DNA of 63,739 nucleotides, counting the filler, from Octopus bimaculoides (taxonomy: Eukaryota): the NCBI RefSeq assembly GCF_001194135.2. It is 5 parts of 3 records of this genome, joined end to end, with 100 filler letters (N's around TTAATTAATTAA, not from the genome) between each part and the next. Parts side by side here need not be neighbours in the genome. Positions count along the whole stretch, not along the records: positions 33,487 to 50,821 come from NC_069007.1; 4 more parts are not named here. One strand, 5' to 3'. How positions within the stretch are numbered: position 1 is the first letter of the stretch; the number at the start of each line of letters is the position of its first letter. Under the pieces are notes generated by a model. That model did no database searches. It had not been told where the DNA came from and was given only the letters and a program-made list of their open reading frames with translations. Shown here piece by piece: positions 1-63,739 of the stretch. Both the position numbers and the translations under genes were made by a program.

Positions 1-99
1 ACGAATTCCAACAGCCTAACCCACACGCCGTAACCCTCCTTGTAATTCTTCCGAAATGTTAAGTACCACGGATATAATTATTTTCATCTAACCAAACAC

Positions 100-360
100 C
101 ACCATCACCGCCACCACTATCACCGTCACCACCACTACCACTAGCACCACCACCGCCATCACCACTACCACCACCATCACCACCACCACCATCAATATCA
201 CCATCATCACCACCACTATTAACAGGATCAACATGATCACCATCACCACACCAACACCAACATCAATATCTTTACTTCTGATGCCTCATCCATCATCACA
301 TCAGCACCACAACCACTACGACAACCCCCGCCCTTACCAACACCGTGGGCAACAACACCT
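100..360. repeat. Degenerate (ACC/ATC)n trinucleotide repeat; a similar (GGT)n tract lies at about 44905-45125
   Basis: CACCACCATCAC-type units. Confidence 0.8.
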
Positions 361-529
361 CTATTAAAACAGCACCAACAAAACCTATCCTCTCATGACT
401 GGTTCGACTTTTAAGAATACGTTTCTGACCCACTAATACACATGCGGTATTTTAATGTGTACATGTGTGTGTGTGTGTGTAACCGTTTTGGTGATATGCT
501 TACCCTATTATCTTTATATATATATATAT

Positions 530-572
<43 letters not shown>

Positions 573-1439
573 CATACATACATACATACATACATACATA
601 CATACATACATACATAGATACATACATACATACATACATATATACATAANNNNNNNNNNNNNNNNNNNNNNNNNNNNNNNNNNNNNNNNNNNNNNNNNNN
701 NNNNNNNNNNNNNNNNNNNNNNNNNNNNNNNNNNNNNNNNNNNNNNNNNNNNNNNNNNNNNNNNNNNNNNNNNNNNNNNNNNNNNNNNNNNNNNNNNNNN
801 NNNNNNNNNNNNNNNNNNNNNNNNNNNNNNNNNNNNNNNNNNNNNNNNNNNNNNNNNNNNNNNNNNNNNNNNNNNNNNNNNNNNNNNNNNNNNNNNNNNN
901 NNNNNNNNNNNNNNNNNNNNNNNNNNNNNNNNNNNNNNNNNNNNNNNNNNNNNNNNNNNNNNNNNNNNNNNNNNNNNNNNNNNNNNNNNNNNNNNNNNNN
1001 NNNNNNNNNNNNNNNNNNNNNNNNNNNNNNNNNNNNNNNNNNNNNNNNNNNNNNNNNNNNNNNNNNNNNNNNNNNNNNNNNNNNNNNNNNNNNNNNNNNN
1101 NNNNNNNNNNNNNNNNNNNNNNNNNNNNNNNNNNNNNNNNNNNNNNNNNNNNNNNNNNNNNNNNNNNNNNNNNNNNNNNNNNNNNNNNNNNNNNNNNNNN
1201 NNNNNNNNNNNNNNNNNNNNNNNNNNNNNNNNNNNNNNNNNNNNNNNNNNNNNNNNNNNNNNNNNNNNNNNNNNNNNNNNNNNNNNNNNNNNNNNNNNNN
1301 NNNNNNNNNNNNNNNNNNNNNNNNNNNNNNNNNNNNNNNNNNNNNNNNNNNNNNNNNNNNNNNNNNNNNNNNNNNNNNNNNNNNNNNNNNNNNNNNNNNN
1401 NNNNNNNNNNNNNNNNNNNNNNNNNNNNNNNNNNNNNNN

Positions 1440-2538
1440 TGTAACCCTTTAAAATGGAAGATAAGAAAGTTCATTTTCGGCACTTGATGCTTTTCTTTTT
1501 CCGTAAAGGGAAAAATGCCTCACAAGCAACCAAAGAAATATGCGCAGTTTACGGTGATGTTTCTTTATCCGAAAGAACTGCATGGAAGAGGTTCGCAAGG
1601 TTCCGAGCTGGAGATTGTAGCCTTATTGATAAAGAGCGATCAGGCAGACCATCCACTACAGATGATGACCAAATTAAATCATTAAGTCATTGCACAACCC
1701 GAGAATTGGCAGAAAGCCTCAATCTATCAAAATCCGTCGTTCATAAGCACCTGGTAAATCTTGGGCACACAAATCGCTACGTTTGGGTACCACATGAGTT
1801 GAGTGAGAAGAACCTTTTGGATCGCATTTCTATCTGTGATTCGCTTTATAAACGGAATGAAAACGCGCCTTTTTTAAAGCAAATTGTGACAGGTGATAAG
1901 ACATGGATTATCTACCGAAATGTTCAGAGAAAGCGATCCTGGAGTAAGCAACATGAGCCACCCTTAGCCACCCCAAAAGCGGGTTTTCACCCTAAAAAAG
2001 TCTTGCTGTGTGTCTGGTGGAATTGGAAAGGAATTCTGTACTATGAGCTTCTCCCAAGTAATCAGACAATTAATTCTGAGAAATAATGCACACAACCGGA
2101 CGAGTTAAAAGCAGCAATTCAAGAGAAACGTCCAGAATTGGCCAACAGGAAGGGTGTTGTTTTCCAACATGATAATGCAAGACCGCACGTTTCTTTGAGA
2201 ACCAGATAAAAATTGCTGCAGCTCGGCTGGGATGTGTTACCCCACCCTCCATATTCACCAGATATTGCTCCTTCAGATTTCCACTTATTCAGGTCTGTGC
2301 AGAATAGTCTTAATGGTAACAATTAATTCCTTGGATGACGTAAAAAGATACCTTGATGAATTCTTTGCCATGAAACCACCTCAATTCTGGGAAGAGAGTA
2401 TTTTCAAGTTAAAGGAAAGATGGAGACGCATTGTGCAACAAAACGGTTCATATTTGGTTGATTAAAAATTTAATGGCAAGTATTTATTGAACTTTTTCTT
2501 TCCTTTAAAAATCGGCATGAACTTTCCGGACAACCCAA
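1440..2538 (+). mobile_element. Mariner (DD34D) DNA transposon, defective; left end lost in gap
   Basis: Transposase from ATG 1454 to TAA 2465 with WVPHEL, IVTGD, HDNARPH and [13 protein letters not shown] motifs; premature stops (first at 2084-2086) and a frameshift near 2320; right TIR ...ATGAACTTTCCGGACAACCCAA followed by TA. Confidence 0.93.
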
Positions 2539-2587
2539 TACTTACCACACAAGAAAGAGAGAGAACCAGACAAACAGACAGTGACAG

Positions 2588-2652
<65 letters not shown>

Positions 2653-3427
2653 TGCATAGACATACAATGCAAAAGGTTCGCCGGAAGGCGTGAGTCGTGT
2701 CCAAATGATTTGGTACGATGATGTTTTTTGCTTTTTTAGGAGGAAAATTTTCAATGTGTAGCAAGTCGAGCAACCGTATAGAGGGCATTTCACTCCTATG
2801 CTCGACGTGGTCGGCAACAACTTTCATAACTCCAGATAGGCTAATGTGAGAAGTCTGCGCACCATAAAGTTCACGTGTTTCAGAAAGGCAGCAGCGTAAC
2901 TTACATGAGCCTAAAGGACCTGTTACGCAACAAATGCAGCCTGCACACTTCGTCGGTATTATTAGCTGCCGGCTGTATTTGCTGCGTGACAAAGCATTCA
3001 CACATATGTAATCCACAATGGCTGGCTTTATAAAATACATATACATTATATAAAGCAGTAAATAAACTTTTCCACACGCACACACACACACACACACACA
3101 CATACACACACACACACACACACATACACATACACACACAAATGTATAGACACATATACATGCATACATACATATATACATATATGTATAAACCTTATAT
3201 GTGTGTATACATATGTGTGAGGAGGATTGCTAGAAACTAGCAGGACTAAAAACAAACCGTCAAAAGAACTGTTAAGCCCAGTGTATGTTCAACGATTACC
3301 AAGCAATAAGCATGGGCACTCAGAAATTCCGGGCTGGTGTCCGACATGCTTGAAAACTACTAGAGTGAGGCACCTCCAACTTTTGTCAAAGCATGTCTCG
3401 AGAGAGAGAGGGGGGGAGAGATAGAGC

Positions 3428-3942
3428 GAAAATTAATATAGACAGCAGTCTGCAATGTTTTACCAAAAAGGAAAACTATAATTGTCTCTAAATATGACTA
3501 GGATGTTAGAAACACCTACATGACTAGAAATAAAAGCTAAAATGCTCTAATGATGTAGTCAAAGCACATAATTGTATACATATATATAAACTGACAGAGA
3601 CCATAATCGCTCGAAAACACAGATCGACAATTCTTTATTCTGCTGGTCAGTTTCGGTAATTTCCGTTGCCTCATCAGTAAGGATGGCTCGACTTCGGCAG
3701 ATACCCGACTTAATTCTCCGTCAATATATTTTTTTTTCATCATAAAAGTCTATGGATGATTTAGCGAATCGTTAATGTGTATACAGAAAATTAATGTAGT
3801 CAGCAATCTATCATGTTTTACCAAAAAGGAAAACTATAATTGTCTCTAAACATGACTAAGGTGTTAGAAACATCTATATTGCTAAAAATAAGAGCTAAAA
3901 TGCTTTAATGCTGTAGTCAAAGCACATAATTGTATACATATA
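3428..3942 (+). repeat. Diverged direct repeat of about 157 bp (3428-3584 and 3786-3942)
   Basis: Shared ATGTTTTACCAAAAAGGAAAACTATAATTGTCTCTAAA and GTAGTCAAAGCACATAATTGTATACATATA. Confidence 0.8.
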
Positions 3943-3951
3943 CACTATACA

Positions 3952-3984
<33 letters not shown>

Positions 3985-4482
3985 CTGTGTGCGTGCGTGC
4001 ATATATATATAAACCTGAGTCTCACTCGTCATATTCGGGTAACGAAGTTGTATACTTTTACCACTATGAGTGGCAAAATTTGGCTTATATACAATAATTA
4101 CACTTAAACTTTTATCATATTTGCTGTTCTCTTTGCCTTCTTTTTCTTTCCTGTGCTACTCTCCGTTGCTTTTTTTTTGCCTAGTTTCTTCCACTTTGTA
4201 GTTTCACGAAGCATTTAACTGAAAAAAAAATCTTTAAACATACACTTGAGTGACGTTTGTTTTATTTGATTATGTGATCCAAGCATTGTAAATGTGATAT
4301 GCTCGCTTAGAGACGGTATATAGCTGAATAGAGTCGTCATTGTTAACAAAACAATAATTTCTTTTAAATGAAAAAGAAAACCAAATTTTGAAAAAAAAAG
4401 GATAAAATGTTTACTGGTGTTATTTCGATGAGTGAGAAATTTTACGTTTTATTACTAGTACTAGTACCACTACTACTTTCAG

Positions 4483-5300
4483 ATCAACCCTGTCACCTAG
4501 GAAATGCAAGCACAGGCCCGCCTTGCCTGATGTAACTGCACCAACAGAAATGCCACCTTCTACGAACAGAATAGGATCGCAGGAGCACAAAGAGAACGTG
4601 TGCCCGCGCAAGTCCAGAGCCAAATCTTTGTCTTCATTCTCTGCAGACCAATCTCCCCCCACCCTCTAATAATTGCCATCTCTTTTCTCTCTGTCTCAAC
4701 TTCCCATAGTTGTATAGACATTATCCTTAAATTTTGACACCTACTCACAAACCCAACAACTGATCGCCCTTCGATTACCACCCATCTCGCTCATCGCTCA
4801 ACTCTGCACCTCTACTGCTACTTCCCTAACACCCACATTATTTACCCTCTCCCTCTTCTTGAACTGACTCTCTCAACTCCCCTCACCCTTCCCTGCCTCA
4901 ACACGCCCCGCGACCCCACCGAGTCTCCTCTAATATTGCTTGCTCTCCACATTTAAACATTCCACCTTTAAACTTCTCGGCATTATGATCTGAAATGTAA
5001 GATCTCTTCTACCCTGATGCATATTGTGGAAAACTACATCTGGCAACATTATGATGGATCTCCGAGCCCCCAGAAACAGCTGTTGGATTTATAACATCTT
5101 ACCTCTTCCTCTTTAATTTTCTCTGTCGTTTGTACTCTGTATGAATCTAATAATATAATTATCTATATATTGCAGCGTGGAAGGTGTTTATAAGCCATTT
5201 AAAATAACACACTTCAACACTTAAATTTAATTTGTCAAAATATTTTCGTCGCTTTGAGACCGCGACCTGTTCACTGACAAGATTATGTGCTGCATCTGAG
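4483..5300. mobile_element. Probable Penelope-like element remnant
   Basis: C-rich degenerate tract with a minus-strand hammerhead-like motif (5232-5280) and a more decayed plus-strand motif TGATG..GAAACAGCTGTT (about 5051-5085); no intact RT or GIY-YIG motif seen. Confidence 0.35.
5232..5280 (-). ncRNA. Minimal type I hammerhead-ribozyme-like motif, G3-C8 core variant
   Basis: TTGTCA-GTGAACA-G-GTCGC-GGTCTCAAA-GCGAC-GAAA-ATAT-T-T-TGACAA: 6-bp helix I, 5-bp helix II, palindromic helix III (AATATT). Confidence 0.55.
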
Positions 5301-5483
5301 AAATATCTATATATTTATATTTAGATATTCATCGTCTGAAAGTCTTTGCTTTCTCTAGTTTTGCATGTATACATATATATTTTGCATATGAAACCCAAGC
5401 TGTTATATATAATTTATTTATCAGCATAATTGTCTCCATATCTGCTCAACTTGATTCCTCTTATAACCACTCTTTACTCCGTG

Positions 5484-5735
5484 ACGGCGAATGGCTTAGT
5501 GGTTAGGGTGTTGGACTCATGATCGTGAAATTGTGATTTCGAGTCCTGGACCGAGTGATGTGTTGTTTTCTTGAGCAAAACACTTTATTTCACGTTGTTC
5601 CAGTCCACTCAGCTGGCAAAAAGGAGTAATCCCGGGACGGACCAACGTCACGTCCAGGTGGGGAATTTATACGCAATGGAAACCGGGAAACTGGCCCTTA
5701 TGAGTCGGCATGAATCGAGAATGTAACTAACTCTT
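5484..5735 (+). mobile_element. tRNA-derived SINE (TTGAGCAAGACACTTTATTTCAC core family)
   Basis: A box TGGCTTAGTGG, B-box-like TTTCGAGTCC, core CTTGAGCAAAACACTTTATTTCAC. Confidence 0.7.
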
Positions 5736-5881
5736 TACCCCGTGGTATTGGTCTCTCGTAAAGACACCGGAGTCTAAGTTCGACTCATTTGAGTGTTATA
5801 AAGTGTTTCCTATACTGAGAATCTCTAGACCTCATCTATTGTGTGTGCGTGTGTGTGTATGTGCGTGTGTGTGTTGTAATG

Positions 5882-6126
5882 TGTTACGTACAATAAATAA
5901 GATGACCAGACAACAGTAAAAAAAATGAAACGAACTAACAATCAATATTGTTTACGAAACAACAATCAATATTGCTTGTGAATTAACCAATCGACACTTT
6001 CCGACTTCACTGCGAACTAACACGAACTTCACTCGACTCCGAACTCTGAACCTCGAACTCACTCGGATCGTTACTATTCATACTTTACTTGGACCAGTCT
6101 ATCTCTCGCCAGGGGGCGTCGTAACT
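5882..6126. mobile_element. Possible solo LTR
   Basis: 245 bp bounded by TGTTACG...CGTAAC(t), with short internal CGAACT-type repeats; no TSD seen. Confidence 0.3.
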
Positions 6127-6399
6127 CTCATCATAATATAACAACTGTTATATATATATATATATATTTTAATAATAATATATGTTCCTATAAGAACGAC
6201 TAAATGTAATATTAACAATTGTCTGAAAGAAGATGGACCGACCCTTTGGAAATTGAACACGATATGTAAGCATTGTTTAGATTTATATTTAAATTTATAT
6301 TTTGGAGCATACATTATTGTGAAAAAATAATATATAATTACAGCTATTATAAAAAGACCTAAGTAGTCGCTCTTTTCCGTAATGTACAACCTTCGGGTT

Positions 6400-6731
<332 letters not shown>

Positions 6732-7470
6732 GTATGGATGTATGATGTATGATTAAAAAGCTCGATTCCCAGCTACATGTTTTTGGATTCAGTCACATTG
6801 TGTGGCACTTTTGACAAGTACTTTCTACTGTCCTCCTGTCCTGACGAAAGTTTTTGCGAGTGGATTTGGTAGACGGAAACTGATAGTCCATCTGAAGTTT
6901 ATCGTGTATGTGTATGGGTGATGTGTCTATGTTTGATTGTGTTTGTGTTTATCTTTGTTTTCATATCATGTGAGAGTTGTAAGCGAACGTCACCGTGAGG
7001 CAGGCGGTGTCATTCGTTTCCCTTCTTCCGTAAAAACATGACCGGCCATGATCAAGGGAAATTACCTTACTTGTAGGTTAGTGACAGGAAAGGTATCCTA
7101 TTGTAGAAAATCCAACCCAATGAATTCCGTGTGATCTCTGATGCAAGGGTGGAGAAGTGGACGTTAAAACAGTAATGATGATGGTTACGATGATGATACA
7201 TACATTAAAATATGTATGAATGTTTGTATGTATGTATGTATGTATGTATGTATGTATGTATGTATGTATGTATGTATAGGAGAGCGGATGGCTGGCTGAT
7301 ATATATGTATGTATGTCAGTTGTCTTAAGAATTGTTTCCGCTTTTATCGATGAATGCTTTTAAGTAGACTTTCCTGTGTGGTATTTGAATGTTTTCCACA
7401 GAATAGATTTCATATCCATTCTCTCGATTGACTGCATTCTTTGTTCATTATATGTATAGTTTATGGACGT

Positions 7471-7857
7471 GGAGGCGCAATGGCCCAGTGGTTAGGGCAG
7501 CGGACTCGCGGTCATAGGATCGCGGTTTCGATTCCCAGACTGGGCGTGGTGAGTGCTTATTGAGCGAAAACGCCTAAAGCTCCACGAGGCTCCGGCAGGG
7601 GATGGTGGCGGACCCTGCTGTACTCTTTCACCACAACTTTCTCTCACTCTTACTTCCTGTTTCTGTTGTGCCTGTAATTCAAAGGGTCAGCCTTGTCATA
7701 CTATGTCACGCTGAATCTCCCCGAGAACTACGTTAAGGGTACACGTGTCTGTGGAGTGCTCAGCCACTTGCACGTTAATTTCACGAGCAGGCTGTTCCGT
7801 TGATCGGATCAACTGGAACCCTCGACGTCGAAAGCGACGGAGTGCCAACAACAAAAA
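7471..7857 (+). mobile_element. Apparently full-length tRNA-derived SINE
   Basis: A box TGGCCCAGTGG, B box GGTTTCGATTCC, CAA/A-rich tail, exact 8-bp TSD ATGGACGT (7463-7470 and 7858-7865). Confidence 0.85.
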
Positions 7858-8808
7858 ATGGACGTAAAAAGTTATCAACGCGTGGGAGAGATTGCATTTG
7901 GTTTTTGTTGATGTGCTAGTTAGAAAATATAAAAAGTGCTCAATATAACTTTATATCGGAAGTGAGTTGAATTTTATGTATTTTAATTTATTGAAATAAG
8001 CAGGGAATACATAACCTGAAACAGAGATTGCAGTCGATCGGTCGACCGTTTTACGTCATCTACTCCGAAAAGTGCTCTCATACCCAACACTAATTTGTAC
8101 TGAACACTTTTATGTCTTTGTTTAAGAACATAAAAAAATATACTTGTGTATGTAGGTATGCATGTATATGTGTGATAGACCTATACAACGCTGGATTAAC
8201 CATTGAGCAAAATAAGAACGTGCTCAGGTCATCATGGGATGTGGGGCACAAAAGAAATCACTTTAAACTTGCTAAAACAATATTCGAAGTGGTTTATATG
8301 ATAGAAAATATAATTTCGTAATGTTCATTGAGTCACGGTGAGGATCTGATCCAAGACTTTGCAATTAAACAAGTAGCAGAAAATTTTTCAAATGTAAAGT
8401 GGAAGTTTACATAAATAAACATTATTTTCCATCTTACTCCTAGTTTCGCTTCGTTTTCAAAAAGAAAACAAAATTCATTTCATGGCTTATTATTATTATG
8501 TATATTTTGAATTACATATACATGGGGACACCGAAATTATTAAGTACTAACGGCCTGTATGGGTCTTAATCTGGCCCTGGACCTATAAGTATGCATATCA
8601 GCATGAGTGTATGTATAGATTTATAAAAAAATACATACATACATACATATGATCCCTCTGATTAAGACCGTTTATAAAGGAGAATATCATCCCCTCGCAA
8701 AATGAAGCAGGATTGGAAATTTTAATTTGAAATTAAGGAATACGAGGAAGAAGATAAAGAAATATAGTTCATATGTTGAATTTCTATTTTTTTATTTTAT
8801 CTTTATCC

Positions 8809-8850
<42 letters not shown>

Positions 8851-8919
8851 TTATCTATCTATCTATCTGTCTGTCTATCTGTCTAGCTTTCGATCGATCG
8901 ATCGATTGAGCGATTGAGC

Positions 8920-9019
<100 letters not shown>

Positions 9020-9192
9020 TGGCTGTATGGTAAGTAGCTTTCGCAAGTGTCTTCTGCTATAACTTCGGGCCGACCAAGTCCTTGCGAGTGGCTTTCGTGG
9101 GCGGAAACTGAAATAAGCTTGTCGTCTTCGAAACGTCTAGATAGAATAGAGACAGCTGATGAAGGGATATTCCAAGGGGCTTTCCGTTTTCC

Positions 9193-9316
9193 TATGTGTT
9201 CGTTCCGTTGTCTGTAGTTTATTGTTCTAACGTCCTGTACCCTGATATGCATGTATATACACATGTAGATGTAAGTATGTACATATATGTGTGTATACAT
9301 GTATATATATTCTTTG

Positions 9317-9350
<34 letters not shown>

Positions 9351-9476
9351 CAAAGAATATATATACATGTATACACACATATATGTACATACTTACATCT
9401 ACATGTGTATATATATATGCATATCAGGGTACAGGACGTTAGAACAATGAACTACAGACAACGGAACGAACACATA
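9193..9476. repeat. Near-perfect 284-bp palindrome centred on (AT)n
   Basis: TATGTGTTCGTTCCGTTGTCTGTAG...TTCTTTGTATTA-(TA)n-TAATACAAAGAA...CTACAGACAACGGAACGAACACATA. Confidence 0.9.
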
Positions 9477-9748
9477 TATACATATGTATGTATGCATTCG
9501 CGCGTGCGTATGTGTGTGTGTGTATGCTTGTTTATCTGTGTGTCCCCCATCACCGCTTGACAACTGGTGTTGATTTGTTTATGTGCCTGCGTCGGATCGG
9601 ATCGGCAAAAGAGACCGATAGAATAAGTACGAGGCTTAAAAAATGTACAAAGGTTGATAGTACTAACGTTGGTATGACTGAACCTTTGAAGGTGGAGCCA
9701 CATTATAACCACAATCCAATGACTGAAATAAATTCAAGTTGTGTGCGT

Positions 9749-9797
<49 letters not shown>

Positions 9798-11860
9798 CGC
9801 GTGTGTTTGGGTGTATATGTATGTGGTTACGTGTATTCTAATGCATATACATATGCACACACAAAAACGCATACGACCGCGCACGCACATATACGCATCC
9901 AGACTTTATATACTGCTGGGTCTCTCGTATATATAACATAGAAAGTTGAATAACGAAGATTATTCAAGAATTAATGAACTGGTATTCCTGCTAGGCGTGT
10001 TTAATATTAAAAAGAAAACAGTTAGGGAAGGGATATAACTCCAGTGTGTTCAACTGATTGACACACTTTGGATTATTTAACTAAGAACAAAACGACAGTT
10101 TGCTTATGTAATGCGGCCGTGGCGCCGCAACTTTTCTAGATTACTGCAGTCATCTGGAGAACGACATGTGGTGGTCACGGATCGGGAGCCTTTAATAATC
10201 GATCTAATATACGCGAACATGCGCACACGCGCAACGTAGACAAGGTAAAGCAAGGTAACACGCGAACATGCGCAACGTGCACAAACACACATACACACAT
10301 ACACGAACACACATAAACACTAAACTAAATTATCTGTGGAGCATTAGTACATATACATACACTCACAAATACGTACGTTTATACATACATACGTATATAC
10401 ATACGTATATATATATGTGTGTGTATATGTATGTATATATATATATGTGTATGTATATATATGTATGTATATATATATATATATATGTATATATATGTAT
10501 ATATATGTATATATATATACATATACATATATATACAAATATATATATGGGAGAATATACAAATAATAACAACAGACGAGGACAGGTGGTGTAAATAACA
10601 AAAGTATATATTAGTATGACGCTCGGGAATACGATGTATATATATATATATACANNNNNNNNNNNNNNNNNNNNNNNNNNNNNNNNNNNNNNNNNNNNNN
10701 NNNNNNNNNNNNNNNNNNNNNNNNNNNNNNNNNNNNNNNNNNNNNNNNNNNNNNNNNNNNNNNNNNNNNNNNNNNNNNNNNNNNNNNNNNNNNNNNNNNN
10801 NNNNNNNNNNNNNNNNNNNNNNNNNNNNNNNNNNNNNNNNNNNNNNNNNNNNNNNNNNNNNNNNNNNNNNNNNNNNNNNNNNNNNNNNNNNNNNNNNNNN
10901 NNNNNNNNNNNNNNNNNNNNNNNNNNNNNNNNNNNNNNNNNNNNNNNNNNNNNNNNNNNNNNNNNNNNNNNNNNNNNNNNNNNNNNNNNNNNNNNNNNNN
11001 NNNNNNNATATATGATGGACTCTCCCGTATGAACGTTCAGCTTTTTGTTGAATAACATGCACAAATATGTGGACATGATCCACATATGGCACAATATTTG
11101 TTACGTTTTTAGTCCCCCCCCCCAAGATCACAGATAGAACCTGTTTTTTATATTGTGTCCACGTACAAGCATTTTATCTCCCTATATTTTTATATATATT
11201 TTTTACATATTTATATATATATATTTATATATTTTTCTTGCTTTGCATATTTTTACATATTTTTTCTGTATATTACCTTTCACCCTGCATTTTTGTGCAT
11301 GTGCGTATATAGATGTGTATATGAACATAATTGTGCGCGTATGGGTATATATACGTGTGTGTGTGTGTGTGTGTGTGTGTGCGGGTATGTATATGTGTAC
11401 ATGTGTATGATTGCATATATATGTATACATATAGGTGTGTGGAGGTGTGCATGAGTGAGCATATGCATATATGCACATGTATGTGGGTATGCGTGCGCGA
11501 AAGTGTATGTATATGCATGTGCGCATACGCGAATTCTATGAACATTTTTTACTTTCTACCCTTTCGGGTTTTTAACGGTCATTCTAATAGCTGTTATGTT
11601 TGTCTTAATAACGGTCATCTTCATAGTAATTTCCTTTTGTTTAACGGTCATTTTCATAGCATTTTTGTTTGTCTTAATAACTGACGAGGTGCCGGAGCAG
11701 ATTTCCGCCCCAACATCCGAAACTTGGAGTTTTATTATGGCAACCGAATAATTGTCATATATATTATAGATACCTAGGCCAAGTATCTTTTGCTATTGCC
11801 TCGGGTCGACAAAACATTTGTGTGTGAATTTGGTAGACGGAAACTGAAAGAAGCCTGTCG

Positions 11861-11894
<34 letters not shown>

Positions 11895-13177
11895 NNNNNN
11901 NNNNNNNNNNNNNNNNNNNNNNNNNNNNNNNNNNNNNNNNNNNNNNNNNNNNNNNNNNNNNNNNNNNNNNNNNNNNNNNNNNNNNNNNNNNNNNNNNNNN
12001 NNNNNNNNNNNNNNNNNNNNNNNNNNNNNNNNNNNNNNNNNNNNNNNNNNNNNNNNNNNNNNNNNNNNNNNNNNNNNNNNNNNNNNNNNNNNNNNNNNNN
12101 NNNNNNNNNNNNNNNNNNNNNNNNNNNNNNNNNNNNNNNNNNNNNNNNNNNNNNNNNNNNNNNNNNNNNNNNNNNNNNNNNNNNNNNNNNNNNNNNNNNN
12201 NNNNNNNNNNNNNNNNNNNNNNNNNNNNNNNNNNNNNNNNNNNNNNNNNNNNNNNNNNNNNNNNNNNNNNNNNNNNNNNNNNNNNNNNNNNNNNNNNNNN
12301 NNNNNNNNNNNNNNNNNNNNNNNNNNNNNNNNNNNNNNNNNNNNNNNNNNNNNNNNNNNNNNNNNNNNNNNNNNNNNNNNNNNNNNNNNNNNNNNNNNNN
12401 NNNNNNNNNNNNNNNNNNNNNNNNNNNNNNNNNNNNNNNNNNNNNNNNNNNNNNNNNNNNNNNNNNNNNNNNNNNNNNNNNNNNNNNNNNNNNNNNNNNN
12501 NNNNNNNNNNNNNNNNNNNNNNNNNNNNNNNNNNNNNNNNNNNNNNNNNNNNNNNNNNNNNNNNNNNNNNNNNNNNNNNNNNNNNNNNNNNNNNNNNNNN
12601 NNNNNNNNNNNNNNNNNNNNNNNNNNNNNNNNNNNNNNNNNNNNNNNNNNNNNNNNNNNNNNNNNNNNNNNNNNNNNNNNNNNNNNNNNNNNNNNNNNNN
12701 NNNNNNNNNNNNNNNNNNNNNNNNNNNNNNNNNNNNNNNNNNNNNNNNNNNNNNNNNNNNNNNNNNNNNNNNNNNNNNNNNNNCGTGTGTGTGTGTGTGT
12801 GTGCGTGTGTGTGTGTGTGTGTGTGTGCGTGTGTGTGTGTGTGTGTGTGAATTTACCTACAATTTTATGAATAGCAGCAAAGAATATACTAATGGTGTGT
12901 CTTTTCAGGGAGACAGATATAATCATAAACACACAGATTGTAAATTCAACTTCATACGCACACGCATGCGCGCACACATAAATATACATATATACATCTG
13001 TAAAGATGTGTGTGTGAGTGTTGTGCGCGCGCGCGTGCGTCCCAGCCAATACATGTATACATTATCATACATATAGACACATACACATACACTATATTAA
13101 TTTGTATGTATATATACATACATACACACGCATCATGCACGCACATGTATATGTATGTGTGTGTATATATATATTAT

Positions 13178-13338
13178 GGGTGCAGGGGTAGCAGTGCGGT
13201 AAGAAGCTTGTTTCCAAACCACATGCTTCCGGGTTCAGTTCCACTGCGAGGCATCTTGGGCATATGTTCTGTACTATAGCCCCGGACTGACCAATGCCTT
13301 GTGAGTGGATTTGGTAAACTGAAAGAAGCCCGTCGTAT
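13178..13338 (+). mobile_element. tRNA-derived SINE (GACGGAAACTGAAAGAAGCCCGTCGTA-tail family); other copies near 6760-6905, 9019-9128 and 11780-11865
   Basis: GGTAGCAGTGCGGTAAG head, GGTTCAGTTCC B-box-like, shared tail ending in (TA)n. Confidence 0.65.
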
Positions 13339-13591
13339 ATATGTCCGTATACATGTATAGTCTTTCGAAAGGGCGTAAAATAAATTCCTTTTTGGATCCC
13401 AAGGCTCATAAAGCTATAAAAAGAATAGCAGGAGAATATTACGTTTTAGTTATTTTTGATAGAAAATTGAGTGTCTATGTGTGTGTGTGTGTGTGTGTGT
13501 GNNNNNNNNNNNNNNNNNNNNNNNNNNNNNNNNNNNNNNNNNNNNNNNNNNNNNNNNNNNNNNNNNNNNNNNNNNNNNNNNNNNNNNNNNN

Positions 13592-13843
13592 NNNNNNNNN
13601 NCGTTTTCCATATATATAAATGTTTTCCCAAATTTAGTTGCACTTCACTTTTGTAACTCCGACGAATCTCTAACGCACCATTTCTTAACCGGAACCCTAA
13701 TGTTCCGCTAAAGGTTCTTAGTGAACTACGATGAAAGAAGTATGAGAACGATATGGTATATAATTGCTTTTTGTGCAGGGGTTCCTTGAGACATGTAATT
13801 TATTTTAAGGGTTACGCATGGGTAAAACGGTTGAGAAATACTG
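13592..13843. mobile_element. Right end of a non-autonomous hAT (Charlie-like) element
   Basis: Ends GGTTGAGAAATACTG followed by CTCTAAGG (8-mer with central TA); left end in gap. Confidence 0.5.
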
Positions 13844-14679
13844 CTCTAAGGCGATACACACACACACACTCAACAATGAGTGCATTGCATATTATAACAG
13901 AAGCAGTTATAAGTTAATGAAGTTCCTTACATCATATCCTGTTCTCCCGTCATTTATATAACCCCTTAAATATGTATGTATGTATGTGTAATGTTATTTT
14001 TGTTTAATGCTCTTTACCAGTCACTCTGACAAATGAGAGCTACGCCCGACATCTCGTATCTGTTTTTTATTATTGGGACTTCATCATGTGCATATACAGA
14101 TATGTTTATAATAAATACTTACACACATGCACACAAACACACACACACGTATTTACTTTTACCTTTTAAGAGGTTAGTCGTAGAAGATTTGTGTGTGTGT
14201 GTGTGTGTGTATGTGTGTGTGCGTATGTATGTATATATATATATATATATATATAAAATACACACACCGACACATCGACATATTTGTCTGTTTGCAAATA
14301 TATANNNNNNNNNNNNNNNNNNNNNNNNNNNNNNNNNNNNNNNNNNNNNNNNNNNNNNNNNNNNNNNNNNNNNNNNNNNNNNNNNNNNNNNNNNNNNNNN
14401 NNNNNNNNNNNNNNNNNNNNNNNNNNNNNNNNNNNNNNNNNNNNNNNNNNNNNNNNNNNNNNNNNNNNNNNNNNNNNNNNNNNNNNNNNNNNNNNNNNNN
14501 NNNNNNNNNNNNNNNNNNNNNNNNNNNNNNNNNNNNNNNNNNNNNNNNNNNNNNNNNNNNNNNNNNNNNNNNNNNNNNNNNNNNNNNNNNNNNNNNNNNN
14601 NNNNNNNNNNNNNNNNNNNNNNNNNNNNNNNNNNNNNNNNNNNNNNNNNNNNNNNNNNNNNNNNNNNNNNNNNNNNNNN

Positions 14680-14746
<67 letters not shown>

Positions 14747-14912
14747 GTGTGTGTGTGTGTGTGTACATATATATATACATATATGTATGTATGTTTGTGT
14801 GCATGTATTTATTTGTATGAATGTATATATATATGTATGTACATATATATGTATGTATATATATACGTATGCATATACATACACATATATGTATGCATAT
14901 ATATATATATAT

Positions 14913-15157
14913 ATTGTGCTATTATGCAAAAGTTCGTAAGTCCAGAACGTTGCCATTTCTGAAAACGAAAAAATAGTTTCACCATTCCTTAGCAAAATCG
15001 TTGTACTACATTTTAACAATTTTTGATATCTTGGCATCTGAAGCTGGAGATACGATAGTTTGACCAAAAGAACCGGCTATTGCAAGCAAAAATAAATATT
15101 GCAATAAACGCATTTGGCCAAATTTGAACATACGACAGTTCAACATAATAGCAACGA
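14913..15157. mobile_element. MITE with short TIR (TCGTTGCTATTATG) flanked by (TA)n
   Basis: Left TTGTGCTATTATG, right CATAATAGCAACGA; the left half recurs at 15623-15734. Confidence 0.55.
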
Positions 15158-15208
15158 TATATATATATATAGGTTAGCTGAGTTAGAGGTTAAAATAACC
15201 GTCTAAGG

Positions 15209-16759
15209 CTGGGGTCACCAAACTTTTTTATAGTGGACCATATATAGCTAAAAGAATGCCAAGCGCGGGCCGGACAAATATTTTGTTCAGTTCAGTGCAA
15301 TATAGAATACTCTGAATGTACACAAAAAATAAAAACAGTCATTCTATTTATTTATCAATACATAAAATACACAGAATAATAAAAACAATAAACATATCTT
15401 AATAATACCAAAATATTACCAAGTTAGAATTTTTAGAAAAAGTGTGCACATAGCTGATTTGCATAAAACGTAAACAGCACAAAAGTTAACGAGATTTGTG
15501 AAACTGGCGTTTTGCTTCCAAAATATCATCAACATTTGCTTTATGATTGCTGCAGCCAACCATAAGAATTGCTTTCAAATGTTCTTCAGTGAGCTTTGTT
15601 CGATGTATTGACTTCACACATATCGTTGCTATTATGCAAAAGTTCGTAAGTCCAGAACGTTGTCATTTCTGAAAACGAAAAAATAGTTTCACCATTCCAT
15701 AACAAAATCGTTGTACTACATTTTAACAATTTTTAAAAACATTTGCTCACAAATATAAGTTGCTCCAAAAACTCATGCCATACCTGAGGCAAATTTTTTC
15801 AATTTTGAAAACTCATCAGCAGGCAAGTAACGATAAAATTCAATGAGTTTTCCTTCTCTGTGATTCTCTTCCAACAAGGTATTAGCTTGCAAGTCAATAA
15901 GCTCCAGTTGTAGTTCAGTTGGCATGTTATCAAATTAACAGCCAAAGGAATTCTCAAACAAAAGAATTTCATTCTCATTTCTATCAAGCTCTGAAAATCT
16001 TTGAGAAAAATGCTTATTTAAGACCCGAATGATTTTTTTCTAAAACTCCAGGTAAACTTGTTCCACATTTTCTGTGCAAAACTCTTGAAAACACTGAAAA
16101 TGAGAGAAGTTTCCTCCTTCAAGTTGTGCTTCAAACAATGATAGCTTTCCCCGAAATGCTGTAATAATTCTGTAGAGATCACTGAGAAGGTTATTCTTTC
16201 CTTGCAATTTTAAATTCAATTCTTTCATATGAGAAGTGGCGTCAACTAAAAATAACAACTTTGATAACCATGAAGGATATGACAGCTGTGAATCAGCTCT
16301 ATTCTTTTTGGTGAGAAAAAGATCTATTTCCTTTCGGAGCTTATAAAAACGAAACAGGACTTTATTGCAACTGAGCCATCTCACTTCTGTGTAGTAAGGC
16401 AAGTCACAGAAATCAGAATCCATTTCTTCAAGGAAAGCCTGGAACAGTCGGTGATTAAACCCGTGATTCCGAATAAAGTTCACCACAGTAGTAACCGGTT
16501 TTAGTAGCAAGAAATAGCTAAGTGTTTACCGCAGAGTGATTGCTGATGTATAATTCAGTGTATAAACAGAGCTTTCGGAAGTTAAAGCTCCTCCATCTTG
16601 GTCTGGATCCGCCCTACCAAACCCTTCCTCACTCCTGCCATGTTTTTTCCTCTATCGACTGTAACACACCGAAGCTGATTCCACTGAAGGTTATAGTTTT
16701 GCAAAGTTTTCTGCACCTCTATGAAAATATCTTCTCCAGTTGTTGTTCTATGTATACTG
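15209..16759 (-). mobile_element. hAT (Buster/SPIN/Charlie-like) transposon, defective; other end in gap
   Basis: Transposase motifs LRCVTVDRGKNMAG, FIH*IIHQ (CxxH destroyed by a stop), YTEVRWLS, FGATYICEQMF, stop at 15486-15488; TIR CTGGGGTCACCAAACTTTTT at 15209 preceded by GTCTAAGG, an 8-mer with central TA as expected for a Buster-type target. Confidence 0.9.
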
Positions 16760-17474
16760 NNNNNNNNNNNNNNNNNNNNNNNNNNNNNNNNNNNNNNNNN
16801 NNNNNNNNNNNNNNNNNNNNNNNNNNNNNNNNNNNNNNNNNNNNNNNNNNNNNNNNNNNNNNNNNNNNNNNNNNNNNNNNNNNNNNNNNNNNNNNNNNNN
16901 NNNNNNNNNNNNNNNNNNNNNNNNNNNNNNNNNNNNNNNNNNNNNNNNNNNNNNNNNNNNNNNNNNNNNNNNNNNNNNNNNNNNNNNNNNNNNNNNNNNN
17001 NNNNNNNNNNNNNNNNNNNNNNNNNNNNNNNNNNNNNNNNNNNNNNNNNNNNNNNNNNNNNNNNNNNNNNNNNNNNNNNNNNNNNNNNNNNNNNNNNNNN
17101 NNNNNNNNNNNNNNNNNNNNNNNNNNNNNNNNNNNNNNNNNNNNNNNNNNNNNNNNNNNNNNNNNNNNNNNNNNNNNNNNNNNNNNNNNNNNNNNNNNNN
17201 NNNNNNNNNNNNNNNNNNNNNNNNNNNNNNNNNNNNNNNNNNNNNNNNNNNNNNNNNNNNNNNNNNNNNNNNNNNNNNNNNNNNNNNNNNNNNNNNNNNN
17301 NNNNNNNNNNNNNNNNNNNNNNNNNNNNNNNNNNNNNNNNNNNNNNNNNNNNNNNNNNNNNNNNNNNNNNNNNNNNNNNNNNNNNNNNNNNNNNNNNNNN
17401 NNNNNNNNNNNNNNNNNNNNNNNNNNNNNNNNNNNNNNNNNNNNNNNNNNNNNNNNNNNNNNNNNNNNNNNNNN

Positions 17475-18199
17475 ATTGTTTGTTTTTGATTTTGTCGACA
17501 ACACAGTATAGTAGGATCAGTTGGGCACCATGACGCAATTCACTCTTCCAGAAATTTGGAAACGACATGCTGTACTGCTTGGAATTCGCAGTGGAAGCTC
17601 CATTCCAGAGTTTTTGGGTGTCAATCAAGCATCCAGTCAACATCATGGTGTTTGGATTGATCACTAATGATGGCAATGTTAAGCCTCCATTCACCCTTCC
17701 ACACGGCCTCAGACTCAACGCGGAGGCCTACATCAAGTGCCTGGAGTAGGTAGTGCTCCCTGGGTCAAGAGGGTGGCTGCTGGAAGACCCTACGTCTAGA
17801 AACAGGACTCTTCACCATGCCACACAAGCAGGAGAACCCAGTCATGGCTGCCAGACAATTTCTACGACCACATCACCCCTAACATCTGGCCATCTAACTC
17901 CCCAGTCTGCAACCCCTTTGATTATTATATGTGGGACGCAGTTGAGAGAGAGGCTAACGAAACTCCTTTTAACACCAAAGATGAACTGAAGGCAAGGATT
18001 ATAGCAGCATTTATCAACTTAAACAAGGAAACTGTCCAGAAGAGTTACGGGAGATTCCGAAGCAATTTTATTGAATAATTTTACTCATTCGTATTTCAAG
18101 ATGTCTTTATGTAATTTTGGTAAATATATCTGTTAAAATGAAATTTCAGTGTTATCTTTATTTTTGTGTAACTTAGACAAGTTTATTCATCGCACCCTC
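17475..18199 (+). mobile_element. Internally deleted Tc1/mariner-superfamily DD37D (maT-type) element
   Basis: Remnant QDSSPCHTSRRTQSWL...IWPSNSPVCNPFDYY gives 37 residues between the second and third Asp; N-terminus [14 protein letters not shown] fused to [10 protein letters not shown]; right end ACAAGTTTATTCATCGCACCCT. Confidence 0.8.
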
Positions 18200-19059
18200 T
18201 GTGTGTGTGGGGGGGATGTAACTCACTGTTTCCCTTACGTCATGTCTTACTTAATCACCAACTGGTTTATACTGTTAACCACAACATTAAATGTAAATTT
18301 TATCTTCATTGCTCATTGATGCAAAATATGTTTTTTATGTGCAAATTCAACTGAGTGGAATTAATTTACTGTTCAGGTGTGTCTAGTTTGAATATAATTT
18401 AAAGATGTTACAATTTTTCGTTCGAGATGCTTTTTTCAAATCATATGAAACAAAGCACGAAAACGTTTCGGCTTGTAGTTTTTTTCCTTTGAACAAAATG
18501 CGAATAGTAACACGTGTGTGTGCTAGTGCGTGTGCTTTTGTGTGTATATGTTTGTGCGTGAGAATGAAAGATTGAATCATTGTGTGTGTGTTTTATCACC
18601 ATTTTCTGTCAAAATTAATTGTTTCTGATAATTTTATTATCTCTCAAATAATCCAATTATTAAGAAGTTTGAATATAGAAACACTTTTCGCTCGTGAGAC
18701 TAGTACAAGTATTAGAATAATTCGGAGAAAGCTTCTGACTGGAATCGCGATAAGAACAATAGCATTTTACTTCCTCATATATATATACATAAAAAATATC
18801 ATACAAATGTGTGTGTCTATATTCTACCTATGCGTCAAAACTGCCCTAACTCTTCGAAACGCTTAGTTTTAGAATGGTGGCAGCTGATGAAGGAAATGTT
18901 CTCTATGTGGCCTGTGTGTTTTCTGTACTCTGTTTATCATTTTGTCCACGTTTTTTTTTTGCAACGTCCTGTACCCAGATAGGCATCTATATATACATGT
19001 AGATGTAGGTATGTACATACATGTACGTATATATGCATATACTCATTTACTATTTGTAT

Positions 19060-19091
<32 letters not shown>

Positions 19092-19310
19092 TTATAAGAA
19101 AAGAAATGACAAAGTAATAAACAATTATCTTATGGACTTCATTAGCTTACAGCTGTTTTTGCTATAAGATGCAGTTGATTCATAGTTGAGTGCCTGAGTA
19201 AAGACTTATAGCTTCATCGGAGTTTCGAATATGAAGTGCATTTTATTTGGGTAAAGAATTACATTTGCAGTGTCTAAATATCAAAATACACACACGCACA
19301 CATATATTGT

Positions 19311-19600
19311 TATATTTCGGGACTTTTTTGTTTGTTTCTTTTTTTTTTTTGTCAAATAAACATACGCACTATATATTCGTTCGTCACTCGTTTATTACTT
19401 TTCTTATTTTATCTTATGTGCATTGTCTGAAAATCTTTCGTCACACATTTGTGACCTCTTCAGCGACCCTTTCTATTCACATATATCCTCCTGCTCCGCT
19501 TACGAACTTCTCTAAGAACAGTAATAAGCAAATGAAGAATGAATATATATAGCGCGTGTGTTTATTTGTCAAAAAACAAAAATGACCATCCCGAAATATA
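19311..19600. mobile_element. MITE-like element with about 70-bp imperfect TIRs
   Basis: TATATTTCGGGA...TTTTGTCAAATAAACATACGCACTATATATTC mirrored by GAATATATATAGCGCGTGTGTTTATTTGTCAAAA...ATCCCGAAATATA; a partial related end lies near 27993-28046. Confidence 0.55.
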
Positions 19601-19680
19601 TCTGTTTCAACACAGTTTCACATCAGGAATGCTGCAAAGCAAATTTATAAGTGTATGTAAATATATATATATATATATAT

Positions 19681-19719
<39 letters not shown>

Positions 19720-19738
19720 TATGCATATTTATATATAT

Positions 19739-19838
19739 NNNNNNNNNNNNNNNNNNNNNNNNNNNNNNNNNNNNNNNNNNNNTTAATTAATTAANNNNNN
19801 NNNNNNNNNNNNNNNNNNNNNNNNNNNNNNNNNNNNNN
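19739..19838. other. Artificial scaffold-join spacer (44 N + TTAATTAATTAA + 44 N)
   Basis: Exactly 100 bp; the 12-mer gives stop codons in all six frames. Confidence 0.92.
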
Positions 19839-19839
19839 A

Positions 19840-20822
19840 TAACTAAGTACGTACGTACGAATGAACAAACAAACGTACTTACGTATGAACGAATGAATGA
19901 AAGAACGAAAGTACGTAGGTACGAATGATCGCACGAACGAACGAACGAACAACGAATGAACTTACGTACGTAAATACGTATGTACATTCGTAAGTAAGTA
20001 TGTACGAACGAACGAACGTACGTAAGAACGAACGACCGTTCGTACGTACGAACGAACTAACGATCGAACAAACAAAAGGAAGAACGAAGGAAGGAACGAA
20101 CGAACGTAAGGATGTACGTAGGTACGAACGAACGTACGACCGAACGATCGAAGGAACGAACGTACGTACGAATGAACGATCGTACGTACGTACATACGAA
20201 CGAAGGAACTAGGGAACGAACGTACGAACGAACGATTGATCGAACGAACGTATGTACTTACGTAAGAACGATCGAACGATCGAACGAACGAACATTCGTA
20301 CGTATTTAAGTATGAATGAACGAACGAACGTACGTACATACGTGCGGACGAACGACCGATCGAACGAATGAACGAACGAACGTACGTACGTAAGTACGAA
20401 TGAACGAATTAACCAACGAACGAACGAGAGAACGAACGTATGTATATACGTACGAATGAACGAACGATCATACGTACGTACGTACTTAGGTACGTATGAA
20501 CGAACGAACGAATGAAATAACGTACGTACGAACGAACATACGTACGTAGGAACGAACGATGGAATGAACGAACGAACGAAATAACGAAAGAACGAACGAA
20601 CGTACGCACGCGCAAACGTAAGAACGAACGAACGAACGTACGAAATAACGAACGAACAAACGAAAGAACGAACGTACGTACGTACGAACGAACGAACTAA
20701 CGTACGTATGTACGTACGAACGACCGAACGAACGTACGTGCGTACGTACGATCGAACGAACGAAAGAACGTGCATACATATCTACGTACGAACGAACGAA
20801 CGAACGTACGTACGTAAGAACG
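19840..20822. repeat. About 1-kb CpG-rich tetranucleotide mosaic satellite (ACGA / ACGT / ACGATC variants)
   Basis: Continuous GAAC/GTAC/GATC-type 4-mers. Confidence 0.9.
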
Positions 20823-20833
20823 ATAGATATATG

Positions 20834-21344
20834 TACAATTTCTGATCAAAAAGTGATCGGAACAGGTACTCTAGAAAGAAATTAGACGTCGTCCCTTTCT
20901 GAAGCCACACACTTTATCCAGCATCATTACGGTTGATGGAAGCATTCTTGAAACTCCCTTTTTGTGATAGCAAGCAGCTGCCTCATAAAAATTCACCTGG
21001 ATTTCCTCAACATCTTATTCCTTTTAAGCCTTCGTTTTAGAGACAAAGCCATAGACCCACAATTCACCATCTTCGACAATCGTTTTCAAAATGGTTTTTG
21101 TCTTCCTCGACACAATCCAGGAGATCCTGCACAGCTGAAACCCGATCTTCTTTTCGAGACAACCACACTCTACACACTTTACTTCCAAGCACTGCTATAA
21201 ACAGCAGCAGTGAGTGAGAACATTATAACTTGGTGTACATGTGTGACAAACTCCAAGGTTAATCTGTGCCAAGTGGCTTCACTCTGCATACTTCAACTCC
21301 ATTACCATAGCAACAGTCCCAATACTTTTTGATCAGATCCCATA
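20834..21344. mobile_element. Non-autonomous mariner-type element (MITE-like)
   Basis: Imperfect TIRs TCTGATCAAAAAGTGATCGGAAC / GTCCCAATACTTTTTGATCAGA in TA context. Confidence 0.6.
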
Positions 21345-21509
21345 TACATACATATATATACATATCAAAGGGATATGTGTAATACTATTCCACAGCCATA
21401 CCAATAAATACTATTCCACATATACAAAACACCCATATACACTCACAGGAGAGCAAATAAGAGCAAACAAAGTAGAAAAAATAGTACTCAAATACCAAAG
21501 GTAGAGCAA

Positions 21510-21676
21510 TATGCTTTTATTAAAGCTGCAAAATTATCACAAATGCTGTTACTCAGAGTTTCCCATTCGCTGGACAATTGTGATGAAAACTTTTCATCAC
21601 AACTGTCCAACAAACGGGAATGTGAAACTCTGAGTAACAAGTTTTGTGATAATTTTGCAGCTTTAATAAAAGTATA
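21510..21676. repeat. Imperfect 167-bp palindrome centred on base 21590
   Basis: CTTTTATTAAAGCTGCAAAATTATCACAAA..TGTGATGAAAA-C-TTTTCATCACA..TTTGTGATAATTTTGCAGCTTTAATAAAAG. Confidence 0.85.
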
Positions 21677-22207
21677 CATATCTATATACACACACACAAA
21701 CTATTGAAAGTATAATCTACATAACTACTTATTATATACCCAATACGAAAAAACACTGCCAACAGTAAGATATATATTAAACATTGCTGAAAGTGAAATA
21801 TATAGTTTTACTGTATGTATGCATGTATAGGCTCTTCTGTTTTTTTGATAATTTGAAATCATCCTCTGAAGGAGGAGGAGGAGCTGGTTTCTAACAAAGA
21901 CTGTAGAAAATAAAAATAAATTCACATTTTAAACTTGAGAAAAGTCTTACATATTTTTACTGTTCCTCTTACAGATTGTGTCTTGTAATGTGTGAATTAG
22001 TTGGGTGATTTCTTTTTCTGAAAAGCCTAGCTTATCTACAATGTCAGTTCAGCAGTAGACTGAACACAAGCAACCCAGGGTGTATAGTGTGTGTGTGTGT
22101 GCAATAAAAAGTGTGAAATAGAAGAGCAGAGAAAAGTAGAATTAGTGGGAGAATAAAAAGAAAACGGAGTAATATACATGAAAAGGAGAGAAAGAAGTTT
22201 AACTTAC

Positions 22208-22328
22208 TCTGATGGCCTCCTGAAACCAGTTCTTTGCCTTGATAAACTCTTTATTGTCAGCAGCCAAGATAGCTAGGCAATAATAAGCTTTAGCATCATT
22301 AGGTTTTAACTCGAGTAAATGTAGCAAC
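22208..22328 (-). CDS. TMTC3: TMTC3 exon ([40 protein letters not shown]), last recognisable exon in window
   Basis: tttccag acceptor, GTAAGT donor; 121 nt, phase 2 to 0; TPR-like. Confidence 0.88.
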
Positions 22329-25300
22329 CTGGAAATACACAAGGAGGACAAACATTCATTTTCTTTACCTCCACCATTTTATGATTCAGAGAGAAATTCA
22401 TTTGGGCACATCACAAAACTATAATGAGTAGCAGACAAAATTTGTCTAGCAGTGGCTGGTGCATTTCAGCATCAATGAACTTTGTCAGTAGCATAGCAAA
22501 GTGGTTAGGAATGTCCAGATCACAACTGTATGGTTGTGAGTTTAATTCCTGGCAGCGTGTAGTGTCCTTGAGCAAGACACTTTATTTCATGTTGCTCCAG
22601 TTGATTTCGTTGGCAAAAATGAGTTGTACCGGTAATTCAATGGGCTAACCTTGTCACATTCTGTGTCATGCTGAATCTCCCTCGCATGTTAATTTCACAA
22701 GCAGGCTGTTCCGCTGATCAGATCAACTGGAACACTCGTAAGTGAGAGAGTGCCAGTTACTAAAGATTAATGACAAAATCTCCAGCTTCTGATACAGGGA
22801 AACTGACTGAACAATCACTGATGCTGCAATTAACTGCCTACTTGAACCTGTTATATGCGACCGAAGCAGTATCAGATTAAAACAGCCATCCATGCATCTG
22901 CAACAGATTGCTCAGTCACTGCTTTCCTATATTGGTTGGGGATGATTTTTTTTCTTAGAAGACGGTTGCCAATGGGTAAATGCTATTGACGAAATGTGCA
23001 TCTAACATTCTGTTATTGCTGGTTGATTATTGTTTGATACTTCTGGATTTTGTGTTTTTAAACACAGCACAATCTGTAAGAGATATTACCTCCAGATGAA
23101 TACTGCAGCAATAAAAAAAAAAACAACAACCTTGTTTGTAACGATGATGATGGCCATTTAAAACCATCATGTGATGTCCTGACAAGGTTACACACACACA
23201 CACACACACACAAAGTGGTACCCTGTTGGTTACGACAATGAGGGTTTCAGTCGATCCAATCAACAGAACAAGAATGACAGGAAGTTATTTGTATTTAGAT
23301 GACAGCATAGGAATGATATGGGAACAACTTACCTCCTCATCGCTTCAGGTCGATAAACTGGGTTTCCAAGATCTTGTAAAAGAAGGGCTGAGTTGAAAAG
23401 TGTTTGCTGCAAATATATAAAAACAAACATTTTGTAACAAGGAATCATTATCATCGTCATCATCATTTAACTTCTGTATTTCATGCTAGTTTGGGTTTGA
23501 AGGTTTGAAAGGAACAACATACAAGGAGGTCCTGAAAGGTTCCTGGCCATAGGTCCCCTCTCAGATTCACATACTTATTGCAGTGGTTGTTGAGATTTTT
23601 TTAAGCCCTGTAAAAGACCTCAGAAGGTTGGGCCTCCAACCAGGCTTTTCATGACATCCTTAAAGCTAGCAACTTTTCAGCACTACCTCATGTGTGTGTA
23701 TATCTATCTATCTATAGATACACACACAAACATGAGGTAGTGCTGAAAACTTCCTGGCTTTTGTTAAAAGAAAATACAGAAAGATCAGTTAATTATGATT
23801 TTATCCAACATATTCCCCTCTCAGATTCACACACTTATTGCAGCGGTCCTTCAGTTTTTCTAAGTCCTGTAAAAGAACTCAGAAAATTGGGCCTCCAGCC
23901 AGGCCTTTTGTGATGCCCCTAGAGCCAGGAACATTTCAGCACCCACCTCATAGCTTTAGTGCTGTATTGGTCTCCATTTTCTGCTTCAGCCACAAGGAGA
24001 TAACTACTCTGAAATGCAATGCATCCCACAGTTTGGTCGGCTGTGAACTGTGAACTGATTTGGTGCATTTACAACCATTTGTCAACAGTAAGAAACTTTC
24101 TCCATAACAAAACACCCTGAATGACTTTGGTATGGGTTCGCATATGCCTCAAGCTTGTTTGAAGTGGTAATAATTTTGTAATTACATGTAGAATATGTGT
24201 TACACATACTACTGCAGTACTGTAAACAGCAATAATAAAAAGAGAATCAACTAACCTGGTGATCAGGGTTCAATCTGAGTGCTTGCTCAAAGAAGGTGTT
24301 AGCTTCAAGTAGGTTCTTTTGTTCCAAGTTGACAACACCAATCTAAATTAGGGAGAAGAAACAGAGACACACTGCCAAGATGTGGTATTTATCTATCACA
24401 GGACTCGTGAAATATCATAGCTAGCAAACAAAAGTACATACACATGCTATGTGATGAGATGTTATAGCAAGCACACCGTTAGTCGAGAACAGTGTCGGTC
24501 AGGGAGTTTGACTGGGGTGCTATGCCTACCTGTCAAATAGTAATACAGGTGTCCCAAAGTGAGCACAGAAAGAAACCACATGTTGAATAGAAGGGCAAAG
24601 GCTAATGTGACAAAGATGAAGTTAGCATTCGTTTATTCAGTGTCACCACACACACAATATACGATGGCATTCACCTCACACAACACACACACATGCATTA
24701 TAAGGCAGCAACAACAACAACGGTTTCCATGGATACTACTCATATCCTAAGGAAAACACTGTCAAATTTAACAGAACCTTAGTTCTCAGAATCTGGTCTT
24801 TTTTCCCTACAACATCATCATCATTTAACGTCTGTTTTCCATGTTGGCATGGGTTGGACGGTTTGACTGAAAACTGGTAAGCTGTACCAGGTTACAATCT
24901 TGTTTAGCATGGTTTCAACAGCTGGATGCCCTTCATAAAACCAACCACTTCAGAAGTGTAGTGGGTGCTTTTTACATTCTGCCGCCATGGGTGCCAGTTA
25001 CGAAACACCAGCATTGGCCATGACTGTGACCTCACTTGGCTTGACGGGTCTTCTCAAGCACAGCATATCGCCCAACGTTCGAAGGATGCTTACATATCAT
25101 TAATTAATCATAAATAACACCCATAGTAAAACGTCCCACTTGCTTCTGTTACTAGAAGTCCCTAAAAGACTTGAAATAGCTTGTACAAAACAAAACAACA
25201 ACAGTAACGGCAGCAGCAGCAGCAGCAACAGTGTGTAGATCGATGTAAGTAAGTCATTACATTGTAGTAGATGTCAGCATCAGACTGTTCGTAGTGGAGG

Positions 25301-28300
25301 GCAATACGGTATTGTTCCTTGGCTTCTTCTAGTCTGGAGATGAAAGAAAAGACAAACAAGAGGAAAGATGAAGAGACACAAACAAGATGGAAAACAGGAA
25401 GACATAAATGAAAAGAGAAATCAGATGAAAAGACAAAAGAAAAGAACAACAAAATTAGATGGAAAAAAAAAACCAAAAAAAGAAAAGAGAAAAATATGAA
25501 AATATATACAAAAAATGTGGCACCAGCACCAGTGCTTTTTGGTGTGAAGGGATGAAATGTGGGTGGGTGGGAGAAGGTTGATAGGGCAGGTGAATAAATA
25601 AGCATTACCTTTGACAGAGTAACCTGAATGCAGAAAATAATAACAGGTACAGAAACTTACCTTCCCAAACGGACAAGAACCTCTCCTCTACTCATGTAAG
25701 CTTTCACATAATCAGCTCTCATGGTAATGGCAGACTTATACAGCTAGAGAAGAAATAAAAATGAAGGTTAAAATATAGGATGGGAGAAATAGAAAGGAGG
25801 GTTAAAATATAGGACTAGAGATGTAGATGAAAAGATTAAAAATATAAGACTAAAGAAACAAAAGTGGAGGTAAAAATATCAGGCAATGATATATTTAACA
25901 GCAGTTACCTATTTAAAGCTGTACATGGCTATGGTACGTCCACACGTACCATAGTTTGCATCACCAGTCTGGAACCCCTATCTTGCTCAGCATATTGATC
26001 TCCTGGAAACTGTTTAGAAACGTGCAACCAGATGAATACCTGCTGTTGGGCATCTACCATAATCTGAACATCTTGCTTCCTTGGGCATGGACACATTAAA
26101 GCTCCAACGTCTGGCAAATGATTTGGTAAACACCCACAAGATTATCCACCATCTTTCCAACAACAACCTTGGGAACCTTTTTGAATTCCGTATGTCTAAC
26201 ACTCATGGACATATTTACAAAATCAATAACACAACACCCATGACACCGTGCAGACTTTTAAGCTGGCTTCTATGGAGGGACTTATTGGACCAGCAGCCCA
26301 AAACTAAAGAGAGCTAAATAGCATCACTCTAATATGTTTGTAATCACAAAATGCCCTGGTGATGCTTAATCAGAGGTTAATAAGGATGGATGGGAATGAA
26401 TTCTGTAATGCAATCAGTCTATTGTTCCAGTCCCAAGTTGAATTCGTAATATACAGAAGGGTTTCAAACAAAATATAAAACTAAGGGGAAAAAATGTTAC
26501 AAATATAATCTAACTTACTTTTTCAGCTTCTTTCAATCGTGATTCATTTTTAGAAATAAGTGAAGCAAGGTTTAAGAATGCATTAAGATGGCTTGGTGCC
26601 ACTCGAGCTGTGTAACTTTTACCTGGGGTTAGAAAAGATGAAGTCTTTTTTAGGTAAGAACTTTTAAGAATATGTTTAAGAACAGGTTAAGAATTGATTG
26701 AACACTGAATCCACCAAAGACAGTAAACGATAAAAGATTTTAAAGATGATGTCTACCTTGAATAACAGGTGGGAAGAGATCAATGGCGGTCTGAAAGGCT
26801 TTCTCTGCTTCCTTTGACATATTCAGGTGCTGATATGTCCTCCCTACGTTGATGTGGGCTCCAATATCGTCAGGCTGAACTCTGGAAGTACAGAATGACA
26901 TTCACCATCAGTCTAAATGCTACCATCATTATAATCATCATTGTCACACACATCATCATTTAACGTCTGTTGTCCATGCTGACATGAGTTGGATGGTTTG
27001 ACCAGGGCTGGTAAGCTGAGGGGCTGCATCAGACTCCAGTCTGATTTGATATGGTTTCTACAGCTGGATGCCCTTCCCAATGCCAACCAATCTGAGAGTG
27101 TAATGGGTGCCTTTATGTGCCACTTGCATGACACCAGTATCTGCCATGACTACAATTTCACTCAGGTCGATGGATCTTCCTTCTCAAGCATGGCTTATTG
27201 CCAAAAGTCTCAATCATTTGTCATTGCTTCCCTGAATACAACTCTCTTGTCAAATGGGAAAAGGTTGGTAACAAGAAGAACATCAAACTACGAAAAATAA
27301 TGCCACAAATATAATGTGTCAGTGTCTAATAAAAGCCAGCAGAGATAGCTGCTGTCCCATACAATATGAGTACCTGAATGATGAAACCAATCAAATACCA
27401 TGGAACAGTTTCAGACTTACTTTGCAGCAAAAGTGAAATATTCAAGAGCCTCAGACCAGTTTGATGTTTTTTCTAAAGCATGGCCGATATTATTGAACAG
27501 TTTGGCATTTCTCTGGTTCACCTTCACTGCAGATTTGAATAAAATATACTCAGATTCCCTGGAAAAAAAAAGAAAAAATATAACCAGAACATTCAATTAG
27601 CCCCTTGTGATACCAACCCACTAAAACCTGACCCTGTTACCGTGATAGACAATCATTCATTTTAAAATGTTCATGTTTAACTTTAAACCTTCAATTATAA
27701 TTTTGAGATTAAAAAAAGCATTAAGCCTTTAGCATCTAAATCAGCCATATCCAGCCAAAGAGTTAAAAGGAAATCAATTAAAACACACAGACAGCATTTT
27801 CTATTGATTTTGTGGTCACAAAAATGTTGAAGAGTTGATAACTTACCAATCAAAATTTCTGATGATTGTTTTCAAGCCATGAACTGTTAATAAAAACACC
27901 ATCAACCCCCACAGTACCATCTTCAAGGTCCTGCAAACAAAACCAAAAAACACAGAAACAATTAGTTAATTGTTTTTAATAGCTTATATTATTATATTTC
28001 AGGATGGTCATTTTATTTTGTTTTTTTTTTGCCAAATAAACATATGCCTGGCTGGCTGGCTCTTGCGGCACCATCCCACCCATGCTAGCATGGAACACGG
28101 ACATTAAACGATGAGGATGAATAATTAGTGGAGAAAAAGGAAAATGCAAGGCTCACTTGTTGGTGTGTTGAATCAAGAGTTCAAATCCTAGGGCAACAAG
28201 AATGCAGAAGCCCATACTAGGAGTGTAGAGGACCCTCTCAGCCACAACAAATCCAACTGGGAAGAAGAGGTTTGAGGCCGGAACAAATGGCAGAATGAGT

Positions 28301-31300
28301 AAGGTAAGGCTCTGGTGACATAAAAGGAAGAAGAAGGAGAGGGAGAGGTTTTAGTGTCATTAAAACATTGTGTGTGTGTGTGGTGTATGGCATGTGTGTG
28401 AGGATATGGTGTGTAGAATGCGTGTGTAAGTATGACGAATGCTATGTGCATGTAGTATGTGTGTGTATATACTGTGAGTGTGTGTGTGTGTGTGTGTGAT
28501 GTATAATGTGTGAGAACAATATGTGTGTGTGTGGTGCATAGTGTGTGAGAATAATGTGTGTGTGTGTGTGTATGTGCAAGGATGCTGGATGTTTATCACC
28601 GGAATCTAGCATGTCTGTATGTGATGTCAGTTGACAGGAATTTGTGAAGCGCGATGTGGCTTAGTGGTCAGTTGTATTTGGCCCATGGTTGTAAGGTGGT
28701 GAGTAGTGTCCTTGAGCAAGACATTTTCTCATTGCTCCGGTCCACCCAGTGAGAGAAAGGATGCCTCAAATGGACAAAGAAAATGTCTAGGTGTGTGTTG
28801 GAGAGGAGAACAATTTCGAATGGGTTGTGTGTAAATAGAGCAAGTTTTAGAAAATCTGTGAGAAGGTAAAGCAAGTTGTAATGTACAAGAGAAGAGGATA
28901 AGGCTACAGTCTCTATGAGAGGAGGAGTAAGTTACAAAGTGAGAGGAGGAGTAAATCACTGTATGTGAGGGGAGGAGAAGGTAACAATGTATGAGGGGAG
29001 GAGTAAGTTAATGTATGTTAGAAGCCAAGTCAATTATATGTGTGAGGAGGAGTAAGTTAGAAAGTATGAGGGGAGTGGTGAGAGCAAGTATGGAGGAGTG
29101 TAAAAGATAGAGGAGGGAGAAGTAAATAAAGAGCAGGAAAAGAAGAAAGTCGAGTCTTGCTGTAGTCTACATACCATAATGATGGCCCTTGCCCGTGGTC
29201 CTTGTTTGGTCAGTGCAAAGGCGACAAACTTAAAGAGCACGATATAAAAGATGAGTGTCGAGAGATTACGGATGTCGAGAAAGGACTGCACGAGTGGTAC
29301 AGTGCCCATTGTCCAGTCACAGCATAGCCATGATGGGCAGAGCAGCAGCCATTGGTTGACAGCCAGCAGATAGTTGAAAGTTAGTTGTCGGCATGGTGTG
29401 TAGGACACTGATGCAGGATTGTCAAATCTGAAAAGCGAAAACATAAATCATCATCATCATCATCATCATCATGATGATAAGGCAGCGAGCTGGCAGAATC
29501 ATTAGCATGCTGGATGAAATACTTGGCAGTATTTAATCTGTTGCTACATTCTGAGTTCAAATTCCACCAAGGTCGACTTTGCCTTTCACCTTTTCTGGGT
29601 CAATAAATTAAGTACCAGTGAAATATTGGGGTTGATGTAAATGACTATACCCCTCCCACCAAATTTCAGGCCTTGTGCCTTTAATAGAAAGGTTTATTAT
29701 TATTATTATTATCATTCCTTTCGGAGCCAATAACATAAATCCCAGTTGAGCACTAGGGTCGATGTAATCAATTTACTCCCTCCCTCAAAATTGCTGGCAT
29801 TGTGCCAAAATTTGAAACCAAGAGAGCTGTGAGCTGGCAGAATTGTTTGCATGCCTGGCAAAATGCTTAGCACCATTTCATCTGTCTTTATGATCTGAGT
29901 TCAATTCTGCTGAGGGCGATTTTGTGTGTGTGTATACATGAATGTATGTGTCTATTTGTATGTGTGTACATACATGTGTATATGTGTATACATGCATGTA
30001 TATACATATACGTCCATTTGTGTGTGTGTGTGTTTATGTTAATGCCTATGTGAGTGAAGAACCAAATCACAGAAGGCTACAGGGAAGCAGGCCTTGATGG
30101 AATTTGGTGTAAAAAAAAGGAAAACTTACTTTGTGAACACTGGGAGTTCTGCACCCATAATCTTTATCCTGGCCAGCAACAGGAACAACGTGGAACCAAC
30201 TAAGAAAGTTCCTCGCAAAACTGAAGTTCTCAACCAAGCTGGGAAAGAGATTTTGCCTTTGCAAATATTGGCAAAGTCTTTGAGAATATTTTGTGGTGTT
30301 ATCTGGAAAGACATGAGAGAGAAAAATCATCCTAACACGTGTATGGGGAAGATGCATTGCCACCATTATGTCTACACTTCTCCGCTGAGTGAAACGCTTA
30401 GAAGTATTTTGTCTGTCTTTACATTCTGAGTTTAAATTCTACCAGGGTTGGCTGTGCCTTTCGTTCTTTTAAGGTCAATAAAATAAGTACCAATTGAGTG
30501 CTGGGGTTGATGTAATTTCCCACAAAAATTGCTGGCCTTGCCGCTAGAATTTGAAACCATCATCAGGTAGCAAGCTGGCAGAATTGTTAGCACACCTGTC
30601 AAAATGTTTAGAGGCATTTCGTTGGTCTTCAATATCTGAGTTCAAATTCTTCTGAGGTCAACCTTTCATTCTTTTGGGGTCAATATAATCAACTTCCCCC
30701 ATCACCAGAATTTGGTGACATTGTGGCAAAATTTAAAACCATTATTATTATTATCATTATTGTTATTATTGTTATTATCAGGTGGTGAGCTGACCGAATT
30801 ATTAGCAAGCCAGGCAGACTGTGTGAAAATGTACATTAGTGTGTGTGTGTGTGTGCATGCATGTGTGAATGTGTTTGTGTGTGTGTGCATGTGCATGCAT
30901 GTATGTTACCTTTTGGGCGATGACAATTTCATAGACACAGCAGACACCAACCACTGTGATACCTTGTTCTTTGGACAACATGGCAGCCACCACAAACAGG
31001 AGAGTCAACAACAGAAACCACCAATCTGAAGAAGGACATAACAAAAAGCCATTAAAAAAAACGTACACAGCAGCTGGGGTCTAGAGTAGAATGTTGGCTA
31101 CAAACCACAGAGATGTTAGTTCAAATCTGGTTATGGCATTTGGTGGGTTATGATGACAGAGGTTCCAATTGATCCAATATTAGAAAGGATTATTATAATT
31201 ATTATTATTCCACCAAGGTCAACTTTGCCTTTAAACCTTTCAGGGTCGATGAAATAAGTACCAGTTGAATACTGGAGTCAATGTAATTGACTCATCCCCT

Positions 31301-33098
31301 CCCCCAAAATTCCGGCCCCTGTGGCAAAAATTGAAACTACTACTACTACTACTACTACTACTATTACTATTATTATTATTATTATTATTATTAAGGTGTC
31401 AGAGTTGTTAGCATGCTGGGCAAAATGCTTAGGAGCATTTTCTCTGTTCTTATGTTCTGAGGTCAACTATGTCTTTCATCCTTTCGGGGTCAATAAAATA
31501 AGTACCAGTCGAGCACTGGGGTCAATGTAACCCACTTACACCTTCCTCTAAATTGCTGGCCTTGTGCCAAAATTTGAAATCATCATCATTATAAACAGGA
31601 TAACCTGCTCACCATCACTCATCCTCTTTGTCCATATTTTTTTAGCAAATGCAGGAATTGGGTAGCAACCCCATACTTTTCTTGGGTTTACATTTCATCA
31701 AACAAAAGCATCACTGAATACAGGTTTTCAATAGGTCAACCATTTGTCCGATTTTGTGAAATTTTTGGGGAGGAGACTAATTGATTACATCGACCCCAGT
31801 ATATAACTGATACTTACCATCATACCCAGCAAAATAAGCCATGAGTTTTCATCACATAATAAAAGAAATAATAATAATTATTATTATCAAGAAAAAGAAG
31901 AATGAATTACAAGAAAAAAAGAAAAAAGAAAAAAGAAATAAAGTGTAAAAACAAAATCCCTGGTAACTTACTGGTTCGAGAAGGATGTTTTGAAGCTTTT
32001 GCATAAACCAACAATGCAGCAAGGAAAAAACATGCTGATAGACTTTCAGCTCGTCCCACAACTCCTGTGACCTAAAAGTGGAATTGAAACCAAGATCTTG
32101 TAAGTATGAAAAAAAAAAGGGGTAAAGACATTGCCTCAGTCATGAATGACCCTGGGATTGCACCTAGAAAGTTCCCCTCCAAGGTACAAGTTCAGGCAAT
32201 GTTATTTTACGGAAGACCAGCAGTCGCCCATGCATAGCAGCCCCACCCCTTTCCACACCACCGATGTTATTCAAGGGAAAGGCAAAGGGGCCGATACAGC
32301 TTGGCCCCAGTGACACTGCAACTCATTTCTACAGCTGATTTAACTGGAGAAATGTGAAATAAAGTGTCTTGTTCAAGAACACAACACACAGCCCGGTCCA
32401 AGTATTGAACTAACAACCTCATGATTGAGAGCCTGACTCTCTAACCACTGAGCCATGCACCTTCACACACACACGGTGTGATGGATAAATTGTCACCATT
32501 TTATATGCTTAATTTCGTGCATGCGCATTGTTTGTTTCTGTCAACTACACAGTATAGTAGGGTCAGTTGGGCACCATCTGTGAGAAAAACAGCACCATGA
32601 TGCAATTCACTCTGCCAGAAATTTGGAAACAGCATGCTGTACTGCTTGGCATTTGCACCAGAAGCTCCAATATGACCATTTCAGAGTGTCAAACATCCAG
32701 TCAACATCATGGTGTTTGGAGTGATCACTAGGGATGGCAATGGTGTAGTGCCCTGACAACCCCAAGGGGTTAAAGGACTTGTCAACTCTGCACCATTCTT
32801 ATCTCATTTCAAATGTGCTCTCCTAATGTTATTCCCAGATTGGATCTTAGATTGATCTTGTTTTCTTCTCAATTACAACTGCACACCAGCAGGATTCTTG
32901 TAGAGTTGCACCAAACGCTTTGTGGCAATTTGCTCTGGATCTGTAAAATTTTCAAAATTTTTGTGTGCAGTTCTAATCGAGAAGGAAACACGATCAATCT
33001 AATCTATAATACTTACTGCTTCTGTGTGTATCGGGTGTAAGGCAAAGAGGACTGCAGCAAGAAGAGCAGTGAAACGATGCAGGAACAAGCAGCAAACT
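22208..33098 (-). CDS. TMTC3: Partial TMTC3-like gene (transmembrane O-mannosyltransferase with TPR repeats), 15 coding exons, 5' and 3' ends not found
   Basis: Manually spliced 15 GT-AG exons with mutually compatible phases (1768 nt, about 589 codons, no stops). Motifs recognised from the TMTC family: [113 protein letters not shown]. The last two match TMTC3 as I recall it rather than TMTC1/2/4. Paralogue assignment is from memory, not a search. Confidence 0.93.
22478..22758 (+). mobile_element. tRNA-derived SINE, same core with a 7471-type 3' body, in a TMTC3 intron
   Basis: CCTTGAGCAAGACACTTTATTTCA core followed by GCAGGCTGTTCCGCTGATCAGATCAACTGGAAC. Confidence 0.65.
23333..23406 (-). CDS. 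TMTC3: TMTC3 exon ([24 protein letters not shown])
   Basis: tttgcag acceptor, GTAAGT donor; 74 nt, phase 0 to 2. Confidence 0.88.
23522..23951. mobile_element. Two tandem mariner-type MITEs
   Basis: TIR GAGGTAGTGCTGAAAACTTCCTGGC and complement GCCAGGAACATTTCAGCACCCACCTC; both units (about 23522-23689 and 23732-23951) share CCCCTCTCAGATTCACA...TTATTGCAG. Confidence 0.65.
24256..24342 (-). CDS. TMTC3: TMTC3 exon ([29 protein letters not shown])
   Basis: aatttag acceptor, GTTAGT donor; 87 nt, phase 0 to 0. Confidence 0.88.
24489..24603 (+). pseudogene. Diverged 28S (LSU) rRNA-derived fragment in a TMTC3 intron
   Basis: GGGAGTTTGACTGGGG..ACCTGTCAAA..GTAA..CAGGTGTCC..AAG.GAGC.CAG..AGAAGGGCAAA.GCT matches the highly conserved eukaryotic LSU segment GGGGAGTTTGACTGGGGCGGTACACCTGTCAAACGGTAACGCAGGTGTCCTAAGGCGAGCTCAG (from memory); many substitutions and no flanking rDNA. 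Confidence 0.75.
24814..25110 (-). mobile_element. SINE-like repeat ending GGACGTTAAATGATGATG (RTE-like tail); other copies at about 26935-27240 and 28050-28120 (+) and 6960-7195
   Basis: Shared CATCATCATTTAACGTCTGTT..CATGGGTTGGACGGTTTGAC..CAGCTGGATGCCCTT. Confidence 0.6.
25261..25333 (-). CDS. TMTC3: TMTC3 exon ([24 protein letters not shown])
   Basis: tctccag acceptor, GTAATG donor; 73 nt, phase 2 to 0. Confidence 0.9.
25661..25743 (-). CDS. TMTC3: TMTC3 exon ([27 protein letters not shown])
   Basis: ttctctag acceptor, GTAAGT donor; 83 nt, phase 0 to 2. Confidence 0.92.
25911..26228 (+). mobile_element. CR1-clade LINE ORF2 C-terminal remnant in a TMTC3 intron
   Basis: Frameshifted translation [69 protein letters not shown] resembles the CR1/L2 post-RT region. 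Confidence 0.75.
26519..26622 (-). CDS. TMTC3: TMTC3 exon ([34 protein letters not shown])
   Basis: ccccag acceptor, GTAAGT donor; 104 nt, phase 1 to 0. Confidence 0.92.
26757..26881 (-). CDS. TMTC3: TMTC3 exon ([41 protein letters not shown])
   Basis: cttccag acceptor, GTAGAC donor; 125 nt, phase 2 to 1. Confidence 0.92.
27421..27558 (-). CDS. TMTC3: TMTC3 exon ([45 protein letters not shown]), start of TPR region
   Basis: tttttccag acceptor, GTAAGT donor; 138 nt, phase 2 to 2. Confidence 0.92.
27847..27930 (-). CDS. TMTC3: TMTC3 exon ([28 protein letters not shown])
   Basis: tttgcag acceptor, GTAAGT donor; 84 nt, phase 2 to 2. Confidence 0.9.
28157..28311 (-). CDS. TMTC3: TMTC3 exon ([51 protein letters not shown])
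   Basis: caccag acceptor, GTGAG donor; 155 nt, phase 0 to 2. Confidence 0.93.
29175..29427 (-). CDS. TMTC3: TMTC3 exon ([21 protein letters not shown]...CCDWTMG...ARAIIM)
   Basis: ttttcag acceptor, GTATGT donor; 253 nt, phase 2 to 0; region of the conserved TMTC luminal (DUF1736-type) segment. Confidence 0.93.
30130..30302 (-). CDS. TMTC3: TMTC3 exon ([10 protein letters not shown]...[10 protein letters not shown])
   Basis: ctttccag acceptor, GTAAGT donor; 173 nt, phase 0 to 2. Confidence 0.9.
30910..31025 (-). CDS. TMTC3: TMTC3 exon ([38 protein letters not shown])
   Basis: ttcttcag acceptor, GTAAC donor; 116 nt, phase 1 to 0. Confidence 0.92.
31972..32071 (-). CDS. TMTC3: TMTC3 exon ([33 protein letters not shown])
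   Basis: ttttag acceptor, GTAAGT donor; 100 nt, phase 0 to 1. Confidence 0.9.
32128..32467 (-). mobile_element. Minus-strand copy of the 33985-type SINE, in a TMTC3 intron
   Basis: Reverse complement starts GTGAAGGTGCATGGCTCAGTGGTTAGAGAG and shares the core and tail. Confidence 0.75.
32472..32742 (+). mobile_element. Second truncated copy of the same DD37D element, in a TMTC3 intron
   Basis: Left end CGGTGTGATGGATAAATTGTC approximately complements the right end of the 17475-18199 copy; shares TTGGGCACCAT, ACTCTGCCAGAAATTTGGAAAC and CATCCAGTCAACATCATGGTGTTTGG. Confidence 0.75.
33017..33098 (-). CDS. TMTC3: TMTC3 exon ([27 protein letters not shown])
   Basis: cccag acceptor, GTAAGT donor; 82 nt, phase 2 to 0. 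Confidence 0.9.
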
Positions 33099-33307
33099 CT
33101 GGGGTCAAAATAGAAAGAATTTAAGATGACAGACGGGAATGATGCTAAAAGGTGGCATATCATTTATCTTTATGCTTTAAACTTATTAATCTTATGTCAG
33201 TTGTAGTTCTTCTAAACAATGACCACCCCATGGTTTATCTTTAAACCATGTTTAACAATGACTCTATTCAAATTATTCAAGAATTGCATTACTTCTTATT
33301 CTTTGAG

Positions 33308-33386
<79 letters not shown>

Positions 33387-33486
33387 NNNNNNNNNNNNNN
33401 NNNNNNNNNNNNNNNNNNNNNNNNNNNNNNTTAATTAATTAANNNNNNNNNNNNNNNNNNNNNNNNNNNNNNNNNNNNNNNNNNNN
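33387..33486. other. Artificial scaffold-join spacer
   Basis: Identical 100-bp structure. Confidence 0.92.
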
Positions 33487-33715
33487 GTCCCGAACAGGTA
33501 AGGCCCCCCCCTCGGTAACACTGCCATGCCAGAGACTTCTGAAAATTATCCAGGGTCTTTGGCCCGAATGTACGTCGGAATAGGCTGGCCAGCTGACTTT
33601 CGTCGAGACCAAGGGTCTCCCCTAAGGGGTCATCACATTTCGCCTCTACAAGCCCTCTATAGAAGAATGCGGTGGAACCCCCGCCGCAGGCATTGCACAA
33701 GCGACGGAAATACAT
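33487..33715 (-). mobile_element. Tx1/L1-like ORF2 C-terminal fragment
   Basis: GC-rich; FYRGLVEAKCDDPLGETLG..FQKSLAWQCYRG then, after a frameshift in a G run, ALPVRD; resembles the W..xGxLPV motif upstream of the L1/Tx1 zinc knuckle; truncated by the spacer. Confidence 0.5.
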
Positions 33716-33984
33716 GCGTATTATAATTACTAAAATAATAACGAAAATATCGAAAAAGAAAATCTACCTAAAATAAAAAAGTTTCTTGAGGATTAAAAAT
33801 ACTAGAATACTTAAACTTGCAAATTAATGCAGAGTAATAACTATACACATACGAACATTTTATAGTACGTAAATAATGCTATGAAAATTATTACTGAAGA
33901 GTCACGTGATAAACATGGCGTCCATTACCAGAGGTAAATACGTATTATAATGTATGTATATATATATATAATATATGTGCGTGT

Positions 33985-34308
33985 GAAGGCGAATGGCTCA
34001 GTGGTTAGAGCGTCGAACTTACGAACGTGAGGTTGTGACTTCGAATCCCGGACAGGGTTGCATGTTGTGTTCTTGAGCAAGACATTTTATTTCACATTGC
34101 TGTAGAAATGAGTTGCGATGTCACTGGTTCCAAGCTGTATCGGCCTTTGCCTTTACCTTGGATAACATTGGTAACACGGAGAGCGGGGATGATATGCATG
34201 GGCGACTGTTCGTCTTCCATAAACAACCCTGCTCGAACTTGTGCCTCGGAGGGTAACTCTCTAGGTGCAATCTCATGGTCATTCGTGACCGAAGCGGGGG
34301 GGGGGAGT
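33985..34308 (+). mobile_element. tRNA-derived SINE, same core with a third tail type
   Basis: A box TGGCTCAGTGG, B box ACTTCGAATCC, core TTCTTGAGCAAGACATTTTATTTCAC, tail GGTGCAATCTCATGGTCATTCGTGACC. Confidence 0.75.
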
Positions 34309-34438
34309 CTCCAAAAACACACACACACATAAATATTTATATACAGAGAGAGAGTGCCTGAGAAAGGGACAGATGGATAGATGTAGGTATGGATAGCTAG
34401 AACGAGATATAGAGAGAGCTGTAGACAGACACGCATAG

Positions 34439-34471
<33 letters not shown>

Positions 34472-37400
34472 TACAGTTAAATATACAACGTTTTGTACAG
34501 AGTTCCACTCTACCAAATTCACTCGAAAATATTGTTTGGTTGTGGATTTAGTAGAATAAATGTGCTCAAGATGGCTCGCAGAGGGTCTGAACGTGGAATT
34601 TCCTGGTTGCAAAGCGACCTTCTTAACCATAGAGCCTACCCAAAACCAGTAGTAGTGCTTTGGTTGCAGCGAAGCCATGGCATAGATGCACTTACTACAG
34701 ATGTTACCAGAATGCCACCAGAAAGTTCAAACCACAGATCACTTAGCTGGGAATTGAACTTTCGTAACCACCAACAATACCTCAGTTCATAAGTCGTTCA
34801 TGTCATTATAATGCCACATACAATAACATAGAAATAAATGCAAAAAGCAAAAGCGAAACTAAAACAGACAGATTGATGAAAGATGTGTATTAGACATAAT
34901 GTAATCTAAACGGAAACATGAAGCAGCCTTGTTTTCTTTTATCTTCTTTTGTTGTAAATTTATTATTTGTCCAACTGAAAACAACATTTAATAAAATACG
35001 GCAGAAAAAAAATACAAATTAAATATATCGTAAGATTGAAACATAAAGAAACAGTAAAATAAAATGAATTAAAAAAAAAAAATGGATAATAAATTTTTAA
35101 AAAATAACTATTTTAAAATTTAAAGATTTCTTTGATAATATTTAAAACAATTTTGATTGTAATTACTGTCTGATTTAATGATAATTATTTAGGATTAAAT
35201 AACAAATATTATTTTGTATAAGTTCTGATGAGTTGGCTTACGGATTTAATTTACTCTGCTGGAAATTTGAATGAAAATAGAATTCCAAATGATACAATGT
35301 GTAAATATAATATTACATGATGCGGTGGAGGGGGGGGGGAAATCAGTAGGACGACTGTGTAGGCGTTCGATCTGCTATGAATAATCTTCTGTACGTTAGA
35401 CTCCGTTAATTAAAAATTAAAAACCGATAAACAAAAGGACATAGACACAGCCTTTCTGTAACAAGAAGTGTTGGTCACAGGCGGAAAGCCAACAAGGGTT
35501 GGTTTTGTCAGTGAAAGTTGACCGGATTCTAAATAACAGACATGATTCAGCAAACGGCTTTAGTATTTTCGAGTCGTCGTTAGTGAAACATTTGTTTTAA
35601 TGACATGCTTGTGGGTGAAAGCAGAAAGCTTCTACCTGGAAACCAGACCGCTTTTTAAGATGTCCAGATGTTATGTTTAGACAAAAGTATAGTCTGAATC
35701 TTCGCAAAAAATGAAAGCAGTAATGTTAATCAAATACGGGGAGTGAAGTGGAGTAAGTGAAATTATGTGGCTTAGTTATTTGGGTGTGGCACTCACGACT
35801 GCCACGGTTTGGATTCCCCGACCGGTTGGTTCGTTGTGCTGTTCATCTAAACGCTTGATTTATCTTTGCTTTAGTCCTCTGAACTGTGAATATGTAGCCA
35901 TCGTATTCAATTCAGCAAGAATCTTGTGATCTTGTTCAATTATGAAAACTCGACACCCGACCTAATGAGTTCAACAGCTTTACATCTTGAAGGGAACTTG
36001 TCTACCCGCAAGAAGGGATGATGTCTACCCGCAAGAAGAGATGCAGTTCCCTCGAACGTTCATCGCAGTTTCAACACTGAAATCTCAGAAAAGAGTTCAG
36101 ATGGAGCCGAGTTGGTGTTAGAAATATTTCTTGCAGAATATGTCACACAATGGAATTCAACCAAGAAGATTTCAAACCACGTTGTTGTAATGGAGCTACT
36201 TAACATTCGCAAACGGTTTCAATCACTCCGCAGCGTTGGTACTAACATTTCTAACAACACTATGATGGATAACCCATTTCCTCAGGCAGACACCCGTGCA
36301 AACGTCTAGGTTATTTACCACACAACGACGCTTACATCTGATTTCCAAAACGAATGCTGATGTGAGTGTAGAGACTTTTGAACAGCAGAAGCCATCTAGA
36401 TGGGTCTTTTGTCTCTTTTATCTGTTACTGATTTCGATGATTGGACAGCGGCAATTTAAAAGTTTGGTAATTATTGTATCGTTCTCTAATGCCGACTCGC
36501 TAATTAATAAGGGTATAAACAAACCCTTATCAGTAGTCAACTGGTGGGAATATGACAAACGCAAACACGCACAAATACATTATACACATTCACATCCACA
36601 CATTAGCAAAGGCAGCAATTAGATATATGTTGTACTAGAATATCAAGCATAAACTTAACTCTGATGAATAGAAATTTGTTTATATGTAGCGAGACTGAAC
36701 CTTCTTCACAATCATATCACTTCCCGGCCCCTCCGCTTTGAAATCCTCAACATTCAAGAAAACTTTCTACAAATCACATGAATTTCTGTTTCTATGGCTT
36801 TGAAATCCTTAGCATGCTATTTGAAGGTGTGGTTGACCTGACAGCGATCCAAAAGGCCGAGGAGTATTAATCGGTTACATTTATATGTTATGTATACTTT
36901 AATAAAAAAAAATAGTAGCTGCATAGAAACCGTTATTGGGGCTGGACGTTGTTCTTGAATTAAATTTGTATTTGCTGTCTTTCGTTGAATTTGAGCGTTT
37001 ATGCCGTTTTCTTTTCGTACATTTTGTCGTATTTTCTTTACGTTTTTTTTTTTTCATTTTCTGGTTCAAAGTTTAAGTGTACATGGCGTATATCAGTTTT
37101 TGGATTTGTGTCATTGTCTGAGACAATTTAATTTACTTAAATATTATTATCTCTGTCTAGATTAGTTGGGCGAGAGCAGATAACAAAAATATATTATGTA
37201 ATTTTCACTGTTCATGTAGTTGGTAATTAGCGAATGCTTAAACAATAATTCTATTTCTTTAATTGATTATCTACTACATTGTTATTTTAACAGAGAAACA
37301 GTATTATTCAAGCATTATTAAACAAAATTCTAGTCAGCGCAAAGGTGAACGCAAAATCACATCTGTACACAGAGGTTGTACAGAAAATAATACTAAACAA

Positions 37401-37983
37401 TTTATCAACTGACAGTCATTCAAAATGCTCAAGTAAATAGAATAATACTTTCTCTATACGAAGGTACAACACGACATTGTCTCCATGAAAAGCGGTGCAT
37501 TTCAGTCATCACGAAATTCAAATGTCGCATCCTCTTTGGAAAACTGCAACTAAGTACGGTTGTACTTACTTTTGTGGATATTTTTCACAGTCATTTTCGT
37601 TTGGCTTCTCACGTAACATATGTTTCTCTGCGAAACACCGTGCTTCATTGTATCTTCGCAGTGGACTTCAGAGCATGCCAGAGCTAGGATGTACAGTGGA
37701 TTAGGGAACAGTGCACTGCCCAGTGTGCCGATAGCCTGATTTGTTACGAAGGTATGAGTGTTCGCCTCCTCGTTTGGTAAACGTAGATGGCTTTCAGATT
37801 CTTCTGTCTCCACCTTAGGAATTCTTTAAGCAGTTTACTTTCCGAAATCTACATCTTGATACTACTGTCCATGAAAAAGAGTCACATTATTAAGGCCGGT
37901 TTTCCTGTTTCCACTTGGACTGGACACTGGTCTGTTGCAGGATTATTGATTTTTGCCAGCTGAGTGGACTGGATCAACGTGAA

Positions 37984-38020
<37 letters not shown>

Positions 38021-40599
38021 AACAGAGAGAGGGAGGAGTAACCGTTCTATATAAGTGAGTATGCTTAAGCACATATAATACGCATTTAAGAGATGTATGT
38101 ATCTCTCTCTACAAATATGCTAATTTTGGCCGTCTACGTCTCAATCAATTTTCAATACAGTACAACCATAAATGATTTGCAAATTAATGCGAAATATCTC
38201 GCGCATGGTGCTGCAATCAGAACTGATAACAAAGAGATTATGGGACGTAAGCATGCTTCCCTGGGCATAAATAGGTGCATTGTATTCTATACGTGCTCAA
38301 ATATATTTCGGTGGGAAAAAATAAACACTTGTGACAAAACGATGTTATATATATTTAATATAATTACAGTGGATACACACCAGAGACCTCAACTTCGTTG
38401 TCCCATAACACATTAGGTATGTATTATCGTTGTATGTAGATATGTACATATTTTCTATTGTTTTTGAAGAATTCAGAATCCAGCGGAAAATTACGTTAAT
38501 GTTTGTGAAACTTGATGGAAAATTATTGACATCACGTATTTGAAAATACATTTAGTTGGTGTCATACAATAAAACGCTGTGGGGAAGACGAGTAAACAAG
38601 TTGGCTGAGAGCAGAGATAATAAAGTTGCGAAGTCAATACCGTGATAATGGTTTATGGACTCGCTTAGGATATTTCTTTTTAAAGTTATATATTATTTGG
38701 TTTCGTAGGGGTTCAGTGATTTAATTCGTCAGAGCAACATGATCGACATTGCTTGTAAGATAATAAGCATCCTTGCTACACTTTCCTCAAAACTGTCGAC
38801 CTAACGACGTAAGAAAATAAACGATATGTATAATGTAATCCAAAGTAAATAGAATTCTGAGTAAGTCGAAGGACATGACCATCATGAAGGAATGCATTTG
38901 ATTATATTTCTCGTGAATCAGGGTGGATGGCAGCTAAACATCAACAACAACATGAAATTTCTCTCTGTCAGGTGTGGGTATTAAGACTCGTTGAAAAGGT
39001 TAATTCTTAACAAGTCACAATTAATTTGAACAGATTGACTAAATGATAATTTAAGTAATATCTATTGGAGATAATCTAATCTAATTTACAGTTGGATAAT
39101 ATGTAAAGTGGTCCAGAGAATGGTGGTTCGAACTTGAATCGAAATAGTGGAAAACTAGAATTTGATTTGTTTAACAGAACTCGTGGGTCAAGTACAGTCG
39201 TTGATTTGTCTGCTAGAAGAATAACGATAGAAATGTATTTTTGTTTTTACAAGAGACATACCTTCAGAGGTAAAGCTCCATATATCACTGGCTTCATCGT
39301 TACTGGAATTGCCTCTCGGAATATATTTCAGAATCCGCAGGGCTACTGAAAAACGTATATAACTAAGTTGCAATTAGCGGGATCGAACGTGCGAGCTTCG
39401 CTTTACTGAATACAGAATTATATTAAGATTAAAATTTAAAAAAATAGTGATAATACTTTCTAATTATTCGAAGAAAACTAACAATTGTGATTTCATCTAA
39501 GATAAACATAGCCATGCAGCTTTATTCGAGGTGTTGCTATTACTAGTCTTTGAAGCGAACACACGTATAAGGAAATATCAGTAGAAAGAACATAGCGACT
39601 AAGCTTAGTAGTTAGGGAAGAAGCGTCAACTAGGTCAAAAGAAGCTTCGAGCATAGGTTGCAGATGATGCAGACACAAGATAGCGATGAAATGGGAATAT
39701 CAAGAATGGTTCAGTTTGGAGCAAGTTAAATAGAAGATACAAAAATTTATTTCCAGAACCAGTCGAGAGAGTTCGCATTACGATAGGTATAATTTAACTA
39801 TATCCCGAACATTTATCATTATAGTCTAAGTAAATCACACATACAGATAAATATTTCAAGGAATTTTCTGTATTTGAAATATTTAAACGCCAAACAGAAT
39901 TAGTAGTCGGGGAGGTTCAGACTGGGTCAGGATATAATTGCCTGCAGACTTTATAAAATAAAGAGTGAAAGAAATTGAATGGTAAGAAGATATATTAGCG
40001 GTAAATTAAGAAGTGTTAGGAACTGAAAATAAAGAAATAAACGAGTAAACGTAGAAGCAGGTAAGAATTCTTGATAGATTGTTAAAGGCTAACTATAGAA
40101 AATCTGCAAACGTCGTCCAGGTAAATCCGAAATATCTCGTACGTATTAAGGATCCTTATTAGTGAAATATTTGAGTACTTTTCTGATTTCTGGGCTAATT
40201 CTCGTCTATTATAAACACGAAGGAGAATTCGTAGAGGCTCAGACTAGGTCAGACTATAAAGAACAGACCATAAAGAACAAAGACTATAAAGAACAAAGAA
40301 CTTTAATGATAAGTTTCCCGATTATGCTCTCAGTAAATTATGCTCTCAGTAAAAACTTATTCATCTGATGGCGACATAGATATTTTCAACTTTTCTACAT
40401 ATATATGAAAAAGAAACACACTTGCACATTCATTTTAAATTCTGTCTACATTATGTCTTCTGCAAAACATAGCTTTACAAATACATAACCGAAAATTTCC
40501 ACCCTAGTCCCATCCTCGGGTTGATGATTCAGCCCTAATTACAGACGACTCCAAGAACCAGTACCCTACATTAAGCTCTGAAAAGTGCCGCTGTTTCAA

Positions 40600-41200
40600 G
40601 TGTTTCTATGTTGACGCAAGAAACAGGAAGCAGAATTATTCTGATACAATGGGGAGGGTACCCACAGCATATTTTCGAGAAGGTCAATAAATCCAGTCAA
40701 TTATTGCACATACTTAGAGTGCAACATGATATCAACAGAGAAAGATATTGAGCTACGTAACAGCAAAGTTTGGACAGAACTTAAAATTCACCATCATAAA
40801 ATGGAAATCAAATTTTGGAATCGGATATCCAAGCTCCCATGAAATCTGAAGACAACTTCCTCACAACGGTTGCAACTGTGTTACTTTATAGGATTCCAGA
40901 ATGGAAATAAAACAAAAGAGTGAGAAATATGCTGGATGGCACAAACATGTACATGGTTTATGCCACGTTCACTTTTGTCTTGTAAAGAATAACTAAGCTT
41001 CCAGACGTGGCAAACACGTTTAAGAAAAGAAGACTGCTTTGTTTGACGCCGCTGAGGGAAAAGGTATTGCTTAGTGAACCTTATATTGGACGTTAAGGAA
41101 TGTACAAATTGTCATTGTTTGTTCTGATAAGACATACGTCAGTCAGCAAACAGAAAACATTGGATGTTACTGAGCCTAATTATCAAATGGCACAGAAAAT
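40600..41200 (+). mobile_element. Highly decayed RTE-clade LINE fragment
   Basis: Scattered in-frame remnants STEKDIELRNSKVW, TVATVLLY, LDGT, KTYVSQ. Confidence 0.5.
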
Positions 41201-41736
41201 GGAGATAAGCGTAGCCTCAGGATCAGGTGTATCAATAAAGAGATAAACCCGATGATAATGATGATTGTTCAGAATATTACAAACATTTTTGGTTCAAAAA
41301 ATGCAAACATGTGCACAGGGAACGATTCTGTTTTCGGACAGTAACCTAACGCTTTAGTTTGGCAAGACCTTATTACACTGGAGTTAAAGTGGAATGATTG
41401 AAGCTTTCAAGATCGATAGCAGATCAATATATTTTGAACGTTCGTCATTATGTATATGTATCTCTCCCTCCCTATATATATATATATATATATATAAAGA
41501 AAGCTGGTAAAATCGTTACCGCGCCAGGTAAAAAACTTAGCGTCATTTCGACCTTCTTTCGGTCCTCACCTGACATTCCGACGAGGTCGACTTTGCCGTT
41601 CATCCATCCGCGGTCGATAAAATAAGTAGCAGTTGATGACTCGAGGCGANNNNNNNNNNNNNNNNNNNNNNNNNNNNNNNNNNNNNNNNNNNNNNNNNNN
41701 NNNNNNNNNNNNNNNNNNNNNNNNNNNNNNNNNNNN

Positions 41737-41781
<45 letters not shown>

Positions 41782-44192
41782 GTATGTGTGTGTGTGTGGG
41801 CTTTGTGTAAATATATGTCTGATTCTCTCTCCCTTGGTATATACACACACGCATACACACACACAGGTATAGATAGAAAAAATAACTGGACAAATAAATA
41901 TATGAGCGCAAGTGCAGTGAAGCCCATAAATGCTACATTAAATTTACTTAAAAATCTGCCAGTTGTTGTTGGTCGCTATTTGCCAGAGCAACGTATATCA
42001 TTTGATGTCTATTATCACTGTTGTAACATTGACTATTTGTGAGTCTTGAGGCGAAGGTTTTAGAAACTTGAGAATAACAAGTAGTTTGTCTGATGTTTGA
42101 AAACATCAATCGATTTAGGCATTTGGAGATCAAGAATAAGTGATTAAAGAGTATGATTGATCGATATCTTGCAGTATAGAATAGGAGCTAAATATATGCT
42201 TCATAGGGAATTTTCTTCTGAGAGATGCGATATCACATATAAGTGTGACTAAGTCTTAACCGTTTTGTAACACGTAAATCATCACAGAAACGAGAGACAA
42301 CGTCCATGACATTTGCAAGTTTTCCCAACTTGACGAAATAAACGCCGTAATTGTCCAGCTTAAATCTCTTTGGGTCCGTATTAATTCCTTTTATACTTTC
42401 TTTGAAAATATATGGGTTAAAAAGGACTTGCAGAGTGTCACCGATCTGCGATGAACGACTGTGTGATGTTTTTCCAGAGTTTCTGTTGCGTGAATCAGTG
42501 TATGAATGATTGATTAGGAAAACAAAAAGAAATAGCATGTGACGATCGAATCGCAGTCGTGAGGATTTGGGGATCATTTTTTTTTTCCAGAGAAATAAAA
42601 TACGATAAGATACAAGAATTGATCTATGTTTAAGCGCTTCCTGATTGAATTCAGCCAATCGTGGGAATAATGTATTTTACTTTCTGTTGGAGCTAGTCCC
42701 GGATATATTTGTTTCTATACCAACAGCAGCGGTATCAATCCACGTATGTGTTACCCATAGACAGATACAGGTATATCAAATACTATACAGTATAAATGGG
42801 TGATTGATTAAAGTTATAACTGCCTCTAGATGAAGTGCCAAATGGTAATAACGGCATGCTTTTCTTGAGGAGGGGAGAACATTTAAGATTAAAAATCCTC
42901 CGAAGTTCACATACGTTTAAGTAAAAGGAGAAACCTATTGTCAGGGCAGGTTTATTGTCAGCACAACAATACTCTGACCGAAATCCCAGAAGTCCAAGAA
43001 ATTATGCTATATACGGGTACTAGATTATGCTATGTACAAGTACTAGAAAACTTTGTATAGAGTTTTCAACTGCACAAAGCTCAGTGCAAACCGTTTTATT
43101 TTTTCTTAACACTGAATAGGATCTTGGTCTTTTTTATGGTAACTTTGTCATTGATGGAAGGGGTTGTGATTATTTGTATGTCTTTTTGACAGAGTATATA
43201 TAAGTATATATATATAAGAGTATATATAAGGTTCATCAGATATTGGGAGCTTTAGTATTCGTAAACGGATACGCTATAAGGTGGAGAACAATATAATGAA
43301 GACATCAACAGACTGGTCAACATAAAAACATTATACCTACAGACACATACACATACATACATACAAACATAAGTATATATGACGAGGGAGAAAGTGGAAT
43401 GGGGTAGGAGAATAGAGAAGTGTGTAGTGATAATGTAATATATACATTAAGCATATCACTCTCTTACAATTGTATCTTCGGAGGTGGTAAGATCACTTAT
43501 CAGTTCCCTTATCACAGAATACTATCGCATTAATAGCGAACAGAAGATTATACTCTTATATATTTTCGTCTATTACCGACACTTTTAATGGTATATCATC
43601 CTTGCATTGTCATTTCGATATTAAACAAATATTTAAGCACGTTAAACCAATTTAGGTAAAAGTACTGTGAAACAGAATAAAAAAAAACATTGCCTCATTG
43701 TATTATTTATCGATCTTTTATTGAGAATTTCTCGTATGAAACACGGCTTTCTGATTAATCTAGTCTACTATTGCCAACGTGAGGATTCAGTTTCTTTCGT
43801 ATTTCCAACACCTATAACTCTTTCAAAGGTGTCTTATGATTAGTGCGAGCAAGGGAGAAGACGATGCCGAAACATTAATCGTCTGGTCCGTTTGCTTTCA
43901 ACTGAGGGTTGGGGTTTCATCAGGTGAGGGTTTTAATCTACCATTTAAGTAGAGCAGCAGCCTCTCCAATACGCTTCCATAAAACATCTTTCCACCGTAT
44001 TCCCAGGGTTGTAATCGACCGGAGGTTAGGCTCGATAAAACAGTTTTCAATTAACTTCACAGCTTTGACCTAACTTGAATCGCATAGATGGAAAGCTAAC
44101 TTCTTAACTCTATGCCCCTCATTAGGCTTATGATTGTACAATGCTGAATGCACCAAAATGTTGTCAAATACAATAAAACTAGAGAGTTAGTA

Positions 44193-44626
44193 GAACAAGT
44201 AGAAAGATAAATTTTCTTCAACGCATAGATACTGAACAGTATAGATATAAAGGATAAAATCCTTTTTTCTTTTTAAAAACAGAAAAATTTGTCGGCAGCC
44301 AAGCCATGAGAATCGAACTCACATTCCTCTAATATCCTGTTAGAATGCTTTACCATTTAAGCTAAACTGCCTGATCAGCAAATTCTTCCGCAATTTAAGA
44401 TGTTATAGAATCATCCAGGAACGCTAGATGTCGTATGGGTTACGCCGTATGTAAAACAAACAAGTTTGTTTTTCAAAGCGCTGAAATATATGGTAGAACA
44501 AGTAGAAAGATAAATTTTCTTCAACGCATAGATACTGAACAGTATAGATATAAAGGATAAAATTCTGTTTCTTTTTAAAAGCAGAAAAAATTTGTCGGCA
44601 GCCAGCCATGAGAATCGAACTCACAT
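44193..44626 (-). mobile_element. 434-bp insertion with about 135-bp direct terminal repeats, 10-bp TSD and a split tRNA-like sequence
   Basis: Repeats at 44190-44324 and 44493-44626; AGAGTTAGTA at 44183-44192 and 44627-44636. Confidence 0.65.
44293..44371 (-). pseudogene. tRNA-like cloverleaf (anticodon not assignable)
   Basis: GGCAGTT-TA-GCTT-AAATGGTA-AAGC-A-TTCTAA-CAGGATA-TTAGAG-GAAT-GTGAG-TTCGATT-CTCAT-[GGCTT]-GGCTGCC-G: all four stems pair; non-canonical anticodon loop; 5-nt insertion before the acceptor 3' strand. Confidence 0.55.
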
Positions 44627-44933
44627 AGAGTTAGTATATTATCTAAGCCTTCAGGTTGTTTCCGTATATTCTATGACACGCATATTCGCAACAGTCCCTT
44701 TTATGTCAGGGCAAGGAATATGATCACTGACCAAACCCTTCTCAAAGGATTTATGATTAACCAAAAAAGAAAGTTTCCATCACTTTCTTGAATCATTGAG
44801 ACGGAGTAGTAATGCGATATATCGAGACTGATCGATACATCGAGACATTTTAAAATCGCTTCAATACCTATGGGAACTTTGGCAGTTTATGTTTGTGATA
44901 ATTTTGATGGTGGTAGCGGTGATGATGGTGGTG

Positions 44934-44968
<35 letters not shown>

Positions 44969-45230
44969 GATCGTGGTGGTGGTGGTAGTGGCGGCGGCGG
45001 TGGTCGTGGTGATGGTGGTAGGGGTGCTGGTGATGATGGTGGTGCTGGTGGGATGGATGAGTAGTAGGTGTACTGGTAGTAGTTATGTTGGTGGCAGTGC
45101 GTGTGATGGTGGTGGTGGTAGTGTTGGTTGTGGAGTATTATTGCTGTATTGTTATTGATAGTGGGGTGCCTGTGGTGGCTTCATATTAGCACATCGATGT
45201 TTTGTGTTTGTCCTTAGTTTTTGGGGAATT

Positions 45231-45266
<36 letters not shown>

Positions 45267-48200
45267 CGTATAGATATGTGCTTTTTGCATATGTATGTCT
45301 TTTAGTTTGTGCTAGTTACCCTGTTCACACTGCATGTCAACCACCCATAGTGGTTTGTATATGCCTATGTAACTTAGCAGTTCTACCAATGAAACCGATA
45401 AAATAATTGCCAGATTTATAAAATACGTACCGCGGTATATTAACCGACTAACCGCTTCAAGGTGGTACACCAGCATGGCCGCATTCTAAATAATCAGACG
45501 TGTAAAAGATCAAAGACGATGCCATACAAATCGTACTCGCATCTGCTTTCGATGTAAGCAATCCTGGTAACAGCAAACGCTGTGACTCATTGCTATTTAG
45601 ACTGTCTGTGTTTACGAAATAAAAACTAAAATTGAGACGAAATATGTCTACTTCTGTCTTCTGTAGATTTTAGTTAAAACATGGGAAAAGTATTCTGCAA
45701 TGCAAAAGTGTCAAACAGATATGGACCTTTCGTGCGCACGTGGAAACATAACAGAAACATTGATTGAAAGCGTCAATGAAATCTACGAGACACACAGACA
45801 GATTCGTTATCATGATGTATTGAAAGAAGCACTAATGAAAACAGAGCTATACCCGATTTTGGTAAAAGACAAAAAAGAAAACAGACAAGAAAAGAAGTAA
45901 AAGATAGCATAGACAATGATATACACGATACATTTGAGAGAAAAAATGAATTGTATCAGATGATAAATATTATGTTTTGTGCGTGTGATTTATTGAGTTT
46001 ATGGAGATGGGAAGCGGTATAAAATTTCAACCACCCACACAGCGAATCAGGAAATTTGTCACGATTAGCCACAAATGATTTTCATCACATATCATATCAC
46101 CATGTACAAAAAAATAATAATAATAAATATACACACAATAAAAAGAAAACCTTTGTGATTTCTGCGCAATACTATTCGAACACAATGCTAAATTTTCAAG
46201 TTAGTAATAGAAGAGAGAAGAGTGGTTTTGATATAATATAACATTGGTGCAGACACCATAATTTAGTTAAACAGATAGCTACGTAATTTTGTGAACTCGG
46301 TTTGGATACCAGATAGCAGGTTCTCCTGCCAGTGATTTTATAACGAAGCATCGATTCTACCAGAGCAACAATTGTCATAATAAACTCTCATAGCCATTCA
46401 ATGTTTTAGAAATAATATATTTTTTTATAATGAAATATAAGGATTATATATAAAATAATATATTTTGTATATTGTACAGGTATACACAATTTATTTCTAA
46501 TAATTTTTAACATCTTATATGAATCCCAACGTTGAGATTGAACCTACGAGATTCATGAATGTTTGCTTGAATTAATATATTTGGAAGCAAGTGGAAAGAC
46601 CCTACAACGTTCCTGTACGACCGTCGTATCCTGAAGCCAAGCGTAACGCCTCGATCACCTTTTACAAATATTGGAGTCATACACCTGTCTGAGGATATTC
46701 CCTATTCTTTCTATGACAGTCGGATGCCCTTAAGAGAATCGTTCATACCTACCATCCTCCTTTGAATAAGTTTTTACTGAAGAAAGTAAAGTAAAATGAT
46801 TATTTGTAAGATTTATACCTGAATATTATACGACTGGCTGTACCTTAATGGCCAATTTCATGAAGAAAGGGCACACCAGTCTGTTTGCGGTAGATACAAG
46901 AATGTGTCATTCGTAATCAGCCATACTGATTCAATGCCATTGACTCTAGACCTGCAAAAATAACAGCTAACTCTCCTTCGAAATAGAGGCTCCGTTCTTC
47001 CTGGTGGTGCTATTAAGTAACAATTTAAATCCACATCATATGAACAGGTGCAATCACTTCCCTCGCATTCCCACTAAGTTTCCGAAAGTTCCGTTTGAGG
47101 GAAAAGGTTTTAACTGATGGAAGACAGCTGACAAAGACATTTCATCAATGTGACACACATTGAGATCGAACCTAGATCCACGTGTGCAATGTGAAATTTA
47201 CTTTTGACAGACAAGGAGTCCTGTAATGTATCGTCTCATACGCACGCACACACGCATGCTTGTACATATATCTATGTGTGTGTGTGTGTGTGTGTGTCTA
47301 CATATACATGTACGTACATAAATGTGTGTGTATGTGTGCGTGCGTGCATGTGTGTATGTATTGATGTGCGTTTTATATAATATTTTGAAGAACACAAAGC
47401 TAAATATGCAAAACAATGAATACGAAATTGTAAAGTTTTAGAGCCTCACAGACAAATACATTTTAAGAGAGGAATAATTTTCTTTTCAATACCGTTAGCT
47501 AACCGACTGCAGTAAAATACAGAAATATCGAAATAAAATATATAACTAAAGAAACAACTAGCTGAATTAGTTTGCTCTTTCTCCACATAATTATAACTCA
47601 AGTTGAAATAATCGCATAAAAAGGAAGGTGTCAATTGGAAATTTTACAGCAATACTTCAGTGAAATATTAAGAGAACGAAAAAGGAATATAAAAATGGAG
47701 TTGATCGCAGCAAGGCATTGTGGGAATAAAATACCCATCAATTGTTTAAAATGTCGATTTTGTTGTTTGCAGCAACGTAGTGTCGCTCACAGTCATTCAA
47801 TGAAGTAATTACAGTATTTGAAATACGATAAACACACATACCAAAATAGCCAAAAAAAAAAAAAAAAAATCGTCTTTGGGTATTAAAGTATTTTGGCAAT
47901 GGAAACATGGCGATGATATTCCCACGGTAAGCGGTGCCGTTACAGCACCTAAAACTCTCTCTCCGCTAATCTATTCACAAGTCAAATTAAAGTTTCTGAA
48001 ACCAGCAAACAAACAAACAAAGAAATCCATGTGATTTTCATAAATTTAACAAAATTACCGCTCAGAATATAGTCATATAATCTAAAAGTGAAATTTTGAA
48101 TGGATGGGTGGATGGCCGGTAATGAGGCTGGTGGTTGTCGTCTTATATCGCTATTACGGATGCTGCTTTAGTTCTATGAACCTCAATCAATTGTCGACAA

Positions 48201-50821
48201 GTAGAAATATTAGTGAACGTTTCTAGATTTGACCAGTTTGAATTTCTGTTCACTCTGGGTTGCACGTCAATGAATATATTAACAAATGAGTCAAGCAGTT
48301 TATGTAATTCACTAGGGTATACTCTGAGCAAGATTTGGTTTCTAACTCTAGAAATAGAATTGGCCTTGTACAACAAGGAACTGTCACAATGGAATAAGGC
48401 TTTCTTGATTTAACCTGACGGCATTTCTTCTGATTTTAGGTTCTGAGTCGATAACATAAGTACTATTCCAGTACTGAGCTTTATGTAAACTATTCCCCCC
48501 CCCCTTTCGGCGTTACTGGCATCGTTCAAAAACATTGAAACGAATATCAGTTGAAGATTATGTGTAGCAGTAGAAGCTGTCGTCGATGTTATTAAAAGCC
48601 AGTTATATGCAAGACTATTTATATTTTGGCCGACATTCTTGCTGATAATTGGAGACATTTAATATGAAATATATTAGTGTTTTTGTTGATTAGTAATATA
48701 TAGGCCCTAACCGAAAACAAACTTCTGATCTAAAGCATCACAGGTATAACTAAACAGTTGGTTTTCGAAGTAATTGCTAACAGACAATTTAATGAAAATG
48801 ATCAACTTTTAAGAGAGTAGATTGAATATTTATTGCAATATAGATTTCAATATTCGATGCTCAGTTAACAACAGAGAAAGACAATAATGAGGCCCTGGAC
48901 CAGCCTGGAGCTAAAGAACTTGGTTTCTAGGATGAATAGAACAAAGCCTAGAATATTTTTAGCAGATCAAAGAAAATACAGTAGGATCTATTTGAGATGC
49001 AGATGCCAATGTTTGAATTATTCTGAAATGGTTCAAACGTTCTCTTGTGAGAATCATGAAAGTCGAAAACAAAATAAATTTTTAAAATATAGAGGAAATA
49101 AACGTTACTTATTCATTCGATTGAAAATGTACATTAGATGGAACTTGGAATTATAAAATGAAAAAGAAATTATTTAATTTTACGCACACATGTATATCTA
49201 TGCGACCATTCCAAAACCTGACCTTTGGCATACATGCGCACCTGTATGGGAAATGTCTATTTGATGCAGGGTGTAAAGATCCTCGAGTCATGCAGACTCA
49301 TAAGGTCCAGTTTGTCGTTTCCCATAGCGTATATATTCTCAACTGAACGGGACGCCGGCCGGTAAATGGATAACTCAGCCCAGTGGACGGGAGCAATGTG
49401 AAATGAAGGGTTTTGTTCAAGAACACAATGCGTCACACAGTCCAGGAATTGAAACCACAATCATACGAAGCAGAGAGTAAGCTTATATGTAAGTCATTTG
49501 TGTGGTTGTTCAGCAAGAATCTGCAAAACAAAGGGACGCTGTGAAGTCAGCTTAGAAAATCGGGTAAACACCTATTAGAAGAAATGTTTTTAATGTATGG
49601 GGTGCGATCAAGTCTCCAGAGAGAATCGAACGCTGGACCTCTCAGATACCGGATCAGACTCCCCTGCCACCGGATTCTCTCTTTTTACAATGCTAAGTAA
49701 TAACTTTTCAAATATGAGAATATTTTTCAAACAAAATTATTAGCGACGAGCGTGTCGGTGTTCCTCATAAGGACATTGCGAATGCAGGAAGACTGTCAAG
49801 ACATATGAGAAAATTAGGGTAAATAACTCTTAAAACACGGAAACAATAGGCAGTAAGACTACAGAGGGCGTCGAACCCTGCATCACTCGAATTCCGCCAG
49901 AACATATATAATATAATATAATGTAGTGTAATACGATACAACATATCGCACTCACATATATATATATATTTATGATATACATATATATATATATATATAT
50001 ACACACCCGTACATAAATGCACATATTGGTTCGTGTGTGTGATCGTATCTTCTATGTATGTATATATGCATGCATTTACATCAAATGACAGACAGTTTGC
50101 TGTATATATCAACTTTTCTATAAATGGGATGTACGTCATAAACTATATTCTGTAAATATTTTAAAAGAGTATAAAAGTCGTTTTTATTCTTTTTTATTGA
50201 AGTTGGGTTTTTAAGTTTCGGGCCAGTTCATTGTAGCGTATTTTAAAACATATTGATAAAACATAAAACTGTCCGTATAATTAAATATTGTGTACATTCA
50301 CCTTTTAATATCACATTGAAATAATTACATTATAATTAATATAGATAATTAAATACACTAATTCACACGCACGCACATACGTATTATACACACTCACGTG
50401 CACACAAATGTGGTGTGTGTGTGTATAAATATATATGTTATATGTATATATATATATATATGTGTGTGTGTATATATATGTTATATGTATATACATATAT
50501 ATATGCTATGTGTATATATGTTACGTGTATATATACATATATGTTATGTCTATATATATATGTGTGAGTGTATAAAGAGGCATGAAGAGCAGGAGAGCAG
50601 GAAAAAGAGGAATGGGGAGAGACCTCTGCGAGCTTGTTATTAAATATTAGGCTCATGCCATATCCACAACGACTAAGTGATAAACAAACCGCAAACACCT
50701 CAGCCTGTTACTTATTCACAGTTTTAAGTAAACGAGACTCAGGTGAATCACTCCATTTCAAAGAATAATGCGCACGCCCACGTGTGTACGTGTGTGTGTA
50801 TTTTCGTATATATATATATAT

Positions 50822-50921
50822 NNNNNNNNNNNNNNNNNNNNNNNNNNNNNNNNNNNNNNNNNNNNTTAATTAATTAANNNNNNNNNNNNNNNNNNNNNNN
50901 NNNNNNNNNNNNNNNNNNNNN
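50822..50921. other. Artificial scaffold-join spacer
   Basis: Identical 100-bp structure. Confidence 0.92.
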
Positions 50922-50964
<43 letters not shown>

Positions 50965-51048
50965 TTTTTATTATTATTACTACTACTATTATTATAATTA
51001 TTATTATTATCATCATTATTATTATCATTATTATTATTATTATCATTA

Positions 51049-51095
<47 letters not shown>

Positions 51096-51140
51096 ATCAG
51101 CTTTGTTCTATTCTCTTGTGCCGCCAGCAAAAACTCTGCT

Positions 51141-51182
<42 letters not shown>

Positions 51183-52076
51183 GGTATACATACATACAGA
51201 CAGACATACATACATACATACATACATACATACATACATGCATACATACATACATGTATATATGAAAACATACACATGAATATACAAGGTAACGTTCAAT
51301 GCATTTATAACTTTCTTTGTGTGATATTAATTCAATTTAACTATTCTATATTTATATTCTATGTTTATAATTTGTGTTATATATATGGGTGTGTGTGTGT
51401 CTGTGTATGCGTGTGTGTATTTGTATATATGAGTATATATGTATGTATATACATACATATACATGCATACATACACACACCCAAACACACACGTACACAC
51501 ACGTACATTTGATTAAAACATATATATATACATATGTATACATATATATACATATATGTATGTATGTGTGAGTGTATATATATANNNNNNNNNNCACACA
51601 CGTACATTTGATTAAAACATATATATATACATATGTATACATATATATACATATATGTATGTATGTGTGAGTGTATATATATATATATATATATATACAT
51701 ACATACAGGCACACAGACATATGTATACTAATATTTCGTTTAGGCACAGCTTCATTCTGAAGCATATGTATATGTATATACGTACATACAGACATGCGTA
51801 GATGTATGTATATGTCTGTTTTTATTTATATATATATATATAGACATATGTATTTACATGTTTATATGTAAAAGCAGTCATATATACATACACACACATA
51901 TGTATTTACCACTGTTTGGCATAATTTATTGTATATTATGCTTGCACTGAAAAATATATTTGAGGAAGAAAAAAGAAAGAGACAAAAACATTGACAAACA
52001 CAGGAGACAAAAATGAGAAAAATGCATGGAATAACTACGAAAAACCAATGAGTAAGAAATCTATTGTTAAGAGACA

Positions 52077-52128
<52 letters not shown>

Positions 52129-52976
52129 TAAAATATTTCATTTCAATATTATATGCAAACTTATAAAATCAACAACTTATATATACATACATGGACACAT
52201 TCGCACACGCACAGACTCACAGTGTGTATGTTTCTCTTTGTGCCGGGGTGAGGGCTTGTGGAAGATTATGGATATATAATCAGTGCCTCCTCCTCCTGCT
52301 CCTCTTGCGTCTTTCTCGTCATCGTCATCACCATCATTGTGATCAGTTTATCGTCTGCATCGATATCAGTATTGTCACTCTCGCGTCATCGTTACTGTAG
52401 TCTTTTCTTTCTTTTCATCAGTTTTACTTACCTTATCGGCTATCATCATCGTCGTCGCAGTCATCATCATCATCATCATCGTCGTCATCATCATCATCAT
52501 CAGTTAATATATAATATATACCACACAGCCAGGAGTGGCTGTGAAGNNNNNNNNNNNNNNNNNNNNNNNNNNNNNNNNNNNNNNNNNNNNNNNNNNNNNN
52601 NNNNNNNNNNNNNNNNNNNNNNNNNNNNNNNNNNNNNNNNNNNNNNNNNNNNNNNNNNNNNNNNNNNNNNNNNNNNNNNNNNNNNNNNNNNNNNNNNNNN
52701 NNNNNNNNNNNNNNNNNNNNNNNNNNNNNNNNNNNNNNNNNNNNNNNNNNNNNNNNNNNNNNNNNNNNNNNNNNNNNNNNNNNNNNNNNNNNNNNNNNNN
52801 NNNNNNNNNNNNNNNNNNNNNNNNNNNNNNNNNNNNNNNAATAAGTACTAGGCTTACAAAGAATAAGTCCCGGGGTCGATTTGCTCGACTAAAGGTGGTG
52901 CTCCAGCATGGCCGCAGTCAAATGACTGAAACAAGTAAAAGAGTAAAAGAGAGATAAACAAACGGACACAAACAGT

Positions 52977-53102
<126 letters not shown>

Positions 53103-54479
53103 TAAAGAAGGAAAAGAAAATGGAAAAATAAGAAGGCTTCTAACAATGCAGAAAATTTTACAAAAACCTTTATATTTTAGGCGCAAAGGCCCATCCCCGG
53201 AAGGAAACCGTCTGGGAAATTGTCCAGTTACACCGATTCCGTTACCTTAACGGAACAGGTGAAACTGAACATTTCCCAGACTGCTTTTCATTTTTTCTTT
53301 TTGTTCTTCGGTACCACAAGGCTTCCAATATATTTATATTATATATATTACCGTCATCATCATTCTTCGCCTTCTTATTTATCATCATGATCATGATCAT
53401 GAAGATCAGTTCATCAACATGCATACATGTATGTATGCATGTATGTCTGTCTGTATGTAAGCATGCATGTATGTATGTCTTCTNNNNNNNNNNNNNNNNN
53501 NNNNNNNNNNNNNNNNNNNNNNNNNNNNNNNNNNNNNNNNNNNNNNNNNNNNNNNNNNNNNNNNNNNNNNNNNNNNNNNNNNNTCTCCACTCCAACTTCC
53601 ATCTGCTCTCCCATCCTCGCAAGAAAATGTGATAATAGTTTTAGGAGTCGAGTTTCAGCTTCATCAGCTTCTGAGATGGACGGATAGACAACAAGGTGTT
53701 TTTCCCCTACCGTCATCGCAACAGCGACTGGTGGTACAATGGGAACAGCTGATTCTGGAACTTGCTGCTATCACCGCTGCTCGGCTGTGCACACGAGTTT
53801 AATGAGTTACTAGTTCCATTAATCGAAACACTAAATCAATGTTTATCGTCGACTATGACGAAGGGTCTATCAAAATCGCTATAAGCATTTTGTCTGTCTT
53901 CTCCGTCACCATCATCACCATAACCACCACCATCACCACATTTTTTCTGTCATTCCACCATCGCCTCCATGGAAAACATGATTAAAAAGAAAGTTGAACT
54001 ACGAATATGTTCTTAGTATCAAACATATGTGTTATAAAGTTTGGTATTCACTTGACTGGCATTGTGTTGTTAGTAAAAAGCTGACATATAAATCATTAGA
54101 TGAATGAATAGCTAACCTCAATATTTTCCCTCCAAGCTTTCAAACATGACAGCCAGGAATAAGATTAGAAATAAACATTTATGACTGTGACTGTGCAGCC
54201 TGACTAGTGATAAGATATATTTTTTAATGATTTTATCGTATAAAGAAAGGAAGGATAAGTAAATAAATACACATATAGATAAGTATATAAATGTAGGCAG
54301 AAAGAAAACAGAAAATGGAGGTGGAGGAGGAGAAGGTGGCGGAGGGAAGGAGGAGAATGTGGAGGAAGAAGACAGGAAGAAATAATACCACTACTACTAC
54401 AACTAATTATTATTGTTGTTGTTCTTCCTTTTCCTATTATTTTATCATCATCATCATCATCATCATCATCATTATTATT

Positions 54480-54580
54480 AAAATCAAACTGCGTGGAGGA
54501 CTGGGCGTGCCGTTGTTAAAGATCTGCAGATATGCGCGAAAGCTTTTCCTATATGGTAAACCGTTTGCTAGACGCACTTT
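54480..54580 (+). mobile_element. Possible Tx1/L1-like ORF2 fragment
   Basis: KLRGGLGVPLLKICRYARKL contains the GGLGxP motif found after the RT in L1/Tx1 elements; short and truncated by the spacer. Confidence 0.35.
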
Positions 54581-54680
54581 NNNNNNNNNNNNNNNNNNNN
54601 NNNNNNNNNNNNNNNNNNNNNNNNTTAATTAATTAANNNNNNNNNNNNNNNNNNNNNNNNNNNNNNNNNNNNNNNNNNNN
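54581..54680. other. Artificial scaffold-join spacer
   Basis: Identical 100-bp structure. Confidence 0.92.
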
Positions 54681-54818
54681 CCTGGGGTCGATTTGTTCGA
54701 CTATAGATGATGCTCGAATATGGCCGCAGTCAAATGACTGAAACAAATAAATGATAAATGAATTTTCTAACATACCATATTTATGAATAACAATATAGAC
54801 CGTGTAAGATATCTTTAA

Positions 54819-54858
<40 letters not shown>

Positions 54859-55496
54859 GTATGTGTTTTGTCTCGCTATAAGAACATAAGCCGCCGGCAA
54901 ACCACGCGAATTTTGGCAGTTAACAATATGGACACCATGTTTTGCTTTTCTTGAGTCTCACCAGGTACCACCAAGCCATTTCGATTTGAAGTCATCCATT
55001 TCTCTTAACTTTCTCCTCGGACCTTTTCTCTCTCCCTCTCCTTATCTACTCTTCTCTCCTCCAGTACCTCTTACCTACCTCTATATATTTCTCTGTCCTC
55101 TATGTCGTATTCTGTCTCTGTCTTTATCTCTCTCTCTCCCTCTCCCTCTCTCTCCCCCTCTCTCTCACTCTCACTCTCTCTCTCTCTTTCTCACAATATC
55201 TCGCACTCGCAGATTATGCTTTACATTTTCTTGAATATGGCACAACTTTGTCTTCAGTAAAATGAGAGCCTTCATTTTCTTGGAAATCCCGAATTGCTGT
55301 AGCAATCTCATTGTGTTATCGGAGCAGAACATTTTATTCTACATTGCTTCAGTTCCGCTATGTATCGCTGAGAAAAAGGTGCCACTAGATTATTATCCTA
55401 TCAAGGTGGTGGAGATATTTAACTTTCATCCACATTTTATGCAATAAAACCACAACGAAATTGTTTTGTTTAATCCATTGCGAAGTTAGGAGGCGC

Positions 55497-55554
<58 letters not shown>

Positions 55555-57626
55555 TCTCACATACACACTCACACACATGTATATATGTGTGGGTATGAGT
55601 GCAGGTGTGTATGAGTATATGTGCAAAGTGTAGGCAGGGATTAGTGCCACTAAGAAAATACGAATTTCGACTGTTTTTTCCTGATACTTTATCAATTCAG
55701 ACGTGCAGTGCCTAATCAAACAAAATCAATATTTACTTAATTCACCATGCAGTTTTGATCATCGTATTATATGGCGTATTATATGGCCATATTATTTAGT
55801 TGTCCGTTGTAAATTTTGTTGCTAGTTCTTGATAATCATTATGCAATTTTTGTCGTTGGTTACATTGTTGTTTCTGTTTAGGTATAATACGTTAGTATTT
55901 ATTCTTGAGTTTACGTTTGATTACTTGTCAAGGCTTCTAAATTCTATGTAAACATGGGAAATATATTTCATATGCCAAACATCGAATAACGTAAATAAGC
56001 ATATCATTGTTTTGTTATGCTTGTGTGTTGCTAGTGAAATGAAGTTACCAGAAAGGATAGAGGACCGGACAAATGTCTTTTATTAGTTCCACTCCTTTAT
56101 ATTCTGAGTTGATGTAAAGGGCTTCGTCAATCAATGTTGATTGTGAATCTGCACAGTATACGCAGGCCTACGAAAGATTTCTTTATTTTTCCTGGTTTTT
56201 GTTGTTGTTTTTTTTCTTGCTTTTTTTTTTGCTTTTGTGTTTGAAAAGAACTAGCAATTACCTTCACATTGAAGTATTTCTACACCACACCCCGATGTTT
56301 AACCAAAGGAAAGGTCACTAGCTTGGGCCGATACAGTTTGGTATCAGTGTCCAATGTCGTCGCAGACGCTACTGTTAGAACGCAAAGAACTTGAATAGAC
56401 ACTGCAACAGGATCATTTTAAAGCATAGGCACATTGGGCTGCTGCCCATAGACAGCACAGGTGTAAGGGCCCAATTATGATTTATGTATGCATTTTCTTG
56501 TTAATAAATAAATACTACAGGGCCCAGTGCTTTCATTTGACTGAGAACCCATAATTGTGCCAAGGCGGCTTTGCACCATAATGAATCTTGCTCAGCTCTT
56601 TGGCAGTTCTTACAATCCACCGCGCGGGATTGGTAGTGTTTTATCGACCACAAAATAATGAAAAGTAAAGCTGACATCAATTACAGCAAGATTTTCTGTC
56701 AAATGCTATAATGGTTCTATTATCAGTCGCCTTCATATCTCATCTAATATGAATTGTACTTCTCATCTTTTCTGGGTTGATTAAACCAGTACAAGTCAAA
56801 GACTTGAGCCCAGTAAATCGAATACGCCCTCATCAAAAATCCTGAATCGTACTAATGTTATGCAAAACATATTTTATGGATGGAAAGTATGATGGTTTAG
56901 TGTTCATGTCTTTTTTCGAAGACGTTATGTGAGCCATATAAATGAAAGTGACTTGAAAAGAGATTAAAACCGAGTTTCGTTCTCACTTTGGGAAGATATT
57001 TTTTTTCTTGCTAACTACCTTACAACATAAACGCGTATAAGTAGCTGTACGTGTTTAGGCCGTAGTCTTATGATGGTGGCTTTTATAGAAACATTGATGC
57101 TATTTATTATAGTACAGCACCACATTCTTTGGTACGAACAATAGCATATGATGTAGTACGGTAGAGTGAGAACTGTTGGATTTTACTAGATGTAACAAAG
57201 TTACACACTGCAGTGAGATATACTGCAATGTGCTTGTCATTACACAGATGGAGTAATGCAATGAATGGTACAGGTGAAAAGGAACGAAACCACTTATATT
57301 CACGGTCATGTTTTATTTGTTAAGAGGCTTGTTGTTCTGAGATGTGAAGATTTTGAAACGTGGTCTTCAGTTTAAAGAATAACAGTAACTTTTTCTTCAT
57401 ATAAATATAGTTTGAAAGCTGCTGCATTAAGCAATGATGATTATTGACTAATATAGACTATGCGATTAATTCTTTTTCATATACACTAATTCGATACGAC
57501 GACTGTCCTATCGTAGAGTGATGACTTGAAATATCGAGGTCTTGACGGCAAAAAAATCGGTTTTATTTTCTAGTGCATGCACACATATGTACATACGTAA
57601 ATACATACATACTCACATATATGCGT

Positions 57627-57663
<37 letters not shown>

Positions 57664-57799
57664 AAGACGGACGGACGGACGGAAGGACGGACGAACAGAC
57701 TGACAGACAGAAATGTAACTATATGTATGAGAATGTGTACATAAATCAAAACATACAAACCTGCACATGCACTGACTCCAAATACTGTGATATGGTGCA

Positions 57800-58390
57800 G
57801 CGACGTGGGGGATGTGAGAGGCGGAAAGGAGTCGACTAGCTGCGTTTGAGATGAGATGTTTGAGGGCTATGGTTGATGTGACACAGAAGGACAGGATGAG
57901 GGATGAGGAGGTGCGAAGGCGAACAGGAATGAGAGAAAACTAACAACCAAAATGAATAGACGAATGTTGAGGTGGTTTGGGACAGGGAGAGGATGGATGA
58001 GGAGCGGATGGCAAAGAGGGTGCTGAAGGCAGAAATGGTAAGCAGTAGAACCAGAGACAGACTTCAGATTGTGTGGATGGATGGATGGATGGAGTGAGGA
58101 AAGCTTTGGTGGTTAGAGGTGTTGGAGGGAGACAGGCAAGGGACAAGAAAGCATGGAGAGTGTTTGTGGACGGATGAATGAATTTGATGTTGCTCAAAGG
58201 GGTAGGAAAGCAGCATGATGCGGCGGGGGTAGGCCAGCATATGCTGTCGGGCCCTGCTGCTGATATTGACGGTTGCGTTCTATGCCTTGACCCGAGCATA
58301 GGACGGGGATTGCCTCTTTTGGCTGGAAAATGAATGGAATGCCTGGTGTGTGTCTTGTTGTGGCTACCCCGAAACATATGTCGGAATAAA
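57800..58390 (+). mobile_element. RTE-clade LINE 3' fragment
   Basis: Frameshifted AAFEMRCLRAMVDVTQKDRMRDEEVRRRTG..MLRWFG..RMDEERMAKRV..ARDKKAWR, typical of the RTE C-terminus, followed by a GC-richer 3' UTR. Confidence 0.8.
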
Positions 58391-58428
58391 AGTATGCAGT
58401 TATAATATGCGTTTACACCATTCTTTAA

Positions 58429-58467
<39 letters not shown>

Positions 58468-59913
58468 CGAAGTATTCNNNNNNNNNNNNNNNNNNNNNNN
58501 NNNNNNNNNNNNNNNNNNNNNNNNNNNNNNNNNNNNNNNNNNNNNNNNNNNNNNNNNNNNNNNNNNNNNNNNNNNNNNNNNNNNNNNNNNNNNNNNNNNN
58601 NNNNNNNNNNNNNNNNNNNNNNNNNNNNNNNNNNNNNNNNNNNNNNNNNNNNNNNNNNNNNNNNNNNNNNNNNNNNNNNNNNNNNNNNNNNNNNNNNNNN
58701 NNNNNNNNNNNNNNNNNNNNNNNNNNNNNNNNNNNNNNNNNNNNNNNNNNNNNNNNNNNNNNNNNNNNNNNNNNNNNNNNNNNNNNNNNNNNNNNNNNNN
58801 NNNNNNNNNNNNNNNNNNNNNNNNNNNNNNNNNNNNNNNNNNNNNNNNNNNNNNNNNNNNNNNNNNNNNNNNNNNNNNNNNNNNNNNNNNNNNNNNNNNN
58901 NNNNNNNNNNNNNNNNNNNNNNNNNNNNNNNNNNNNNNNNNNNNNNNNNNNNNNNNNNNNNNNNNNNNNNNNNNNNNNNNNNNNNNNNNNNNNNNNNNNN
59001 NNNNNNNNNNNNNNNNNNNNNNNNNNNNNNNNNNNNNNNNNNNNNNNNNNNNNNNNNNNNNNNNNNNNNNNNNNNNNNNNNNNNNNNNNNNNNNNNNNNN
59101 NNNNNNNNNNNNNNNNNNNNNNNNNNNNNNNNNNNNNNNNNNNNNNNNNNNNNNNNNNNNNNNNNNNNNNNNNNNNNNNNNNNNNNNNNNNNNNNNNNNN
59201 NNNNNNNNNNNNNNNNNNNNNNNNNNNNNNNNNNNNNNNNNNNNNNNNNNNNNNNNNNNNNNNNNNNNNNNNNNNNNNNNNNNNNNNNNNNNNNNNNNNN
59301 NNNNNNNNNNNNNNNNNNNNNNNNNNNNNNNNNNNNNNNNTATATATATATACACTAGCAGTGATACCCGGCGTTACCCCCGAATTAAAATGCCATAGAT
59401 ATTTATTGTTTTACTTGCTACGGTCATGTAACATCCGCCATGCCGGAGCACCACCTTTAGTCGAAGTTGTTGACAACAGGATTTATTATTTGTATGCATA
59501 GTACCTAATCTATCGATGTGTTTTGCAAACGGCTAAGTTATGGGGACGTAAACACAGCAACGTCGGTAGTCAAGTAAAGGTGGGGGTACAAACACAGACA
59601 CACAAACACACACACATGCATATATGTATATATATATATACATATATATGCATACATATATACATAAAAATATATATACATTCATACATATGTGCATGTT
59701 TATGCATATGTATGTATATATATATATATACATATATATACATATATATACATATATATACATATATTTACATGGATATGTGAATATATATATATGCAAG
59801 TATATGTACACAAGTATATATATGTTTATACATGTATATATATGTGTGTACATATATATTCATGTATATGTATACATATATATTCATAAATATATATGTA
59901 TTCATGTATGGAT

Positions 59914-59973
<60 letters not shown>

Positions 59974-60046
59974 GTCTATAAATACATATATATAAACAAT
60001 ATATATGCATGTATATATACTTATAGACATACGTATATATACATAT

Positions 60047-60258
60047 ACTCTTTTACTTGTTTCAGTCATTTGACTGCGGCCATGCTGGAGGACCGCCTTT
60101 AATCGATTAAAATCGACCCCAGGACTTATTCTTTGTAAGCCTAGTACTTATTCTATCGCTCTCTTTTTGCCGAACCGCTAAGATACGGGAACGTAAACAC
60201 ACCAGCATCGGTTGTCAAGCGATGGTGGGTGGACAAACACAGACACACAAACACACAT
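60047..60258 (+). repeat. Dispersed interspersed repeat (TTTCAGTCATTTGACTGCGGCCATGCTGGAG family); related copies at about 59405-59605 (+) and 400-500, 9500-9735, 45285-45510, 52840-52960, 54681-54750 (-)
   Basis: Shared TCGACCCCAGGACTTATTCTTTGTAAGCCTAGTACTTAT and GCTAAG.TA.GGG.ACGTAAACAC segments. Confidence 0.7.
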
Positions 60259-60760
60259 ACATATATATATGGGCGCCTTTATTATTATTTCTATACATGA
60301 GATTGCATTTTTGAAGTAGTACACTTATTCCAAGAACAGATACTCAAATTTAATGTATCTTCCATGAAAAGTAGATGTATTTGCACTTTCAAAGGGGCTC
60401 TGTCCGGTGTCATAAACCCCATTAGAGGGTTAAATAATATTGTAAATGGTGACATTTTCGAAATCGTCTTTATTTGGTACCTAGTAGTTACATTGTTATT
60501 TTCATTGAAATCAGAGGTATTTGAAATTTCACAGGGGTTGTTTGTCCCGCTTTAAGTCCCCCAATCGCAATGAAAAGTAAATTTTATGTAGCTCATCATC
60601 TTATTCGTAAACTTTTACATGAGAACACATACTTCGTTTTTACGTATCTTCTATACATAAATATATCTATACATATATATATATATAATATATATATATA
60701 TTTATACATATGTATATTATAAATATATAAATTAATATATATATATACATATATATTTTT

Positions 60761-60805
<45 letters not shown>

Positions 60806-61403
60806 NNNNNNNNNNNNNNNNNNNNNNNNNNNNNNNNNNNNNNNNNNNNNNNNNNNNNNNNNNNNNNNNNNNNNNNNNNNNNNNNNNNNNNNNNNNNNNN
60901 NNNNNNNNNNNNNNNNNNNNNNNNNNNNNNNNNNNNNNNNNNNNNNNNNNNNNNNNNNNNNNNNNNNNNNNNNNNNNNNNNNNNNNNNNNNNNNNNNNNN
61001 NNNNNNNNNNNNNNNNNNNNNNNNNNNNNNNNNNNNNNNNNNNNNNNNNNNNNNNNNNNNNNNNNNNNNNNNNNNNNNNNNNNNNNNNNNNNNNNNNNNN
61101 NNNNNNNNNNNNNNNNNNNNNNNNNNNNNNNNNNNNNNNNNNNNNNNNNNNNNNNNNNNNNNNNNNNNNNNNNNNNNNNNNNNNNNNNNNNNNNNNNNNN
61201 NNNNNNNNNNNNNNNNNNNNNNNNNNNNNNNNNNNNNNNNNNNNNNNNNNNNNNNNNNNNNNNNNNNNNNNNNNNNNNNNNNNNNNNNNNNNNNNNNNNN
61301 NNNNNNNNNNNNNNNNNNNNNNNNNNNNNNNNNNNNNNNNNNNNNNNNNNNNNNNNNNNNNNNNNNNNNNNNNNNNNNNNATATATATATATATACAAAC
61401 ATG

Positions 61404-61435
<32 letters not shown>

Positions 61436-61438
61436 CAA

Positions 61439-61491
<53 letters not shown>

Positions 61492-61814
61492 GTACTGTTC
61501 CGTGGTGGTGAGATCAACAAAAGTAATGCGTCTGGTGAGAGATAAATATTGTTTAATCGACACAGTACATGTTTTTAATGTGCTACTATAAAAACAGTAC
61601 TTATTTTTATGTTTCGTATGTTGAGAAATACCTCAAAGATATTCATCAGGCACTATTCACATATCATAACGAACTAGAAATTGTATGAGAGAAGAAACAC
61701 GTCAAGTTGAGAAGGAAGTATATAGAAAGCGTGTACTGTTCAGCAATGGTAAGATCAACAAAAAGCCTACTCCATTTGATGTGAGATATATTGCGTTTAT
61801 TAAATTAGATATAC

Positions 61815-61869
<55 letters not shown>

Positions 61870-62466
61870 CACACAGAGAGGACGACAGTCAGACAAACAG
61901 TCAGAGACATGAGGGGTGACAGACATTGCAAAGAGTAAGCATAAACGAGTGCAAGTGTCTGGATAAAAGTTTGCATGAGTGTTTTAGCAAAAGCCTTGCT
62001 CGCTTAATTTATTATTTTAATTGGTCCATGGAAAATATATTATACACGAACAAAATATGTAATGCTAAAATATATAATTTTTTTTAAATATATATCAGCA
62101 TATTTGAGAAAGTGGAAATATGGCAGATGTTTTAGCAACTTATAATCAAAACTATTGTGCTATCTAAAAGGTTTTACATCCAATTGCCTTATATATCATT
62201 TGTAGAATGCATTTTGTACTTTTCACTTTTATTATAAACTACATTGTAGATAATAAAACGTGCACTGTACACAGTAACACAGTAACACAGAAAAAATGTA
62301 CTTTACACAGGAACTATTGTACAGTAGAGTGTACCATGTAGTTTAAATTGCACGAAACTGACCAAACCAATAATATAGCTGGGTTTTCCGAAAACCTTAT
62401 ATTATATTCGGGAAGCGCATCTCCGCTTGTCTGTCCAACGCAACATCTATTAGAAAGAAAGAACGA

Positions 62467-62498
<32 letters not shown>

Positions 62499-62653
62499 AG
62501 GGGAGGAATCTAATTATACGTCTCAACGTATTTTTAGGAGAGGAGAAAAAGTTTTATTGAGTGAGAAATACAGTAAGAGAGGGTGAGATAGTGTGTGNNN
62601 NNNNNNNNNNNNNNNNNNNNNNNNNNNNNNNNNNNNNNNNNNNNNNNNNNNNN

Positions 62654-62712
<59 letters not shown>

Positions 62713-63544
62713 TGCACATGTGCGTCTGCACGTGTTTGTATGTGTATGCACATGTGCGTCTGTATGTGTGTGTGTGTGTGTTTGTATGTGTATGTGTGTA
62801 AAAGACTGTTGTTATAGTAACTAGCAAACTTGGTTAAAAACGTGAGAACTTTGAATGTAAGTTTGTCAACACAACACATATCCAAAAGGGCTATATGTGT
62901 ATATATTATATATATATAGTAATTATTTTTGGTTGTTTGCGAATGTGTGTTTCTGTGTCTTTCACTACATAGACAACGCAACACAGACTTTAAAAAAAAT
63001 CTTTCACTTTGAACAATTTATAAAGATATGTGAATGATGAACAGATATTTTTACCGGTAGCATAGCGACGGATTTCTACCTAGTATGAAGAAAAACTTAG
63101 TTATCATCCTTTACGTATAATGATACTGGCCTCTTGTATTGACGTTTTCCGATGTAGTTTTGGTTACCTGTTAAAACATTTATCGTATATAGCTTCACAG
63201 ATTTTTCTGTCTGATTCAGATGATTCAAGCTTCTCACACCGTTATCATATTCACATTTCTCTGAAGTTGTGCTATCGGGACTGAAGGTTATGTTCTCAGT
63301 AAGGTATCAGGACCTAGAGTGTTTTTAATATGGCGTATCTCATGAGCAATATCTTTTTATATATCCTGATAGAAGTCAGGATACGGTTTTTGCTTAACAT
63401 ACGAGCTTCAAAAGCAAGTAAGGAAGGCCGTCCGAAGAATGATCATAGTGTTTCGCCAGAAGGGTGGCTCACTGAAATCATGTGACAGTGCTCAGTAAAC
63501 TCAATAATAATAATAATAATAATAATGATAATAATAATAATAAT

Positions 63545-63739
63545 ATACAGACAGTACACGGCTTTACCAAGGAAATAGATATGAAATTCGGATTAGAAAA
63601 ATGTGCCAAAGCAACCCTGAAAAGAGGAAAATTAGTTAAAAGTAGCAATATAACACTAGATAAAGCCAATGAAATAAGAGAACTAGACGAAAGCCAACCA
63701 TATAAGTATTTAGGAGTCAATGAACTAGATAGGATACAA
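63545..63739 (+). mobile_element. R4/Dong-clade non-LTR retrotransposon RT fragment, 5'-truncated, runs off the window
   Basis: Open 65-codon frame IQTVHGFTKEIDMKFGLEKCAKATLKRGKL...ELDESQPYKYLGVNE; the MxFGLxKC...RGK...YKYLG signature is typical of the R4 clade; abuts an (AAT)n tract at 63503-63544. Confidence 0.8.

What the first reader, a model, noticed from the sequence alone, without database searches (positions are those of the whole stretch)
44183..44636. TSD-flanked mini-element with LTR-like direct repeats across which a tRNA-like gene is split
Seen: a 434-bp insertion built as A-U-A (A about 135 bp, copies about 303 bp apart, a few substitutions and indels), flanked by a 10-bp duplication AGAGTTAGTA. 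On the minus strand the end of U plus the start of A forms a complete tRNA-like cloverleaf (44371-44293). The other A copy (ending at 44626) begins at the T-arm, so it carries only the B-box half. Inference: this is about 1.4 units of a 303-bp circularly permuted or tandem monomer, not a normal head-body-tail SINE. It could come from reverse transcription of a circular or multimeric Pol III transcript, or be a TRIM-like element with a Pol III promoter in its repeats (conceptually like 5S-bearing Cassandra or retrozyme partial-tandem insertions). I do not recognise it as a named family.
Basis: partly seen in the sequence, partly recalled or inferred. Interest (0 to 1): 0.7.

Follow-up and report, generated by a model that had tools for sequence, protein, structure and literature searches.

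The report
Partial-tandem insertion carrying a tRNA-like gene
A 434-bp piece of mobile DNA, made of one full 303-bp unit plus the tail end of a second unit and carrying a decayed tRNA-like gene, was inserted once into this eukaryotic genome; this layout is already known from Penelope-type retroelements, so it is a modest curiosity, not a new kind of element.

Summary
A 434-bp block (44193-44626) is flanked by a perfect 10-bp duplication. It is built A-U-A, with two 134/135-bp copies 302-303 bp apart and 95.6% identical. On the minus strand there is a degenerate tRNA-like cloverleaf (44371-44293), just below Rfam's tRNA threshold.

The block is 1.43 units of a 303-bp monomer inserted in one event. 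The tRNA-like gene is not split: the downstream unit carries it whole, and the upstream unit is simply cut off at its 5' end inside the T-arm. The repeats are not LTRs. They lack TG..CA ends, a primer-binding site and a polypurine tract, and the duplication is 10 bp rather than 4-6.

A multimeric Pol III transcript is unlikely, because T5/T6 runs follow the tRNA-like part in each unit. No hammerhead or other ribozyme is present.

The best reading is target-primed reverse transcription that left a pseudo-LTR, as in Penelope-like elements, their non-autonomous derivatives and animal non-LTR retrozymes. Here a tRNA-like Pol III gene stands where those carry a ribozyme.

No second copy could be found in any accessible collection. 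Family status, the partner enzyme and the circle idea therefore remain untested.

The parts
44183..44192 (.). Left copy of the target-site duplication AGAGTTAGTA. Its last 3 nt (GTA) are also the first 3 nt of repeat A (microhomology).
   Evidence: (D11)
44627..44636 (.). Right copy of the target-site duplication AGAGTTAGTA.
   Evidence: (D11)
44193..44626 (-). The inserted block, 434 bp, equal to 1.43 units of a 303-bp monomer. GC is 33%.
44190..44492 (-). The full-length unit (303 nt), read on the minus strand. It has a 121-nt leader, the tRNA-like part, and a tail of about 100 nt ending ...CTTGTTCTAC. As minus-sense RNA it folds with z = -2.45 (0 of 100 shuffles as stable). Plus sense gives z = -0.92.
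44493..44626 (-). The upstream, 5'-truncated unit (repeat A2, the pseudo-LTR). It starts inside the T-arm and holds the B-box half, the T6 run and the complete tail.
44190..44324 (-). Repeat A1, the matching 3' part of the full unit.
44325..44492 (-). Single-copy part U. It holds the leader and the 5' two-thirds of the tRNA-like part.
44293..44371 (-). Degenerate tRNA-like cloverleaf. The anticodon loop is CAGGAUA (GGA, with A instead of U at position 33) and the variable arm is short. A 5-nt GGCUU duplicate lies between the T stem and the acceptor 3' strand.
44354..44364 (-). A-box-like TAGCTTAAATG. It has 3 mismatches to TRGCNNAGTGG because of one extra A.
44309..44319 (-). B-box-like AGTTCGATTCT, with 2 mismatches to GGTTCGANNCC. 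The same sequence recurs in A2 at 44611-44621.
44275..44287 (-). Two T5 runs (44283-44287 and 44275-44279) starting 8 nt after the tRNA-like part. They look like a Pol III terminator.
44585..44590 (-). T6 run at the corresponding place in A2.
44379..44391 (-). Leader strand of a 13-bp helix with the trailer 44279-44291. The helix extends the acceptor stem and includes the T5 run.
   Evidence: (-15.6 kcal/mol; 0 of 1000 shuffles as stable)
44279..44291 (-). Trailer strand of that helix.

Best explanation
This is one retrotransposition event by target-primed reverse transcription (TPRT) of a small non-coding, non-autonomous element with a unit of about 303 nt. The RNA sense is the minus strand.

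Steps:
1. The plus strand was nicked after AGAGTTAGTA.
2. Its 3' end ...GTA paired with the RNA 3' end ...UAC.
3. The cDNA ran through one whole unit (tail, tRNA-like part, leader).
4. It then continued into the 3' end of a second unit and stopped inside that unit's T-arm. The second unit was either the next unit of a tandem or terminally redundant transcript, or a second RNA molecule reached by a template jump.
5. A second-strand nick 10 bp away gave the duplication.

The two 'LTR-like' repeats are therefore a pseudo-LTR: a full copy preceded by a 5'-truncated copy. This is the signature of Penelope-like elements, their non-autonomous derivatives and animal non-LTR retrozymes. A LINE enzyme is the second candidate.

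The tRNA-like part is a self-contained Pol III-type gene. It has a TATAA about 25 nt upstream of a leader/trailer stem, A and B boxes, and a T5/T6 terminator. It would make an RNA of about 115 nt. It is a passenger or the ancestral core of the unit, not the promoter of the mobilised 303-nt RNA.

Shown: the geometry, the duplication, the microhomology, the absence of LTR and ribozyme features, and the terminator runs. Inferred: the RNA intermediate, its sense, the enzyme, and expression of the Pol III gene.
For: - A perfect 10-bp duplication sits exactly at the outer edges of A-U-A, with a 3-nt overlap with the element's end. No inner duplications flank either the truncated copy or the full copy taken alone (read directly).
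- There are no terminal inverted repeats.
- The LTR hallmarks are absent in both orientations.
- Only the minus-sense unit folds better than shuffles (z = -2.45 against -0.92), and it keeps the tRNA-like part intact.
[quoted passage not shown] Their duplications vary in length. Non-autonomous derivatives form pLTRs and head-to-tail multicopies, and one of them (MRC1) was first mistaken for an LTR element (PMC8557442; also PMC8969392).
- Animal non-LTR retrozymes have monomers of about 300 bp, occur as dimers to multimers, have GC below 45-50% and duplications longer than 4 bp (PMC7229834). They are argued to be non-autonomous PLE derivatives (bioRxiv 10.64898/2026.07.22.740005).
Against: - Only this one copy is known. 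No relative turned up in viral, metagenome or prokaryote-genome contigs, in the protein collection or in paper text.
- There is therefore no family, no partner element with a matching 3' end, and no empty site.
- The 17-kb piece holds no reverse transcriptase or any recognisable protein.
- There is no hammerhead, which canonical PLE pLTRs and retrozymes carry.
- There is no inverted copy and no 30-40-bp tail extension, both often seen with PLEs.
- There is no A-tail or simple-repeat tail as in many LINE-mobilised SINEs.
- The six A1/A2 differences are clustered, so their meaning for age or for two templates is unclear.
- A short-read assembly (there is an N gap at 41650-41736) could have collapsed a longer array.
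Confidence: 0.55

Rival explanations
1. DNA-level 'orphon'. A fragment of a tandem array of a small Pol III gene family (303-bp unit, built like 5S rDNA or the amphibian PolIII/TAN repeats), or of an extrachromosomal circle derived from it, was captured at a staggered double-strand break. Fill-in of the break gave the 10-bp duplication.
For: - Each unit looks like a complete Pol III gene plus spacer, with its own terminator.
- tRNA-like tandem families with units of 200-740 bp are known: PolIII/TAN, Rana/polIII, Hy/polIII and OAX (PMC10702118).
- There is no poly(A), and T-runs on both strands make a full-length Pol III RNA unlikely.
Against: From general knowledge of end joining, capture of DNA at breaks rarely gives a clean 10-bp duplication with no filler or deletion. 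No array was seen in the 17-kb piece. The 3-nt microhomology at one end fits priming as well as end joining.
Confidence: 0.15
2. Circular-RNA template. A 303-nt RNA circle was copied 1.43 times around by a reverse transcriptase, as proposed for retrozymes. Host tRNA-processing enzymes acting on the tRNA-like part would replace the ribozyme.
For: A 1.43-unit product with arbitrary start and stop points is what rolling reverse transcription of a circle gives. The size, GC and duplication match non-LTR retrozymes (PMC7229834). The minus-sense unit is more structured than shuffles.
Against: - No hammerhead core on either strand and no ribozyme family at E<=10.
- From general knowledge, RNase P and RNase Z leave ends that the RtcB ligase does not join, and no bulge-helix-bulge motif was seen.
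- The junctions of the repeat do not fall at the tRNA ends.
- The outcome cannot be told apart from a tandem template or a template jump using one copy.
Confidence: 0.1
3. A miniature LTR retrotransposon (TRIM, Cassandra or LTR-retrozyme type) inserted by an integrase, with A1 and A2 as LTRs.
For: Two direct repeats of about 135 bp flank a 168-bp internal region and are 95.6% identical. A short purine run AGAGGA precedes the downstream repeat in minus orientation.
Against: No TG..CA ends. No TGG within 12 nt after the upstream repeat in either orientation. The longest purine run is 6 nt (minus orientation) or 4 nt (plus orientation). The duplication is 10 bp (7 at the least) instead of 4-6.
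Confidence: 0.03
4. Two independent insertions of a 179-bp tRNA-SINE, one full and one 5'-truncated, lying 121 bp apart by chance or by insertion preference.
For: The tRNA-like part plus tail (44371-44193) on its own resembles a simple tRNA-derived SINE.
Against: Neither copy has its own flanking duplication, while a perfect 10-mer flanks the pair as a whole. The 121-bp spacer would have to be host DNA, yet it pairs with the trailer in a 13-bp helix.
Confidence: 0.02
5. Assembly effect. The locus is real, but the number of units is wrong (a longer array collapsed), or the A-A duplication is a mis-join.
For: The piece is a scaffold with an 87-N gap inside a (TA)n tract, which is typical of short-read assemblies that collapse tandem repeats.
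Against: A1 and A2 differ at 6 positions, and both outer junctions are unique and carry the duplication. A pure artefact is therefore unlikely. A collapse would change only the unit count (n + 0.43).
Confidence: 0.1

Closest known systems
Penelope-like elements and their non-autonomous derivatives (pseudo-LTR partial tandems; e.g. MRC1 of Chlamydomonas)
   Same: A full copy is preceded by a 5'-truncated copy in direct orientation, which mimics LTRs. The duplication is of variable, non-integrase length. Insertion is by TPRT. The Naiad and most Chlamys clades also lack hammerheads (PMC8557442, PMC8969392).
   Different: No PLE sequence or 3'-end match could be tested. There is no inverted copy or tail extension. 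The unit is only 303 nt and carries a tRNA-like Pol III gene. The target is not a microsatellite.
Animal non-LTR retrozymes (type I hammerhead tandem repeats)
   Same: The monomer is about 300 bp, from dimers upwards. GC is low (33% here). The duplication is longer than 4 bp. There is no PBS or PPT (PMC7229834; bioRxiv 10.64898/2026.07.22.740005).
   Different: The defining hammerhead is absent. Only 1.43 units are present. A tRNA-like gene with its own terminator stands in its place. Circular RNA was not tested.
tRNA-like tandem repeat families (PolIII/TAN of the newt Cynops, Rana/polIII, Hy/polIII, Xenopus OAX)
   Same: Head-to-tail units of a few hundred bp each contain a tRNA-related, Pol III-type sequence (PMC10702118).
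   Different: Those are long arrays in amphibians. Here there is a dispersed 1.43-unit piece with a duplication, in an unidentified genome of 35% GC. No sequence comparison was possible.
Canonical tRNA-derived SINEs mobilised by LINEs
   Same: tRNA-related A and B boxes, a duplication within the 5-20-bp range, small size, and no coding capacity.
   Different: The tRNA-like part is 121 nt inside the unit rather than at the 5' end. Terminator runs follow it directly. There is no A-rich or simple-repeat tail. The layout is a partial dimer.
Chimeric retrocopies made by reverse-transcriptase template switching (e.g. U6-L1 chimeras; dimeric SINEs such as Twin or Alu)
   Same: Two RNA-derived segments are joined head to tail within one pair of duplications. 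The upstream segment ends at the exact 3' end of the unit. This is a resemblance recalled from general knowledge, not tested here.
   Different: Both segments here come from the same element, and the upstream one is the truncated one.
TRIM / Cassandra / plant LTR retrozymes
   Same: Short direct terminal repeats and a Pol III-type sequence associated with them.
   Different: It fails on TG..CA, PBS, PPT and 4-6-bp duplication. The small-RNA gene is not contained in the repeat.

Membership tests
LTR-type miniature retrotransposon (TRIM / Cassandra / LTR retrozyme) | Terminal repeats bounded by 5'-TG...CA-3' | tested here: not met
   On the plus strand the repeats read GTAGAACAAG...GAACTCACAT; on the minus strand ATGTGAG...GTTCTAC.
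LTR-type miniature retrotransposon (TRIM / Cassandra / LTR retrozyme) | Primer-binding site (TGG...) next to the 5' repeat, and a polypurine tract before the 3' repeat | tested here: not met
   No TGG in the first 12 nt of the internal region in either orientation. The longest purine run in the last 30 nt is 4 (plus) or 6 (minus).
LTR-type miniature retrotransposon (TRIM / Cassandra / LTR retrozyme) | Target-site duplication of 4-6 bp | tested here: not met
   10 bp, or 7 bp if the 3 shared nt are given to the element.
Animal non-LTR retrozyme | Head-to-tail units of 150-450 bp, low GC, duplication >4 bp when present | tested here: met
   303-bp unit, 1.43 units, 33% GC, 10-bp duplication. Criteria from PMC7229834.
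Animal non-LTR retrozyme | A type I hammerhead ribozyme in each unit | tested here: not met
   No Hammerhead family or other ribozyme at E<=10 in the Rfam scan. Zero CUGANGA cores on either strand.
Animal non-LTR retrozyme | Expression as small circular RNA | not testable with these tools
   No transcriptome and no identified organism.
Penelope-like element, non-autonomous derivative | Partial tandem: a full copy preceded by a 5'-truncated direct copy (pLTR) within one duplication | tested here: met
   A2 (134 bp, truncated in the T-arm) plus the full 303-bp unit, flanked by the 10-bp duplication.
Penelope-like element, non-autonomous derivative | 3' end shared with an autonomous PLE of the same genome | not testable with these tools
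There is no RT or GIY-YIG in the 17-kb piece and no related locus in any collection.
Penelope-like element, non-autonomous derivative | Frequent extras: an inverted truncated copy, a 30-40-bp tail extension, a hammerhead in the pLTR | tested here: not met
   No inverted-repeat partner of the element within 43500-45300. No hammerhead. These are frequent features, not obligatory ones (PMC8557442).
Canonical tRNA-derived SINE | tRNA-related head with A and B boxes at the 5' end of the unit | tested here: inconclusive
   The tRNA-like part is present (25.8 bits; A box 3 mismatches, B box 2 mismatches). It lies 121 nt from the unit's 5' boundary as defined by this single copy.
Canonical tRNA-derived SINE | Pol III can transcribe the whole element (no internal terminator) | tested here: not met
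   T5+T5 (A1) and T6 (A2) runs lie 8-9 nt after the tRNA-like part, with further T4 runs.
Canonical tRNA-derived SINE | Interspersed multicopy family with a LINE-derived or A-rich/simple-repeat tail | not testable with these tools
   No second copy in the piece or elsewhere. The tail ends ...CTTGTTCTAC with no A-run or simple repeat.
Functional tRNA gene | Canonical cloverleaf passing tRNA detectors; U33; for a Ser tRNA, a long variable arm | tested here: not met
   Below the Rfam gathering score (25.8 < 29). ARAGORN at default settings finds none. It has A33, a 5-nt variable region and a 5-nt bulge in the acceptor arm.

The most novel reading that the evidence does not exclude
This would be a ribozyme-less counterpart of animal retrozymes. 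A 303-nt unit propagates through multimeric or circular RNA, and an embedded tRNA-like module on a 13-bp leader/trailer stem recruits host tRNA-processing and ligation enzymes to cut and close the RNA. That module would take the place of the hammerhead. Such a family would be mobilised by a Penelope-like or LINE reverse transcriptase.
Probability: 0.06. Interest if true: 0.8.

Novelty: new variant of a known kind. Interest (0 to 1): 0.33.

Why it matters
If the unit proves to be a multicopy family, it would show that pseudo-LTR partial tandem insertion is not tied to hammerhead-bearing sequences. So far this layout is linked to Penelope-like elements and retrozymes. It would show that the same route can carry a tRNA-derived Pol III gene.

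It would also connect three groups that are now treated apart: tRNA-derived SINEs, tRNA-like tandem repeats such as PolIII/TAN, and retrozymes. It would give a concrete route from an interspersed element to a satellite seed.

There is a practical lesson for annotation. Such structures are easily misfiled as tiny LTR elements, as happened with MRC1. As a single copy in an unidentified genome, it is at present only a well-documented example of a known insertion pattern.

Tried and rejected
1. Finding relatives. All results were negative or chance.
- Exact-pattern scans of viral contigs found nothing.
- Metagenome contigs: one search found nothing. One search gave 5 hits, all 19-24-bp chance matches in bacterial contigs of 55-65% GC.
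- Prokaryote genome contigs: one search found nothing. One search gave one 19-bp chance match in a Sulfurospirillum MAG.
- Exact-ORF look-ups found nothing.
- Protein-collection searches found nothing: the 66-aa ORF of the element, a six-frame concatenate of the element, and a concatenate of 4236 aa made from the ORFs of at least 60 aa in the piece, leaving out the few most repetitive.
- Searching for the sequence strings in paper text found nothing.

2. Identifying the organism or a partner enzyme from the piece. Pfam found no domain in those ORFs. Searches failed because stop codons are not accepted in translated references. The Rfam 'miRNA' hits are low-complexity TA/TG artefacts far below threshold.

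3. A paralogous empty site within the piece. None was found.

4. Relaxed ARAGORN as evidence for the cloverleaf. I rejected this, since shuffles give about 6 hits per 17 kb at that setting.

5. DNA transposon. I rejected this because there are no terminal inverted repeats.

6. Helitron, DIRS or Crypton types. I rejected these on general knowledge: they make no 10-bp duplication.

7. A 5S or other small-RNA identity for the 121-nt leader. No Rfam hit at E<=10.
Full report
**What is there**

The piece (33487-50821) is non-coding eukaryotic DNA. Its GC is 32-41%. It has many TA/TG microsatellites and an 87-N scaffold gap. It has no ORF with a homologue or a Pfam domain.

AGAGTTAGTA occurs at 44183-44192 and at 44627-44636 (D11). 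Between the two lie 434 bp built A1 (44190-44324), U (44325-44492) and A2 (44493-44626). A1 and A2 align over 136 columns at 95.6% identity, E=1e-56, with spacing 303/302.

All six differences fall in the T/A-run stretch just after the tRNA-like part. The first 22 nt and the last 71 nt are identical. The last three bases of the left 10-mer (GTA) are also the first three of repeat A, so the strict duplication is 7-10 bp.

A 10-mer match at fixed positions has probability 2e-6 in this base composition. With 20-nt tolerance windows, only 0.1% of random position pairs in this microsatellite-rich piece share a 10-mer. The structure is real and is not chance.

**The tRNA-like part**

On the minus strand the Rfam tRNA model matches 44364-44306, covering the D, anticodon and T arms (model positions 8-63). 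The score is 25.8 bits, below the gathering score of 29. E is 0.0086 for the 1.2-kb search and 0.12 for the whole piece.

ARAGORN at default settings finds nothing. The acceptor stem GGCAGUU/GGCUGCC closes only if a 5-nt duplicate GGCUU is looped out (4 nt in A2). With that loop, all 21 cloverleaf pairs are standard, and the energy is -18.0 against an MFE of -22.6 kcal/mol. Deleting the 5 nt lets ARAGORN call a 74-nt 'Ser(GGA)' at default settings.

I do not count the relaxed ARAGORN hit as evidence, because that setting gives about six hits per shuffled 17 kb. A33, a short variable region and the bulge show that this is a decayed tRNA derivative and not a working tRNA-Ser gene.

A2 starts at ATGTGAGTTCGATTC, inside the T-arm, so it holds the B-box half only.

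**How the layout should be read**

434/303 = 1.43 units. In minus-strand sense the block is a 5'-truncated unit (A2) followed by a full unit. The full unit has a 121-nt leader, the tRNA-like part and a tail of about 100 nt.

In that reading the tRNA-like part is whole, and the truncation point is arbitrary. 'A tRNA gene split across LTRs' is only another way of describing it.

The minus-sense unit folds better than shuffles (z = -2.45, 0 of 100 shuffles as stable). The plus-sense unit does not (z = -0.92).

Neither copy has a duplication of its own, while the pair as a whole has a perfect one. Two independent insertions are therefore excluded.

- LTR/TRIM/Cassandra type. There are no TG..CA ends. 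There is no TGG within 12 nt after the upstream repeat in either orientation. Purine runs reach only 4-6 nt. The duplication is 10 bp rather than 4-6. This reading is rejected.
- Multimeric Pol III transcript. T5+T5 (A1) and T6 (A2) start 8-9 nt after the tRNA-like part, and T4-T6 runs occur on both strands of each unit. By the established rule that oligo-T terminates Pol III, a unit-spanning Pol III RNA would need read-through.
- Retrozyme-like circle. There is no hammerhead or other self-cleaving family at E<=10 and no CUGANGA core on either strand. The repeat junctions do not coincide with the tRNA ends, where RNase P or RNase Z would cut. The idea is not excluded, but nothing here speaks for it beyond the geometry.

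**An additional feature**

The 29 nt before and the 23 nt after the cloverleaf pair. A 13-bp helix joins 44379-44391 with 44279-44291, followed by 5 more pairs. The duplex energy is -15.6 kcal/mol, and 0 of 1000 shuffles are as stable. The same helix appears in the MFE of the whole unit.

The helix includes the T5 run, and a TATAA lies about 25 nt upstream of its 5' strand. The tRNA-like part, the stem and the terminator together look like a self-contained Pol III gene for an RNA of about 115 nt with paired ends. This is an inference. It implies that the tRNA-like part is a passenger or the ancestral core of the unit, and not the promoter of the mobilised RNA.

**Most likely mechanism**

A clean 10-bp duplication, a 3-nt overlap between the target and the element's 3' end, no inverted termini and no integrase features point to target-primed reverse transcription.

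The direct repeats are what the literature calls a pseudo-LTR. [quoted passage not shown] Their duplications vary in length. Their non-autonomous derivatives form pLTRs and head-to-tail multicopies. One of these derivatives, MRC1, was first described as an LTR element (PMC8557442; PMC8969392).

Animal non-LTR retrozymes share the roughly 300-bp monomer, the low GC and the duplication longer than 4 bp (PMC7229834). They are argued to be PLE derivatives (bioRxiv 10.64898/2026.07.22.740005).

Tandem families built around a tRNA-like sequence also exist: PolIII/TAN, Rana/polIII, Hy/polIII and OAX (PMC10702118).

One copy cannot tell whether the second unit came from a tandem or terminally redundant transcript, from a template jump to a second RNA, or from a circle. 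Any 1.43-unit product looks the same.

**Limits**

No relative was found anywhere I could search, and there is no empty-site paralogue in the piece. The following are therefore untested: copy number, a constant 3' end, the partner element, the empty allele and RNA expression. The organism is unidentified. A short-read assembly may have collapsed a longer array (n + 0.43 units).

**Verdict**

The element is best filed as a partial-tandem (pseudo-LTR) insertion of a small non-autonomous retroelement that carries a tRNA-derived Pol III gene. That makes it a variant of a known insertion pattern.

It fails the defining test for retrozymes, which need a hammerhead. It also fails the tests for LTR elements and for canonical SINEs. 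Interest is moderate to low until a family is shown.

Noticed in passing
window 44279-44291 with 44379-44391 (minus strand): A 13-bp leader/trailer helix (plus 5 more pairs) extends the acceptor stem of the tRNA-like part and includes the T5 terminator run. No shuffle of 1000 is as stable. A TATAA lies about 25 nt upstream. This suggests a self-contained Pol III gene of about 115 nt with paired ends.
   Followed up: partly
window 44212-44302 and 44515-44604: All six differences between the two repeat copies cluster in about 42 nt of T/A runs just after the tRNA-like part. The last 71 nt and first 22 nt are identical. Either the homopolymer runs are mutation hot spots, or the two copies came from two different templates.
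   Followed up: partly
window 44908-45133: A 226-bp imperfect (TGG)n / (GGT)n tract (75 copies, 69% matches) lies 270 bp downstream of the insertion and gives a strong local GC skew.
   Followed up: no
window 41650-41736: An 87-N scaffold gap sits directly against a (TA)n tract (41737-41785). This shows the piece comes from a scaffolded, probably short-read assembly, in which tandem repeats may be collapsed.
   Followed up: no
window 33487-34800: The stretch has higher GC (about 41%) and overlapping open frames of 90-150 aa on both strands. There are no homologues or Pfam domains. It may be an unrecognised repeat and is cut by the piece's edge.
   Followed up: partly
window 41771-41875, 47226-47399, 49964-50075, 50361-50545: Sub-threshold Rfam 'miRNA' matches (mir-297, mir-466, mir-3149, mir-5014 and others) all fall on TA/TG low-complexity tracts and are artefacts.
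   Followed up: yes
window 35999-36043, 43001-47, 40250-40353: Short tandem duplications of 14-23-bp units with 2-3 copies. Their meaning is unknown.
   Followed up: no
window 43900-43990 (minus strand): The 11-mer TACCATTTAAG of the tRNA-like D-arm recurs at 43939-43949, next to a CCTGATGAAAC string. No Rfam hit and no extended similarity to the element, so this is probably chance.
   Followed up: partly
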